Shown: positions 1 through 64,000 of the stretch, one piece after another
Layout: each line of letters begins with the position of its first letter
Numbering within the stretch: position 1 is the first letter of the stretch
Assembly (NCBI GenBank): GCA_001858525.1
Contig: LAPX01000001.1
Coordinates: 161,473 to 225,472, forward strand
Source: Vampirovibrio chlorellavorus
GTDB taxonomy: Bacteria; Cyanobacteriota; Vampirovibrionia; Vampirovibrionales; Vampirovibrionaceae
DNA length: 64,000 nucleotides
Direction of reading: 5' to 3'
The notes under the pieces: model-generated
Database searches by the model: none
What the model was told of the DNA's origin: nothing
What the model saw: only the letters and a program-made list of their open reading frames with translations
Program-made: the position numbers and the translations under genes

Positions 1-9619: not shown

Positions 9620-10870
9620 ATGCCTCAAAAGCCCATCTATCATTACCCCGTCCGTCTAGGAGCGGCTTGCGCTATTTCGGTGATGGCCTTGTCCGCAGCC
9701 CCGGCCTTTGCCTATCAACTGGACGCCCCCAATCGAACCCTCAACGTGGCCCCCGGGGCCAGCCCCAATGAGACCACCAACGATCTCAAAGGTGCTTTCA
9801 ACTATCTCGTCAATCGCAGTGACAAAGCCAACCAGTGGACTGTAAAATTCGCTCCCGGCAACTACTATATTGTGAGCCAAATTCCCATTCGAAACCTGGA
9901 AAACACCGTATTACAAGGCGATCCCAATAAACCGGCCAAGCTGATTAAGGACAAAACCTTTAACAGCGCCACCGCCGGAGAGTATTTACTGAATTTTCAA
10001 TTCGGCAAAAAGCTTTCCATGAACGGGCTACAGTTTTACGGACAAACCAGTTTTGCCGCCAGCCTGGCACCGGTGTGGCCGGATCAAGGTGTCTATTTTG
10101 GCTCCTGTAATGGGGTAACCGTGCAAAAAAACAGCTTTTATAACTTTGGCAACGCCGCCCTGCGGGTCACCACCACCGAACGGGATCCGGTGCCCGGGGT
10201 AAACAGCTTTAATACCGTGGTGGCCAATAACCTGTTCAACAACATCTATCAGATTTCCACCACGCCCAACGATGAAATTCATGGCGGCAGCACCAATTAC
10301 GTTTTGCAAAACAACGTGTTCTACAACCTGCGAGGCTCCATTAAATTCGCCTCTCGCACCGCCGGGGCCAAAAACGTGAAGATCCTCAATAATAAGGTCA
10401 ACGGCGGCGATCACTACGCCTTTGAAATTAACAATTACGATGACATGGAAATTCGGGGCAACAGCCTGCAAAACCTCAAGGAATTTGCCATCAACATCTA
10501 CAACAATCCCCGGGCCAGCCAGTCCTTCAATTGGGGCAACAATTTCATCATCGCCGATAACCTGATTAATACGGTGGGCCGGGGGATTCGCTTTAGCACC
10601 GAGCCTTACGCCGATGGCACCCTAGTGACGCCCAGCAACGTCACGTTCACCAACAACAGTCTGGACAAAGTCACTGACACCAGCGGCCTGCCAGCCATCG
10701 CCCAGGTCAACGGCACCATCAAAGGGCTAACCATTACCAGCAATAAATTCAACAACATTACCAACAAAAAATACATTGGCTACAATGCGGCCTCCAGTAA
10801 CGTGACCTACTTTAACAATCAAGCTAACGGACAACCTTACGGACCGCAACAAAGTACGACCAGTAACTAG
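9620..10870 (+). CDS. secreted right-handed parallel beta-helix repeat protein (pectate-lyase-fold; possible adhesin or polysaccharide-active enzyme)
   Basis: Signal peptide AISVMALSAAPAFA; Asn-rich periodic repeats (NNxFxN..., VxNNxF) typical of PbH1 beta-helix. Confidence 0.75.
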   Translation: MPQKPIYHYPVRLGAACAISVMALSAAPAFAYQLDAPNRTLNVAPGASPNETTNDLKGAFNYLVNRSDKANQWTVKFAPGNYYIVSQIPIRNLENTVLQGDPNKPAKLIKDKTFNSATAGEYLLNFQFGKKLSMNGLQFYGQTSFAASLAPVWPDQGVYFGSCNGVTVQKNSFYNFGNAALRVTTTERDPVPGVNSFNTVVANNLFNNIYQISTTPNDEIHGGSTNYVLQNNVFYNLRGSIKFASRTAGAKNVKILNNKVNGGDHYAFEINNYDDMEIRGNSLQNLKEFAINIYNNPRASQSFNWGNNFIIADNLINTVGRGIRFSTEPYADGTLVTPSNVTFTNNSLDKVTDTSGLPAIAQVNGTIKGLTITSNKFNNITNKKYIGYNAASSNVTYFNNQANGQPYGPQQSTTSN

Positions 10871-10893
10871 GCAAAGCGATCTCACAACAACAG

Positions 10894-10932
10894 GCGGGCT
10901 GAGGAAGCCAGGGTTCCCTTAGCCCGCTTTTG
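10894..10932 (+). terminator. rho-independent terminator
   Basis: GCGGGCTGAGG ... CTTAGCCCGC stem followed by TTTT immediately after the beta-helix gene. Confidence 0.55.
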
Positions 10933-11161
10933 CTGGAAGGCTTTATAAGGCGGCCAGCACCTTCCTCACATGAGCTGGCTATGAAAGAATGAAAGATAAA
11001 GTGCCATCCTGCAAGCCCAGGTTGGTACACTATGTTAAGAAATATAAACATCATTTTCAGCCGCCTCCTCAAGTATTGGTTCAGTCTGCCGATACTGATA
11101 AAGGAAAGGGCTAGCCAAAATGGTACACTCGCGAATTCTCTCCAAGAGAAGGACAGCATGT

Positions 11162-11770
11162 ATGTTCTCCACCCTGCGGCCTCAGCATTACCATCCATTC
11201 GGATTTACCCTGGCCGAATTGTTGATTTCTTTAGCCATTTTGGGAGTGATTGCCACCTTCACCATCCCCAAAATTCTTTCAAGTCAGCAGGATTCCAAAT
11301 ACAGCGCCTCCGCCAAAGAAGTGGTCGCCATGTTTTCCGACGCTTACCAACAAGCAAAGTTTTCCAGTAGTAACGTGGCCAGTATCGCACCTGCCAACTT
11401 GTTTCAATACATGAACTATGTAAAAACTGACACCACCTCTTCTATTGATGGTCTTTACACGCAAGGCGTCTACGGTGTTAATTGCTCTCAAAGACCCTGT
11501 ATTCAGCTGCACAATGGTGGCATTGTGTTGGCCAGTCAATGGAATTTCGGGGGAACCGGCACCACCAACTCCATCAACTTTATTTACGACCCCGATGGAA
11601 AAGTAACCGATGGCACCACCACCGGGCCCGGTAAGTCCGTCATTTTTTACCTCTATGCCAACGGGAGAATCGTAACCAGCGCCAATGTTCTGCCCGGGAC
11701 CACCAATCAATCTGGCGGAACGTATTCGGCAAACGCCAACCTGGACCCGCCCTGGTTCAGCTGGAATTAG
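11162..11770 (+). CDS. type IV pilin-like protein (prepilin-type N-terminal cleavage/methylation domain), paralogue 1
   Basis: Leader ...HYHPFG|FTLAELLISLAILGVIATFTIPKIL with Glu+5; RBS GAAGGA before ATG 11162 (ORF opens at 11120); Cys pair mid-protein; C-terminal DPPWFSWN shared with paralogues. Confidence 0.8.
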   Translation: MFSTLRPQHYHPFGFTLAELLISLAILGVIATFTIPKILSSQQDSKYSASAKEVVAMFSDAYQQAKFSSSNVASIAPANLFQYMNYVKTDTTSSIDGLYTQGVYGVNCSQRPCIQLHNGGIVLASQWNFGGTGTTNSINFIYDPDGKVTDGTTTGPGKSVIFYLYANGRIVTSANVLPGTTNQSGGTYSANANLDPPWFSWN

Positions 11771-11888
11771 AATTGATTTTTACAATTCCAAAAATCACCC
11801 TCAAGTTTTGGGATACCCTGTCGATAAGCGTCGTAGGTCAATTTATAAAGCGCCAAGTTAGTGCAGTCCTTTTCAAGAGGTTTAACCC

Positions 11889-12524
11889 ATGTATGAGCAG
11901 ACAGACAGACAGACAGACAGACAGACACGCCAGCTTAAACAACTTAATCTGAGCTGGCAAGGCTTTACACTCGCTGAACTGCTCATTAGTCTAGCCATTC
12001 TGGGCGTCATCGCTACCTTTACCATTCCTAAAATCCTGAGCGCCAGCCAAAACGAGGCAAATGAGGCGAAAGTAAAAGAAGCCGCAGCAACCCTTTCAGC
12101 AGCGTATCAACAAGCCAAACTAGACGGGGTCATCAATAGCAATACCAAGGGCTCGGATCTCACCCCATACCTGAATTATCTGGCCTGGGATAACAATGGA
12201 ACCACGACTATCGATCACGGGCCTTGGTCCACTTTTCAAACTTGTAATATCACTTTTCCCTGCGTCAAACTCGCGAACGGAGCAACGATCCTGTTTGACG
12301 GGGCGCAATTTGGGGGCACGGCTACCACCAACATGATTGCTTTTTATGTAGACCCGGAACCCGGCTACTCAGGCACCACCAATCCCGTGCGTTCCGTTTC
12401 AATGGTACTTTATTATGATGGCTTTATAACATCCCGCGCATACACCCGAGCGAATAGCTTTACCTCCGCCGGGGGACCTTACGGCCCTGGCAGTTTTGAT
12501 CCACCCTGGTTTACCTGGAACTAG
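11889..12524 (+). CDS. type IV pilin-like protein, paralogue 2, with (CAGA)7 repeat in the leader-coding region
   Basis: MYEQTDRQTDRQTRQLKQLNLSWQG|FTLAELLISLAILGVIATFTIPKIL...DPPWFTWN; RBS AGAGG. Confidence 0.8.
   Translation: MYEQTDRQTDRQTRQLKQLNLSWQGFTLAELLISLAILGVIATFTIPKILSASQNEANEAKVKEAAATLSAAYQQAKLDGVINSNTKGSDLTPYLNYLAWDNNGTTTIDHGPWSTFQTCNITFPCVKLANGATILFDGAQFGGTATTNMIAFYVDPEPGYSGTTNPVRSVSMVLYYDGFITSRAYTRANSFTSAGGPYGPGSFDPPWFTWN
11898..11927 (+). repeat. tetranucleotide repeat (CAGA)7CA inside the 5' coding region of pilin paralogue 2
   Basis: Read directly: cagacagacagacagacagacagacaca, encoding QTDRQTDRQT. Confidence 0.95.
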
Positions 12525-12629
12525 GGCAAAAATACACTTTTTACTATGATTTGAGGCGTTTATTAAAGTTTTTGGATGATGGGTCGATACCAAGAATGTC
12601 TGGAACCTAGCAATCGAGGTCAGTTGGTT

Positions 12630-13297
12630 ATGTTTCTAGCCCCCCCCCCCCCCCCCCCCCCCCCCGAAAACGCCTAAAGTCAGTCCTGGGCTTTACACTC
12701 GCTGAATTGCTGATTTCTCTGGCCATATTAGGGGTGATTGCTACCTTTACCATCCCTAAAATTTTATCCACCCAGCAAAACGCTCAGAACGTTGCCAAGG
12801 CAAAAGAAGCAGCAGCAATGATTTCAGAGGCTTTTCAGAAAGCAAAACTGAATGGTGTTATTACTTCAGCTACCAAACCCTCTGATTTAGCTGCTTACAT
12901 GAATTACGTCAGTCTGGACACTTCTGGCACACTCATGGATCACGTACCAGGCGTTGGTTCCAGGCCTTGTAATAATACATATCCCTGTATAAAACTTCAT
13001 AATGGCGGTATACTAAGTTTTGATGATGGGGCTACCTTTGGCGGCACTTCCAGTTTACATGCAATGTTTATTCTTTTTGATCCAGACGGGATTTACAGTG
13101 GTTCCACCGCGGACGGGCCTTCTAAATCTGTGCAATTTGCTATTTATTACGATGGCTTCTTAACGACCAGGGGGATAGTCAAAACCGGTACTGTTTATAG
13201 CTTGGGATCTCTTTCACCTGCTCCTAGCGAAGATCCATCTTGGTTTAGCTGGCAAGAATCTGGCGTCAGTACCATTGAGCCCGTAAGGCAAGAATAG
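12630..13297 (+). CDS. type IV pilin-like protein, paralogue 3. Its 5' end contains a 26-nt poly-C tract; ATG 12630 is out of frame with the pilin body in this assembly (phase OFF, or a homopolymer length error)
   Basis: ATG at 12630 (MFLAPPPPPPPP...) reaches a stop; the pilin frame (…PPP RKRLKSVLG|FTLAELLISLAIL… DPSWFSWQ) has no in-frame ATG after the stop at 12608. C25 or C28 would restore frame. Confidence 0.6.
12640..12665 (+). repeat. homopolymeric poly-C tract (about 26 nt) in the leader-coding region of pilin paralogue 3
   Basis: Read directly from the sequence. Confidence 0.95.
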
Positions 13298-13334
13298 TAC
13301 AATGGCGGCGCAGTGTTAGAGGAGCCAGCCGCGC

Positions 13335-14183
13335 ATGAGCATGACCGAAACCATTCCCGCCGTTTTGCCACTGGAAGACGGGTTTACGGATGTGCTGGGC
13401 AAAGCCCGCAAAGGCCTCAAGCTCTCCACAGAAACGCTGGCGGAACGCACCGGTTTATCCGCTCCTCAGGTGGAAGCCGCTTTTCAAGGCCAGTTGGACG
13501 AATCGACCCTACTCAAACTGGCCTTCACCCTGAATTTGCATGGGCCTTCTTTAATCGCTCTGGCCAAAAACGAATGGCAGCCCAAGCGCTTTCCAGATCT
13601 GGATGGATTGCAGCAGTTCACCACCTGGTACGGGGACATGACCGTCAACGCATACTTGCTGTGGGATACCGCCACCAAAGAAGCAGCCACCTTCGATACC
13701 GGGGCCAACTGTCAGAATATACTGGATTTCATCGAGTGTAACGGACTCTCCCTGAAAAAAATATTCATCACCCACACCCACATGGATCATCTGGCCGATC
13801 TAGAGCGTTTGGCCGGCAAGCATCCCACCGCCGTCTGTTACGGGTCCGCCGTGGATAACCCCTTGGGCCTCAAGCCGCTGATTGAGGGAGATGGGTTGAT
13901 TGTGGGCAATCTGAGCATTCGGGTACTGGGCACTTCTGGGCACACCCCGGGGGGCCTGAGCTACCGGGTTGAGGGACTGAGCCAGCCCGTGGTGGTGGTG
14001 GGCGACGCCCTGTTTGCCAGCTCTATGGGAGGGGCCCCCTACGCCTATCAGGAGGCCCGCAGTAATAACCTGAACAAACTTCTGACCTTGCCGGAGCAGA
14101 CCATTATCTGTCCCGGCCATGGCCCCATGACCACGGTGGGCGAAGAAAAAGCCCACAACCCGTTTTTCCCGGAAACCAAATAG
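13335..14183 (+). CDS. MBL-fold metallo-hydrolase with N-terminal HTH domain
   Basis: THTHMDH (HxHxDH) metallo-beta-lactamase motif plus downstream His/Asp ligands; N-terminal LSTETLAERTGLSAPQV helix-turn-helix. Confidence 0.8.
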   Translation: MSMTETIPAVLPLEDGFTDVLGKARKGLKLSTETLAERTGLSAPQVEAAFQGQLDESTLLKLAFTLNLHGPSLIALAKNEWQPKRFPDLDGLQQFTTWYGDMTVNAYLLWDTATKEAATFDTGANCQNILDFIECNGLSLKKIFITHTHMDHLADLERLAGKHPTAVCYGSAVDNPLGLKPLIEGDGLIVGNLSIRVLGTSGHTPGGLSYRVEGLSQPVVVVGDALFASSMGGAPYAYQEARSNNLNKLLTLPEQTIICPGHGPMTTVGEEKAHNPFFPETK

Positions 14184-14230
14184 ACCGGGCAATCAATTTT
14201 TACTATTTTGCAGCAGGGGAGATCACGCTG

Positions 14231-15139
14231 ATGACGCTTCAAAAGATTGGAATCGTTGGGGTGGGCCGCATGGGCTCCAACATGGCCCGACGCCTCAAAG
14301 AGCAAGGCTTTACCATTGCCGCCGTCTACGATGTGCAAACGGCCCTGACCGAGGAAATCGCCCAGGAGCTTTCTGCCACGGCCTGCCAAAGCCTCTCTGA
14401 GGTGACCCGCCTGTCGGACGCCATTATTACCGTGGTGAGCGATGATGCCGCCATGCGCTTTATCTTCCACAATCCCGATGATCATTTGTTGATGAATGCC
14501 ACAGGCAAGTTGTTCATCAACTGCGCTACCATTAGCCCGGAAGTGCATATTGCCTTGCATGCTCAGGCCTCAAAAGTTGGCGCTAAAACTCTGGAATGCC
14601 CCATGGCCTCCAGCATCAGCCAGGCCCGCACCGGCACCTTGTACCTGATGTGCGCAGGCGATGAAACGGTTTACCTGGAAGCCCAACCCCTGCTCAAGGC
14701 CCTGAGCGTCTCCAGTATTTACACGGGTGAACCCGGCACAGCGGCCCAGCTAAAGGCCCTGGTCAACATGGTCATGAACATCAACACCGCAGGCTTGGCG
14801 GAAGGCTTGGGGCTGGCGGATTCTCTGGGACTGGATCTCAATCTGGTGCGCCAAGTCTTTTCGCAAACCGGAGCCAATTCAAGGGTGCTGGAAACCGACG
14901 GCGAAGACATGCAAAATCGGGAGCACGACACTTATTTTTCAGCGGCCCACGCGGCCAAGGACAGCAGCATTGCCCTGTCCCTGGGACAGGCCTATGGCTT
15001 GCATTTGCCCATGGCGGAGGCCGCCAAACAACAGTACGAGCGCATGATTGCGCTGGGCCTGGGAGACTTGGACAAGTCCGGCGTCTCCGAATTAACCTTT
15101 CGGGACCGCTTGCAGGAAAGAACCCAGACCCCGGTTTAG
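14231..15139 (+). CDS. NAD(P)-dependent oxidoreductase, 3-hydroxyisobutyrate dehydrogenase/6PGDH-NAD-binding family
   Basis: N-terminal Rossmann motif IGIVGVGRMGSNMARRL; family-typical length and C-terminal domain. Confidence 0.85.
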   Translation: MTLQKIGIVGVGRMGSNMARRLKEQGFTIAAVYDVQTALTEEIAQELSATACQSLSEVTRLSDAIITVVSDDAAMRFIFHNPDDHLLMNATGKLFINCATISPEVHIALHAQASKVGAKTLECPMASSISQARTGTLYLMCAGDETVYLEAQPLLKALSVSSIYTGEPGTAAQLKALVNMVMNINTAGLAEGLGLADSLGLDLNLVRQVFSQTGANSRVLETDGEDMQNREHDTYFSAAHAAKDSSIALSLGQAYGLHLPMAEAAKQQYERMIALGLGDLDKSGVSELTFRDRLQERTQTPV

Positions 15140-15240
15140 CCAATTAACTTAACTCTAAGCTCATGCAGGGCAAAAAAAGAAATGGACCGGATTTATTATG
15201 TATACTTCCGATTTATTTTGTTCTGGTGACGAGGTTTCTA

Positions 15241-15672
15241 ATGGGCTCCCTGCCAATTCGCCCCCTGCCCAACAACTTACCAACCCCGGTAGCGCCACCC
15301 CCTGCGGTGGCCTATGCCTCCACGCCCGGATCACCCTTGCCAACGGCATCCAGCAGCCTGCCAAGAGCAACAGCAAGACCCATGCCCCGATCCTACACCC
15401 CGGAAATCTCCCCCGCTTTATCCGACTTTATTGATTTCCAAACCATGATGGCCTCCTCTCGCTACCTGCACCTCAAAGAAAAAAAACGAGTGTCTGTAGC
15501 TAAAACATCTTTTTTCTCGGCCATGCTTACAGCTGGACTGACGGCCATTCCGGTGACCGTGTCCGCCATTAACGGGCAAAGTGAAAAAGTGTTCCTCATT
15601 CCCATTCTGGGAACGCTGGCCGCCTTTCACGGAGCCGTGCTAGGCTTGCTGCTGAATCATAATCAGGATTAA
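15241..15672 (+). CDS. hypothetical Pro-rich protein with C-terminal TM helices
   Basis: RBS GAGGT before ATG 15241 (ORF opens at 15163); no recognisable domain. Confidence 0.35.
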   Translation: MGSLPIRPLPNNLPTPVAPPPAVAYASTPGSPLPTASSSLPRATARPMPRSYTPEISPALSDFIDFQTMMASSRYLHLKEKKRVSVAKTSFFSAMLTAGLTAIPVTVSAINGQSEKVFLIPILGTLAAFHGAVLGLLLNHNQD

Positions 15673-15717
15673 GCCCCAGCGGGGAAATGCTTTCAAGACA
15701 TCCTGTAATTCCCGCGC

Positions 15718-17898
15718 CTAAGAGACTGTCCGCATGGACAAGGCAATGCGCTTGCGAGGAATGTCCACTTCCACCACGCTGACCTTGACCACATCGCCCG
15801 CTTTCACCACGCTGTGCGGGTCTTTCACATAGCGATCGGCCAGCATGGAAATGTGCACCAAGCCGTCCTGATGCACCCCCACATCCACGAAAGCGCCAAA
15901 GTTGGTCACGTTGGTCACCACGCCTTCCAGCTGCATACCCGGCTTTAAATCGCTCATGGTTTCCACCCCGTCGGCAAAGGTGGCCGTTTGAAAAGCTGGG
16001 CGTGGGTCGCGTCCCGGTTTGTCTAGCTCCGCCAGAATATCCCGCACCGTGGGCAAACCAAACTGATCGTCGGTAAACTCCGTGGGCTTTAAAGTAGATA
16101 AAAAGGCCTTATCCCCAATCACAGCCCGAAGTTCTCGCCCGGATTGCTTCAGGATTTTCTGCACCACTGGATAGGCTTCCGGGTGCACCGCTGAGGCGTC
16201 CAGGGGATTGTCCCCATTGGTGATGCGCAAAAAGCCAGCGGCCTGCTCAAAGGCCTTGGGCCCCAATCGGGGCACTTTTTTTAGGGCCGTCCGGTTGGAA
16301 AAGGCGCCCTGCTGATTGCGATACTCCACAATGGACTGGGCCAAACTGGGAGACAACCCGGCCACATAACGCAGCAAGGCAGGCGATGCCGTATTCACAT
16401 CCACGCCCACGGCGTTCACGCAATCCTGCACCACGGCATCCAGTCCCCGTTCCAACTGGGTTTGATTCACATCGTGCTGGTACTGGCCCACCCCAATGGC
16501 CTTGGGCTCAATTTTCACCAGCTCGGCCAGGGGATCTTGCAAACGACGGGCAATGGACACCGCCCCCCGCAGGGACACGTCCATGTCCGGCAGTTCCTGA
16601 GAGGCCAAAGCGGAGGCTGAATAGACAGAGGCCCCCGCTTCCGAGACCAGGGCCTTGGTAATTTTCAGATCGGGGTGCCGCTTCATTAAGGTGGTCACCA
16701 GCCGATCGGTCTCCCGGGAGCCGGTACCGTTGCCAATGCTAACCAAGGTCACCGCATGCTTTCGAATCAGGGCTACCAACGCATCTATGCTGGCCTGCTC
16801 CTGATTTTGGGGCGGGTGCGGATAAATAACGGACGTTGCCAGCACCTTGCCGGTGGCATCTACCACGGCCACTTTCACCCCGGTACGCAGGCCCGGGTCC
16901 AGCCCCAAGGCCACCTGATGTCCCGCCGGGGCGGCCAGCAACAGATCCCGCAAGTTTCGGGTAAACACCTGAATGGCTTCCGCCTCAGCCCGTTCCCGCA
17001 GCTGGGCCATTAAATCGCTTTCCAAATGGGGCAGTAATTTATCCCCCCAGGCCGCTTGAAAGCAGGCCGCCAGCCAATTGTCAGCAGGCCGGTTTTGAGA
17101 CCGCCAGTTAAAGTGCCGGGTAATGCGCCCCACTAGTTGCTCAGTGGCCCGTTCCACATCCGCTTTTTGGGCAGCGGGCTTTAAAGACACCCGTAAAAAA
17201 CCTTCCTGCTTCCCCCGGAACAAGGCCAAAGCCCGATGCGAGGGAATGGCCCGAATGGGTTCCACGTAATCGAAATAATCGGTAAATTTAGCCGCCTCCG
17301 CCTGCTTGGCTTTCACCACCGTGGAAATCACCACCCCGCTATTCCACAAAAATTCCCGTAAGGCCCCAATTAAAGGCGGGGATTCCGAAAACTGCTCCAC
17401 CAGAATATGAGCCGCCCCTTCCAGGGCCGTTTTCACATCGGGTATGCCCGCTTCCGGGTTCACGAAGGCAGTGGCCGCCGTTTCCGGGGCCTGATTCGGA
17501 TTCTGAAACAACCGCTCCGCCAAGGGGGCCAAGCCCGCCTCTCTGGCCATTTGGGCTTTAGTTCGACGCTTGGGCTTGAAGGGCAGATACAAATCTTCCA
17601 GCTGGGCCTTGGTTTGAGCCGTCTCAAAGGCCTGCTTCAATTCATCGGTCAGCTTGCCCTGTTCCGTCACGCTCTCTAAAATGGCCTCCCGGCGCTTGGA
17701 TAAATCCCGTAAATACTGCAAGCGCTCATCCAAGGTGCGCAGTTGCGTGTCATCCAATCCGCCGGTGGCTTCCTTGCGGTAGCGGGCGATAAAGGGGATG
17801 GTGGCCCCCTCTTGGAGCAAGGCTAAAACGGCACTGACCTGGCGCTCCTGCACCTGTAATTCCTGGGCAATTTGGCGACTAATCAGGACGTCATTCAT
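15718..17898 (-). CDS. tex: transcription accessory protein Tex (S1 RNA-binding, YqgF and HhH domains)
   Basis: N-terminus [43 protein letters not shown] and C-terminal S1 domain are diagnostic of Tex. Confidence 0.9.
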
Positions 17899-18065
17899 GG
17901 AAAAAAGGCCTTCAACACACACACAACGGGAAGCGGTAAAAGACGGGCTTTGACATATTCTGCGACTTTACTGCCGCTTTATTATACACAAAGCGCTGGT
18001 CAAATAAGGTCGCCTCGCCCCATTCAAGACTATACGCACTCTACTGGAAGTGCTTCAATGAGGGC

Positions 18066-18959
18066 ATGAGCAAAACCACAACCATTTACGGGGTGGATTT
18101 CACCAGCGCCCCCAGCCGGAAAAAACCCATTGTAGTGGCCCAATGCGCCTTGCACCACCAAACCCTGACCTTGCGACAACTCTTGAAGATCACCGATTTC
18201 GAGGAATTTGAACAGTTTTTAAGAACCGAAGGCCCCTGGATAGCGGCCATGGATTTCCCGCTGTCCTTGCCCCACAGTTGGTTGCAAGCCATACAGTGGC
18301 CCACGGACTGGGCGGCATCTGTCAGCCACATCCGACAACTCACCCTAAAAGCCTTTTGCCAAACCATCAACGACTACTGCCACCAGCAACCAACCGGGCA
18401 AAAGCATCACTTTCGGCCCATCGATAGACTGGCCGGAGCCTGTAGCCCCATGACCATTTACTACACTCCGGTGGGCAAAATGTTTTATCAGGGGGCCTTT
18501 CGCTTGCTGGAAGCCGGGGTGACCGTGCTGCCTTTTCAACTGAATCAGCTCAGCCAAGTCAATCCGCCCCGCATAGTGGTGGAAGGTTACCCGGCCCTAA
18601 TCGCCCGCCAGCTGTGCCCCAAGCAGGGCTACAAGTATGACAGCCCGCCGGCCAGTGCCGCCCAAAAATCGGCCAAGGACTTTGCCCGTCAGGAGATGAT
18701 CCAGAAACTGTCTGCCCAATGGCTGGAAGAAGACTTTGGTATAACAATCGATCTGAATGGGCACGCTGACACACTGAGGCAAGATGCCACCGGGGATTCT
18801 CTGGACGCTGTGTTTTGCGCCATTCAGGCCGCTTGGGCTTATAGCCAGCGAGAGGCAAACTTTGGCATCCCGCAAACCGAAGAGACCCAAGAGGGGTGGA
18901 TTACTGTGCCGCTTCACTTTCTGAAGCAAAATCAACCAAACCCATTGCGCAAAAATTAG
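18066..18959 (+). CDS. hypothetical protein, DUF429-like (predicted RNase H-fold)
   Basis: N-terminal IYGVDFTSAP...KPIVVA resembles DUF429 openings; no other motif; divergent from tex. Confidence 0.45.
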   Translation: MSKTTTIYGVDFTSAPSRKKPIVVAQCALHHQTLTLRQLLKITDFEEFEQFLRTEGPWIAAMDFPLSLPHSWLQAIQWPTDWAASVSHIRQLTLKAFCQTINDYCHQQPTGQKHHFRPIDRLAGACSPMTIYYTPVGKMFYQGAFRLLEAGVTVLPFQLNQLSQVNPPRIVVEGYPALIARQLCPKQGYKYDSPPASAAQKSAKDFARQEMIQKLSAQWLEEDFGITIDLNGHADTLRQDATGDSLDAVFCAIQAAWAYSQREANFGIPQTEETQEGWITVPLHFLKQNQPNPLRKN

Positions 18960-19275
18960 GCAATTTAAGCCAATTTGTTGTTTTTATTAAATCAGCATAT
19001 AAAGCACAGGCCGAGGCGAACCGTATGAGTGCGTGCTTAAAGTAAGTACGGTTCTTATTATGCCCGGCCTGTCTTTTTTATAAGGCCAGCATAAGGTCAG
19101 GCTGCCTTCATCATCTGTTTGTAACTGTATGAGTACAGCGAGTTAAGAAATTCAGGCTGGGCAATTTTGCCAGAAGCAATTCCACGCCTTGTTTAAGCTG
19201 CACGCAGTTTTACAAACCGGTGATGAAGGAAGCCTGACCTTAAATATATTCGAGGCCTTAAAGCCGGGCGTGGCC

Positions 19276-19614
19276 TTAGCGATCCTGAGGGAAGGCGGCC
19301 AGCAATTTTTGAACCACATGCGGAGTGGCCCCTTGCCCCAATGACACCAGCTTTTGGTTCAGAAAAACCACATCCAGCCGGGTGTTGCACTGGGCCAACC
19401 CTTCATTGATTTGAGAAAACTGCTGATCCAGTCCACTGGGGCTGAGTCCGCCCAAGGCCATGGCCTGCCGCAGCAAAGTGACCCCGGCCACCACATTGGG
19501 AATTTTCAATTCCAGAATGTTTAAAGTGGGCGAAGGGCTTGATTGCAAACGCAACCGCTGGCCATCGTTTAGCTCAATGTCCAGGTCAGCCTGAACCAGC
19601 AGATTCTCAAACAT
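19276..19614 (-). CDS. hypothetical protein (112 aa), downstream member of a two-gene pair
   Basis: ORF with good codon usage, 10 nt downstream of the 19624..19833 ORF; no recognised motif. Confidence 0.45.
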   Translation of the reverse strand: MFENLLVQADLDIELNDGQRLRLQSSPSPTLNILELKIPNVVAGVTLLRQAMALGGLSPSGLDQQFSQINEGLAQCNTRLDVVFLNQKLVSLGQGATPHVVQKLLAAFPQDR

Positions 19615-19623
19615 GGGTCATCC

Positions 19624-19833
19624 CTACTTTTGGTCGCGGGTGGTAATTTTTACCACGCCGTTTACTTTCCATTTGGCCTGCTGAGAGTCCTGCGCCGTGC
19701 TGGAAGGCACAAATACTTCCAGGTTCTCAAACTGATAGGTAATTTCAGCCCCACGGCCGGTCAGTTTGTCGTATAAACCAATGGCCAATTCCGGCCAGGT
19801 GTGCGTTTCTTTGTCAGCAATTACATTCGCCAT
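19624..19833 (-). CDS. hypothetical small protein (69 aa), upstream member of the pair
   Basis: ORF MANVIADKETHTWPELAIGLYDKLTGRGAEITYQFENLEVFVP...; coding-like. Confidence 0.45.
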   Translation of the reverse strand: MANVIADKETHTWPELAIGLYDKLTGRGAEITYQFENLEVFVPSSTAQDSQQAKWKVNGVVKITTRDQK

Positions 19834-20070
19834 AATGAATCAACTCCCATCTCTCAATAACAGCCAGTACGCATTTAAAACCTGTATACCGATCAGTATA
19901 CTGATGAACTTTGTTTTTTACAAGTTCTCACGGATTATCGATTTTAGCGGTCTTTCATTCTCAAGAAAATTAGTCAGGTCGCTAGGCAGGCCTGCCTCCT
20001 GTCATCCTTCCAATCTTCAACTTGATAAAACCCACTTAAAGTTGGCCTGAGATTGATCTAGACTAAGCCT

Positions 20071-20550
20071 ATGAAAAAATACATGCCGTTTTTTATCATC
20101 TTTTTGCTGATCAGCACCATTCCGGCGCTGGTGTTTGCCCTCTTTCCCAAGGCCGCTTCCAATATCAACAGCGGCGATATTCCCAGTTTCAATCAAGCGA
20201 CGAGTAAAAATTCAACCGGTGAGCAGGAAGTACAGACCGCGGATTATCTGCTGCGTTGGCGCAGCGAGCCCGGTCCGCTCAAAGCGGGCCAACCCACTCG
20301 TTTGACGCTGAATATTTTAAGTCGGGCCTCTGGCAGCCCTTGGGATGGACACCCCACCGCCACCCTGATTAGCCGCTCCAAACTTGGTAGCGAGACCAAG
20401 CCCATTCCGGTGAACGTGAAAGCCACCCAGCAAAGCGGCACCTTCCAACTGGGAGCCAGCATTCCTCAAGCAGGCCCGTGGGCCCTGCACTTAAACTTAA
20501 ACGAGCATCAAGAACCTTTGGTTATCCAACTCTATATTCCTGAGTCTTAG
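20071..20550 (+). CDS. secreted hypothetical protein (YtkA/FixH-like fold possible)
   Basis: Signal peptide MKKYMPFFIIFLLISTIPALVFA; no catalytic motif. Confidence 0.55.
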   Translation: MKKYMPFFIIFLLISTIPALVFALFPKAASNINSGDIPSFNQATSKNSTGEQEVQTADYLLRWRSEPGPLKAGQPTRLTLNILSRASGSPWDGHPTATLISRSKLGSETKPIPVNVKATQQSGTFQLGASIPQAGPWALHLNLNEHQEPLVIQLYIPES

Positions 20551-20720
20551 CGAGTTACTTTCAATCATTGCTTTCAAGGGGGCTTTGCCCCCTGTAACCC
20601 CCACTGGAGGGAGAACAGAGTCCAGCGCCAGCGCTGCCCCCCCTCCAGACCTCCCCATGCTTATCTATTTTCTCTCATCCTCAGAAGTGTTGGTGACAAG
20701 CGCCCCAGCCAAGCCATCTT

Positions 20721-20862
20721 GTCATTCCCGCGCAGGCGGGAATCCACTAAGCCAACTTGCGTTCAACTTTCTGAATATTTCCTGCATTTTTTCCGAGCAC
20801 GTTTTCTTGAAAAGGGCTTACAGTTCCAGTGCTGAATGGATTCCCGCCTGCGCGGGAATGAC
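20721..20862. mobile_element. MITE-like element, copy 2, same 26-bp dRS3-like inverted termini as 7444..7561
   Basis: GTCATTCCCGCGCAGGCGGGAATCCA at 20721-20746 and its reverse complement ending at 20862; internal sequence differs from copy 1 (mosaic). Confidence 0.55.
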
Positions 20863-20922
20863 AAATAACACATCAAGGGATAATTCAGACCATTCAATCA
20901 AGACCGGCCCCCAATCTTCTGA

Positions 20923-21966
20923 TTACGGGGAGGGATTGGGATATCGGGTATGGATGGCCTCGATGGCGGCCAGCAACTCAGGGGATAAGGTCACCTGGGC
21001 GCTGTCGATATTCTCCTGCAACTGGGCCAGACTGGTGGCCCCAATGATATTGCTGGTCACAAAGGGCTGCTGATTGACAAAGGCCAGACACATCTGGGCC
21101 GGGCTGAGGCCATGTTGGCCAGCCAGCTCTACATAGGCATCGGCGGCGGCCAGGGCTTGCGCATTGGAATAGCGATCAAAATAATCGCCAAACAGGGCCA
21201 TGCGGGAACCGGTGGGTTTTTGCCCATTTCGATACTTCCCGCTCAACAGGCCAAAGGCCATGGGGGAATAGGCTAACAGACCCACTTGCTCCCGAATGGC
21301 CATTTCGGCCAGACCAATTTCAAAGGTTCGGTTCAACAAGCTGTAAGGGTTCTGGATGCTGACTACCCGGGGCAGATTCAATTGCTCGGCCACTTTTAAA
21401 AACTGGGCCACGCCCCAGGGGGTTTCGTTGGACAAACCGATTGCCCGCACTTTGCCCGCTTGCACAAATTCTTGCAACACAGACAAGGTTTCCGCAACCG
21501 GGGTAAAGGTTTCATCGGGTTGGTGTTTGTAGCCCAATTGCCCGAAAAAGTTGGTGGTGCGCTCCGGCCAATGGAGCTGATAGAGATCCAGGTAATCCGT
21601 TTGCAGACGCTTCAGGCTATCGTGCAAGGCTTTTTCCATGTTCTTTCGATCAAAGCGCAGGTTGCCATCCCGAATGTAGGTGAGGCGCTGGGTAGGACCC
21701 GCCACTTTGGAGGCCAATACGATCTTCTCCCGGCATCGGCGAGCGGACAACCAGGTGCCAATAAACGTTTCGGTGATGCCGTAGGTTTCCCCCCGAATGG
21801 GCACCGGATAAACTTCAGCGGTATCAAAAAAGTTGACCCCATGCTCTAGGGCGAAATCCATTTGAGCATGCGCTTCCGTTTCGGTGTTTTGCTCGCCCCA
21901 GGTCATGGTGCCCAAGGCAATCACGCTGACCTTGACCTCGGTATTTCCCAATAAGCGCATTTCCAT
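20923..21966 (-). CDS. NADP(H)-dependent aldo/keto reductase (Tas-like)
   Basis: MEMRLLGNTEVKVSVIALGTMTWGEQNTE...DTAEVYPVP AKR signature; 348 aa from Met at 21966. Confidence 0.88.
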   Translation of the reverse strand: MEMRLLGNTEVKVSVIALGTMTWGEQNTETEAHAQMDFALEHGVNFFDTAEVYPVPIRGETYGITETFIGTWLSARRCREKIVLASKVAGPTQRLTYIRDGNLRFDRKNMEKALHDSLKRLQTDYLDLYQLHWPERTTNFFGQLGYKHQPDETFTPVAETLSVLQEFVQAGKVRAIGLSNETPWGVAQFLKVAEQLNLPRVVSIQNPYSLLNRTFEIGLAEMAIREQVGLLAYSPMAFGLLSGKYRNGQKPTGSRMALFGDYFDRYSNAQALAAADAYVELAGQHGLSPAQMCLAFVNQQPFVTSNIIGATSLAQLQENIDSAQVTLSPELLAAIEAIHTRYPNPSP

Positions 21967-22510
21967 TAGACCATTGCCTCGCCAGTCAACAAACTGACAG
22001 CATCTTATCAGGCCGGTGCCCCATTCCCAATGAGAAAAAAAGAAAAAGCCATGCCCGCAAACAAGAGGCATGGCAGTTCAAGGTTATTGAACTAAATTGT
22101 TAAAGTCATAGTGTATATTACTCAATCCATTCAAATAATTGACAAAAATTGAAAAACTCGTAAACAATCGTTACAATTTTCCGTATGGCTGAGATCAAAG
22201 ACAGTCACAAAGTATCAACCCCATGCCCGGGAAGTTCATGCCGGATCGTTTGAAACCCCAGACTCTTTTCCCTTGATTTTTGACCATCCCCCTCCCAAAA
22301 AAGTGAATGCCGTTCCCAGCCTTGTGTGCGGCACGCCATTTTATAAACGAGTTGTCCCGTAAGGCAACCCTGCGGACAAAGACACATCGCCTGTTCTTTC
22401 GCCACTGAAATCGACCCTTTTAGGCAATTCGTGGCAGATGCCTCACCCCCAAGCCGATGGCTTTCCGCTACAATCAAACCAGCATACCTGAGTATGAATA
22501 ACGAGCAACT

Positions 22511-23635
22511 GTGACCACACCTAAAAAAGAGAGAGTTCAGATGACCGCTATGACGCATCGGTTTAGACGAACCTGTGCCAATCCGATCCGGCTTTTGGGG
22601 ATGCTGGCTCTGCTTGTGGTTCTTGGCGGAAACGCGCAGGCCATGCCGCCGGTCCCCATGCAGTTGCCCGATTCGAGTCCCCCCATTCAGGCACCTATTG
22701 CTACCAATCAAGCGTTGCCACTAAATCCCATTGCCAGCGTTCAACTGATTAATCAAGAATTGCGCCTGATCAGCCCGCCGGGTACTCAGCTACTGGTAAA
22801 AAATCGCTTTGTGCTGCCCAACCCCACCCGATTAGTGGTGGATATCGATCAGGCCCTGCTACCGGAAAAGGCCATACAACTGCCCAGCGGCACCCTGGGC
22901 CCTATGCCTTACACCACCATTCGTCTGGGACAGTTTGACGCCACCACGGTGCGACTGGTCATTGAATCGCCCCAAGCTGACAAACTGAACATCAGCCTGG
23001 GACGAGGTACCAATCATGTCCTTCGGGTGTACGCGCCGGAAGCACCCGGCTTGGCCAGCCGCTTCTTTCAGCGCATGATGGGACGCCCTCAGCCAAAGAA
23101 TCCCCAAATTGCCTACAACGCCCCACCCAGTCCTTATACGGCCACGGATTACCGACCCAATTTTGGCCCACCGCCGCTCTCGTATTCGGCCACCCCTCTC
23201 AACCGCATGAAAATCGTGGACGTGGCCCGTTCTCAGTTGGGCGTTAGCAAAGCCGAAGCCAGAGAGTATGTCAACAACTCCTACAGCTTGGGGAAAGATC
23301 AAGCCTGGTGCGCCGATTTCGTCTCCACAGTGCTGAACTGGGCCGGTGGCTCGCCTTGGGGGCACACCTCGCTGGTGCGGGATATCTACGACTGGGGCAT
23401 TAGTCACCAACGCATCAAACCCTTCCCCGAGCCCGGCGACATCGCCATTTTTCGCTTCAGTGTGTCTGGCTTTGATCACACCGCCATTGTGGAAAGCCTG
23501 CTACCCGATCAGAGCTTCACCACCATTGGGGGGAACGAGGGGACACGCTCTGGCAACGCCCCCGGCGGCATGGTGCAGCGCAATCGTTACCCGGTTGGCG
23601 ATCCTCGCATTCTGGGCTATATCGCGCCACTCTAG
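22511..23635 (+). CDS. secreted cell-wall hydrolase with AMIN domain and C-terminal CHAP amidase/peptidase domain
   Basis: Signal peptide; AMIN-like RLVVDIDQA...TVRLVIE; CHAP catalytic Cys (QAWCADFVS) and His (GFDHTAIVE). Confidence 0.75.
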   Translation: MTTPKKERVQMTAMTHRFRRTCANPIRLLGMLALLVVLGGNAQAMPPVPMQLPDSSPPIQAPIATNQALPLNPIASVQLINQELRLISPPGTQLLVKNRFVLPNPTRLVVDIDQALLPEKAIQLPSGTLGPMPYTTIRLGQFDATTVRLVIESPQADKLNISLGRGTNHVLRVYAPEAPGLASRFFQRMMGRPQPKNPQIAYNAPPSPYTATDYRPNFGPPPLSYSATPLNRMKIVDVARSQLGVSKAEAREYVNNSYSLGKDQAWCADFVSTVLNWAGGSPWGHTSLVRDIYDWGISHQRIKPFPEPGDIAIFRFSVSGFDHTAIVESLLPDQSFTTIGGNEGTRSGNAPGGMVQRNRYPVGDPRILGYIAPL

Positions 23636-23769
23636 AGTGGTCATCAGCATTTTGCAAACCGCTTTGCCCCGCATCACAGCGAGTTGAGACAGCCGAACCC
23701 CTCAGGGCGTATAATAAAATCTGTTGAGGCAGGTGAGGGCAAGAGAATCCGGAAGTATCCCCCAATGCC

Positions 23770-24741
23770 TTGCTTCAGCCGTCGTCGTCTGCTTACCGGA
23801 AACCGTGGTTTATGTGGCCGTTTTTACAATTCCTGACCGTGGGAAACCCTCATTTTAGCGTACTGGCCTTTTACACGGTGCTGGTGCTTACCCTGTATGG
23901 TCTGCTGGGTGCCTTAATTTGGTTAAAACCGTTAGAGGTGGCCAAAAAGCCCTACCTGACCTGGGCCATCATGATTCCCATGTTGATCCTGCCCCTGTGG
24001 CTGGGGCCGGTGTTCTGGATTCTCACCGTGCTGCTGATTTCCATTTACGGATTCAAGGAATTCGCCAAAGGCACCGGGCTGTACGAACAAAAAGCCTATT
24101 GCCTGACCGTCTATGCCGTCATGATCGCCTTGGCTGGCTTTGCCATCATCAACGATTACGGGTTGTTTATGGTCACCCCCATCTGGGGCGTGGTGGCCCT
24201 GACCACCATTCCGGTCTTCCAGAATCGCTTTGAAAACGCCATCCAGAATATGGCCCTATCCGTGGTGGGGCTGGTTTATTTTGGCTGGTTTTTAGGGCAT
24301 CTGGGCTTTTTGGTGCGTTCCGAATATGGGCTGGGCTACCTGCTCTTTGTATTGATTTTCACCCAATTTAACGACGCCATGTGCTTTTTATGGGGCAAGC
24401 TCTTCGGAAAAACCCACTTTACGGCCATCTCTCCCAAGAAAACCATTGAAGGCTCCGTGCTGGCCCTGCTCAGTAGCATGGTCATCGCCTTTTTAAACTG
24501 GCCCATCGCTTTTCCGCATTTTGAATGGTGGTTAGTGGCCCTGGCCGGATTTGCGGTCAGTTTTGGCGGCCAAATGGGCGATTTGGTCATGTCCACCTTC
24601 AAACGGGATTTGGGGGTGAAGGACTTTGGCACCCTGCTACCCGGCCATGGCGGCATTCTGGATCGGGTGGACAGTCTGGTGTGGGTGTCACCCATCTTTT
24701 TCCATATGGTGCGTTATTTTCATTCCGGTTTTGGCTGCTGA
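23770..24741 (+). CDS. cdsA: phosphatidate cytidylyltransferase (CDP-diglyceride synthase)
   Basis: Multi-TM protein with C-terminal signature GKTHFTAISPKKTIEGS...GDLVMSTFKRDLGVKDFGTLLPGHGGILDRVDSL. Confidence 0.88.
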   Translation: MLQPSSSAYRKPWFMWPFLQFLTVGNPHFSVLAFYTVLVLTLYGLLGALIWLKPLEVAKKPYLTWAIMIPMLILPLWLGPVFWILTVLLISIYGFKEFAKGTGLYEQKAYCLTVYAVMIALAGFAIINDYGLFMVTPIWGVVALTTIPVFQNRFENAIQNMALSVVGLVYFGWFLGHLGFLVRSEYGLGYLLFVLIFTQFNDAMCFLWGKLFGKTHFTAISPKKTIEGSVLALLSSMVIAFLNWPIAFPHFEWWLVALAGFAVSFGGQMGDLVMSTFKRDLGVKDFGTLLPGHGGILDRVDSLVWVSPIFFHMVRYFHSGFGC

Positions 24742-25790
24742 TGACCAACATTCGAGAGGCCAGCGTGAATTTAAACCACTGGTGGCCAGTGGCTCACCGG
24801 GAGCGCTTTCCCCGCTCTGGCATCCGTGGTATTCGCATTGGCCCGATGGAGCTGGTGGTGGTTCGCACCGCCCAGGGTTTTGCCGTGTACGAGGACGCCT
24901 GCCCGCACAAACGGGTGCGCCTCAGTCAGTTCGGCACTCTGAAGCAACAACAACTACTGTGCACTTATCACGGCTGGGAATTTGAGACCCGGCAAGGTCA
25001 CTGTACCTCCCTTTGCGGCATGTCCGGCCAGCCGGAACAATTTAACCTGACCCCCTACCCGGTGCGGGAGTATGGGGGCTGGGTGTGGGCCTTCCCCGGA
25101 GAGGCGGCAGGGGCCGAAGCAACCCCCTTGCCCGATATCATGCCCGCCAACACCCCCCATCGCTTTTACCGGGTGCCCATGGAGGGCACCGTCAATTGCC
25201 ACTTCAGCTTTATTACCGAAAACGCCACGGATCTGTTTCACGCGGAATTGCACAAGGCCCAGCAGCCCTGGGCCAATCCCCAACTGCTTTCCATCGAGGA
25301 AACCGAGGCCAGCGTGATGGCCCGTTACCGGGTGGAGACCCCCAATCCGCTTTCGGCTTTGTTCACGGGCCGGGGCCAAAAAGAAGTCATCGTTCGCTAT
25401 GAGTACCCCTACATCCACCTATACGAAGCCGGGGGCGGCTTCTACCTGTTTGTGACCTACCTGCCCCATGATGCGGAGAATACCTATGTGTTCTCCTCCT
25501 TCTACTTTCCGCACATCCTGAAAATAGAGGCCCTGTCCCGCCTGCTGCTCCCCTTGGTCGAGCCCTTGCTCATCCCCATTCTCAATCAGGGCACCTTTCG
25601 GCAAGTCTTTTTACAAGACATTCGGGCGGTGGAGGAAGAACAGCGGGCTTACAACCTCACTGGCCAAGAAGCCAGCCGGGACCCCAACCCGGTCACCCAC
25701 GCCGTGCGAAGGGTCATCCTGAAGCAAACCGAGCACTGCCCACCCCTGCGTCCGGAACCACTCATCCGCCGACCGGGAGCCCCGCTGTGA
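24741..25790 (+). CDS. Rieske [2Fe-2S] non-heme iron oxygenase (PaO/Tic55-like)
   Basis: Rieske motif CPHKRVRLS...CTYHGWEF; start ATG overlaps the cdsA stop (TGATG); the ORF track's upstream extension overlaps cdsA and is not used. Confidence 0.8.
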   Translation: MTNIREASVNLNHWWPVAHRERFPRSGIRGIRIGPMELVVVRTAQGFAVYEDACPHKRVRLSQFGTLKQQQLLCTYHGWEFETRQGHCTSLCGMSGQPEQFNLTPYPVREYGGWVWAFPGEAAGAEATPLPDIMPANTPHRFYRVPMEGTVNCHFSFITENATDLFHAELHKAQQPWANPQLLSIEETEASVMARYRVETPNPLSALFTGRGQKEVIVRYEYPYIHLYEAGGGFYLFVTYLPHDAENTYVFSSFYFPHILKIEALSRLLLPLVEPLLIPILNQGTFRQVFLQDIRAVEEEQRAYNLTGQEASRDPNPVTHAVRRVILKQTEHCPPLRPEPLIRRPGAPL

Positions 25791-26455
25791 AGTTTGAGTA
25801 TCAGCACACCCCGGACTTTGGGCAGCCCCTCCGTCAGCGCTTGGGGAACTATCCCCGCATCCCGGATTTAAGCTGGGATTTTTTTCGCTGGCTGGGCAGC
25901 TGGCTGAGTGTGTTGTTCATTCGTACCCAATTCCGGTTGACCGTGGAAGGGCAATTGCCCCAAGCCAAACGACTAGCCATTGTGGCCAACCACCAATCGC
26001 ATCTGGATACGGCCACCCTGTTGGCGGCCTTGCCTTTCGTCCACCGAAAAAACTCTGTGGTGCTGGCCGCTGAGGATTATTTTTTCAGAAGCGCCCCCAA
26101 AGCCATGGCCGCTTCCCTGCTCTGTCAGGCCGTGGCATTTGATCGATTGCACTGGACTGCCGTGCGGGCATGGTATCAGCACCTTAAAAATCTGGAACAG
26201 GGCTGGCTGCTGTTTTATCCCAGTGGCAGTCGCCATTCCACCACCATTCAGGCCGGATTGCTGAAGATTCTCCTAAAAGAAGGCTGGCAAATTCTGCCCG
26301 CCCGCCTGGAAGGAGCCGATGCGGCCTGGCCCAGTCATGCCCCTCTGTGGCGTCCCTTTCGTCGTTTAAAAGTTACATTTTATGAGCCTTTTCAAGGGCA
26401 TGAAATAGACCGTTTAATAGAGAAACTAGAGCGAGAATTGTACCCGCATGAGTAA
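25787..26455 (+). CDS. 1-acyl-sn-glycerol-3-phosphate acyltransferase-family (PlsC-like) lysophospholipid acyltransferase
   Basis: HxxxxD motif (ANHQSHLD); GTG start overlapping the Rieske stop by 4 nt. Confidence 0.78.
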   Translation: MKFEYQHTPDFGQPLRQRLGNYPRIPDLSWDFFRWLGSWLSVLFIRTQFRLTVEGQLPQAKRLAIVANHQSHLDTATLLAALPFVHRKNSVVLAAEDYFFRSAPKAMAASLLCQAVAFDRLHWTAVRAWYQHLKNLEQGWLLFYPSGSRHSTTIQAGLLKILLKEGWQILPARLEGADAAWPSHAPLWRPFRRLKVTFYEPFQGHEIDRLIEKLERELYPHE

Positions 26456-27101
26456 GCAATCCCCCAACCCAGCAATAAAACCAGACTTGGGTCTGTATCA
26501 AACCAAGTACCTGTTGCGCAACGTGCTGCGCAACATCCCCGGTGTGGGACAGCTTTCCCCCAACCTGCTTTCTATCGCCGCGCTGGGGCCGGGCATGCTG
26601 GCTGCCGTATTTTTGTTTGAAGGCTACTGGCTGGGGGCCATCCTCAGCATTCTGGGACGAATGGTGATTAACACGCTGGACGGGCTGGTGGCAGAAGAGT
26701 TCAATAAAAAATCCCAGATCGGTGGCTACCTGAACCGTCTGCCCGGCGAGTTCACCGATATCCTGATCGTGCTGTCCCTGTACCCGCATGCTTCCATGCA
26801 CTGGGTTCTGGCCTTGATCATCCTGACCGGCTGGGTGCAGATATTTGGACTGCTGGGACTGGCCGCCGGAGGTTCTTCTCAATCGGTCGGCCCTTGCGGG
26901 CAAACCGATCGTCTGGCCATCCTGCTGATAGGCGCTTTACTGGCCCTATTCAAAGTGGATGTCTGGCCTACCCTGGTTCCCCTGATGTGCGCCGGGTGCA
27001 CCCTGACCATTGGCTTACGGATATTCCGCTCTATCCGGGAAATTCACGGTCTGGATCAGGCCAAACCGGAAACGATCAAACAGGATGCAGTCATCGAATG
27101 A
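26448..27101 (+). CDS. CDP-alcohol phosphatidyltransferase family protein
   Basis: Multi-TM; DG(x)2A(x)8G(x)3D(x)3D-like motif NTLDGLVAEEF...GGYLNRLPGEFTDILI; 8-nt overlap with upstream gene. Confidence 0.7.
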   Translation: MSKQSPNPAIKPDLGLYQTKYLLRNVLRNIPGVGQLSPNLLSIAALGPGMLAAVFLFEGYWLGAILSILGRMVINTLDGLVAEEFNKKSQIGGYLNRLPGEFTDILIVLSLYPHASMHWVLALIILTGWVQIFGLLGLAAGGSSQSVGPCGQTDRLAILLIGALLALFKVDVWPTLVPLMCAGCTLTIGLRIFRSIREIHGLDQAKPETIKQDAVIE

Positions 27102-28135
27102 TTTACATGAACTACGCGGGCATGGCCCCGTTACGATTCGGTGCATACCTGAAGGGCCTGCTGGCCCCCGAATTATTCGGCAATACTCGCCTGCCTCAAT
27201 GGTTTGCCCAAGCGGAGCGATTACGCGGTAAAGTAGCGGACTGGCTGGGTTGCCATGCCGATCAGGTGGCCTTTGTGCCTTCTACCAGCATGGCCCTGAA
27301 CACGGCCGCCTACAGCCTGAACTGGCAACCGGGCGATGTGGTGCTATACAACCCGAACGACTTTCCGGCCAATGTGCTGCCCTGGGAAAAACTGGCCCGC
27401 TTCGGGGTGAACCCGGTGGCGGTGGAAAACTGGCAAGACCCTTGGCCCAGCCGTACCCGCATGGTCAGTATTTCCACGGTCAATTACGCCACCGGCATCG
27501 AGCAACCCTGGCGAGACGTGATTCTGCAAGCCCAGGCTCGGGGTATCTGGACCTGTGTGGATGCCATTCAATCGGCAGGCGTTTTACCCAGCTGGAATCC
27601 CGATATCGATTTTTGGTGCGCGGGCACCCAAAAGTGGTTAGTGTCCGGCACAGGCCTGGCGGTGATGGTGCTGAGTCCCCGGGTGTTAAAGCAGTTGCAG
27701 CCGCCCTTCCCCAATTGGTTGAGTTTAAAAGAACCGGGCAAAGTCGCTTCCGGCTTGCTGGAAACCGCCCGGGCCTGGGAGTGTGGCTGGATTAGTCAGG
27801 CCGCGCTGGCCCGACTGGAGAGCAATCTGGATTACCTAACCAAAATCAGTTGGGAAGCCATTACGGAAAAAGTCAAACAACGCCGCAACTACCTGCATGA
27901 GCGTCTGCTGGATATGGGCTGGCACGTGGTTTCCTGCCCCAAACGCTGGTCTGGCATTGTGTCCATTGATCCGGGACCGGGGCGGGCGGAACTGTTGGTG
28001 AAAAGCGCCCAAAGCCGCAAAATTATCGTAACTCAGCGAGGCGATTACGTGCGACTGTCTCCCCATATTTTTAACCCCATGGGACACCTGAAAACCGTGA
28101 CCCAATGGCTGGCAGAGAGTTATACGGCCCTATGA
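27098..28135 (+). CDS. class V (PLP-dependent) aminotransferase-fold enzyme
   Basis: Putative PLP-lysine in CAGTQKWLVSGTG; ATGA overlap with upstream gene; the ORF track's longer 5' extension is rejected. Confidence 0.65.
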   Translation: MIYMNYAGMAPLRFGAYLKGLLAPELFGNTRLPQWFAQAERLRGKVADWLGCHADQVAFVPSTSMALNTAAYSLNWQPGDVVLYNPNDFPANVLPWEKLARFGVNPVAVENWQDPWPSRTRMVSISTVNYATGIEQPWRDVILQAQARGIWTCVDAIQSAGVLPSWNPDIDFWCAGTQKWLVSGTGLAVMVLSPRVLKQLQPPFPNWLSLKEPGKVASGLLETARAWECGWISQAALARLESNLDYLTKISWEAITEKVKQRRNYLHERLLDMGWHVVSCPKRWSGIVSIDPGPGRAELLVKSAQSRKIIVTQRGDYVRLSPHIFNPMGHLKTVTQWLAESYTAL

Positions 28136-28208
28136 CGGCCTGTAATGGCTTATAACGGCGGCCCCGATTCAAGAATTTTTTAAGCGGTCTTTTAAAGAGG
28201 ATGAACCA

Positions 28209-28964
28209 TTGAAATACCTACTCACCCGCATCCTGTTGCAAACCGTTGGTCGCCTGAGTGAAGGCATTCGCCTGGGCTGGCGCACCGGTTTTGATTCTGG
28301 AGTTATGCTGGAGTACATCTATGAAAATAAGCCCCGAGGTACCACCCCCTTGGGAGTATGGGTGGATCGTAAATTCATCTCTCACCCGGTGTGGGACGGG
28401 GTGCGCTCCCGTCGGAATCTACTGATTGGCCAACTGGAGGAGACTTTAACCCACTATGCTCACCCTGTTGTGTTTGATTTCGCTGCGGGCGTTGGCTCGT
28501 ATCTGTTTGCCCTTCCGCAAAACAAAGCCCAAATCATCGCCGGAGATTTTGCCCCCGAAGCGGTAGCTCAGGGCCAGAAAAAGGCCCAAACACTGGGTCG
28601 AAGCGATATCACCTTCCAGAAAAGCAACGCCTTTATGCCCAGCGAACTGGCCTGCCAGCAGGCGGATATTCTGGTCAGTTCCGGCTTTTTCGACATTCTG
28701 GTAAAAGACGAAGAAATCCTGAAGGTGCTGGAAAACGGGTCCAACATTACCCAACCCGGCGCCCGTTGGGTGTTTACCATTCAGGAGCATCACCCCGATT
28801 TGCGCCTGCTGAGGGAAACCATGGTGGATCTGCATCAGCAAGAGTGGGAACTGGTGCCTCGCCCCGCCGAGCAGTTGGCCGACTGGGCCAAACCGCATGG
28901 CTGGGTGCTGGAAAAACTGGAGCGCAATGACTTTTTCGCAGTGGGCACCCTAGTACGCCAATAG
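28209..28964 (+). CDS. class I SAM-dependent methyltransferase
   Basis: Motif I VFDFAAGVGSY and overall Rossmann MTase pattern. Confidence 0.7.
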   Translation: MKYLLTRILLQTVGRLSEGIRLGWRTGFDSGVMLEYIYENKPRGTTPLGVWVDRKFISHPVWDGVRSRRNLLIGQLEETLTHYAHPVVFDFAAGVGSYLFALPQNKAQIIAGDFAPEAVAQGQKKAQTLGRSDITFQKSNAFMPSELACQQADILVSSGFFDILVKDEEILKVLENGSNITQPGARWVFTIQEHHPDLRLLRETMVDLHQQEWELVPRPAEQLADWAKPHGWVLEKLERNDFFAVGTLVRQ

Positions 28965-29013
28965 TTAGTCCGCCAATAGAGCCCTGATAACCCAAAAGTG
29001 AGTTCATTCATTC

Positions 29014-29709
29014 ATGCCAACCAAGCCAAATCTTTATCATAATCCGGGAATCGCCTGGGTCAGCGGGGCCAGTGGATACTGGGGTCGTAAAACTGTCATG
29101 AGCCTGTTGCGCTTGAACTGGCAGGTCATCGCCCTCAGCCGACAAGAACCCCAGGATTTGCCGGAATGGGCCATGGCCCAGCAAAAAAGCCTGTTTTGGC
29201 AGCCCTTTGATCTGGAGTCCGAAGATTGGTCCAGCATCCTGAGCGACGTGCCAACACCGCAAGCGGTCTTTCATTGCGTGGGCATTTACGATGAGGATTT
29301 TGAGCGCATGCTGCGGGTCAACGTGGTGCAATCCACCCGCTTTCTGGAAGAGGCCAGCCAGCTCATGGAAACCCAGGGTGCCGGATGCCTAGGGGTCTAT
29401 CTGGGGCAAAATGGACGCCTGGGCCTGCCCGGACTGGGCAATTTCAGCGCCAGCCAGGGTGCCCTGTGGACCTGGTGCGAAGCCAAAGCCAGAACCCTGA
29501 AACAACAAAAATCCGGCCCCACCTTGAGTCTGGTCTTTCCGCAACGGGCCCCCTCTCACCTGCAAGCGGAACTGGCCAAACGCGTGGATCGTAAAGTCAA
29601 ACTAAACCCACCGGAAACGGCCGATGATCTGGTGGCCGGGGTCCTGCAAGGTAAAAGCCGGGTGGGTCGCAAGCCTTGGCTGGCCGGACTCTCCACGTTG
29701 TTGACCTAG
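29014..29709 (+). CDS. NAD(P)-binding short-chain dehydrogenase/reductase-like protein
   Basis: N-terminal glycine-rich VSGASGYWGRK dinucleotide-binding motif; about 230 aa. Confidence 0.6.
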   Translation: MPTKPNLYHNPGIAWVSGASGYWGRKTVMSLLRLNWQVIALSRQEPQDLPEWAMAQQKSLFWQPFDLESEDWSSILSDVPTPQAVFHCVGIYDEDFERMLRVNVVQSTRFLEEASQLMETQGAGCLGVYLGQNGRLGLPGLGNFSASQGALWTWCEAKARTLKQQKSGPTLSLVFPQRAPSHLQAELAKRVDRKVKLNPPETADDLVAGVLQGKSRVGRKPWLAGLSTLLT

Positions 29710-29781
29710 ACAAAATGAAAAGGCCTTGGCGGCAGCTATTTTGGCTTTTCCGAAGTGAGAAAACGGCCAAGCGACAAGAGC

Positions 29782-29813
29782 AAGCTCGGGATCAAAATCC
29801 CTGAGCTCTTTTT
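29782..29813 (+). terminator. rho-independent terminator ending the lipid operon
   Basis: AGCTCGGGA ... TCCCTGAGCT stem followed by CTTTTTTAA. Confidence 0.5.
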
Positions 29814-30140
29814 TAATTTGTAAAGAAATATAAAGCATTTGCAGGGCTTTGTAAAACAAAGCCTAAAAACAAACGTCATGCGCTTTAACGTCCTATAACG
29901 GATGAGACAAATCGATTCAATTTGAAGGAAGAAGCTGCGAGATTTCAATCTCAATCAGCAGAAGGCCTAAAGTTTTGGGGAAGGGGACCGACTAAACATG
30001 TTGGATTCATCTTTTTGGATTTTTGAAAACTTGCGGCTGACTCGGCATGCGATGCCAACGCTCAGCCACCCCCTTCTTCTCCAAAAACAAACGAGTCTCT
30101 CTCCAAATCCAATACAGCACGAAACCTGACTAATACGAAA

Positions 30141-33100
30141 GTGGGAAGTGCCATCATGCCTAGTAATTTTTCGCCCATCCACGCCTTTTACAAACTGCTG
30201 GTGTACACCGCCATGGCCCCCCTGCGGGATCAGGCCTTTCAGGGCACCCGTAAAGCCAAGATCTCCGACACTGAGAAAGAAGCCCTGGCCTCCGGCTCCG
30301 TGGGCTTTGAGCGAGAAATCCTGAGTGGACACCCGGATTGGCGCAAGCTGCTGGATCTGCCCAAACCGCACCTGAACGAAATCGAGCAGGCCTTTCTGGA
30401 TGGGCCGGTGGAACAACTGTGTGCCCTATTGGATGACTGGAAAATCAGGACAGAACTGAAAGATTTACCCCCGGAAGCCTGGGCTTTTTTGAAAGAAAAA
30501 GGCTTCTTCGGCATGATCATTCCCAAGGAATACGGCGGCTTGGGCTTTTCCGCCAGAGCCCACTCGGAAGTGGTCTTGAAGCTGGCCAGCCGCAGTACCA
30601 CCGCATGCGTCACCACCATGGTACCCAATTCGCTAGGCCCGGCAGAGTTGCTGATTCGGTATGGAACGGATGAGCAAAAAAATCATTACCTACCTCGCCT
30701 GGCCAAAGGCGAAGAAATTCCCTCCTTTGCACTGACCGAACCCGATGCAGGATCTGATGCGTCCAGCATGACCGCCCATGGGGTGGTCTGTGAGCGCGAT
30801 GGCCAACTGGGCATATTGCTGAATTGGGACAAGCGCTATATTACCCTCAGCCCCATTGCCACCCTGTTGGGGGTGGCCTTTAAACTGCGCGATCCGGATT
30901 GTCTGCTGGGCCAGAAAAAAGAGCTGGGCATCACGCTGGCCCTCATCCCCACCAATGCCTCGGGCGTAGAAATTGGCCGCCGTCACAACCCCTTGGGCAT
31001 TCCCTTTATGAACGGTCCAACCCACGGCAAAGACGTGTGGATCACCCTGGATCAGATCATCGGGGGCCGGGAGTACGCCGGGCAAGGCTGGCGCATGCTG
31101 ATGGAATGCTTATCGGTGGGACGCTGTATTTCCCTGCCGGCATTGTCGGTGGGTTCAGCCAAACTGGTCAGCCGCATGACCGGTGCTTACAGCCGGGTGC
31201 GCAAGCAATTCAAGGTATCCATCAACCAGTTTGAAGGCGTAGAAGAACTACTGGCCCGCATGGCCGGTACCACCTATCTCATGGAGGCCTGCCGCATCGC
31301 CACCCTGCAAATGCTGGATCGGGGCGAGCATCCCACCATTCTGTCCGCCATCCTGAAGTACCACATGACCGAGTACGGGCGCAAAATCGTCAACGACGGC
31401 ATGGACGTGCTGGGCGGAAAAGCCATCTGCGAAGGGCCAGACAACCTGATTGCCCCGCTCTATCACGGCATTCCCATCGGCATCACCGTGGAAGGGGCCA
31501 ACATCCTGACCCGCAACATGATCATTTTCGGGCAAGGATCGGTGCGCTCGCATCCCTATCTGCTCAAAGAAATCGAAGCGGCCCGTCTGGACGATGAAAA
31601 TCAGGCCCGCGCCGAGTTCAGCGATTTAATGGCCCAGCACGTTCGCCACAGCGTGGAAAACACCATCCGCAGCCTGGTTTTTGGCCTGACCAACGGACAC
31701 GGCAGCGGTGTGCCCAATGCCGATCAAACCGAGGCCTATTACTTCCGGCACATCAACCGCCTCAGCGCCGCCTATGCCACGTTGGCCGATAACATCCTGA
31801 TGCTGCTGGGCGACAGCGTGAAACGCAAGGAACGCATTTCCGCCTTGCTGGGCGATGCCATGAGTTACCTGTTTATGGCCTCCGCGGTGTTGCGCCATTA
31901 TCAGGCCCACGGGCGACTTCAGGATGAACGGCCTTTGGTGCACTGGGCTTGTCAAACCCTGTTGCATCAAGCCGAAGAGAGCATGGATCGTCTCTTGCAA
32001 AACTTCCCCAACCCCATTCTGGGGGCCTTGCTGCGACCCATCATTTTCCCGTTGGGTCGACGCATTCAACTGCCCAGTCACCGTCAGGATCGCAAGCTGG
32101 CCCAACTGCTGGTCACGCCCGGCGCACTGCGGGATCGGCTCACCCAGGGCATTTACCTACCGACCAGCGACAGCGAACCACTGGCCCAACTGGAGCAATG
32201 CATGGCCATGGCCGTGCAAGCCGATGTGCTGGAAGCCACCATTCGCCAGGCCAAAAAAGAAGGCCGCCTGAGCGCACAAACCCCAGAGGCCCTGTTGGAA
32301 GAAGCCACCGCCCAGAAAATCATCAGCGCCCAGGAACGGGCCCTGTTGAAGCAAGTGGAAGTGCTGCGAAAACAGGTGTTGGCCGTCGATGATTTTGACC
32401 TTCACTTCAATTTCCTGGAAAAAAAAAGGGCATTTGTCAGCGGGAGCCAGCTAAAGACGGTTTATCCACTGGGAACCCGCTGGGATCTTGAGTTACCGAA
32501 CCAAAATTTGGTGGCATTATTTGAAGCCGCCGTGGATCGATACCGGCATTTGCCCTGTATGGATTCCATGGGTAAAAAGTACGACTATCAGGAAATGGGC
32601 AGTCTGGTGAACCGAGCCGCCGCTGGGCTGCAAGGTTTGGGCATTCAAAAGGGCGATCGCATCGGCCTGTACATGCCCAATACGCCTTACTACCCCATTC
32701 TGTTTTTTGCCGCCCTGAAAGTGGGCGCGGTAGTGGTCAATGTCTGCCCCATGCACACCCTGAGCGAACTTCGGGAGCAATTGGCTGACAGCGGGACGCA
32801 AACCCTGATTACACTGGATCTAAAGGATTCTTTCAACAAAACGGCCCAGCTACTGGATGAAGGTCTGCTTTCCCGAATGATCGTGTGCAAAATGGAAGAG
32901 GTGCTCCCCTTCTTTAAATCGCACGCCTACCGGCTGTTTCGCAGTTCACAAATTGCCCGCACAGAAGATTGGAGAAAGGACTGGGGAAAAAGCAGTAAAG
33001 CGGGCAAAAATCATAAAGAATCCGTGGCAGAAGTCTCCTCCTCTGGCCTGCGACTGGGCTTCCGGGATCTCATTCACAGCAAGCATGTGTTGCAACCCGT

Positions 33101-34292
33101 GCCCATCGTTCCCCAAGATGTGGCCCTGTTGCAATACACCGGCGGAACCACTGGTACGCCCAAAGGGGCTATGCTGACCCACGCCAATCTGGTGGCCAAT
33201 ATTTGCCAGATTGAAGAGTTCTTTGGATTCTCTGCCAACAAACCCCAGTGTGAAGCACTCCTCCGGCCGGGCCAAGAACGGGTGCTGGCCACCATCCCCT
33301 ACTTCCATATTTTCGGGCTGGCCGTGGCCATGCTCTCCAGCCTGAAAATGGGCGCGGAACTGATCATCCTGCCCGACCCGCGCAACATTACGGAAACCCT
33401 GAAAACCATCCACGAGAAAAAGCCCACCCTGTTTCCAGCGGTTCCCCGGCTCCTGCAGGCCATTTGTGAGCATCCCAAATTGGGCCAATTTGACCTCAGC
33501 AGTCTGCAAACGGTTATCTCCGGTGGCGCCGCTATCCCTCTCTCCGTGCATCAGGCCTTTGAACAGGTGACTGGCAAGCCGGGGCTGATCAAACAGGGCT
33601 ATGGGCTCACGGAAACAGCCCCGGTGGCTGCGGCCAATCCGCCCTTTGGCACCAACAAACCGGAATCCATTGGTTTGCCCTTGCCCCAAACCCGCATTCA
33701 AATCGTGGATCCCCAAGATCCGGATCGGGTGCTGGCCATGGGCGAAGTGGGAGAAATCTGCATCAGCGGCCCACAGGTGATGAAAGGCTACTACCAGCGT
33801 CCGGAGGAAACCGAGCAGATCCTCAGAAACGGCTGGTTTTTCACCGGGGATTTGGGATACCTGGATGACGATCATTACCTGCACATCGTGGACCGCAAAA
33901 AACGACTGATTCTGGTGAATGGCTTTAACGTCTACCCCACTCAACTGGAACACGCCATTACCCGACATCCGGCGGTGGCCGAGTGTATGGTCATCAGCGT
34001 GCCTGACGCCCGATCCGGTGAAGCGGCCAAGGCTTTTGTCCGACTCAAGAACGGGCATCCTCTCAATAGCCAGCAGCTCAAAGATTTCCTGAGCGAGTAT
34101 CTCAGCCGCATTGAAGTGCCCAAGTACGTGGAGTTCATACACTTTGAACTGCCCAAAACGGCGGTCGGGAAACCCGATTGGCGGGCCATGCAGGAACGGC
34201 AAAAGCTGACCGAGCTGCCGCACGGCGACCACCCCGGAGAACACATGATTACCGACATCAACGAAGGACTGGATATGGAGCAGGCATCATGA
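30141..34292 (+). CDS. fusion protein: acyl-CoA dehydrogenase (FadE-like, residues about 1-760) plus long-chain fatty-acid-CoA ligase (FadD-like, about 770-1383)
   Basis: The N-terminal part aligns along E. coli FadE as recalled from memory (KPDWRKL...EQAFLDGPVE...RYGTDEQKNHYLPRLAKGEEIP...GQGWRML..ECLSVGR...DDFD). The C-terminal part carries the AMP-binding motif YTGGTTGTPKGAMLTH and FadD-like N-terminus. A9 tract lies at the junction. Confidence 0.85.
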   Translation: MGSAIMPSNFSPIHAFYKLLVYTAMAPLRDQAFQGTRKAKISDTEKEALASGSVGFEREILSGHPDWRKLLDLPKPHLNEIEQAFLDGPVEQLCALLDDWKIRTELKDLPPEAWAFLKEKGFFGMIIPKEYGGLGFSARAHSEVVLKLASRSTTACVTTMVPNSLGPAELLIRYGTDEQKNHYLPRLAKGEEIPSFALTEPDAGSDASSMTAHGVVCERDGQLGILLNWDKRYITLSPIATLLGVAFKLRDPDCLLGQKKELGITLALIPTNASGVEIGRRHNPLGIPFMNGPTHGKDVWITLDQIIGGREYAGQGWRMLMECLSVGRCISLPALSVGSAKLVSRMTGAYSRVRKQFKVSINQFEGVEELLARMAGTTYLMEACRIATLQMLDRGEHPTILSAILKYHMTEYGRKIVNDGMDVLGGKAICEGPDNLIAPLYHGIPIGITVEGANILTRNMIIFGQGSVRSHPYLLKEIEAARLDDENQARAEFSDLMAQHVRHSVENTIRSLVFGLTNGHGSGVPNADQTEAYYFRHINRLSAAYATLADNILMLLGDSVKRKERISALLGDAMSYLFMASAVLRHYQAHGRLQDERPLVHWACQTLLHQAEESMDRLLQNFPNPILGALLRPIIFPLGRRIQLPSHRQDRKLAQLLVTPGALRDRLTQGIYLPTSDSEPLAQLEQCMAMAVQADVLEATIRQAKKEGRLSAQTPEALLEEATAQKIISAQERALLKQVEVLRKQVLAVDDFDLHFNFLEKKRAFVSGSQLKTVYPLGTRWDLELPNQNLVALFEAAVDRYRHLPCMDSMGKKYDYQEMGSLVNRAAAGLQGLGIQKGDRIGLYMPNTPYYPILFFAALKVGAVVVNVCPMHTLSELREQLADSGTQTLITLDLKDSFNKTAQLLDEGLLSRMIVCKMEEVLPFFKSHAYRLFRSSQIARTEDWRKDWGKSSKAGKNHKESVAEVSSSGLRLGFRDLIHSKHVLQPVPIVPQDVALLQYTGGTTGTPKGAMLTHANLVANICQIEEFFGFSANKPQCEALLRPGQERVLATIPYFHIFGLAVAMLSSLKMGAELIILPDPRNITETLKTIHEKKPTLFPAVPRLLQAICEHPKLGQFDLSSLQTVISGGAAIPLSVHQAFEQVTGKPGLIKQGYGLTETAPVAAANPPFGTNKPESIGLPLPQTRIQIVDPQDPDRVLAMGEVGEICISGPQVMKGYYQRPEETEQILRNGWFFTGDLGYLDDDHYLHIVDRKKRLILVNGFNVYPTQLEHAITRHPAVAECMVISVPDARSGEAAKAFVRLKNGHPLNSQQLKDFLSEYLSRIEVPKYVEFIHFELPKTAVGKPDWRAMQERQKLTELPHGDHPGEHMITDINEGLDMEQAS

Positions 34293-35470
34293 CCCAACAG
34301 GCTGTCATAATCGATTATGTGCGTACCCCCTTTGCCAAGGCCGTAGAACCCACCTCGGGCAGCTCCAAACAGGGAAAATTCGCCAACCTGCTGCCCGATG
34401 ACATGGTGGCTGCTCTCATTGCCGAAAGCCTCAAACGCACCGGCATCCATCCCAGCCACGTGGAAGCCCTGCTGCTGGGCTGTGTGCATCAGGAAGCAGA
34501 GCAAGGGCTGAATCTGGCCCGCATGATTGTGCTCAATCCGGATGCCGGTTTGCCACACAGTGTGGGCGGGGTCAGTGTGGATCGCTTTTGCGGATCGTCG
34601 ATGCACATTATCGCCGATGCCAAAAACGCCATTCTGGCGGGTGAGGCCGAGGTCATGCTGTGCGCCGGGGTGCAGTCGATCAGCCGCATTCCCATGGCGG
34701 GCTGGAACCCCATGCTCAACCCCAAAGTGTATGGGGGCAACGCCAAAGGCTTTATGAATATGGGCATCACCGCTGAAAATCTGGCTGCCCAATTCAAAAT
34801 TTCCCGGCAGGCTCAGGAGGAATTTGCCTTACAGTCGCATCAGAAGGCGGCCAAAGCCCAGCAGGCCGGTTACTTTGCCTCGGAAATTATGCCACTGGCC
34901 GGATTACCGTTGGATGACAGCGTGCGCTCCGATAGCTCGCTGGAGCAACTGCAAAAACTGAAACCGGCCTTTCAGCAGGATGGCACGGTGACCGCCGGAA
35001 CATCCTCTCCCCATACCGATGGGGCTTCCCTGGTGGTAGTGGCTTCTCACCACTATGCCCAACAGCATCAACTACCCATTTTAGCGCATATCAAGGCCTT
35101 TGCCGGGTCCGGCTGCGAACCGGAGATCATGGGCATTGGCCCGGTCAGCGCCATCCAGAAAGCGCTGCAACGAGCCGGATTAAGTATGCAAGACATTGGC
35201 GTGGTGGAATTAAACGAAGCCTTCGCCGTGCAAACCCTGGCCGTCTTGCAGGAACTGGATCGGGTGGGGCTGAGTGTGGATGCAGCCAAACTCAATATAG
35301 ATGGCGGGGCCATTGCTCTGGGTCATCCACTGGGCGCCTCCGGGGCCCGCATTACCGGCAAAGTGGCCCGCCTGCTGCAACGCACGGGTCAACGCTACGG
35401 ACTGGCCGCCATGTGTATCGGCGGCGGTCAAGGGGTGGCTATCGTTCTGGAGAACCCCAACATCCACTAA
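34289..35470 (+). CDS. fadA: acetyl-CoA C-acyltransferase (3-ketoacyl-CoA thiolase)
   Basis: Thiolase active-site regions (VDRFCGSS..., NEAFA..., GGAIALGHPLGASGARI, CIGGGQG); ATGA overlap with the upstream stop. Confidence 0.9.
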   Translation: MTQQAVIIDYVRTPFAKAVEPTSGSSKQGKFANLLPDDMVAALIAESLKRTGIHPSHVEALLLGCVHQEAEQGLNLARMIVLNPDAGLPHSVGGVSVDRFCGSSMHIIADAKNAILAGEAEVMLCAGVQSISRIPMAGWNPMLNPKVYGGNAKGFMNMGITAENLAAQFKISRQAQEEFALQSHQKAAKAQQAGYFASEIMPLAGLPLDDSVRSDSSLEQLQKLKPAFQQDGTVTAGTSSPHTDGASLVVVASHHYAQQHQLPILAHIKAFAGSGCEPEIMGIGPVSAIQKALQRAGLSMQDIGVVELNEAFAVQTLAVLQELDRVGLSVDAAKLNIDGGAIALGHPLGASGARITGKVARLLQRTGQRYGLAAMCIGGGQGVAIVLENPNIH

Positions 35471-35521
35471 AAAAATCGCGCAGCTCACTGAAAAAGATCA
35501 CTGAAAGGATAGGGACTGGTT

Positions 35522-38152
35522 ATGGCGGAAACACCGTTCATTCGAAAAGCGGCTGTTCTGGGCGCGGGGGCCATGGGCTCCGGTATTGCCGCCCAATTGG
35601 CCAACGCCGGGGTACAGGTGTATCTGCTGGATATTGTGCCGCCCAATGCCCCCAGTGAAGATGCCTCTGCCCGAAATCTCATTGCCAACAACGCCATCCA
35701 GCGCATGTTGAAAGCCACGCCGGCCACCGATCCGCTGAACGCCGGCTTCATGCACCCGGACAACGCCAAACGCATTACCCCCGGCAATCTGGAAGATCAT
35801 CTGGCCGAAGCGGTGGCCGATGCCGATTGGGTGGTGGAAGTGGTCATTGAGAATCTGGACATCAAACGAAACCTCTACGCCCGACTGGAAACCCTCTGTA
35901 AACCCACAGCGGTGATCTCCTCCAACACCTCCACCATCCCGCTTGAAACCCTGATTGAAGGGCGATCGATGCCCTTTAAAAAACGGTTTATCATCACCCA
36001 CTTTTTCAACCCGCCCCGCTTTATGCACCTGCTGGAAATCGTCAGCGGGCCAGATACCGATGCGGACATTGCCCCGCAAATGCAAACCTTTGGCGATGTA
36101 CATCTGGGTAAAAACGTCATTATCTGCAAAGACACCCCGGCCTTTTTGGCCAATCGTATTGGCATTTACTTCATGTTTCGGGCCATTACCGAGGCCATTG
36201 AGCAGGACATGCCCATTGAAATTGTAGACGCCATTCTGGGCAAGCCCATTGGCTACCCCAAGGAAGGCATTTTTGGCCTGCTGGATCTGGTGGGCATTGG
36301 CATTATTCCGCTGGTTACGGAAAGCTTGTTGAAAACCCTGCCCGCCGATGACGCATTCCGCAAGTTTGATCACGAAAAAGGACTGACCCTGGTGGGCAAT
36401 TTACTCAAAGCAGGATGTACCGGCCGCAATGCCCCCAACGGCGGATTTTACCGCATGCAAAAAAACGCCGATGGCACCAGGCAAAAACTGGCTATTCGCC
36501 TGAGTGATGGCGGCAACTACCCGGTGGAAAAACCCAAACTTGCCTGCGTGAAAGCGGCCCGAAAAGACGGGCCCAAAGCCATGTTTGAAACAGACGATCG
36601 CTACGGACGTTTCGCCTGGGTGGTGGTGCGGGATACCTTGTTGTATGCGGCCACGTTAATCCCCGAAATTGCCGATGACATCGCCGAGGTGGACGCCGCT
36701 TTGCGTGGCGGATACAACGCCCACTGGGGCCCCTTTGAGCAGATTGATCAAGTGGGGGTGGACTGGTTCTGTAAGCGGGTGCAAGCCGATGGCATTGCGC
36801 TACCACCTGCCTTGAAACTGGCTCAGAATCGACCCTTTTACAAAACGGTGAACGGCAAACTGCTTCGGCTGGTGTTTGATTTTGAGCGCCAACAAGCCGA
36901 ATATGCCCCCTTGCTGGATCGACCGGGCTGCCTCAACTTCGGGGAAATCAAACACAGCCAAAACGTTTTAGTCCATCACCATTCGGCCAGCCTGTGGGAT
37001 TTGGGTGATGGGGTCACCTGTCTGGAATTTCACTCCAAAATGAACACCCTGGACCCATCCGTGTTGCACGTGGTCAATGAAAGCGTGCGGTTTATGACTC
37101 AAAACGCCGCCCAATACAAAGCCATGGTCATATACAACGCGGAAAAAAACTTCTCGCTGGGGGCCAATTTGGGCCTTATTGACGCCGGCTTTCAGCTCAT
37201 CCGCCAGCCCTTCATGCGGCAAACCGGCTTAAGCCAACTCTTTGGCCTTGGATTGTACAAAGGCATTGAATGCCTGGTGTTTCAGGGGCAAAGCGTGTTC
37301 AGCGCCTTGCGCTATGCGCCATTCCCGGTGGTGGGCGCTCCCAACGGCATGGCCATCGGGGGCGGCTGCGAAATTTTAATGCACTGCGACGCCCTGCAAC
37401 TAAACGCGGAAGCCTACATGGGGCTGGTGGAAAGCGGGGTGGGTCTTATCCCCGGCTGGGGCGGCTGCGCCCGCTATCTGGCCCGATGCCAGGAGGAAGC
37501 AAACCGCAAAGGTGGGGTGATTCCCCCGGTTCGCAAAGCCTTTCAGGCCATTCTGATGCCCCAACTGGCCGTGTCCACTTCCGGGCAGGACGCCCAAGGC
37601 AAACTGTGGGGCAGCCCGCAAGATGGCATAACCATGAACCCGGATCGGGTGCTGGCCGATGCCAAAGCAAAAGCGCTCTCCCTGATTCCAAACTATCAGC
37701 CGCCACAACCCAGCACCTATCGCTTGCCTGGCCCCAGCGGCAAAGCGGCCTTGCAAATGGCCATTGATGATTTCTATGCCAAAGGCGATGCAACCTGGCA
37801 CGATGTGGTGGTGGCCGATGCCCTGGCCGACGTGTTGACCGGGGGTCCCACCAGCAGCGCACAAACTGTATCCGAAAACGATTTGTTACAGCTGGAGCGG
37901 GAACAGTTTTTATCCCTGATTCGGCTGAAGCAAACCCAAAAACGCATTGCCCACACCCTGAAAAGCGGCAAGCCACTGCGAGAAGATCCCGCCCGTGTGA
38001 GCGATTCACTGGATGAGTTACGAAAGGCTCGTACCGTCAAAGCACTGGCCAAACGAACTGTGACCGGGCTGCCCTTGATTGGGCTGGATGCCCTGCAACT
38101 GCGCTGGATGGCCGAGTTTACAGCGATTTTACTGAAGAAATTCGCTCCCTAG
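35522..38152 (+). CDS. bifunctional 3-hydroxyacyl-CoA dehydrogenase / enoyl-CoA hydratase (HAD domain N-terminal, crotonase domain C-terminal)
   Basis: NAD-binding AAVLGAGAMGSGIAAQLA at the N-terminus; crotonase-fold VVGAPNGMAIGGGCEILMHCD...GLIPGWGG in the C-terminal half. Confidence 0.88.
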   Translation: MAETPFIRKAAVLGAGAMGSGIAAQLANAGVQVYLLDIVPPNAPSEDASARNLIANNAIQRMLKATPATDPLNAGFMHPDNAKRITPGNLEDHLAEAVADADWVVEVVIENLDIKRNLYARLETLCKPTAVISSNTSTIPLETLIEGRSMPFKKRFIITHFFNPPRFMHLLEIVSGPDTDADIAPQMQTFGDVHLGKNVIICKDTPAFLANRIGIYFMFRAITEAIEQDMPIEIVDAILGKPIGYPKEGIFGLLDLVGIGIIPLVTESLLKTLPADDAFRKFDHEKGLTLVGNLLKAGCTGRNAPNGGFYRMQKNADGTRQKLAIRLSDGGNYPVEKPKLACVKAARKDGPKAMFETDDRYGRFAWVVVRDTLLYAATLIPEIADDIAEVDAALRGGYNAHWGPFEQIDQVGVDWFCKRVQADGIALPPALKLAQNRPFYKTVNGKLLRLVFDFERQQAEYAPLLDRPGCLNFGEIKHSQNVLVHHHSASLWDLGDGVTCLEFHSKMNTLDPSVLHVVNESVRFMTQNAAQYKAMVIYNAEKNFSLGANLGLIDAGFQLIRQPFMRQTGLSQLFGLGLYKGIECLVFQGQSVFSALRYAPFPVVGAPNGMAIGGGCEILMHCDALQLNAEAYMGLVESGVGLIPGWGGCARYLARCQEEANRKGGVIPPVRKAFQAILMPQLAVSTSGQDAQGKLWGSPQDGITMNPDRVLADAKAKALSLIPNYQPPQPSTYRLPGPSGKAALQMAIDDFYAKGDATWHDVVVADALADVLTGGPTSSAQTVSENDLLQLEREQFLSLIRLKQTQKRIAHTLKSGKPLREDPARVSDSLDELRKARTVKALAKRTVTGLPLIGLDALQLRWMAEFTAILLKKFAP

Positions 38153-38966
38153 GGTAGTCGATCAGAAAACCGTCATAGGCCAACCAGCCCTTCATGTCTC
38201 GACCAGGGCGATTCACTTGGCCTTGAGGGACGTACCGTAGCAAGGCTTTCTCCAGGGTGACAAAACCCAATTGTTTAAAACGCGTTCTATCCTCGGCAGA
38301 TTCTGGCTTGATAAGCAGGCGCAAGTTCTCTTTTCGGGCTTGTTGCATGGCTTCCTGCAACAGATAATCTTCAATGGCTTCTCCCAACTCGCTCTGTCGA
38401 ATGGCATTAGGAATATCGACTTCCAGTGCGTAAAAGGTCTTGGGTTCGGTGTTGCCCAGCATACGAGAAGCCCGCTCACGCCGCAGGGTACCCAAGGTAA
38501 GACCGATTGAGTTTTTCAACCAAAAAGCCCCATGGTCACTTAAATTGCCATATTGGGATAACACATGCTCCACAGCCTTGGCGTCGTCTACCACAGCCAC
38601 TTTTTTCTCAATTTTAAGGCGTTGTGGAATGGGAATTTGTGGGGCTTGATAAAGCCCAGGCGCCCCAAAACGAACCGGGCTTGCCTTAGACGGGGCTGGT
38701 TTTCGGTGGGTCGAACCCAGCGGCAGTAACATCAGCTCGGTCACAGAAGGTTGCTTTTTGAAACGATTACCAAGCCCCTGCCAGAGCGTTTGCAGCTTTT
38801 GCCAAATCATGGTGGCGCAATGAACATCATTTTCAGCAGTTGAATCCAGCGGCAAGGGTGCCGTCAAGGGCCAGTTGGGATAACGCTCCGCAACAGTCAC
38901 AGGCTTCAATTGCCTGTTCATTCTGGAAACTGGCTGTTGCCCCAATGAGGATACAGTGCTGTTCAT
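38118..38966 (-). CDS. hypothetical protein with GNAT-like acetyltransferase C-terminal half
   Basis: C-terminal region FYALEVD...GEAIEDYLLQEA...LRLLI compatible with the GNAT fold; the true start is probably internal. Confidence 0.35.
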   Translation of the reverse strand: MNSTVSSLGQQPVSRMNRQLKPVTVAERYPNWPLTAPLPLDSTAENDVHCATMIWQKLQTLWQGLGNRFKKQPSVTELMLLPLGSTHRKPAPSKASPVRFGAPGLYQAPQIPIPQRLKIEKKVAVVDDAKAVEHVLSQYGNLSDHGAFWLKNSIGLTLGTLRRERASRMLGNTEPKTFYALEVDIPNAIRQSELGEAIEDYLLQEAMQQARKENLRLLIKPESAEDRTRFKQLGFVTLEKALLRYVPQGQVNRPGRDMKGWLAYDGFLIDYPRERISSVKSL

Positions 38967-39282
38967 AAGATAGCCCTCCGCAGTAAGGTCGTTTCATAGG
39001 CTACAAAAAGGATGACGTTGAGAATAATACATATATCTACAATAAATAACCCCTAAAATAAAGAGCCCTCATTGGTTTGTGGCCTTGAATACGCTCTAAC
39101 GTGGGACCTTTTGATCTTAAAGGACCCAAGAGCCTGATTAGGACTTGAATAAACCGGATGAAAAGAAATGTAAAAATAAACTCAAAAACACTGTAGGTTT
39201 CAGCGAATTTGCCGAAAACAAAAAAAGGAATGAAAAAAGGAAATATTGCCCCTCCCCACTTTGCAAATAAAGGGATAACCAA

Positions 39283-40203
39283 ATGCCCAATCATCCCGGT
39301 CAATCGAGATTACATCGCCGTGCTTGGGGAAATGTAACGCCCGAGTATGCCCTGATTGGTGCGATTGTTCTCGGCGCGTCCTGTGTGGCCTTGGCCAATA
39401 TTGGAGATACGGTCTCCATTCTGTTTAATAATATGCTGGGCACCAAGCCAAAGCAAACCACTGAAGTCACCGCGCCGCCAACAGGCAACGGGCAAGTTAA
39501 TCCTCCCCCTCAGCAAGGTGCAGGGGTGCGCATCACCCTCTCTGATGGGACCATCATCCACTTACCGGAATACCCGCAGGATCTCACCTCATTAATCAGC
39601 ACGGCAGGGGCAAATGGAGCCACCGATGTACTGGCCAACACCATCAAAGTACTGGCCCAACAATTGCTGGATAGTGGCGCCATTACAAAGGCAGAATTCA
39701 ATAACCTGATTGCTATGTCCAACCAGGGTCACCGCATTGCCAATGTTCAAAAAGCCATTGAATCCGTGGCCCAAAATTCGAGCAGTCCCTCAGAGTTTAG
39801 TTCCAGTATGTTTGAGTTCGATGGGAACACATACAGTCTGGATGAAATCACTGCGCTCATTGGTTTCGATAACGATTCCATGGATCCCAACGCGGTTGTG
39901 GATCACCTAACCGACCCCACAGCCAGCCCCGAAATCAGTGCTTTTCAAAATCTTTTCGCAAAAGCACTGCAGACCGGCGCGTTGGATGATCCAGTGCTCC
40001 GGGATGTGGTTCAGACCTTATCAGAACAAATTCTGTCATTAAGCGACCTGACTAACATTGCAGCCTACAATATTGCAGATTACTCAGCACCTCCAAGCAG
40101 TATGACTCAGAATATAACAAGCAATTTAACCGATCAAAAAGCGGCTGGAATCTGTGGTGCCGGGGCCGGTGTGGATTCCGGAGTGCAATGCTCAGCCACC
40201 TGA
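39283..40203 (+). CDS. large Flp/Tad-type pilin-like protein, copy 1 (class III signal peptide plus ~270-aa C-terminal domain with terminal Cys-Cys loop)
   Basis: Leader MPNHPGQSRLHRRAWG|NVTPEYALIGAIVLG matches the Flp G|xxxxEY(G/A)(L/I)I motif; conserved mid-region NQGHRIANVQKAIE; C-terminal C-GAGAGVDSGVQ-C. Confidence 0.7.
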   Translation: MPNHPGQSRLHRRAWGNVTPEYALIGAIVLGASCVALANIGDTVSILFNNMLGTKPKQTTEVTAPPTGNGQVNPPPQQGAGVRITLSDGTIIHLPEYPQDLTSLISTAGANGATDVLANTIKVLAQQLLDSGAITKAEFNNLIAMSNQGHRIANVQKAIESVAQNSSSPSEFSSSMFEFDGNTYSLDEITALIGFDNDSMDPNAVVDHLTDPTASPEISAFQNLFAKALQTGALDDPVLRDVVQTLSEQILSLSDLTNIAAYNIADYSAPPSSMTQNITSNLTDQKAAGICGAGAGVDSGVQCSAT

Positions 40204-40352
40204 TTTTTCGATACGCCTGACCGTGACTTAAAGTTAACCGACCGACAAAAACAAGTCTGTAATTTGGAAGCTACAGGGGCCTCTAGAATGGAGGATTGAT
40301 GAAAGCCCACCCGTTTTTTAAACCCAATGTAAAAACATTTATAAATCCCTAA

Positions 40353-40640
40353 AGATTTGAGAAAAACCGTCGAAAAAAAGCTAAAGATTAGGATTTACCA
40401 ACTTTAACCATCATTTACTTTATCAGGAGAACCTTATGCGGCGTAAATACCCAGGCAGACCATACCGAACCGCCACTGTGGGGAATACTCTAACAGAATA
40501 TGGAATTATCGGTTTCATTGTCTTGGGGCTTAGCTGGTTGGCACTCAGCAACATGGGGGACTTTGTCTCTACCCTGTTCAAAAATATGTTGGGACAAAAA
40601 CCATCGCCAACGGCACAAGTCGCTGCACCACCGTCTTCAG
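40353..40640 (+). repeat. direct repeat A (~290 bp): conserved promoter, 5'UTR, leader and N-terminal coding module of Flp-like copy 2
   Basis: About 95% nucleotide identity to 41456..41741 (GAAAAACCGTCGAAAAAAAGCTAAAGATTAGGATTTACCAACTTTAACCA...ATCAGGAGAACCTTATG...); similarity ends abruptly after ...GCTGCACCACCGTC. Confidence 0.8.
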
Positions 40641-41356
40641 TAAGCCCTCCCACGGATACTGAGGGGCCACTGACCAGTGATGTACAAGTGACCTTAGGCA
40701 ATGGCACTACCCTGGATCTGTCAAGCTACCCCCTGGATTTTACAGAATCTGTTGTCACATCAGGCGCCAACGGAACTACCAACCTGCTCGCCAATACCCT
40801 TAAATCTCTTTCTCAACAACTCCTGGAAAAAGGAGAAATCAACCAAGATCAGTTCAACACACTAATCGCCCTGGCCAATCAAGGGCACCGGATGGCAAAG
40901 ATCCAAAAAGTCATTGAGACAATGGCCTTGAACTCAACTAGCTCCAATAAATATTACAACAGTGTTTTTAATTTTGATGGACAGACTTATACCGTAGATG
41001 AAATCAGTATGATGATAGGGTTTGACTATGATGATCCCTCTTCAATTTCAGACCCTTTAACGGATCCAAACGGTGGTGCAGAAGTCATAGAATACCAAAT
41101 GCTTTTTCAACAGGCAGTCAACAGCGGCGCCTTAAATGATCCGACTTTAAATCAAGTCATACGAACATTATCATCCCAAATCATATCGTTATCGGCTTTA
41201 ACCGAACATGCCTCTTACAATATCGCTATTATTGGAGATCCCCCAGACAGTATAAGAGAAAATATTACCAGTAATTTAAACAATAAAAACGCAGCCGGGA
41301 TCTGCGGGGCAGGCAACGGTGTGGATAATGGAGTCCAGTGTGCGTCAGGCGGCTAG
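40436..41356 (+). CDS. large Flp/Tad-type pilin-like protein, copy 2
   Basis: MRRKYPGRPYRTATVG|NTLTEYGIIGFIVLG; conserved NQGHRMAKIQKVIE; C-terminal C-GAGNGVDNGVQ-C; RBS CAGGAGAA. Confidence 0.7.
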   Translation: MRRKYPGRPYRTATVGNTLTEYGIIGFIVLGLSWLALSNMGDFVSTLFKNMLGQKPSPTAQVAAPPSSVSPPTDTEGPLTSDVQVTLGNGTTLDLSSYPLDFTESVVTSGANGTTNLLANTLKSLSQQLLEKGEINQDQFNTLIALANQGHRMAKIQKVIETMALNSTSSNKYYNSVFNFDGQTYTVDEISMMIGFDYDDPSSISDPLTDPNGGAEVIEYQMLFQQAVNSGALNDPTLNQVIRTLSSQIISLSALTEHASYNIAIIGDPPDSIRENITSNLNNKNAAGICGAGNGVDNGVQCASGG

Positions 41357-41455
41357 AATCCTGATTAGTCCATTCGCCTGAGCTGTGGAAAACTAGCCGA
41401 CCACAATTCTTAGAAAGTTTTGATTCGAATGTAGAAAATAATATAGAAATGCCTT

Positions 41456-41741
41456 CAGATTAAAGAAAAACCGTCGAAAAAAAGCTAAAGATTAGGATTT
41501 ACCAACTTTAACCAATGCTCACTGTATCAGGAGAACCTTATGTAGCGTAAATACCGAGGCAAAACGTACCGAACCACCACTGTGGGGAATTCCCTAACAG
41601 AATATGGAATCATCGGTCTCATTGTCTTGGGGCTTAGCTGGTTGGCACTCAGCAACATGGGGGACTTTGTCTCCACCCTGTTCAAAAACATGTTGGGAGA
41701 AAAACCATCGTCAACGGCACAAGTCGCTGCACCACCGTCCT
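41456..41741 (+). repeat. direct repeat B (~290 bp): 5' module of Flp-like copy 3, near-identical to repeat A
   Basis: See 40353..40640. Confidence 0.8.
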
Positions 41742-42460
41742 CAGGCGCAGGTATCAACACCCCTGACGCACTCACGAATAACCTGAACGATGGAAGCTTA
41801 CTTGAAATTGGATTAAGTAAAAGGTTGCAAACGTTAGGGGCAAACGGTGCAACTTCTACTCTGGCAAACGAATTGATAAGAGTGGCAGAGGAGGCCTTGG
41901 CTACTGAAAAAATCAATCAAGAGCAGTATGATATTTTGATACAGCTTGCTAATCAAGGTCACAGAATGGCTGACATTCAGTTTATGATTGAGAATGCCAT
42001 TGAACTTTCTAATGGGAATTATAATGAATTTAGTTCGAGTGAAGTTACCTGGGATGGGCGTACTTATACGGTATTAGAACTCTCTAAGATGTTAGGTCAT
42101 GATGGCTCGCCTAATATTTACACATCAGAAGGAAATATTTTAGAAGATCTATCTTCTATGAAAAACAGTGCCGTAGATCCTGAACTGGCTGCATTTATAA
42201 ATCTGTATAAGCAAGCACTGGATAGCGGCGCTCTATCGGATCCTTTGGTGAGCTCCACCGTGGAAAGCGCAGCCACTCAGATTGCAAGTATTGGGGAAAT
42301 TGTACAGCATTCTATTTATGAATTTTCAGAAGGTGATGTTAACACCGTTTCCGAGTTTAAGGATAACCAGGTTTCCATTGCAACAGATATGGAGTCTTCT
42401 AATATTTGCAAGGCTGGAGATTACGACGACAGTGGCGTTTACTGTTCACCCAAGAATTAG
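41582..42460 (+). CDS. large Flp/Tad-type pilin-like protein, copy 3. The ancestral start ATG at 41537 is followed immediately by TAG, so the ORF can only initiate at GTG 41582 (leader reduced to about 2 aa). Possible pseudogene or silent cassette
   Basis: atgTAGcgtaaatac... vs copy 2 atgCGGcgtaaatac...; downstream frame encodes ...TTTVG|NSLTEYGIIGLIVLG, NQGHRMADIQFMIE, C-terminal C-KAGDYDDSGVY-C. Confidence 0.55.
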   Translation: MGNSLTEYGIIGLIVLGLSWLALSNMGDFVSTLFKNMLGEKPSSTAQVAAPPSSGAGINTPDALTNNLNDGSLLEIGLSKRLQTLGANGATSTLANELIRVAEEALATEKINQEQYDILIQLANQGHRMADIQFMIENAIELSNGNYNEFSSSEVTWDGRTYTVLELSKMLGHDGSPNIYTSEGNILEDLSSMKNSAVDPELAAFINLYKQALDSGALSDPLVSSTVESAATQIASIGEIVQHSIYEFSEGDVNTVSEFKDNQVSIATDMESSNICKAGDYDDSGVYCSPKN

Positions 42461-42615
42461 GGATTGAAAAATCAGGAGATTATCTCTGAGGAACTAAAAA
42501 TCAGCCGAATGACTATCTCAGGACCCCAATTCGGGTAATCCAGAGACTGGCAGAAAAGAATAAAATAAAGGGGTTCCACCCTCCCGTCAGGAGATAGCTA
42601 TCAAGGAGGCTCCTG

Positions 42616-42981
42616 ATGACATGCTCAGACTTAGCTCTTCTTAAAACGGAATGGCTCTCAAGAAGAAAGCCTGACGCTACCCTATTGCGGGCAACCCACT
42701 TTGAAAAACTGATTCAATGCTTTAGTCAGGGCTACCCGCCCTCAGTTCAAATGCCATCGGTTGTATCACTGGCAGCGCTTTACCAGTGCGAGATTCTGTC
42801 CTTGTTGGGCAGCCTGAAACAATTGCATCAACATGCCTACGACTACAGGATGAACAGCCTGGATTTACCGCTGGTGCTTCTGGATCCGCTGTCTCGTTTT
42901 CGTTGCAGAAAATCACTGCTACGCCTGAAAAAAAGACAGACTCTCAAAAATAAGAAACAGGTAAACCCTTACCACTTATGA
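42616..42981 (+). CDS. hypothetical protein (121 aa)
   Basis: Strong SD AAGGAGG 8 nt upstream of ATG; no recognised domain. Confidence 0.5.
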   Translation: MTCSDLALLKTEWLSRRKPDATLLRATHFEKLIQCFSQGYPPSVQMPSVVSLAALYQCEILSLLGSLKQLHQHAYDYRMNSLDLPLVLLDPLSRFRCRKSLLRLKKRQTLKNKKQVNPYHL

Positions 42982-43030
42982 TACCCAGAGTAAACCACCC
43001 ATCGTGATTCACTTGGAGGAGAGACCCACT

Positions 43031-43486
43031 ATGAAGATTTTATTGCCCATTGATGGCTCCGATTGCTCAAACCGCACGCTGGAATGGGCAAGCCAAACCT
43101 TTGATCCACAAAACACCCAGTATCACTTATTGTTTGTCATACCAGTTTTGCCGGACTTAAACACAGTGGAATTCGATATCGTGGAAGCCACGGCCATGTT
43201 ACGAAAAGCCGGTAATTACCTGGAGCGCCAGCATTGTACCGTGGGCAGCTCCGATTACGCGCTGGGAGACACGGTGGATCAGATTTGCCGATACGCCGAT
43301 GATATTAATGCCGATCAAATTGTACTGGGCTCCCATGGCAGAACCGGCCTGGCAAAGCTGATTATGGGGAGCACCAGTACCCAGGTTTTGGAACGCAGCC
43401 GCAGACCGGTCACCATCCATCATCCAGTGCCCATCAGTGGCAGTGCCAAAGCGGTCAGCCAGACCGAAGAAGCACTCAGCACCTGA
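43031..43486 (+). CDS. universal stress protein (UspA family)
   Basis: MKILLPIDGS...IVLGSHGRTGLAKLIMGSTSTQVLERSRRPVTIHH Usp ATP-binding motif; SD GGAGGAG before the Met at 43031. Confidence 0.8.
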   Translation: MKILLPIDGSDCSNRTLEWASQTFDPQNTQYHLLFVIPVLPDLNTVEFDIVEATAMLRKAGNYLERQHCTVGSSDYALGDTVDQICRYADDINADQIVLGSHGRTGLAKLIMGSTSTQVLERSRRPVTIHHPVPISGSAKAVSQTEEALST

Positions 43487-43979
43487 AGCACGGGCTTACA
43501 CAAAAAGCATTCAGTTTGCATTTAACCCAAGGGCATAAAACTCAGCCCTGCAACAGAAGCCCTGCGGAAGGCTTCTGTTGGTTATGCAAAATTTCAATAG
43601 CCCATCAGCATCAACAGATTGTGCGGTCAGTCTTACCATTTCCGGAGAAATTACCCAAGTGGTTAGGTATGTTTACACAGCATTTTGCATACAATAAACA
43701 CTGTTCGGAGTCTCAAAGCCCAAGGCGTTGACTCCCTTTTGGACCCCAGTTTTTACGTTTGGAATGGTTATTTACCCGTGGAAAAGGATATCGTTTGATT
43801 AAACTCATTGGCTGAATGCGCCTTTTTCTCTTCTAACGAGAAAGTGGCTAAAGACTTAGCGTGGTCACAGTACATCATTCCCAGCCCCTCCAGGCTTTGC
43901 TGAGGGGTTTTTTCATGTCTGGAACACCACAACAAAATTTACTCAAGCAGTGACAAATATGTTGTGAAAGGATACTGAC

Positions 43980-44330
43980 CTAATATTTTGCTGGAAAACG
44001 ACGATGGCCAGGAATCTGTCGTTTATAGCTGGCGGGTTGCGAAGGAGCTTTTGCCGTGCCATTCAGCGCCGCAACACCGGGACGCAACAACGGACTCTGA
44101 GTGTAAAGCTGACTCTTGAATTCCAGAATATCCACAGCGCCTTGCTGGGCCCGTTGCTCCGTGCGGGGAACGTTGACTCTGCGCAGTAACTTCATGACCT
44201 GCTGTGTACCGGCCAATTCCGCAGGAATCCGCACAGACGATTTGGCAAAACCAACGCCCGTCACCAAAAATAAGGTAACTACTAATCCAGTCACGTAACC
44301 AGTGAATCGAGTCATATTATGAGACCTCAT
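43980..44330 (-). CDS. hypothetical membrane-anchored small protein
   Basis: N-terminal TM helix (TGYVTGLVVTLFLVTGVGFA); start uncertain (Met at 44330 or 44315). Confidence 0.3.
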   Translation of the reverse strand: MRSHNMTRFTGYVTGLVVTLFLVTGVGFAKSSVRIPAELAGTQQVMKLLRRVNVPRTEQRAQQGAVDILEFKSQLYTQSPLLRPGVAALNGTAKAPSQPASYKRQIPGHRRFPAKY

Positions 44331-44545
44331 CCGGGCTAACCTCGTTGTCTTCCTCTGTGAACCTGATATCGAACTGACATCGGTAAAATGAGAGTTGCTC
44401 ACTAAAAAACAAAAAACATACAATAGTTGCCTCTAACCCATCATTTTACACAGTACCTAAACAGCCACTGAAATACATCCCCAGTTTGTAGGGGTCAACC
44501 GTCTAATCGAGCAAGATGGGGTCTGATTTTCCCGTTAAACCAGAA

Positions 44546-44581
44546 CAAAAAGGGCACCCTCGAAGTGAGGATGCCCTTTTT
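44546..44581 (-). terminator. bidirectional rho-independent terminator
   Basis: GGGCACCCTC gaagt GAGGATGCCC stem flanked by AAAAA (left) and TTTTT (right), immediately downstream of the PFOR beta gene. Confidence 0.55.
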
Positions 44582-44601
44582 CAGGAATCAGAGGACAGCG
44601 A

Positions 44602-46239
44602 TTAAGCAGTCACTGTCTTTTTGGCTTCCATTTCAGCCAAGAGGTCCTTGTTTTCAATGCCAGCCAGCTCTTGCAGCAAACGCCAGTTTAACTGCCGATC
44701 CAGTTTAGCGTTCTGGATATCCTGAGTGGTTGGATTACCGTCTTTGTCAAAGTGCTTTTTGAAGCGCCCTTCAGTTTTGGCCCAATCAATGAAGGTCAAC
44801 TCCTGCATCTCGCCATCCGGCCCTTTGACCCAGGCCCAATCCCGATCCGGGTTGGGGTTGCCGGTCATGTTGAAGCGGCTCTTCATAGTGGGGCCAGCCT
44901 CTGGATCGTAGATGAACAGAGGGAAGGCCCGGCTTTGAACGGCCAGCTTGGCTTGATGGGCAGCCATGTTGTCAGCCACACCGTGTTCAGGTTGGCAAGT
45001 GGTGAACACGTTAATGACAGCAGGCCCTTTGAATTCCAAAGCCCGGTTAATGACCTTGAAGAAGTGGGTGGTGTTAGACCCAATGGTTTGGGCCACAAAC
45101 ACATTGGGGTGCATCACGCAGATCTGACCCAACTCTTTACGGCGCTCCAGCTTACCGTGATGGGATTTACCGTAGGCGCCCATTTTGGACTCCTGACCGG
45201 TGTAAGAAGAGGTGGACTGCTGACCGCCGGTGTTGGAGTACACCTGAGTATCCAGAACCAGCACCTTGATGTTCATGCCCGACATCAACATCCGGCTCAG
45301 GGCCTGGAATCCGATGTCCAACATGGCGCCGTCGCCGCCCATGTTCCACAATACCCAGTCTTCATGACCGTTTTGATCCCAGTAGGCACGAACGCCCATG
45401 GCATCGGTGGGGCCATTTTCAAACAGGGAGTTGGTCCACGGCACCGTGTAAGGGTTGTAAGGGTAGGTGGAACCGTACACGGTGTTACAGCCAGTGGAGG
45501 CCACGATACCGAAACGATCGCCTACTTTTTCGTGCGTGGCAGCCAACATTTGACGGATGACCGAGGCTTCACCGCAACCCATGCAGGAGCCAGCGCCGCC
45601 TTTGTACATGTTCAGGTTACCCAGCTTCAGCATCAAGTCACGCATATCGGCTTTGTTGATGTGGGTGAACGGAGACTCTGGCAGGGATTTGTAGAAACCA
45701 TAGGTTTCCAGATAGGTGGGCAGATTTTCGGGGGTTTTCTTGATCATCTTCAAAGCGTCGTGGTTGCCGCAGACTTCCACGCACTCGCCGCAGCCCTTGC
45801 ACTTGGTGGGATCGATGAAAATACCGAACAAGGCGCCTTCAGGCAGAGAAGAATCCTTGGCCCGCTTTTTCTCGAACTGGCCGTGGTACTTCACGGTGGT
45901 AGCAAACTGCTTGCGCAGGTACTCTTTGTGGGATTCATCCGTGACGTTGGCCAGTTCTTTTTCCAAATCTTCCGGCTTCACGATTTTGCCCAAAATAGCG
46001 GTATCCGGGCAATTGTTGACGCAATCCATACAGCCGACGCAATTTTCAGCCAGGTACTCCGGCAGTTCCGGCGCAATGTAGCTGAAATCACGCGCACCAC
46101 CGGTACCGGCAGGCAGTACACTCTGGGCCACGAATTCATCGGCAGGCTGACTGGAGCCAGCGCCTTTGTTATAGGCGTCTACCACTTCTTCCGCTCGCTG
46201 GTAGTCGTACCAGTGATTGTTCTTTTCTTGTGCACTCAT
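44602..46239 (-). CDS. pyruvate/2-oxoacid:ferredoxin oxidoreductase, beta subunit with fused N-terminal 2x[4Fe-4S] ferredoxin (delta) domain and TPP-binding domain
   Basis: Two CxxCxxCxxxCP clusters (CVGCMDCVNNCP, CKGCGECVEVCG); TPP motif GGDGAMLDIGFQAL...VLDTQVYSNTGGQ; corresponds to domains V-VI of single-chain PFOR. Confidence 0.88.
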   Translation of the reverse strand: MSAQEKNNHWYDYQRAEEVVDAYNKGAGSSQPADEFVAQSVLPAGTGGARDFSYIAPELPEYLAENCVGCMDCVNNCPDTAILGKIVKPEDLEKELANVTDESHKEYLRKQFATTVKYHGQFEKKRAKDSSLPEGALFGIFIDPTKCKGCGECVEVCGNHDALKMIKKTPENLPTYLETYGFYKSLPESPFTHINKADMRDLMLKLGNLNMYKGGAGSCMGCGEASVIRQMLAATHEKVGDRFGIVASTGCNTVYGSTYPYNPYTVPWTNSLFENGPTDAMGVRAYWDQNGHEDWVLWNMGGDGAMLDIGFQALSRMLMSGMNIKVLVLDTQVYSNTGGQQSTSSYTGQESKMGAYGKSHHGKLERRKELGQICVMHPNVFVAQTIGSNTTHFFKVINRALEFKGPAVINVFTTCQPEHGVADNMAAHQAKLAVQSRAFPLFIYDPEAGPTMKSRFNMTGNPNPDRDWAWVKGPDGEMQELTFIDWAKTEGRFKKHFDKDGNPTTQDIQNAKLDRQLNWRLLQELAGIENKDLLAEMEAKKTVTA

Positions 46240-46305
46240 GGGGATAAAACTCCTTTATTCGCAAGTTTTAAAACGATTGGCGGCAGTATGCCAGAGATTG
46301 CCGGG

Positions 46306-48363
46306 CTAGATAAAGAACGCGTTGGTGTCTTTACCTTTGGCTTCCCATTCCAGACGGCCTTTTTCCAGCACATCAGCCGGAGTACCATCAATCACGGAAC
46401 GAGGAACCTCCAGAACCTGGTTGAAGCCTTTGCGAGCCGCTTCCAGGTTGTCCCGAACCACGTCAGCCCCTTTGCGACCAAAGTATTTCTCAATGGGGAT
46501 ACGCACCCGATCGAACAACTCATCGTCGCTCAAGCCAGCATCCTTCTGGAACGGCGTGAGGCGCAGGAACACGCCCAGCAACACAATTCCCTGGAAGCGC
46601 TGTACCAGCGAGTCATCGGATTTACAGCTTTCCTGAGCAATGCGGATGGTATCAACGCCGTAGAAGCGAATATTATTTTCTTTAATAAAGTATTTGGCCC
46701 AATCCGGCACCGAGTTCCACAACAATTGAGGATCTTCGGTGGGGGTGTGCTGGAAGAGGGTGCAACCGGGCTGTAAGCCAACCAGGGGGTTACCCATGTT
46801 CCAGGTGTTGGGGTCCATCAGGGGAACAAACTCTACTTGAATCAGCTCGCTGTGGGTCCCGATTTTACCGGACTTGGTCGTGGTCAGGTAAGTGTTGGTG
46901 GGCAAGCCTTTTTTCTCGGAACCATATTTGGGAGAAGCCTGCACTTTGAAACCAAAGATGTCGCCCAAGCAGGTCGCGATAATTTTATTGGTGGTCACCG
47001 AACCGTAACCGCCCACGGAGTGGCCGCGAATGGAGAAGGCACCGGCAGGACGCACATCCGGCTCATCGCTCACTTCCAGTGCACTGGCGTGATCAATGCC
47101 CAAACTAAAGAAGCGCTTGTTCAAGCCCTTCTCGGTCATATTTTCAACGGTAGCAACCATTTGACCCGGGGTTACATCACGGCTACCCAGACCGGCCACA
47201 CCGGAGTAAATCACCGGAATACGGTCGATTTTTGGATAACCAGGCGTGCCCATAGCCGCCTTAGCGAAGGCCGCTTCAATTTCAGCGGTCAAGGGGTTGG
47301 AGACACCCAGGGGGTTGTCCATCCGCTCAATGACAGCAAAGGCTTTCAGGTGCTTGAGGGCCTCGACCACTTGTGGGCCGGGGAAAGGACGGAAAGAAGT
47401 AATGGTCAGGCTGCCGGTTTTGTGACCCAGGCTGCGCAGGTGATCCAGGGTAACCGAGGCGGTTTCAGCCGTAGAACCCATTGCCACGATGCCATACTCG
47501 GCATCTTTCAGCTGGAAAGGCACCGTTAAGGAATAACGACGGCCGGTCAGCTTGTAGAATTCTTCCATAGCCTCTTCCAGGGCCGCAGGAATTTGATCGT
47601 AGAAGATGCGCTGAGCGATTTTTCCAGCCATGTAGCTGTCTTGGTTCTGAACCACACCACTCATCAGGGGAAAGTTGGGATCAAACAGTTTGCGCAGTTT
47701 CTCTTCCGGGGCGCCCAGGAACTCCCGAACCAGTTCATCTTCCTGGAACAGAACGTTTTCAATGGTGTGCGTGGTCAAAAAGCCATCCTGAATGTTCATA
47801 AACGGCGTTTTGGTTTTTTCAGCCACCCGACGGGAAATCAAGCACAAATCGCCAGCTTCCTGAGCGTTTTGGGCAAACAACATGCCCCAACCCACATCGG
47901 TAACGGACATTACATCATCGTGTCCGGCGTGTACGTTCAGAGAATGAGAGGTCAAAGCACGGGCACCAATGTTAAACACAAGCCCCAAACGCTTCCCGGA
48001 GATGGTGTAAAGCACTTCCTTCATCAAAACCAGGCCTTGACCGGAGGTGAAGTTGGTTACCCGGCCACCAGCCACGGCATAGCCTTCGGAAGCGGAAGCC
48101 GAACTATGCTCGGATTCCGGCTGGAGCCACATAATGTCTTTGCCCCAAACGTTTTTCATACCGTTAGAATAAGCGGTTTGATAGCCAACCCCCATGCTGG
48201 TTGAAGGGGTGATGGGGTAAGCAATACCAGCCTCACAGGCACGTGTTTCCACGTGTACCACCATGGCCGAGCCATCAGCAGTACCGGGAATACCGGGGTA
48301 CTTGAATTTTTGCGCTGACACGTTAGATTCTTCCTGTGTTTTAGGCGGTTGGGCAAGAGCCAT
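46306..48363 (-). CDS. pyruvate/2-oxoacid:ferredoxin oxidoreductase, alpha subunit (domains I-II-III, alpha+gamma fused)
   Basis: N-terminal ...GIAYPITPSTSMG... PFOR domain I signature; length 685 aa; in an operon with the beta subunit. Confidence 0.88.
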   Translation of the reverse strand: MALAQPPKTQEESNVSAQKFKYPGIPGTADGSAMVVHVETRACEAGIAYPITPSTSMGVGYQTAYSNGMKNVWGKDIMWLQPESEHSSASASEGYAVAGGRVTNFTSGQGLVLMKEVLYTISGKRLGLVFNIGARALTSHSLNVHAGHDDVMSVTDVGWGMLFAQNAQEAGDLCLISRRVAEKTKTPFMNIQDGFLTTHTIENVLFQEDELVREFLGAPEEKLRKLFDPNFPLMSGVVQNQDSYMAGKIAQRIFYDQIPAALEEAMEEFYKLTGRRYSLTVPFQLKDAEYGIVAMGSTAETASVTLDHLRSLGHKTGSLTITSFRPFPGPQVVEALKHLKAFAVIERMDNPLGVSNPLTAEIEAAFAKAAMGTPGYPKIDRIPVIYSGVAGLGSRDVTPGQMVATVENMTEKGLNKRFFSLGIDHASALEVSDEPDVRPAGAFSIRGHSVGGYGSVTTNKIIATCLGDIFGFKVQASPKYGSEKKGLPTNTYLTTTKSGKIGTHSELIQVEFVPLMDPNTWNMGNPLVGLQPGCTLFQHTPTEDPQLLWNSVPDWAKYFIKENNIRFYGVDTIRIAQESCKSDDSLVQRFQGIVLLGVFLRLTPFQKDAGLSDDELFDRVRIPIEKYFGRKGADVVRDNLEAARKGFNQVLEVPRSVIDGTPADVLEKGRLEWEAKGKDTNAFFI

Positions 48364-48844
48364 AAACGCTTCTCCTATTCAGTATGAACAAAGTGGTCAA
48401 AAAAAAACTTCAGTTGAGGGTTCGAGTCGTAAGTAAAACAGCAAATGGCTCAGTGAGACTTGTTTCAGGGTCACTGGCCCATTGCCAAGCTCTTGAGTCA
48501 TTAACTCCTGAGCCGTAAAACCGGGGGTGAGGATCTCAAACTGCCATCTATTGTACAGAAAATGCGGTATTTTCAAAGCGCTGTTTTCAATCCTTGGGGG
48601 ATAAGCCGCTTGAAGCCTATGCCTGAAAACGACTGCCCGTGTATGATTCTGGGGATTTGTTAACTTTATCGAATTTTTTTTCGAATTAACGCTTGCCTTT
48701 TTGCCAAGGAAGAGTATCATAGAATTTACGTTCGATAGAAAAAGCGTTCGAGAGCAATTAAAACACCGCTCATCAATCGCTTACCTGTCAATCAATCGAA
48801 CCCCATTACAATCACTCTCATTTAGAGAACACGCCGCCAGCAAG

Positions 48845-49528
48845 ATGGACCTGAATAAGATGAAAGACGATTTGACCGCCAAACAACAAGAAGTGCTGAA
48901 CCAGTTGCTGGCCTTTGTTCTGGAGAACAACTACCCCCCTTCCATTCAGCAACTTTGCCAGTTATGCGGAGTCAGTTCCACTTCCACCATTCACTTTCAT
49001 CTCAGCGCCTTAAAAAAGAAGGGGCTGATTGACTGGAACCCCTCTGAAAAAAGGGCCATCAGTATTCGGGAAGATCTGCGAGACGAGTATCGCGCTTCTC
49101 AACATCGCGGTGATGACAACGAAGCACTAGAAAATACCGAGCCTGAAGCGGTCAAAAATGGCGTGCTTCCCCTGTTGGGGTCTATCGCGGCGGGCTCTCC
49201 CCTGCAAACCCTGAAAGATACTGTGGAACGCATTGATCTGAGCGAAGACTTGTGCCCGCCGGGCTGCTATGCCCTGAAGGTTCGAGGGACCAGCATGATT
49301 GAAGATCATATTATGGATGAGGATGTGGTCATCATTAATCCGAAAGCCCGAGTGCGGGAGGGTGATGTGGTCGTTGCCCTGGTTGATCAGGAAATGGCCA
49401 CCCTCAAACGCTTTTACCGTGAGAAAGATCGGATTCGCCTGCAGCCCGCCAATTCCGAGATGGAACCTATCTATGTCAAAGACGTCCATATCCAAGGAAA
49501 GGTTGAGGCCGTCATCCGCAAGTTTTAA
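48845..49528 (+). CDS. lexA: LexA repressor (SOS regulator, S24 peptidase)
   Basis: Winged-HTH N-domain (QLCQLCGVSSTSTIHFHLSALKKKGLI); C-terminal S24 catalytic Ser (VRGTSMIED) and Lys (ATLKRFYRE) regions; start taken at Met 48845 rather than the ORF-track 48701. Confidence 0.88.
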   Translation: MDLNKMKDDLTAKQQEVLNQLLAFVLENNYPPSIQQLCQLCGVSSTSTIHFHLSALKKKGLIDWNPSEKRAISIREDLRDEYRASQHRGDDNEALENTEPEAVKNGVLPLLGSIAAGSPLQTLKDTVERIDLSEDLCPPGCYALKVRGTSMIEDHIMDEDVVIINPKARVREGDVVVALVDQEMATLKRFYREKDRIRLQPANSEMEPIYVKDVHIQGKVEAVIRKF

Positions 49529-49646
49529 AGTCCCCTGTCGCTTAAACCAATTGTAGAAACGATGTTTGTAGTCGCTGTTGTTTCAGCGCGCAGTTAATAG
49601 CGAATTGATTAGACAACCCAACTGAAAGAATAAGGAGCTTATCTCT

Positions 49647-49730
49647 ATGAGTATCCGTCGCTTGTTACGTGATGTTTTTTACGGCGCCTTGCTGGTCTGG
49701 CCCTACTTTTTTATCCCGGGCAACGCCTAA
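49647..49730 (+). CDS. 27-aa hydrophobic small ORF with canonical SD (possible leader peptide or small membrane protein), not in the ORF track
   Basis: AATAAGGAGCTTATCTCT-ATG; MSIRRLLRDVFYGALLVWPYFFIPGNA*; sits between lexA and rlmN. Confidence 0.35.
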   Translation: MSIRRLLRDVFYGALLVWPYFFIPGNA

Positions 49731-49894
49731 AACCACAGTCTCTTTAAGTATTGTCCTAATCGAGGATGGGAACTTTATTTTTTAAACACTTCTAACTCTA
49801 TCTATACACACTCCACTCTTTATCCCACAAATCTCACCGAGGCAAATCTATTTGCCTCTTTTTCTTTTATTATTAGGAACACCACTTTTTACCT

Positions 49895-51046
49895 TTGGCG
49901 ACCCATGTCCCCCCAACGAAAGTACAACGCATGATCAACACCATTTTACCCAGTGCTCCAGAATCCGCCCCAGAGCTCCCAGAGCTGATGATTACCCCAC
50001 CGGATGATCGCAAACCGGCTTTGATTGGCATGTCCCTGCCTGAATTGCGAGCCCTGGTTCAAGAGATGGATGAACCCACCTTCCGGGCGGATCAGCTCCA
50101 CCACTGGCTGTATGTCAAGTGCGTGCGTCATTTTGATGACATGAGCAATCTGAAAAAGAGCTTTCGGGACAAATTAGCGGAGCGCTATCAGGTTGGCTCC
50201 CTGGTGATTGATCGCAAGGAAATCAGCCAGGATGGCACTATCAAGTACCTGTTCCGCCTGCCGGACGGTAAAGTGGTGGAATCGGTGCTCATGTACTTTG
50301 AAGAGCGGGGCTCTTACGCCATTTGCCTGAGCACTCAGGTGGGCTGTGCCGTCAATTGCGGTTTTTGCGCCACGGCCAAATTGGGTTTTCTGAGAAATTT
50401 AAGCATCGGCGAAATTGCGGAACAGTATATTTATGTTCAGGCCGATAGTGGCAAAGAAATCCGCAACATCGTATTCATGGGCCAAGGGGAACCCCTGTTG
50501 AACTACGACAACCTGATACAGAGCATCCAAATCCTGAACCAATCGGCAGAAGTGGGCATTCGACACATTACCATTTCCACCTCCGGCATTGTGCCCCGTA
50601 TTTACGACCTGGCTCGGGAAAATCGTCAATTGACTCTGGCCGTTTCCCTGCACGCCCCGGACGATGAAACCCGGGAAGCCATCATGCCCATCAACCGAAA
50701 ATGGCCGCTGGATCAACTGATGCCGGCCCTCCATCACTATGTCGATACCACTGGCAAGCGCCTGACCATTGAGTACATCTTGCTGGCCGGGGTGAACGAT
50801 CAACCCAGCCACGCCCATGCCCTGGGAGAACTGTTAAAAGGGCTCAAGTGCAACGTCAACCTGATTCCCTACAACCCCATTGGCGATGGCTATGGCTATA
50901 AACGGCCCTCCGGAAATGCCATTCACCGCTTCCGGGAAGTAGTTAGCAGCTACGGCAAAAAAGTGACCATTCGGGTGGAACGTGGTGTGGACATTGCCGC
51001 GGCATGTGGTCAGCTGGCCAATAAAGTTCAGGCCGGGCTCGCCTAG
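49895..51046 (+). CDS. rlmN: 23S rRNA (adenine2503-C2)-methyltransferase, radical SAM
   Basis: Radical-SAM CxxxCxxC (CAVNCGFC) and the family motifs GQGEPLLN, ISTSG. Confidence 0.9.
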   Translation: MATHVPPTKVQRMINTILPSAPESAPELPELMITPPDDRKPALIGMSLPELRALVQEMDEPTFRADQLHHWLYVKCVRHFDDMSNLKKSFRDKLAERYQVGSLVIDRKEISQDGTIKYLFRLPDGKVVESVLMYFEERGSYAICLSTQVGCAVNCGFCATAKLGFLRNLSIGEIAEQYIYVQADSGKEIRNIVFMGQGEPLLNYDNLIQSIQILNQSAEVGIRHITISTSGIVPRIYDLARENRQLTLAVSLHAPDDETREAIMPINRKWPLDQLMPALHHYVDTTGKRLTIEYILLAGVNDQPSHAHALGELLKGLKCNVNLIPYNPIGDGYGYKRPSGNAIHRFREVVSSYGKKVTIRVERGVDIAAACGQLANKVQAGLA

Positions 51047-51133
51047 CGCTGGTGCCCCATTTTTAATACCTAACTTGTAATCTCGGATACGATCGGTCGA
51101 TGCCTGATTCCGCTCCCAGATCTGTGCGCTTTA

Positions 51134-51400
51134 TTAAGCCCACAGATCCAGACGCTTTGTAGAACTCGAGCCCAGCCAGGACGCCTCGGGCTCTTCCAGG
51201 CCGGTGAGATAGGACAAGCCATTCACGCCCAACAGCACGGGGATGGTCATGAGCATGCCCATCTGTTCCAAGGCTGTTTGCCTTGGGGGCTGTGTTTTGT
51301 GATCTGTTGACGTCTTACCGGCAAAAGTGGGGCGAATTGGACTTTGACTGTAATTTTTAGGGGTGGCAGAGACCACAGCCTCGCTGCGTAATGAAAACAT
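51134..51400 (-). CDS. doubtful hypothetical ORF
   Basis: 88-aa ORF with genome-like GC but no motif; weak support. Confidence 0.2.
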   Translation of the reverse strand: MFSLRSEAVVSATPKNYSQSPIRPTFAGKTSTDHKTQPPRQTALEQMGMLMTIPVLLGVNGLSYLTGLEEPEASWLGSSSTKRLDLWA

Positions 51401-52056
51401 AAGGAACCCGCCTCTTATATAGCAAATCTTTTATAGAACAGTTTGGAAAAATGGATGTTCAGAAACCCCAAAGACCATTTTACGAATACTACTTACTACA
51501 TAGATACTAATACGTGTGACTAACCAAATTTTCAGGAGATTAAGGCTTTTGAAGGCGTTTCCGTTCGGCCTAAAACCTTAACTCAACGATTCGAAAAGTT
51601 TTGTTATTATAAGTGACTTTTCAGAAATAGCAAAGTACTCCATAGAGTGATAGACAATATCGACATCAAGTGTGAACTTTTTTGAAGCGTTCAACCCCAT
51701 TTCAGAACCGAACCGTTCTCTTGCCTGAAGAAAATGCTGAAATCCTTGTGAGTCAAGAATGAAAGCCCGTTCTGCAATCAACAACGTCAGCAGATCATCA
51801 GCAAAGGCCTTTCTCCCTCCCCCCAAAGCAAAAGCACTGAAACATAGGACAGAAGGCCATTTCAGACAGTTTCATCTTGCTTGCGGATTGCGAGGCTGCT
51901 TCTCTGCCAAGCAAGTCTAAACAAAGCTTTTTGTTTGCTTTCAGTACTTTTTTCATATCATGGTCACAAAGTTTTGTTGCAATTAGTACAAACGAGCAAC
52001 TTTCCTCCTTCACCGTCATTGATAGCAGTATCAAGCTCGTTAGCTACTAGGGTGTT

Positions 52057-53151
52057 ATGGTAACGACAACTCTAAACAGCATTACCTTGCCGTCCAAACG
52101 GTCCACAGGGAAAACTCTACCTGTGCGCTTTGGTTCCGGCAGCGCCATCCTGGCCAAAACGGCCGGGCCAGAGGTTCAGCATGAAGCCGTGGTACGCGGA
52201 TACCGTTTTGCCAGCTTCATCAAAAACCGCCTGCTGGGTGGAAAGCTGTTTAATAATGATATCCGTTGGGGCGGTTTATCCCTGGAGGATATGGCCAGTC
52301 GGGTACAAACCCTGTTGGGCGTTTATCTGCTGCAAGGCTACTACGCCATTAAAGACGACAAACACCCTTGGGAAACCAATGGCCGGAACGCTGTTATCTG
52401 GGTGATGACCCTGTTGCTGCAAAACCTGGCCAAAAGTGAGAATTACGGGGTCAATACCCTGCTCTTCAACCCGTTTATGCGGCAAAAAGGATACCTCTCC
52501 TCAGAAATGTCCGGGCTGCAAAAATTCCTCGATCGCGGCCGCATGGACGTGGATTATCTGGATATCCTGCAAGATGCCGGCATTAAAATCAGTGATGACG
52601 AGCTAAAGGGCGCCCGAAAGGGTAAAAAAGCCTTGTGGGCCTCCTCTTGGCTGGACGCTAACAAGACGGATATCATTAAAAAACGATATCGGGACCTCCA
52701 TCAAAAGATACAGGAAAACGCCAAAGCCCTGGCCGACAAAAAGCCCATTCCCCATATCCTGACCCCTCTGGAAAAAGCCATAGAAAAAGAGATTCCCCGG
52801 TTTTTTAAACGAATAAATGGCTGGAACATGGCATCCACAGGGCTAGTCGTCGGAGCCACCATATATTTCATTGGCGGGGTGGCCATGGATATCGTCAACA
52901 AAGTCATCTCTCCCCTGGACAAAGACTTTGAAGGCAACAAGAACCTACCCCCCGACCAAATTCTTAAAAATCCCATCCTGGCCAAAACCCACCCGCCTCA
53001 GAGTACCCTCACCAACACCCCGTTTTCACCCACCACTACCAGTAGCATCACCACACCGCCAATCCAATTTTTTCAGAGTTATGTGAGTCACCGTCGTCAT
53101 AGCACCCCATCTACCCTTCCCGGCTCTAGTCTTCCCGGAGGGCTTGGTTGA
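52057..53151 (+). CDS. hypothetical alpha-helical protein with C-terminal hydrophobic segment and S/T/P-rich tail (first gene of a coupled pair behind an AT-rich island)
   Basis: 364-aa ORF, K/E-rich coiled-coil-like; TM-like GLVVGATIYFIGGVAM; stop TGA overlaps the next start (TGATG). Confidence 0.55.
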   Translation: MVTTTLNSITLPSKRSTGKTLPVRFGSGSAILAKTAGPEVQHEAVVRGYRFASFIKNRLLGGKLFNNDIRWGGLSLEDMASRVQTLLGVYLLQGYYAIKDDKHPWETNGRNAVIWVMTLLLQNLAKSENYGVNTLLFNPFMRQKGYLSSEMSGLQKFLDRGRMDVDYLDILQDAGIKISDDELKGARKGKKALWASSWLDANKTDIIKKRYRDLHQKIQENAKALADKKPIPHILTPLEKAIEKEIPRFFKRINGWNMASTGLVVGATIYFIGGVAMDIVNKVISPLDKDFEGNKNLPPDQILKNPILAKTHPPQSTLTNTPFSPTTTSSITTPPIQFFQSYVSHRRHSTPSTLPGSSLPGGLG

Positions 53152-56081
53152 TGGGCATGCTTCCAATGGCTATGCAGCTGAACCCCTGGGCACAACGAGC
53201 GCTGGCTCAGTCAGTGAACCTGGGCTACGCTGGACGGGGCACCTATCGGGTTCATGAAACCAACCCGGAGCGCAAAGGGGATTATTGGTTTCGGGACTTT
53301 GGCATGGTCATGGCTTGCACCTACATGACCGAAATGGGCTTCCGGGGAACCGAACGCTTTTACACCATGCCCTTGTTGACCAACGCCCTGGAGCTTCAGG
53401 CCCTCAGAACCGAGCTTGGCCAAAAGCGGGTTATCCCCACCTTTGATACAGTGCAAATAAAAAATGGCGCACGCACAGACTCTGTCCAGTTGCTCAATTC
53501 CAAGCCCCTGTATCCACGGGCCTGGAACTATTCCGAGTTGCCCGAAGCGCTGCGTGAGAAGATGATGGGCACCCTGATCCGCAACAGTTCCGAGCTGGTG
53601 CCCCAAGTGTTGCAGGAAGAAGCCCTGAATGAAATCAGGGCGCTAGAAATCAAGGCGTTAAAAGAAAAGGCGTTAAAAGAAAAGAATCCCCCGCCTTATA
53701 AAAGCTTGAAACAGCTCATCACCCATCCGCTCAACCCGGATAATGGCAACTTGGTGGAAGCGTTCATCGAAAAAACCGCCGGACTCAGCAGCCATCGGGC
53801 CGAGTTGGAACGCATCGCCAAAATTGACAACAAAGCCACGGCCGAGGCGGAAACCCAAAAACTCTTTCAGAAACTATCCGCCACCCACACGGACAAAGAA
53901 ACGCTGAAGGCCCACATTCAGCAATCCGTGCAACTGCTCAAAACCGAGCAGTTGGGCATTCTGATCAACCATCTGGATCGCAACCTGAACTTTCAGCATT
54001 ATTTGGAAAGCAACTTTTTAAAACCCAAAGCAGAAGTCCTCAAGCCCAAGGGCGCCATTGAGCCTCGTTACTTCAAGTTGCCGGAAGCTTTGGCCCCGCG
54101 TAACCCCTTTAGCGCCGTGGATGAAATATCCGGCATTGTGTCCGATCGGATGCGCTTTTACATTGATAAACTCAATAGCCTACAGCACCAGGGAAAAGCC
54201 GATTTACGCAGCCTGGCCGAAAAAGTCCGGAGGCTGCCTCTGGATCAGCGGGAAAAAGCCTTCACCAAAGGTATTCAGGAAATCGAAAACCTGCAGTTTC
54301 TGTACAAAAAACAATCTCTGACCGACCACTGGCATGCCTCCACCAGCAAAGATATTTTGAAACTGATGGAAGAAGAGAAGTTAGATACTAACGCGGCGCA
54401 GGATCTCATCAAACAGGAAAACCTGGAGCGACAAACAATCCTGCAAGGCATTCAAAAAAGTAAAAAGCAGCTTGGCAACCAGGATCAAAAGCTAAAGTGT
54501 CTGGAAGAATGGGCCGACAACAACCACAATTATCTGCTGAACTGGGAAAACGAATTCCGCATTGAAAAAGACCGGCTTCAGGCTTTTCTGACCAAACCCA
54601 CCGAGCGGGCCCACAAGCCCAAGGGATACATTTCCATGAACCAGCTGAACACCCAGCTAGGGCATTTTGAAGGCTGGTTTGAAACGATCTCCAAAAGCCT
54701 GCAAGTCCGAAACGCCATTTTGGACAACTTGTGGCAGCACTTGGGCGAGGATTTGCTGCTGCAAGTGAAGAAAAAAGTAAAAACCGCCTTTGAAGACGTC
54801 AACAAACTCTCCTACGAGCACTTACCCCTCTATACCGAAGGTCCGCTGAAAGGCCAACCGGTGGAGAAAGGGAAACTGCTAGAAGCCCGATTACAAGATA
54901 TTGGCCTGCGGCACTGGCTGGATGATAGCGAAATCAAGCATTTAAGTGAAGATTTGGCCCAGCATTTACCAAAAATGTCCAGTACCACTGAGACCGCCAA
55001 AGACCTTGAGCAGCACAGCGTGGAATCAGTCATGGGCAAGGTCAAAAAGACCATTTGGGCTCACCTGACCGGTGATGTGGATTACAACAACCTGAACGAT
55101 TCGTTCTGTAAAAACTTAAAAGCCCAAGTGGATGCCAAACTGAACGCGCTGAGCCCAGAACAGCAAACCACGCTGAAGGCCGGAAAAATACGGGGCAAGC
55201 TGTTCAGTCAGCTTACCAACACCGATGCCTTCGGCAACCCGCTCTCCAATCAGTACGAAGAGGGCATGGAAACCCTGCTGAAAAAAATCCTGAACGAAGC
55301 AAACCTGCACGTTGTTAAGAATCAGAGCGGTCACGAGGTTAAAAGTGCGGAGTGGACGGTTAAAAGCCTGATTACTGATGGCTTGCAAAGCCATATGGTC
55401 AAGTCCGCGGTGGATAAGATTCAGAAAAACGGCACCTGGCCCAAAATTCTGGCCACCGTGGGGCTTAACTTCGTCTTCTACGGATGGCTGGCCAGCCGCT
55501 TTGACAATAAAGTTCTGCAACCCTACCAGGAAAAGCTGGTGGCTGAAAAAGGAACCGCTCAGGATATCGTCAATGCCGGCTATCTGGGTACCTTGCCCGC
55601 CGTTGCTATTCTCTCCCAGGCCTGGGACAAAACCACCTTGCCAATGCTCAACGGCCTGAGACGTATGAACCACTTCAGCCGCTTTGCCTCCGTGGGTGGC
55701 GTAGCGCTGGGCGTGTTTGCAGCCTCTTCCTATGGATTCCTGAAAGTTTTGGAAAAAAAGTCAGCCCCCCAACCCGGATATCCCAAAAAGCAACCCCCTG
55801 CGGTGACACCAAACACCCAGCCATCCGTGCAACCAACCTTTAACGCCCTATCAAAGCCCGCCATTACGCCGCCTGCATCCAGTCTGGATAGCCCCTTCAG
55901 TAATCGAAGCCAGTTGAACGGCCTACCCTTTCAAAGTTATCGTCCTCAGGCCACCGCGTTCAACCAGCCGCAAAAGCGTCCCGTACTGAATCGATCCAGT
56001 GCCGGGCCGACTTTTCTATTTCCACCCTGCTTTCAAGGACAACCCTTTCCTGTAAAGCAACCGCTGCCTAAGGCTGAGTAG
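53151..56081 (+). CDS. large hypothetical coiled-coil protein (976 aa) with bilobed C-terminal hydrophobic region and Pro/Gln-rich tail
   Basis: Long K/E/Q/L-rich helical sequence (e.g. EIKALKEKALKEKNPPP); hydrophobic ILATVGLNFVFYGWLA and FASVGGVALGVFAASSYGF near the C-terminus; no enzymatic motif; ATG at 53151 (ORF track starts at TTG 53148). Confidence 0.6.
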   Translation: MGMLPMAMQLNPWAQRALAQSVNLGYAGRGTYRVHETNPERKGDYWFRDFGMVMACTYMTEMGFRGTERFYTMPLLTNALELQALRTELGQKRVIPTFDTVQIKNGARTDSVQLLNSKPLYPRAWNYSELPEALREKMMGTLIRNSSELVPQVLQEEALNEIRALEIKALKEKALKEKNPPPYKSLKQLITHPLNPDNGNLVEAFIEKTAGLSSHRAELERIAKIDNKATAEAETQKLFQKLSATHTDKETLKAHIQQSVQLLKTEQLGILINHLDRNLNFQHYLESNFLKPKAEVLKPKGAIEPRYFKLPEALAPRNPFSAVDEISGIVSDRMRFYIDKLNSLQHQGKADLRSLAEKVRRLPLDQREKAFTKGIQEIENLQFLYKKQSLTDHWHASTSKDILKLMEEEKLDTNAAQDLIKQENLERQTILQGIQKSKKQLGNQDQKLKCLEEWADNNHNYLLNWENEFRIEKDRLQAFLTKPTERAHKPKGYISMNQLNTQLGHFEGWFETISKSLQVRNAILDNLWQHLGEDLLLQVKKKVKTAFEDVNKLSYEHLPLYTEGPLKGQPVEKGKLLEARLQDIGLRHWLDDSEIKHLSEDLAQHLPKMSSTTETAKDLEQHSVESVMGKVKKTIWAHLTGDVDYNNLNDSFCKNLKAQVDAKLNALSPEQQTTLKAGKIRGKLFSQLTNTDAFGNPLSNQYEEGMETLLKKILNEANLHVVKNQSGHEVKSAEWTVKSLITDGLQSHMVKSAVDKIQKNGTWPKILATVGLNFVFYGWLASRFDNKVLQPYQEKLVAEKGTAQDIVNAGYLGTLPAVAILSQAWDKTTLPMLNGLRRMNHFSRFASVGGVALGVFAASSYGFLKVLEKKSAPQPGYPKKQPPAVTPNTQPSVQPTFNALSKPAITPPASSLDSPFSNRSQLNGLPFQSYRPQATAFNQPQKRPVLNRSSAGPTFLFPPCFQGQPFPVKQPLPKAE

Positions 56082-56418
56082 CCCGCACCTGGCTAATGGC
56101 CTGCGCCTCTGATTCCCAGATATCCAACACCCGATCCATGTGGGTTAACTCCATTAAACCGGAGATCTGCTTATTCAACCCGAACAGGGTCAAATTCCCG
56201 TGAATTTCCCGACACAGCTTGAGCAGGGAAATTAAAACAGCAATGCCAAAGCTGTCCAGCATTTGCACCTCGGAAAAATTCAGCACAATATGCCGGTGCC
56301 CTTCCATTAACAACTTGGCGACATGATTTTTTAAGACCATCGTCTTGGGATATCCGAACTTATCGTCGGTCACGTCTACCACAACACAACCCGGCAAAAA
56401 ACGATTGGCCAAATCCAT
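56068..56418 (-). CDS. STAS-domain anti-sigma-factor antagonist (SpoIIAA-like)
   Basis: 116 aa; ...HIVLNFSEVQMLDSFGIAVLISLLKL... typical STAS pattern. Confidence 0.7.
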   Translation of the reverse strand: MDLANRFLPGCVVVDVTDDKFGYPKTMVLKNHVAKLLMEGHRHIVLNFSEVQMLDSFGIAVLISLLKLCREIHGNLTLFGLNKQISGLMELTHMDRVLDIWESEAQAISQVRATQP

Positions 56419-56715
56419 CCAACAACTCCAGTATGGAAATACTGTCCTATCATACCATTTTTACCAAATCGAACCGGCTTTGGCAGCGGGAAAAAATGCA
56501 TTGTTCATGGCCCCAAAATCAAGGGCTGGTTAGCATCCTTTTGGATTACCCGAAATAGGGGAGCAAACTGTCGCAAAAAATGGGCATAATAAGTTAAATT
56601 GGGACTGTCAAAAAAAAAGCAAACTTTGTGAACGCCCCTTCCCTTCTCTCTGTTTAAAGTTTCTGTGTTTGCCGCCCCCCCCAAAAGTGAGGAACTCGCT
56701 AATTGAGAGCCACCC

Positions 56716-57534
56716 ATGATTGATCGAATTTTTGCCGCCCCCAAAGGCACAGCGCTGGAAGCCGGAATCGATTTCGCACTGGCTCATGGGCTTGATTACG
56801 AGATTCCGACCTTTTACGAGGTGGAGAACCTGGACAACCGTGAAGCGGAAATAACCCGCTATCGACATCTGTTGAGAGACTTTCAGGGTATCCTGTCCAT
56901 GCATGGGCCTATTTTTGACACCAACGTGGTCAGCCTCGATCCGGAAATCCTGAAAATCTCTCAGCATCGCTACCGACAAGCCATTGATGTGGCCAAAACG
57001 CTGGATGTGCGGTATCTGGTCTTTCACTCCCAGTGGACGCCCATTTACAGAGCGGCCAATGCCACTCGTCTTTGGGTAAACAAGGTCACTGACTTTTGGC
57101 TCAAGCTGCTAGAGGAAGAGGTCAAGGATTCCAACCTGACCATTCTGATTGAAAACTTTCTGGATGACGACCCAGAGTCAATTCAAACCATACTCACCCG
57201 GGTAAACTCCCCCCATCTCAAGGCCTGTGTGGATATCGGGCATATCAATATTTTTTCCCAACGCTCTCCGATTGATTGGCTGCAAGAACTGGGAGGACAA
57301 GTGGCCTATATCCACGCCCATAACAACGGGGGAGCGCTGGATAGTCATGATTCCTTTGAAAAAGGCCTGATTGACATGGAGGGATTCCTCAACCACCTGG
57401 CCCTGCTGCCACAAAAGATTCATTTGGCCATCGAAACCGCCACCATCGAGGGGCTGGCCAGCAGCTACGAACTGATCAAACCGCATCTGTCGGTTCAAAA
57501 AGAGCAATTCTTGGCCAAAAGCTTCCTGATTTAG
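56716..57534 (+). CDS. sugar phosphate isomerase/epimerase (xylose isomerase-like TIM barrel)
   Basis: Family-typical LVFHS, ENF and DIGH metal-ligand regions; a C8 tract lies 35 bp upstream of the start. Confidence 0.7.
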   Translation: MIDRIFAAPKGTALEAGIDFALAHGLDYEIPTFYEVENLDNREAEITRYRHLLRDFQGILSMHGPIFDTNVVSLDPEILKISQHRYRQAIDVAKTLDVRYLVFHSQWTPIYRAANATRLWVNKVTDFWLKLLEEEVKDSNLTILIENFLDDDPESIQTILTRVNSPHLKACVDIGHINIFSQRSPIDWLQELGGQVAYIHAHNNGGALDSHDSFEKGLIDMEGFLNHLALLPQKIHLAIETATIEGLASSYELIKPHLSVQKEQFLAKSFLI

Positions 57535-57612
57535 GAAGCAGAGAGTCAATCACCCTCAAAAGACGGCCTGGTCCATATAGATTCTGACGCAGGGCAAGGC
57601 TTGTCAGGGCTT

Positions 57613-57981
57613 TTACTTGCTTTTGGCACCCGATACGGTACCCCAGATGGAGAGTCCTATGGGGGCTACACCCATCAGCGCCGCCACCGGCAGCAATGGG
57701 TGAATAAAAATGCCTAAAAGCCCCACAGCAATACTGAGTGGCCACAGTATGACGCCACTGGCCAGGCCACCCACGCCAAAGGCCGCGGCTTTAAGACCGC
57801 CTGCAAACTGGACAGGCTTGCCTTTAACGGCTTGGGCAGACAAACCCGTGAACTGATCGGTACTGGCAATGGCAGGTCTCTGTGATACAGGAGCATACAA
57901 AGGTTGGGCACCAAAAGAAGCTTTGGCAGGGGAGGAGCCGGGTAAGCTCTGAGGGGGGGAAGAAGGTAATACGGACAGCAT
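57613..57981 (-). CDS. hypothetical small membrane protein (Pro/Ser-rich N-terminus, 2 TM helices)
   Basis: Start taken at MLSVLP (57981); no domain. Confidence 0.35.
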   Translation of the reverse strand: MLSVLPSSPPQSLPGSSPAKASFGAQPLYAPVSQRPAIASTDQFTGLSAQAVKGKPVQFAGGLKAAAFGVGGLASGVILWPLSIAVGLLGIFIHPLLPVAALMGVAPIGLSIWGTVSGAKSK

Positions 57982-58228
57982 GGCAATAGCCTTTCTGGCA
58001 AAAATATTTGCAGGCTTAGGAAATGGACAAGTACTGGTATAAAACCACCACAAGAATTTTGTTGCTAGTGCGGAATGTATTACTACAAACAGACCCAATA
58101 ATCTTTTTTTCGACCCTATCTAACAGTGCAATTTATTTTTGGGGTAATCTTGTTAAAATCATTGCAATTGATTATAAATAAACAGCAAGTGGTTCGTCGT
58201 TTAATTATGGAATGAGAAGAGTTTTACC

Positions 58229-60142
58229 GTGATTACCCCACAAATGTATGATCCCAAGTCTTTTTTTGACGCTATCTTCCAACAGAGTTGTGCAGGAGTG
58301 GGACTGGTTAATACAAGCGGCCATTTTGTCAGTGTCAATCCTCGATTTTGCCAAATTACCGGATATAGCGAATCTGAGCTATTAGAGCGAACCTTTGGCA
58401 GCATCACCCATCCAGAAGATTTGGCAATGGATTTGCAGCAGGCCGAACGACTCTACCAAGGCGAAATAGAAAACTATGAGCTTGAAAAACGGTATATTCG
58501 AAAATCGGGAGATATCATTTGGGTTTATATTTCCTGCTCACTGATAAAGCCACCCCAATACGCGGAGCATGACAGCCCCCCGGGGACTCCATTGGGTCTG
58601 GCTGTGGTGCAGGATATTTCTCTCAGAAAGCAAAAAGAAGCTGAATTAATTGAAAGCCAGACAAAACTGGAGACCAGTGAAGCCCATTTTCGCTTTGTAA
58701 CCGATAGTGTGCCGATTATGATATGGCTAACCGATGCCGACCTGAAAGCAACTTATCTTAATCAGGCCTGGCATCAATTTACAGGTCTCACCCAGGAACA
58801 AATCCTGAAGTCAGGCTGGTTGGAACAAATTCATCCGGAAGATCGCGAAAAAGTGCGCCTGGCATTCTGGGAAGCGGCTGAGCTCCGTCAGGAGATTTCA
58901 CTGGAGTATCGATTAAGCCGCAAAGATGGGGCATATCGCCACATGTCCGAAGTAGGCATCCCTTTGCGCACTGAAAATGGTGACTTTCAAGGCTATATTG
59001 GCTACGTCATTGATATCACGGAACGCAAGCAGGCAGAATTTGTGATTGCCCAAAATGAGGCCAATTGGAGAGCGCTGGTCAATTCCATCCCTCAACAGGC
59101 ATGGATGGCTGATGGTGAGGGGAAACGCTTTTGGTTCAACCAACCCTACCTCGATTATACCGGCGCAACGGTAGAAGAATTAAAAGACTGGGGATGGACA
59201 ACTTATATCCGAGAGGATCAGGCAAAAACGCTGGTTGAAAACATCAAGCTGGCCAGCCAAAGCAAAGCGCCGTTTGAAGCTACCATTGCCATAAGATCCA
59301 AAGATGGGCAATATCGTTGGTTTCTATCCAGAGCCCTGCCCATTCAGAACGCCCAGGGAGACATCATACGGTGGTTTGGCACCAATACGGATATCCATGA
59401 ATTGCGAGAGATACAAGAAGCCCTAGAGCGCAGTGAAAGGCAATTGGCCATCAGCAACCGGGATCTGGAGCAATTCGCCACCATCGCCTCCCATGATTTG
59501 CAAGCCCCACTGCGCAAAGCCAAAAGCTTTTGCAACATCATCCAGGATAAGGTAAAAGATCAGCTCGATCCAGAAACATTGGACATGATGGGCCGCATTC
59601 ATGTATCCCTGGAAAATATGCAAAGCCTGGTCTCGGATTTATTATCACTGTCTCTGGTGACCACAGAGAGCCAGGCCTTTGATTCGGTTGATCTTTCCAA
59701 GCTTTTAAGGCGAGTGACGACCACTTTATCGGATTTAATCGATGAGACCGGGGCCGTTATTCAAGTGCGGCAACTCTCCCGTATTTATGGCGATGGGGAG
59801 CAACTGACCCTGCTTCTGCAAAACCTGTTAGAAAATGCCATTAAATACCAGCCCCCCGGCCAAAAACCGCAAGTGGAAATTGAGGCGGTGAATCAAGAGA
59901 ACCGCTTGTGCCAAATTTCCGTGCGAGACAACGGCATTGGCTTCCCTCAAAGTCAGGCCGAACGAATTTTTCGACCCTTTGAGCGTCTCCACGGAAAATC
60001 CAGCCCCTATCATGGCAACGGTATTGGCCTGGCCATCTGTCACCGCATTGTAGAGCGACACAATGGTCATATCTGGGCTTCCAGCACCCCCGGGCAGGGT
60101 TCCCTGTTTATTGTGCAGCTTCCCCTGGATGCACCAAGCTAA
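58229..60142 (+). CDS. PAS/PAC-domain sensor histidine kinase (orphan)
   Basis: H-box IASHDLQAPLRK; HATPase N-box/G-boxes (SVRDNGIGF, GNGIGLAICHRIVERHNGHIWA); several PAS/PAC repeats; no adjacent response regulator. Confidence 0.85.
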   Translation: MITPQMYDPKSFFDAIFQQSCAGVGLVNTSGHFVSVNPRFCQITGYSESELLERTFGSITHPEDLAMDLQQAERLYQGEIENYELEKRYIRKSGDIIWVYISCSLIKPPQYAEHDSPPGTPLGLAVVQDISLRKQKEAELIESQTKLETSEAHFRFVTDSVPIMIWLTDADLKATYLNQAWHQFTGLTQEQILKSGWLEQIHPEDREKVRLAFWEAAELRQEISLEYRLSRKDGAYRHMSEVGIPLRTENGDFQGYIGYVIDITERKQAEFVIAQNEANWRALVNSIPQQAWMADGEGKRFWFNQPYLDYTGATVEELKDWGWTTYIREDQAKTLVENIKLASQSKAPFEATIAIRSKDGQYRWFLSRALPIQNAQGDIIRWFGTNTDIHELREIQEALERSERQLAISNRDLEQFATIASHDLQAPLRKAKSFCNIIQDKVKDQLDPETLDMMGRIHVSLENMQSLVSDLLSLSLVTTESQAFDSVDLSKLLRRVTTTLSDLIDETGAVIQVRQLSRIYGDGEQLTLLLQNLLENAIKYQPPGQKPQVEIEAVNQENRLCQISVRDNGIGFPQSQAERIFRPFERLHGKSSPYHGNGIGLAICHRIVERHNGHIWASSTPGQGSLFIVQLPLDAPS

Positions 60143-60380
60143 AAAATTTCAGAACTGAAAATCTAGCGTGTATCCTAACCCCATTGAAACGCTCTTGGTA
60201 CCAAGGGCTTCTCGTTCAATTGCAATAATGTTAAAATAAAGCCCTTCAAACGCTTCCGCCTAAAACAACGCCAGCGTCACTTTTCCAAGCGCCCCAGGCT
60301 GGATCACGCGTCCAGCTTTATCTCCCCACAACTGCGCATTGTGTAATCAGCCTTATTTCTGTTTTTAAAGGACCTCCGTT

Positions 60381-61541
60381 TTGCAATCGGCACCCTCAAG
60401 TACGGCTCCCAGAATTTACAGTATCGACATCGTGCGTGGTCTGGCCATCACTCTCATGACCGTGGATCACGCCCGTGAGTTTTTCTTTAAAGGCATTTCT
60501 CTCTCAGACCCCATGTGTGTGGGCTGCTTGCCCCCCGAGCTCTTTTTTACCCGCTGGCTGACCCATTTTTGCGCCCCAACCTTTGTATTTCTAGCCGGGG
60601 TATCCGCTTATTTATACAGTCAAAAACCGGGGCTCACCCAAAAAGAATTAAGTCGCTTCCTGCTCACACGAGGCCTTGTCCTTCTTTTGTTGGAAATCAC
60701 CCTGATTAACGTGGCCTGGACATTTATCATCCCCCCTACCACCCTTTACCTGCAAGTAATCTGGGCCATCGGCATGAGCATGCTCTCTCTGGCCGGGTTG
60801 ATATGGCTCCCGCGTCCCATCATGGTTTTGATCACCCTGTTGCTAATTGCCGCCCACCCATTGCTAAACAACATTCATTTTACGGAAGGTACTCCCCAGC
60901 ATTTGCTTTGGTCCATGCTGCACGAACGTAACCGGATTCCCATCACTGAGGCCTTTAAAATTCGGACTTCCTACCCTTTGCTGCCGTGGATTGGCATAAT
61001 GAGTGCCGGTTTTTTGACCGGTCCAGTGTTTAATCAAAACATCCTGCCTCAGCAACGAAAAACTGGGCTATTCTGGGCGGGCGTGGCCCTTTTATTGGGT
61101 TTTGCTTTGCTCCGGCTGGGCAACGTTTATGGGGAAGCCAGTCTTTTTACCCCCTTTGCGGGTCTGCCGTTGCAAACCGTAATGTCCTTTGTCAACCTGA
61201 CCAAATACCCGCCCTCATTTTTATTTACCCTGATGACTCTGGGCGTCAGTAGTCTGGCACTAAGTTGGTTTGAAGGCCCCTTGAACGCGACCAAAAAGAT
61301 TTTGATGCAATTTGGGCGGGTCTCTATGTTCTATTACCTGCTGCATTTATACCTGTTGCACACGGCCGCTTGTGTGGCCGCCCTGTTTTGGCCTCCCGCC
61401 ACCGGACAAAAATTTAGCGTTCCGCACATTGGCTGGGTATGGCTGATTGCCGCAGCTTGCCTGCTGGTTTCTTACCCTCTGATTCAGCAATATTCGGCAC
61501 TGAAGAGGCGGTATCCCAACAGTTGGTTGCGCTATATTTAA
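60381..61541 (+). CDS. multi-pass membrane protein, DUF1624/HGSNAT-like acyltransferase-fold family
   Basis: About 10 TM helices; conserved N-terminal SIDIVRGLAITLMTVDHA (typical of the family, catalytic-His region); TTG start. Confidence 0.55.
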   Translation: MQSAPSSTAPRIYSIDIVRGLAITLMTVDHAREFFFKGISLSDPMCVGCLPPELFFTRWLTHFCAPTFVFLAGVSAYLYSQKPGLTQKELSRFLLTRGLVLLLLEITLINVAWTFIIPPTTLYLQVIWAIGMSMLSLAGLIWLPRPIMVLITLLLIAAHPLLNNIHFTEGTPQHLLWSMLHERNRIPITEAFKIRTSYPLLPWIGIMSAGFLTGPVFNQNILPQQRKTGLFWAGVALLLGFALLRLGNVYGEASLFTPFAGLPLQTVMSFVNLTKYPPSFLFTLMTLGVSSLALSWFEGPLNATKKILMQFGRVSMFYYLLHLYLLHTAACVAALFWPPATGQKFSVPHIGWVWLIAAACLLVSYPLIQQYSALKRRYPNSWLRYI

Positions 61542-61617
61542 AGGACAAGCAAAAGCACAATGGGTCTAAGAACCCTCAACAATGTTAACCCCTAAACACC
61601 ACTCTCAATAATAAATA

Positions 61618-61689
61618 TGGGCGCTACTGGACTTGAACCAGTGACTTCCACCGTGTGAAGGTGGCACTCTACCGCTGAGTTAAGCGCCC
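61618..61689 (-). tRNA. tRNA-Val (anticodon CAC)
   Basis: Reverse complement folds as a cloverleaf: acceptor GGGCGCT/AGCGCCC, D-arm ACTC-AGCGGTAGA-GAGT, anticodon arm CCACC-TTCACAC-GGTGG, T-arm ACTGG-TTCAAGT-CCAGT, discriminator A; CCA not encoded. Confidence 0.8.
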
Positions 61690-61787
61690 AAGACTCAATC
61701 ATTTCTCTAAGCACAGTATAGGGAAAAGGGATTGGCACAACAAGTCCCCACCATTCAATTGTCCAAATAAAAATATATCAGATGCAT

Positions 61788-62198
61788 TCAAAGTGGTATC
61801 TCTTCCTCTAAACCCCGCGAAATAGGAGACTCCTCGGGGGGCGGAGACATTAAAGCGCAGTGGCCTAGCAGTGCGATGCGCCGCTCAGTGCGTTGCGTGG
61901 CACCTTTCAGCATTTCTTCCAGTGCTGCCGACAGTGGCATATTCTGGGCCGCTGCTATGGCCCGAGCCCTGATAATCAAGGTTTGAATCCCTTTTTCGGG
62001 CTTCTGGGCGCTGACCCTTTGAAACAGGCTATCCAGCTGATCCCAGTAATTTTTTTCCAACGGGGTGAGTGAGGCATAAAAGTTTTGGGCATCCATTGGG
62101 GGTGACCTCTTTAAAATTTGATTTTTAATTTTTTCATAAAGGCTTTCATTTTTCGGCTCTTTAACGAGGATAGCCACCTTTGCGTCTACACAGACCAA
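61788..62198 (-). CDS. hypothetical protein
   Basis: 136-aa ORF (start possibly at the internal Met MDAQNF); no motif. Confidence 0.3.
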   Translation of the reverse strand: MVCVDAKVAILVKEPKNESLYEKIKNQILKRSPPMDAQNFYASLTPLEKNYWDQLDSLFQRVSAQKPEKGIQTLIIRARAIAAAQNMPLSAALEEMLKGATQRTERRIALLGHCALMSPPPEESPISRGLEEEIPL

Positions 62199-62296
62199 AT
62201 TCCGGGAACTGACTTCAGCTAACTATTGCTATTGGCCTTCAGAAATGCGAAGTCTGGCCGATACGTGATTTGTAGTCAAATCCTGGGAGTTTAGAT

Positions 62297-62395
62297 ATGA
62301 CTTGTCAGCACTGTGGCGCTTATATCCCGGATGGGAACTATCGTTGTGAAGACTGTGGCGCCCCTATCCTTCAACCAGAGCCGGAAACTACTTGA
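62297..62395 (+). CDS. 32-aa zinc-ribbon small protein (CxxC-N10-CxxC), not in the ORF track
   Basis: GGGAG 10 nt upstream of ATG; MTCQHCGAYIPDGNYRCEDCGAPILQPEPETT*; followed by a strong terminator. Confidence 0.4.
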   Translation: MTCQHCGAYIPDGNYRCEDCGAPILQPEPETT

Positions 62396-62431
62396 GCCTC
62401 CCCTGAGAAAGCCGGGGAAACCTCTCAAAAA

Positions 62432-62471
62432 AGAACAGTGGCGCTCGTAAAGCATTACCACTGTTCTTTTC
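62432..62471. terminator. bidirectional rho-independent terminator
   Basis: Perfect 10-bp stem AGAACAGTGG/CCACTGTTCT flanked by AAAAAA and TTTT; downstream of both fbaA (-) and the zinc-ribbon ORF (+). Confidence 0.6.
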
Positions 62472-62493
62472 AAAGCCAGGCTAAACGGATTGC

Positions 62494-63576
62494 TTATTCC
62501 GCAATGGATTTGCCAGCGGATTTCAAATCCCGAAACGCTTCATCCAGGCGGGAAATAATCCCTTCTTCGCCAGTCCGCAGCCATTTGCGTGGATCGTAGG
62601 CCTTTTTGTAAGGGGTATTGGTCTCTGGATCAATCTGATACTGGAACGCTTTGGGGTTGGCCATCACGTACTTGCCCACTTCATGGGCAAAGGCGAACTG
62701 CAAGTCCGTATCAATGTTCATTTTGAACACGCCGTAGTGCAAGGTTTCCTCGATTTTGGCTTGTTCAGAGCCTGAACCACCGTGAAACACCAGATTCAGC
62801 GGGTTTGGTCCAGTCTTGTGCGTGGACTCCACCAAAGCCTGGGAGTTTTTCAAAATTTCTGGGCGCAACTTGACGTTACCAGGGGCGTAAACACCATGCA
62901 CATTCCCGAAAGAAGCGGCGATAGAGAAGAACCCGAGGGAAGATAGGCGTTCAAAGGCTTGCAGTACATCTTGCGGTTGGGTGTAGAGGTTAGGGTTGTC
63001 CAAATCATCATCCTCAGAACCAATGCCGTCCTCTTCGCCACCGGTAATGCCCAGCTCAATCTCGATGCTCATATCAATGGCCGCAGCTCTCTTGAGAATC
63101 CGGGCGGACTCAGACAGGTTCTCTTCCAGCGTTTCCTCGGATAAATCCAGCATGTGCGAGGTGAACAGGGGACGTCCGGTTTGTTTATAGTGGGCCTCGC
63201 CGTGGGTTAACAGGGCTTCCACCCAGGGAACCAGCTTTTTATTGGCATGATCGGTGTGCAATACCACGCAAACCCCATAATGCTGGGCCAGCAAATGGAC
63301 ATGCTGGGCTGCTGAAACCGCCCCTAATACTTTGGCCTGAAAAGCATCAGGAAAGCCTTTGCCTGCATAGAATTCGGCCCCACCGTTGGAGAGCTGGATA
63401 ATGACATCCGATTTATTTTTCCGGGCTGCTTCCAACACAGCGTTGATGCTGTTGGTTCCCACCACATTTACGGCAGGCAGAATATACTTTCCTGCCTTAC
63501 AGGATTCTACCAGGGTTTGATAATCCTTCCCGGAAACAACGCCCGGTTTTAGCTTGGCTTGAGTGGCAATGCTCAT
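62494..63576 (-). CDS. fbaA: fructose-bisphosphate aldolase, class II
   Basis: 360 aa; N-terminal ...AGKYILPAVNVVGTNSINAVLEAA... and His-rich metal-binding regions of class II FBA. Confidence 0.9.
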   Translation of the reverse strand: MSIATQAKLKPGVVSGKDYQTLVESCKAGKYILPAVNVVGTNSINAVLEAARKNKSDVIIQLSNGGAEFYAGKGFPDAFQAKVLGAVSAAQHVHLLAQHYGVCVVLHTDHANKKLVPWVEALLTHGEAHYKQTGRPLFTSHMLDLSEETLEENLSESARILKRAAAIDMSIEIELGITGGEEDGIGSEDDDLDNPNLYTQPQDVLQAFERLSSLGFFSIAASFGNVHGVYAPGNVKLRPEILKNSQALVESTHKTGPNPLNLVFHGGSGSEQAKIEETLHYGVFKMNIDTDLQFAFAHEVGKYVMANPKAFQYQIDPETNTPYKKAYDPRKWLRTGEEGIISRLDEAFRDLKSAGKSIAE

Positions 63577-63741
63577 GTCAAAATCCTTTGATCAACATTA
63601 TGACGGTCATTGGATTATTTTCTTACAAAAGCCACCATTGTCACCCCGCCAACTGTCGCAAAACCGGATTCAAACATGACACGACTCTGCCCCCGCCAGC
63701 AAAAACGCACCAATCCGAATCTCATGACGTCAAGACTGCTG

Positions 63742-64000
63742 CTAATTTTCCAGGCGAATCCGCATACCAGAGGTTTGATCGGTAATGGCCTCAGCCACAC
63801 GCTCCTTGGGTGTTTTTGCATTGAACCCGCCGGGTTGTGCCGGTGAGGACGGTTGAGGCGTTGTATCAGCCGCCTCTGTCGCTCTGGAGAAGTACTTCTG
63901 GAACTTTCCATGGATGACCGATAACAAATCCTGAGCCTCGTGCAGCCCGCCTTGCACGTACGTTCCGGTCAAGCGTTCCACAATGGCCAGCTGGATTTTT
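63742..64000 (-). CDS. 3' part of a hypothetical protein continuing beyond the window edge
   Basis: Open frame running off the window end on the minus strand; identity not determinable. Confidence 0.3.
   Translation of the reverse strand, partial: KIQLAIVERLTGTYVQGGLHEAQDLLSVIHGKFQKYFSRATEAADTTPQPSSPAQPGGFNAKTPKERVAEAITDQTSGMRIRLEN

Follow-up and report, generated by a model that had tools for sequence, protein, structure and literature searches.

A direct repeat is shared by two of three tandem pilin-like genes in the window, that is, the whole 64-kb stretch of DNA analysed here. We conclude that it most probably records one past recombination event, which put the front end of the second gene (c2) onto a gene of another subfamily, now the third gene (c3), with no active switch shown. 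The repeat is an ordinary product of recombination between paralogs, a fossil in a tandem array. The three paralogous open reading frames, c1, c2 and c3, lie in tandem on the same strand, with genes for beta-oxidation, Usp and PFOR as neighbours, and are organized as follows.

39283..40203, plus strand: c1 (copy 1), an ORF of 306 aa.
40436..41356, plus strand: c2 (copy 2), an intact ORF of 306 aa.
41540..42460, plus strand: c3 (copy 3), a probably chimeric gene whose frame is open from GTG 41582 (292 aa).
40345..40640, plus strand: copy A of the 5' module, with a sharp core at 40360-40640 and a fuzzy 5' edge at 40331-40359.
41449..41744, plus strand: copy B of the 5' module, offset by +1104 from copy A, with its core at 41464-41744.
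40641..41353, plus strand: variable 3' part of c2, comprising the remaining linker and a helical domain of the c1/c2 type.
41745..42457, plus strand: variable 3' part of c3, with a domain from a different subfamily.
40204..42530, plus strand: the c2 plus c3 block, missing at the syntenic locus of each relative examined.

The repeat search recovered a direct repeat of 300 nt (40331-40630 versus 41435-41734) with 90% ungapped identity and a spacing of 1,104 nt. Base-by-base comparison of the core (40360-40640 versus 41464-41744) revealed 22 differences, with 258 of 280 aligned nucleotides matching (92%), whereas outside the module the codon alignment of c2 and c3 matches at only 321 of 669 nucleotides (48%; Fisher p = 1e-42 versus the core). 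Exactly two copies of the module are present in the window, against a chance expectation of 0. Each copy takes in about 76-95 nt ahead of the start codon, together with the ribosome-binding site, and then codons 1-68, which encode the leader, the Flp-like hydrophobic core and the beginning of a Pro/Ser linker, and perfect blocks of 51 nt (40360-40410), 55 nt (40515-40569) and 28 nt lie within it. Identity is about 95% up to 40640/41744, and roughly 10 nt further on it is only about 30-50%. Thus, the constant-5', variable-3' architecture described in the original prediction is real. Its figure of about 95% identity, however, applies to the mature N-terminal coding part and not to the module as a whole, since the leader reaches only 83%. 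Likewise, similarity does drop abruptly beyond the module, but not to none as had been claimed, because the 3' parts of c2 and c3 are homologous domains from a single family, which retain 37% amino acid identity and keep the family's invariant residues.

The differences between the two module copies are unevenly distributed. The upstream block has 0 differences in 51 nt (P = 0.014 for zero differences across this length, given 8% divergence), the stretch just ahead of the ribosome-binding site has 6 in 10 nt, the leader has 9 in 51 nt (dN/dS about 0.9), and the mature N-terminal part has 8 in 151 nt (dN/dS about 0.23). This unevenness between the upstream block and the leader could mean that the module consists of several tracts of different ages. 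The upstream elements are listed below, the ribosome-binding sites as read from the sequence.

40361..40410, plus strand: upstream non-coding block of copy A, a candidate promoter or operator that matches its partner at 100%.
41465..41514, plus strand: upstream non-coding block of copy B, identical to the copy A block.
40425..40429, plus strand: Shine-Dalgarno AGGAG, 6 nt ahead of the c2 ATG.
41529-41533, plus strand: AGGAG ahead of the c3 ATG.

The claim that c1 has a different promoter is borne out insofar as the region upstream of c1 shows no significant alignment with the module (z = 0.8), but it goes too far in that the motif TAGATTT-N11-14-GTCGAAA is common to both, at an equal distance from the ATG. 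Rfam returned no match for the upstream block or the 5' UTRs, the block is not predicted to fold into a stable RNA, and the 5' UTRs are less structured than shuffled controls; on these grounds a riboswitch or leader RNA was rejected. Sigma-70 promoter-like sites are fewer than in shuffled sequence (4 versus 7.2 ± 2.2), terminator-like sites number 8 versus 4.3 ± 2.3 (within about 1.6 SD), and the scan for both found none that marks the c2/c3 upstream regions or the gene ends. A degenerate DNA pattern for the module peptide had 0 matches in the JGI metagenomes.

Both a low-dS tract and tree incongruence, the signs of segmental gene conversion or of a chimera, were found. The dS between c2 and c3 amounts to 0.13 within the module, whereas synonymous sites downstream of it are saturated (pS = 0.82). 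In neighbour-joining trees of the N-terminal region, c2 and c3 group together with 100% bootstrap support and are nested at 98% in a clade with c1 and the family members P0024, P0002 and P0003. In the tree of the C-domain, c2 belongs to the c1 clade at 97.5% bootstrap and c3 is excluded from it; the c3 domain is nearest to a subfamily formed by P0019, P0020 and P0116, where its best matches reach 42-44%. The native N-termini of this subfamily read '...KVRDDM..H.Q', and c3 carries the c2-like '...LFKNMLGEKPS'. Just past the breakpoint, c3 has the subfamily's short 'LL..L...LQT.GANG' entry and not the 'ITL.DGT...YP.DL' hairpin of the c1/c2 type. Moreover, the breakpoint at 40640 falls within the linker predicted by AF2 to be disordered (residues 54-79). 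Therefore, the dS contrast and the incongruent trees indicate that c3 is a chimera made by recombination and joined in the linker. The original prediction had named gene conversion or recombination as the source of this layout, and on this point the synonymous divergence and the bootstrap values (97-100%) bear it out.

The comparison covered L020, a closer relative, along with two genomes of the V. chlorellavorus group and additional MAGs. In all relatives examined, the syntenic locus holds one copy only, flanked by a fadB-like gene and a 282-aa ORF on one side and by a small ORF and Usp on the other. Judged by sequence and gene order, c1 is the resident ortholog of this single-copy gene: it shares 68% amino acid identity with the V. 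chlorellavorus orthologs over the full length (73-74% in the C-domain) and about 91% with the P0024/L020 ortholog, for which dS is 0.41 and dN/dS is 0.15. In L020, the ortholog of window positions ~42530-42620 directly follows the c1 ortholog. This gene order and the single copy in relatives make c2 and c3 specific to this genome. Synonymous sites between c1 and c2 are saturated, and since dS between c1 and its ortholog is far lower, c2 must be an old paralog; on the same comparison, a recent origin of c2 by duplication of c1 was rejected. The dS of the module is lower than that between c1 and its ortholog, and the event should therefore be younger than that species split. GC3 is reduced in c2 (0.45) and c3 (0.41) relative to c1 (0.51) and the housekeeping neighbours (0.60-0.67).

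The proposed event would have copied upstream DNA, ribosome-binding site, leader and Flp core from a c2-side donor onto the gene carrying the c3 domain, either by ectopic gene conversion or by unequal crossover or duplication followed by fusion. We infer that the direction was from c2 to c3. If the original 5' end of c3 had diverged as its subfamily suggests, RecA-mediated conversion would have had little flanking homology.

A further feature of c3, absent from the original prediction, is a start-stop.

41543..41545, plus strand: TAG nonsense codon at c3 codon 2 (c2 has CGG), directly after ATG 41540.

As a result, GTG 41582 is the first point from which c3 has an open frame. Because c2 and c3 both end in TAG, this codon is a genuine stop in this organism; recoding of TAG was rejected for this reason. 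Despite the TAG at codon 2, the c3 domain keeps the invariant residues of the family. These data suggest that c3 is currently silent or weakly translated. With the start of c3 destroyed and its domain intact, a crossover past codon 2 would express the c3 domain from the c2 start. The module repeats could still recombine, as they contain perfect blocks of 51 and 55 bp; this would fuse the c2 start to the c3 domain by an irreversible deletion, an outcome that we regard as a by-product of the arrangement and not as a demonstrated switch.

Searches of Pfam, NCBIfam and PHROGs assigned no family to c1-c3, nor to the flanking 282-aa and 121-aa ORFs. A first homologue search identified 23 proteins; those with a named organism all belong to Vampirovibrio, and JGI annotates several as 'Flp pilin'. 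An exhaustive profile search identified 2,074 clusters at 50% identity, 475 of them at E <= 1e-30; nearly all clusters are 290-330 aa in size, and the whole family ranges from 250 to 350 aa. All named members sampled are from Vampirovibrio, and all eight of the eight genome matches are to Vampirovibrio or Vampirovibrionales. The family alignment reveals a basic leader, an invariant G/xxxxEY, a hydrophobic stretch, a variable Pro/Ser-rich segment and a conserved domain, which is marked by the motifs TxGANGTT, LANQGH and SGAL.DP and by a C-terminal cysteine pair (IC..G...D.G..C). Each protein carries a Flp-type prepilin signal (G/NxLxEY). In c2, the leader is 16 aa long, the cleavage motif is G16/N17..E21 Y22 and the cysteine pair is Cys290/Cys302; G16, E21 and Y22 are invariant in the family alignment and are followed by the hydrophobic helix, as in a class III signal (G/XXXXEY).

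40481..40501, plus strand: prepilin-peptidase/assembly motif G(-1)/N T L T E(+5) Y(+6) of c2.
41585-41605, plus strand: the equivalent motif of c3.

The AF2 model of c2, built from the alignment, has a pLDDT of 82 (core >90) and consists of a helix at residues 18-52, a disordered segment at 54-79 and a helical domain at about 80-290 (~225 aa). A Foldseek search of the PDB with this model found nothing better than E = 0.9. By contrast with this domain, the N-terminal part has recognizable relatives: family profile positions 12-49 match the Tad pilins 8u1k (PilA; E = 1e-4) and 8u2b (Flp; E = 8.6e-4), essentially over the whole length of the mature pilins. The term 'Flp-like' used in the original prediction thus holds at the level of motif and remote homology. 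The Pfam family PF04964 (Flp_Fap; gathering score 32.2 bits) has no match in c1, c2 or c3, and in relatives it scores 16-21 bits, below that threshold; such sub-threshold matches occur in 7 of 24 family members (best E = 0.0013). We found no tad or cpa genes in the window or near the family members examined, including the array on contig L014. V. chlorellavorus is reported to have several genes named 'Flp' and a cpaB/C/E/F-tadB locus (Soo et al. 2015, Table S3). Taken together, these features fit Flp-type modular pilins best, with a complete Flp core joined by a linker to a new helical domain. We predict that the N-terminal module is cut by a Tad-type prepilin peptidase and lodges in the filament core or the membrane; the helical domain of about 225 aa would be displayed on the outside.

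The same layout recurs in L021, a soil Vampirovibrionales contig present in two samples. Its tandem pair shares 95 nt of upstream DNA and about 300 coding nt at 89% identity, and dS rises from 0.66 in codons 1-120 to 2.8 in codons 121-170 and is saturated after codon 170. Species of the L021 lineage have one or two copies at the syntenic site. Across this lineage, the module is 80-97% identical at the nucleotide level and the mature N-terminus 97-100% identical in amino acids, the 3' domains are 35-70% identical in nucleotides (51-66% in amino acids), and the flanking DNA is 84-90% identical. The L021 lineage shows recurrent homogenisation of the 5' part on an evolutionary scale together with fast turnover of the displayed domain, and not population-level switching.

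The arrangement at c2/c3 was originally proposed to be the architecture of a device for antigenic variation. In such a working system, c2 would be expressed, c3 would be a silenced cassette, and recombination in the 5' module would swap the displayed domain and thereby the surface or prey-binding specificity. We consider this unlikely. The constant-5', variable-3' layout with its perfect 51- and 55-bp blocks, the loss of the c3 start with retention of the invariant residues of its domain, and the hypervariability of the C-domains throughout the family (2,074 clusters at 50% identity) would all fit. So would the L021 lineage, in which the layout arose independently and whose species differ in copy number (1 versus 2) and in the 3' domain; however, this variation lies between species at about 85% nucleotide identity and not within a population. 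Against the proposal, there are just two copies at c2/c3, both with their own upstream region, ribosome-binding site and ATG, and because the repeats are direct, a crossover between them only deletes 1,104 bp, irreversibly. The 8% divergence of the module (22 differences, dS = 0.13) argues against frequent homogenisation. Accessory elements of such systems are also missing: the only inverted repeat detected is 24 nt long with 75% complementarity, no G4 motif was matched by regex on either strand of 38001-44000, and no recombinase domain was found among the neighbouring genes scanned. In addition, three of the five tandem arrays examined at the DNA level (L006, L014 and L016) have no shared module. 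Programmed cassette switching at c2/c3 is therefore not supported.

That recombination was involved at all could be questioned if c3 arose by a recent whole-gene duplication of c2, whose 3' two-thirds then diverged fast by diversifying selection as its 5' part was held by purifying selection. The pilin core is indeed constrained (dN/dS of 0.23 in the mature N-terminal part), and the C-domains of the family do evolve fast. Nevertheless, this reading is highly improbable, because selection on the protein cannot hold synonymous sites and 76 or more nt of non-coding DNA at 92% identity when synonymous sites downstream are saturated; on this dS contrast, purifying selection alone was rejected. Moreover, the c3 domain is nearer to proteins of other species (42-44%) than to c2 (34-37%) and stands outside the c1/c2 clade at 97.5% bootstrap, and identity falls abruptly, within about 10 nt.

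It is just as improbable that the locus is an artefact of assembly or strain mixing, with alleles of c2 and c3 or two distant loci misjoined via the shared 55-bp block: although the sequence probably comes from a draft or metagenome-derived assembly, given that the c2 product is on record from a single NCBI contig, although searching the contig collection for the exact c1 and c2 proteins yielded no second assembly of the organism for a cross-check, and although two family members elsewhere (L005 and L016) lie at contig ends, the two modules can be told apart at 22 positions and each lies between unique flanks, which means that both must exist in the genome, the 5' flank of c1 and the 3' flank of c3 are each syntenic with relatives, and tandem arrays of the same layout occur in independent assemblies (L021 in two samples, L006 and L014).

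We therefore favour a single past recombination event between paralogs as the origin of c3, and what the repeat exposes is broader than the locus itself. It leads to a large undescribed family that combines a Flp/Tad core, a flexible linker and a helical domain matching no solved structure. In this family, the pilin-core half is conserved and has been repeatedly homogenised, including its promoter, and the evolution of the displayed half far outpaces that of the genome around it. Such a pattern is expected of molecules at the interface between predator and prey, or with phage, in algae-killing bacteria, and the family thus supplies specific proteins as candidates for the attachment factors of Vampirovibrio, which are unknown. 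In addition, it widens the idea of the modular pilin to the Tad/Flp class. A more ambitious hypothesis, which we regard as a long shot, is that modular pilins with a Flp core may place hypervariable helical domains for prey binding on the Tad pili of predatory Vampirovibrionales, that tandem arrays sharing a module of promoter and pilin core would act as a system of recombinational diversification, and that c3 would be a cassette silenced by its start-stop which recombination with c2 could activate.

Several known systems resemble parts of this arrangement. The pilE/pilS system of Neisseria likewise involves a pilin family, constant N-terminal and variable C-terminal parts, and non-reciprocal recombination. 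However, the pilS cassettes lack a promoter and the 5' coding region, whereas here the 5' region itself is duplicated; c2 and c3 thus do not form one expression locus with promoterless, 5'-truncated cassettes. A further difference is that they number only two, lack a G4 initiator and give no sign of exchange at high frequency. In the R64 PilV shufflon and the Moraxella Piv inversion system, alternative C-terminal segments sit behind a constant pilin 5' end, as in c2 and c3, but these systems use inverted sites and a dedicated recombinase, whereas the repeats here are direct and have no recombinase nearby. Flagellin, too, combines a conserved, recombining filament-core part with a hypervariable exposed domain; it differs in fold, secretion route and gene layout, and the resemblance is therefore an analogy only.

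At the protein level, the Flp/Tad pilins (Caulobacter PilA, 8u1k; Flp, 8u2b) share the leader, the G/xxxxEY motif and the hydrophobic helix, which align over 38 residues. Their mature forms measure about 45-60 aa, whereas c1-c3 are 292-306 aa long and 290-320 aa is typical of the family; furthermore, the family falls below the Flp_Fap threshold and is not located beside tad/cpa genes. The modular type IV pilins, exemplified by PilB of Streptococcus sanguinis (Raynaud et al. 2021, PMC8179133), similarly consist of a small N-terminal pilin module and a bulky extra module, and the AF2 model predicts the same order of pilin, linker and folded module, with a domain pLDDT of >90. The pilin modules are of different types: the survey in PMC8179133 is based on the N-methyl module IPR012902, whereas the core here is of the Flp/Tad type and about 40 aa long, and the N_methyl prepilin motif has no match in the c1-c3 family. 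In addition, the extra module here is all-helical and has no Pfam or PDB match, and the linker is long and disordered.

The closest parallel to the event itself is segmental gene conversion between tandem paralogs, which is known for the conserved 5' regions of gene families encoding pilins and other surface proteins, and with which c2/c3 share a sharply bounded low-dS tract, incongruent phylogenies and a conserved N-terminal part. The present case differs in that the tract includes upstream regulatory DNA and that the recipient belonged to another subfamily, and the outcome is a domain-swapped chimera and not simple homogenisation.

The three tandem Flp-pilin-like genes (c1, c2 and c3; window 39283-40203, 40436-41356 and 41540-42460, + strand) and the single-copy orthologs of relatives have in common the motif TAGATTT-N11-14-GTCGAAA, approximately 60-95 nt 5' of the ATG:

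Window ~39190-39225, motif upstream of c1
Window ~40350-40385, motif upstream of c2
Window ~41455-41490, motif upstream of c3
Upstream regions of the ortholog loci L001, L002, L010 and L020, same motif

The position of this motif is also the 5' edge of the module, the ~290-bp direct repeat common to c2 and c3. It may serve as a common promoter or operator. A short motif, TA(G/A)CCGA(C/A), was also observed ~40-55 nt past the stop codon in c1, c2, c3 and the relatives' orthologs; its presence 3' of every copy suggests that the 3' flank was included in the duplication unit.

Window ~40235-40250, motif 3' of c1
Window ~41395-41410, motif 3' of c2
Window ~42505-42520, motif 3' of c3

Window 40001-44000 forms a lower-GC island (0.44-0.46 vs 0.52-0.57 in the surroundings), which coincides with c2, c3 and the small downstream ORF. 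Elsewhere in the window, a 1,383-aa ORF (30141-34292) heads a beta-oxidation cluster, and its equivalent in L001 and L002, the relatives from which the domain content is taken rather than from the window ORF, carries acyl-CoA dehydrogenase domains fused with an AMP-binding (acyl-CoA synthetase-like) domain. The fadB-like gene and a 282-aa ORF are convergent, with their 3' ends sharing 35 nt (38118-38152), and this overlap is kept in the relatives L001, L002 and L020. At 52057-56081, adjacent 364-aa and 977-aa ORFs overlap by 4 nt, and neither has a match in Pfam.

The 5' end of c3 is a minimal start-stop, ATG TAG (window 41540-41584). The next in-frame start, GTG 41582, lies two residues ahead of the predicted cleavage site and lacks a Shine-Dalgarno sequence; translation from this codon would yield a prepilin with a leader of just 2 residues. 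Among other family members, P0022 is split in two ORFs (L007 7711-8747), wherein a 110-aa ORF with a degenerate N-terminal module (GKALHSY), its assembly Glu changed to His, overlaps the 248-aa domain ORF. The split is identical in three assemblies (L007, L008 and L009), and this recurrence indicates that the copy is probably frameshifted or decaying. P0016, the second V. chlorellavorus paralog, is cut within its N-terminal module at a contig end (L005 1-922), which may reflect an assembly break at the repeated module.

A second, independent case of tandem family genes with a common upstream-plus-5' module was identified in a soil Vampirovibrionales contig, L021, with counterparts in related species:

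L021 7905-10040, tandem family genes sharing the module
L022 1401-2357, locus of a related species
L024 244-1209, locus of a related species

Here a conserved Peptidase_M16 gene adjoins the family genes, copy number is 1 vs 2 between related species, and the 3' domains are strongly divergent between them.

Follow-up and report, generated by a model that had tools for sequence, protein, structure and literature searches.

Organization of the A–B locus

Within a 64-kb stretch of the Vampirovibrio chlorellavorus genome (64,000 nucleotides, hereafter the window), two large genes on the forward strand, here called A and B, follow an AT-rich spacer (Table 1). The initial annotation had described a 364-residue and a 976-residue open reading frame (ORF) joined by TGATG, and the coordinates of both were confirmed. 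A divergent 88-codon gene lies on the far side of the spacer, just outside the interval first annotated; it matched no family, but is conserved at the protein level (72%, 66%, and 47% in the related loci L001, L002, and L003, respectively), with a dN/dS of 0.19 against L001. A convergent gene for a STAS domain of the anti-sigma-factor-antagonist type closes the locus and is a syntenic neighbor of A–B. Pfam-annotated neighbors carry housekeeping or regulatory domains, and no A–B paralogues were found elsewhere in the window.

Table 1 Features of the A–B locus (positions in the window)
Feature	Position	Strand	Remarks
88-aa gene	51134-51400	-	one hydrophobic helix; divergent from A
AT-rich spacer	51401-52056	.	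divergent control region, non-coding; flanked by the 88-aa gene (-) and A (+)
Sigma-70-like promoter match	51606-51633	-	TTGCTA-16-TATAAT, 10/12, consensus match only; faces the 88-aa gene
Conserved 136-nt block	51921-52056	+	directly 5' of A; putative -10 and unstructured leader
Gene A	52057-53151	+	364 aa
Translational-coupling junction	53137-53153	+	B Shine-Dalgarno inside the end of A, TGA/ATG overlap
Gene B	53151-56081	+	976 aa; start ATG at 53151
B N-terminal module	53151-53630	+	residues 1-160; invariant RKGDYWFRDFGMV...YMTE motif; omega 0.10
B all-alpha middle	53631-55355	+	residues 161-735; length varies between lineages; omega 0.14
B membrane part	55356-55760	+	three hydrophobic helices; most conserved part; omega 0.075
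B tail and stop codon	55761-56081	+	residues 871-976; Pro/Gln/Ser-rich, disordered; omega 0.24
STAS-domain gene	56068-56418	-	convergent; 3'-terminal 14 nt shared with the end of B

The B Shine-Dalgarno sequence GGAGGG (53137–53142) lies within the last codons of A, and the A stop codon TGA (53149–53151) shares one base with the B start codon ATG (53151–53153). Such an overlap of stop and start, spanning 1–11 nt, is present in all 13 loci with an A–B pair, distant Melainabacteria included, and in most of them the closing codons of A contain a purine-rich run (GGAGG, GGGAGG, or GGGGG). An apparent C-terminal “GG(L)N” peptide motif of A is explained by this embedded Shine-Dalgarno sequence. Adjacency and gene order never vary, stop and start codons always overlap, and the B Shine-Dalgarno sequence sits inside A; the two proteins are therefore made together.

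The AT-rich stretch is an ancestral divergent promoter region

The spacer had been recorded as having roughly 40% GC against surroundings of about 56%. The first value was borne out (39.9%, placing the spacer in the lowest 0.3% among 656-nt windows of the 64-kb window), whereas the flanks have 53.5% and 51.3% GC and the whole window 51.9%. Other intergenic gaps in the window have 37–45% GC; thus, the dip is normal for local non-coding DNA, and the spacer is unusual in length only. Orthologous spacers of 663–691 bp and 40–43% GC occupy the same place in L001–L003. Short minus-strand ORFs, initially viewed as possible gene remnants, are indeed present and poorly supported, but the ORFs at 51578–51826 and 51798–52034 show no conservation as proteins, their tblastn matches being fragments that mirror DNA conservation. 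Thus, the stretch is non-coding. No conserved ORF and no Rfam match was found in the spacer. Within it, the -10 region of the sigma-70-like match facing the 88-aa gene falls in a stretch that both L001 and L002 conserve.

The 136 nt directly upstream of A are conserved to a far greater degree, with identities of 97%, 97%, and 85% in L001, L002, and L003, compared to 33–45% in the adjacent spacer; core motifs are retained in L004–L007. This block probably comprises a promoter -10 element, TATCAT (51956–51961), followed by an unstructured 5' leader, and a purine-rich ribosome-binding stretch (52048–52054) forms its 3' end. Transcription is predicted to begin ~95 nt 5' of A. A structured RNA or riboswitch was rejected, as the leader has no Rfam match, fold z-scores on the two strands of 0.2 and 0.04, and only a 5-pair hairpin with weak covariation. 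A leader peptide was likewise rejected: an invariant ATG at 51960 opens ORFs of 4–32 codons whose sequences are unrelated, and their similarity tracks DNA conservation in shifting frames. A repeat, AAAGTTTTGTT, was noted as well.

The AT-rich stretch is an ordinary, ancestral promoter region between divergent genes, and its leader is strongly conserved. The base composition of the genes that it precedes is equally ordinary. Gene A has 51.1% GC and a GC3 of 58.6%, and gene B 51.3% and 62.3%, compared to a GC3 of ~60% in neighboring genes and 53.1% GC in coding DNA overall. The compositional anomaly from which acquisition had been argued is not seen in the GC or GC3 of the genes; only the non-coding spacer is AT-rich, and in this it resembles other gaps.

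A–B is a constrained, vertically inherited pair

All seven related species genomes recovered share the gene order LexA-RlmN-[AT-rich spacer]-A-B-STAS-TIM, so that the presence of A–B among them is not patchy. More distant Melainabacteria (L008, L011, and L013) also carry the block POR-LexA-RlmN-A-B, while in L010, L012, and L014 the pair is retained despite different flanks and without lexA. In these distant loci a B profile recognizes the downstream partner, strongly in L011 (1e-37), L008 (1e-36 to 2e-36), and L012 (4e-24) and more weakly in L010 (2e-9) and L014 (4e-9); the membrane part of B is among the regions recognized. Among 1.84 billion proteins, the A profile found 98 representatives at the 50% identity level, with no named member outside Melainabacteria and Vampirovibrionales; the names of homologues are only Vampirovibrio, Vampirovibrionales, Melainabacteria, or unclassified “Cyanobacteria bacterium” metagenome-assembled genomes. 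The dN/dS values of A (0.11) and B (0.15) indicate purifying selection on both, and the A core, at 0.027, is as constrained as RlmN.

Mobility hallmarks are absent from the locus: there is no integrase and no island tRNA (the sole tRNA in the window is at 61617–61690), repeats flanking A–B are limited to chance-level matches of 16–26 nt, and no copies of A–B were found on viral contigs or plasmids. The initial annotation had proposed recent horizontal acquisition, and held that orthologues in conserved synteny together with a confident housekeeping domain would speak against it. The synteny is there, while no domain is detectable. Conserved synteny, purifying selection, typical composition, and the spacer in sister genomes all oppose recent acquisition. 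Together these comparisons indicate that A–B is an old, vertically inherited two-gene operon, found only in Vampirovibrio/Melainabacteria-type genomes, and, as judged from sequence, it is not a recently imported effector island.

The statement that neither protein has a known domain held throughout. Sequence searches of A and B against Pfam, NCBIfam, PADLOC, and the PDB, the last also with Foldseek, gave no match, nor did Pfam and NCBIfam searches with 15 B-family and 97 A-family members. PHROG gave one sub-threshold match (E 0.008) in the helix and tail region to a family of unknown function. Domain fusions that might hint at function were not found among the 97 A-family members, long ones included, and a literature search on the two proteins returned nothing. 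Paralogy between A and B is not claimed, as hhalign aligned only 16 columns, at 56% probability, when narrow profiles were used, and reached 0.4% with the broad profile.

Architecture of the A and B proteins

A and B are built alike: the N-terminal module is highly conserved, the all-alpha middle differs in length between loci, the C-terminal transmembrane helices (one in A, three in B) are strongly conserved, and the Pro-rich tail is disordered. In A, a disordered N-terminus with a conserved P-R-F-G motif precedes an invariant module, GGLSLED...KHPWETNGRN (residues ~70–135), and a helical middle follows. The module contains the invariant polar residues D78, R82, E106, T107, R110, N111, K126, and N133, a set for which a site of ligand binding or catalysis could also account. 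A single transmembrane helix (residues 257–287, bases 52825–52917) leads into a Pro/Ser/Thr-rich tail (residues 291–364, bases 52927–53148). This C-terminal helix was found in 96 of the 97 A-family members. Its flanks contain, as family means, 2.65 Lys and Arg and 0.29 Asp and Glu before the helix and 2.58 and 2.49, respectively, after it. An Asp within the helix is variable across the family, being replaced by R, K, E, or Q. A is predicted to be all-alpha, with a poor model (mean pLDDT 58.8).

B, which ranges from 477 to 976 residues across loci, has three hydrophobic segments (~764–784, 803–824, and 845–868) and the juxtamembrane motifs NGTWPK and FDNKVLQPY. C-terminal hydrophobic segments had been noted in both proteins and are found in both, but those of B are not bilobed as described. 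The low-complexity tails were also recovered as noted (Pro/Gln/Ser-rich at residues 870–976 in B), and the B tail is the fastest-evolving part of the protein, with pLDDT below 40. The AlphaFold2 (AF2) model of B is all-alpha (pTM 0.64), with helices mostly of 10–40 residues with breaks; the longest, of 68 residues, runs into the membrane. No internal repeats were found in B. The initial description of both proteins as alpha-helical and Lys/Glu/Gln-rich thus applies in its first part to both and in its second to B, which is rich in L, K, A, E, and Q, but not to A, which is not especially K/E/Q-rich. The two had further been called coiled-coil proteins. The predicted helices are mostly short, and a crude heptad scan found two short windows, its score giving 5 windows compared to 0.8 ± 2.6 in shuffled sequences, with 15 of 200 shuffles reaching the observed count. 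A canonical coiled coil is not supported by this crude scan or by the modeled helices.

The membrane topology of B is ambiguous. Positive charge also follows its third helix, and should the second segment, which is weakly hydrophobic, fail to cross the membrane, the tail could lie in the cytoplasm.

A proposed membrane complex

We give about an even chance to the reading that A and B are two subunits of a lineage-specific cytoplasmic-membrane complex that serves the cell envelope or cytoskeleton as a structural scaffold or tether. The earlier remark that the proteins resemble membrane-anchored tethers is compatible with it. In such a complex, the one transmembrane helix of A and the three of B, all rich in Gly, Ala, and Ser, would pack together in the cytoplasmic membrane as one heteromeric bundle. 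The large N-terminal parts would remain cytoplasmic, given the lack of a signal peptide and the net positive charge on the N-terminal side of the A helix. The invariant N-terminal modules would then act as a working “head” that the helical spacers keep away from the membrane, and the tail of A, at least, would reach the periplasmic side. A and B would accordingly be neither an enzyme nor a transporter nor an injected effector. Since neither protein has a homology or fold match to a characterized scaffold, the proposed function is read from architecture.

The closest likenesses to the proposed scaffold are PodJ and TipN of Caulobacter and EzrA of Firmicutes, which share with A and B a large cytoplasmic helical part, a membrane anchor, the lack of an enzymatic motif, and a lineage-restricted distribution; PodJ also has an extracytoplasmic extension, to which the A/B tail may be likened. 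There is, however, no similarity in sequence or fold, the anchors of A and B, one helix and three helices, lie at the C-terminus and are conserved to a very high degree, and A–B consists of two obligatorily paired subunits with no folded periplasmic domain. In the wider phylum, the coiled-coil-rich cytoskeletal proteins of cyanobacteria are likewise helical, structural, and free of enzymatic domains; they differ in that the heptad signal here is non-significant and in that A and B are integral to the membrane.

Alternative functions

An unlikely but not negligible alternative is that A–B is a device for membrane shaping, fusion, or fission, similar to reticulons, BAR-domain proteins, or ESCRT-III/Vipp1. 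The two short, moderately hydrophobic A helices joined by the invariant KHPWETNGRN loop, and the FGMVMACTYM helix of B, would act as hairpins or wedges dipping into the bilayer, and the helical middles would lie along the membrane. About one third of A-family members do reach transmembrane-like hydropathy in these two A helices, and the top Foldseek matches of A are BAR-domain proteins. However, those matches are non-significant (E 0.8–8), as are all fold matches (TM-scores 0.1–0.2), and the A helices have a mean hydropathy of ~0.8 and are shorter than a membrane span. Internal membranes are not known in the Vampirovibrio lineage.

We consider it very improbable that A and B are horizontally acquired secreted or injected effectors, or inclusion-membrane-like proteins, that the predator uses on Chlorella. 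Both are orphans confined to the lineage, with hydrophobic segments and tails of low complexity, and secretion systems have been reported in use by the predator (Soo et al. 2015, PMC4451040). Against this stand the vertical pattern and synteny, the typical composition, the lack of island hallmarks, the strong purifying selection along with the very high conservation of the membrane helices, and the presence of the family in distant Melainabacteria of unknown lifestyle. The likeness to chlamydial Inc proteins such as IncA, drawn in the initial annotation, extends to helical character, closely spaced hydrophobic segments, and the absence of a domain match. The bilobed domain of the Inc type is formed by two transmembrane helices with a short loop and is usually N-proximal. 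The segments of A and B are instead C-terminal: A has a single one, the three of B extend over ~100 residues, and the soluble domain of IncA gave only a non-significant Foldseek match (E 8.5). A–B is also core, syntenic, and constrained.

Equally improbable is an energized trans-envelope system of the ExbB/ExbD-TonB or TolQ/TolR-TolA kind, in which the Pro-rich segments would cross the periplasm. These systems also combine three- and one-helix proteins, overlapping genes, and Pro-rich segments, and the 3 + 1 helix count, translational coupling, and Pro-rich tails of A–B recall them. There is no homology, however: no family member has a MotA_ExbB, ExbD, or TonB match in Pfam or NCBIfam, and neither the A helix nor the B helices contain a conserved membrane-embedded acidic residue. 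In addition, the helices lie at the opposite end, C-terminal rather than N-terminal, the N-terminal cytoplasmic parts of A and B are huge, and no folded domain lies beyond the Pro-rich tail.

The least probable reading is an SOS-linked function such as damage-induced division control, because, while LexA is encoded two genes 5' of A–B in 10 loci and small division inhibitors are encoded next to lexA in other bacteria, the candidate LexA operator T[CA]GAA-N6-TTCGA (three copies at 48669–48751, conserved in seven genomes) is confined to the lexA promoter and not near A–B, the pairs in L010, L012, and L014 sit elsewhere without lexA, and known SOS inhibitors are far smaller than A or B.

Implications for Vampirovibrionia

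No non-photosynthetic group is more closely related to the cyanobacteria than the Vampirovibrionia, and very little has been learned about the cell biology specific to this lineage. V. chlorellavorus itself has been described as a destructive predator of Chlorella cultures. The negative result is useful here, as A and B are neither recent imports nor demonstrable effectors. Being strictly paired, strongly constrained, and found only in this lineage, A–B offers a clean sequence marker, and its membrane helices and N-terminal modules, which are close to invariant, make it a good candidate for a core structural component peculiar to the group. A bolder version of the proposed membrane complex, which we consider less likely than not, is that A and B form a previously unrecognized Vampirovibrionia-specific membrane machine, with a four-helix heteromeric core and two new alpha-helical folds whose invariant heads bind a conserved cellular partner. 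If so, the A–B machine would define how this lineage organizes some part of its cell, be it the architecture of the envelope, polarity, or the pole by which the predator attaches, in a way unmatched among the bacteria studied so far.

Synteny and translational coupling of the A–B pair

The 364-aa and 976-aa ORFs proposed in the initial annotation, here A and B, were confirmed, as was the TGATG overlap joining them. The further proposal of an effector island of recent acquisition is wrong, as relatives carry the locus in conserved order and its AT-rich spacer is also present in sister genomes. Tblastn searches with the window's genes revealed the order LexA–RlmN–spacer–A–B–STAS (convergent)–TIM-barrel in related species (loci L001–L004, L006 and L007), and in L005 the order is identical as far as the contig end, which falls inside A. 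Among more distant Melainabacteria-type loci, POR–LexA–RlmN–A–B is kept in L008, L011 and L013, and L010, L012 and L014 have other flanks and retain the A–B pair. The B profile recognises the ORF downstream of A in L008, L010, L011, L012 and L014; it missed the L013 partner, in which a D-x-K-F-I-Q-P-W juxtamembrane motif in common with B was found by eye. Because synteny is kept, dN/dS is low (measured against the closest relative, with unsaturated dS of 0.46–0.88) and no tRNA, integrase or flanking repeat was found at the locus, recent horizontal acquisition of A–B was rejected. Searches of viral contigs and plasmids did not find A–B.

Database relatives (15 for B, 28 for A) are all unnamed or "hypothetical", the named ones being from Vampirovibrio. 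Scanning each GTDB species through a single genome returned seven loci, all in Vampirovibrio, Vampirovibrionales or Melainabacteria MAGs. Against 1.84 billion representatives, the A profile matched 98 cluster representatives, with 89 falling below 1e-10; named matches are "Candidatus Melainabacteria", "Vampirovibrionales" and unclassified "Cyanobacteria bacterium HKST-UBA" MAGs.

The A stop and B start overlap by 1–11 nt in 13/13 loci, and in most of these a purine-rich Shine-Dalgarno-like run lies inside the last codons of A (in the window, GGAGGG 9 nt ahead of the B ATG). This element encodes the Gly-Gly that looks conserved at the C-terminus of A, which is thereby explained as a nucleotide-level constraint posing as a peptide motif. 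At its other end, B is met by the convergent STAS gene, an arrangement kept with its neighbourhood in all close relatives and L008.

Positions of features in the window
Feature	Position	Strand	Detail
Tandem paralogues	39283-42460	+	306, 306, 292 aa
ORF flanking paralogues	38118-38966	-	P-x-[RQT]-F-[GA]-[GAS]
Candidate LexA operator block	48669-48751	+	upstream of lexA
lexA ORF extension	48701-48844
Probable lexA start	near 48845
88-aa ORF	51134-51400	-	P-x-[RQT]-F-[GA]-[GAS]
AT-rich spacer	51401-52056
20-nt repeat, copy 1	51595-51614		AAAGTTTTGTTATTATAAGT
20-nt repeat, copy 2	51968-51987		AAAGTTTTGTTGCAATTAGT
TTGCTA-16-TATAAT match	51633-51606	-	points at 88-aa gene
136-nt block	51921-52056	+	directly before A
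A	52057-53151	+	P-x-[RQT]-F-[GA]-[GAS] at residue 22 (~52120)
B Shine-Dalgarno	53137-53142		GGAGG
B	53151-56081	+
B/STAS overlap	56068-56081		14 nt; STAS on minus strand
ORF	57613-58098	-	P-x-[RQT]-F-[GA]-[GAS]

Protein architecture and constraint

Pfam gave no match for A, for B or for their family members (15 for B, 97 for A); NCBIfam, PADLOC and PDB sequence searches returned no matches, and PHROG one sub-threshold match (E 0.008). The AF2 models are all-alpha. That of A (mean pLDDT 58.8) is confident for residues 140–270 only, and that of B (mean pLDDT 67.8, pTM 0.64) contains many helices of 10–40 residues and one 68-residue helix that runs on into the first membrane segment. The proposal of helical proteins with no known domain therefore holds, but extended canonical coiled coils and internal repeats were unsupported by a crude heptad scan and self-comparison. 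Homology between A and B was not demonstrable.

Segments of A and B, with dN/dS and two neighbouring genes for comparison
Segment	Features	dN/dS
A, whole		0.11
A N-terminus	disordered; conserved P-R-F-G motif
A module	invariant GGLSLED...KHPWETNGRN...KSENYGVN; predicted helical hairpin
A middle	helical
A, residues 61-290		0.027
A transmembrane helix	single; in 96/97 members; then invariant P-L-D-x-D-F
A tail	Pro/Ser/Thr-rich
B, whole		0.15
B N-terminal module	invariant RKGDYWFRDFGMV..YMTE	0.10
B middle	helical; its length sets B total, 477-976 aa	0.14
B hydrophobic helices	three; near-invariant flanks NGTWPK, FDNKVLQPY, GT.QDIV.AGY.G..P, MNHF.RF
B membrane domain		0.075
B tail	Pro/Gln-rich	0.24
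RlmN		0.036
TIM-barrel protein		0.10

The motif P-x-[RQT]-F-[GA]-[GAS], in a Pro/Ser/Lys-rich context, occurs in four hypothetical proteins (hydrophobic helices in at least three) and in one other ORF. These five matches compare with 0.43 expected in shuffles, for a motif defined after the fact; it is kept across the whole A family and in orthologues of the 88-aa and 161-aa ORFs.

The AT-rich spacer is a divergent control region

The reported AT-rich interval is real (39.9% GC, among the lowest 0.3% of 656-nt windows), but its surroundings are not at ~56% GC: the RlmN side has 53.5%, A–B 51.3% and the whole window 51.9%. Coding DNA (greedy ORF set) has 53.1% GC versus 46.8% for non-coding DNA, and many shorter intergenic gaps lie at 37–45%. 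The observation thus stands physically, but the GC and GC3 of A and B are typical; the dip is restricted to non-coding DNA and does not reach A or B.

Small minus-strand ORFs inside the spacer showed no conservation as proteins in tblastn searches of relatives. The 88-aa ORF at its left edge is conserved, three relatives being 72, 66 and 47% identical to it (dN/dS 0.19). Sister genomes carry spacers of 663–691 bp and 40–43% GC at the same position, and in more distant relatives the spacer can be as short as 74 bp. The block directly before A is 97, 97 and 85% identical in L001, L002 and L003, whereas the adjoining spacer is only 33–45% identical; at synonymous sites of the flanking genes, 35–50% differ between the window and L001. 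Its core motifs TTTTTT..TATCATGG.CA, GCAAyTTTT..CTTCA.CG and GGGGTGTTATG are kept in L004–L007. Since the block gave no Rfam match, stable fold or consistent small ORF, and the conserved promoter of lexA likewise has TATCAT as its -10-like hexamer, the block probably comprises a -10 element and an unstructured leader of ~95 nt, bound by protein or ribosome. A 20-nt direct repeat, AAAGTTTTGTT..AT.AGT, has one copy per divergent promoter and could be an operator shared by both. Because promoter-like elements face both ways and the spacer is present in sister genomes, the "island" is a divergent control region.

Other loci in the window

Upstream of lexA, three adjacent T[CA]GAA-N6-TTCGA matches, one a perfect inverted repeat (TCGAATTTTTTTTCGA), surround the TATCAT hexamer. 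This block, near-invariant in seven Vampirovibrionales genomes and with no other occurrence of the motif within the window, is a candidate for the lineage's LexA operator. The mechanically called lexA ORF begins at TTG, 48 codons ahead of a conserved Met (MDLNKMKDDLT...), which probably lies near the true start, because the extension overlies the conserved operator and promoter block.

Three tandem paralogues (36–52% identity) lie where the coding DNA of the window is lowest in GC (GC 43–51%, GC3 41–51%), and neither Pfam nor PHROG matched them. At the N-terminus they carry G-N-x-(L/T)-(T/P)-E-Y-G-I-I-G, a Flp/Tad-type prepilin motif (G/XXXXEY), followed by a hydrophobic helix, but the proteins are ~300 aa long and have a Cys-containing C-terminal motif, AAGICGAG.GVD.GVQC. 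This locus is a better candidate than A–B for a surface locus that was acquired or evolves fast.

Proposed role of A–B

A and B are obligatorily paired and translationally coupled, with strongly constrained membrane helices and N-terminal modules and variable spacers. The single helix of A and the three of B, rich in small residues, may form one heteromeric membrane bundle. Neither protein has a signal peptide and the A helix carries a net charge of +2.4 on its N-side flank and ~0 on its C-side, so the N-terminal parts would be cytoplasmic; the conserved heads would then cooperate away from the membrane at a distance set by the spacers. The A tail would be periplasmic, and the B tail may lie on either side of the membrane because the flank past its last helix is also basic.

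The most likely role is a structural scaffold or tether. The main alternative is a membrane-shaping role, with which the moderately hydrophobic head helices are consistent. Poorly supported are a stator-like role, as the membrane helices have no conserved acidic residue, an SOS-linked role, as the window holds the candidate LexA operator solely upstream of lexA, and an effector role, against which kept synteny and strong constraint argue.

In architecture A–B is similar to PodJ, TipN and EzrA, which are membrane-anchored helical scaffolds, and it superficially resembles Exb/Tol-TonB in its 3+1 helix count and Pro-rich tails, but none of the defining features of these families were found in it. 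The analogy with Inc proteins fails because the hydrophobic segments differ in where they lie and how many there are. Membrane-anchored helical proteins made as a translationally coupled pair are a generic kind of object; the A/B sequence family is uncharacterised and unclassified, and A–B is a solid lead into cell biology in a lineage that has been little studied.
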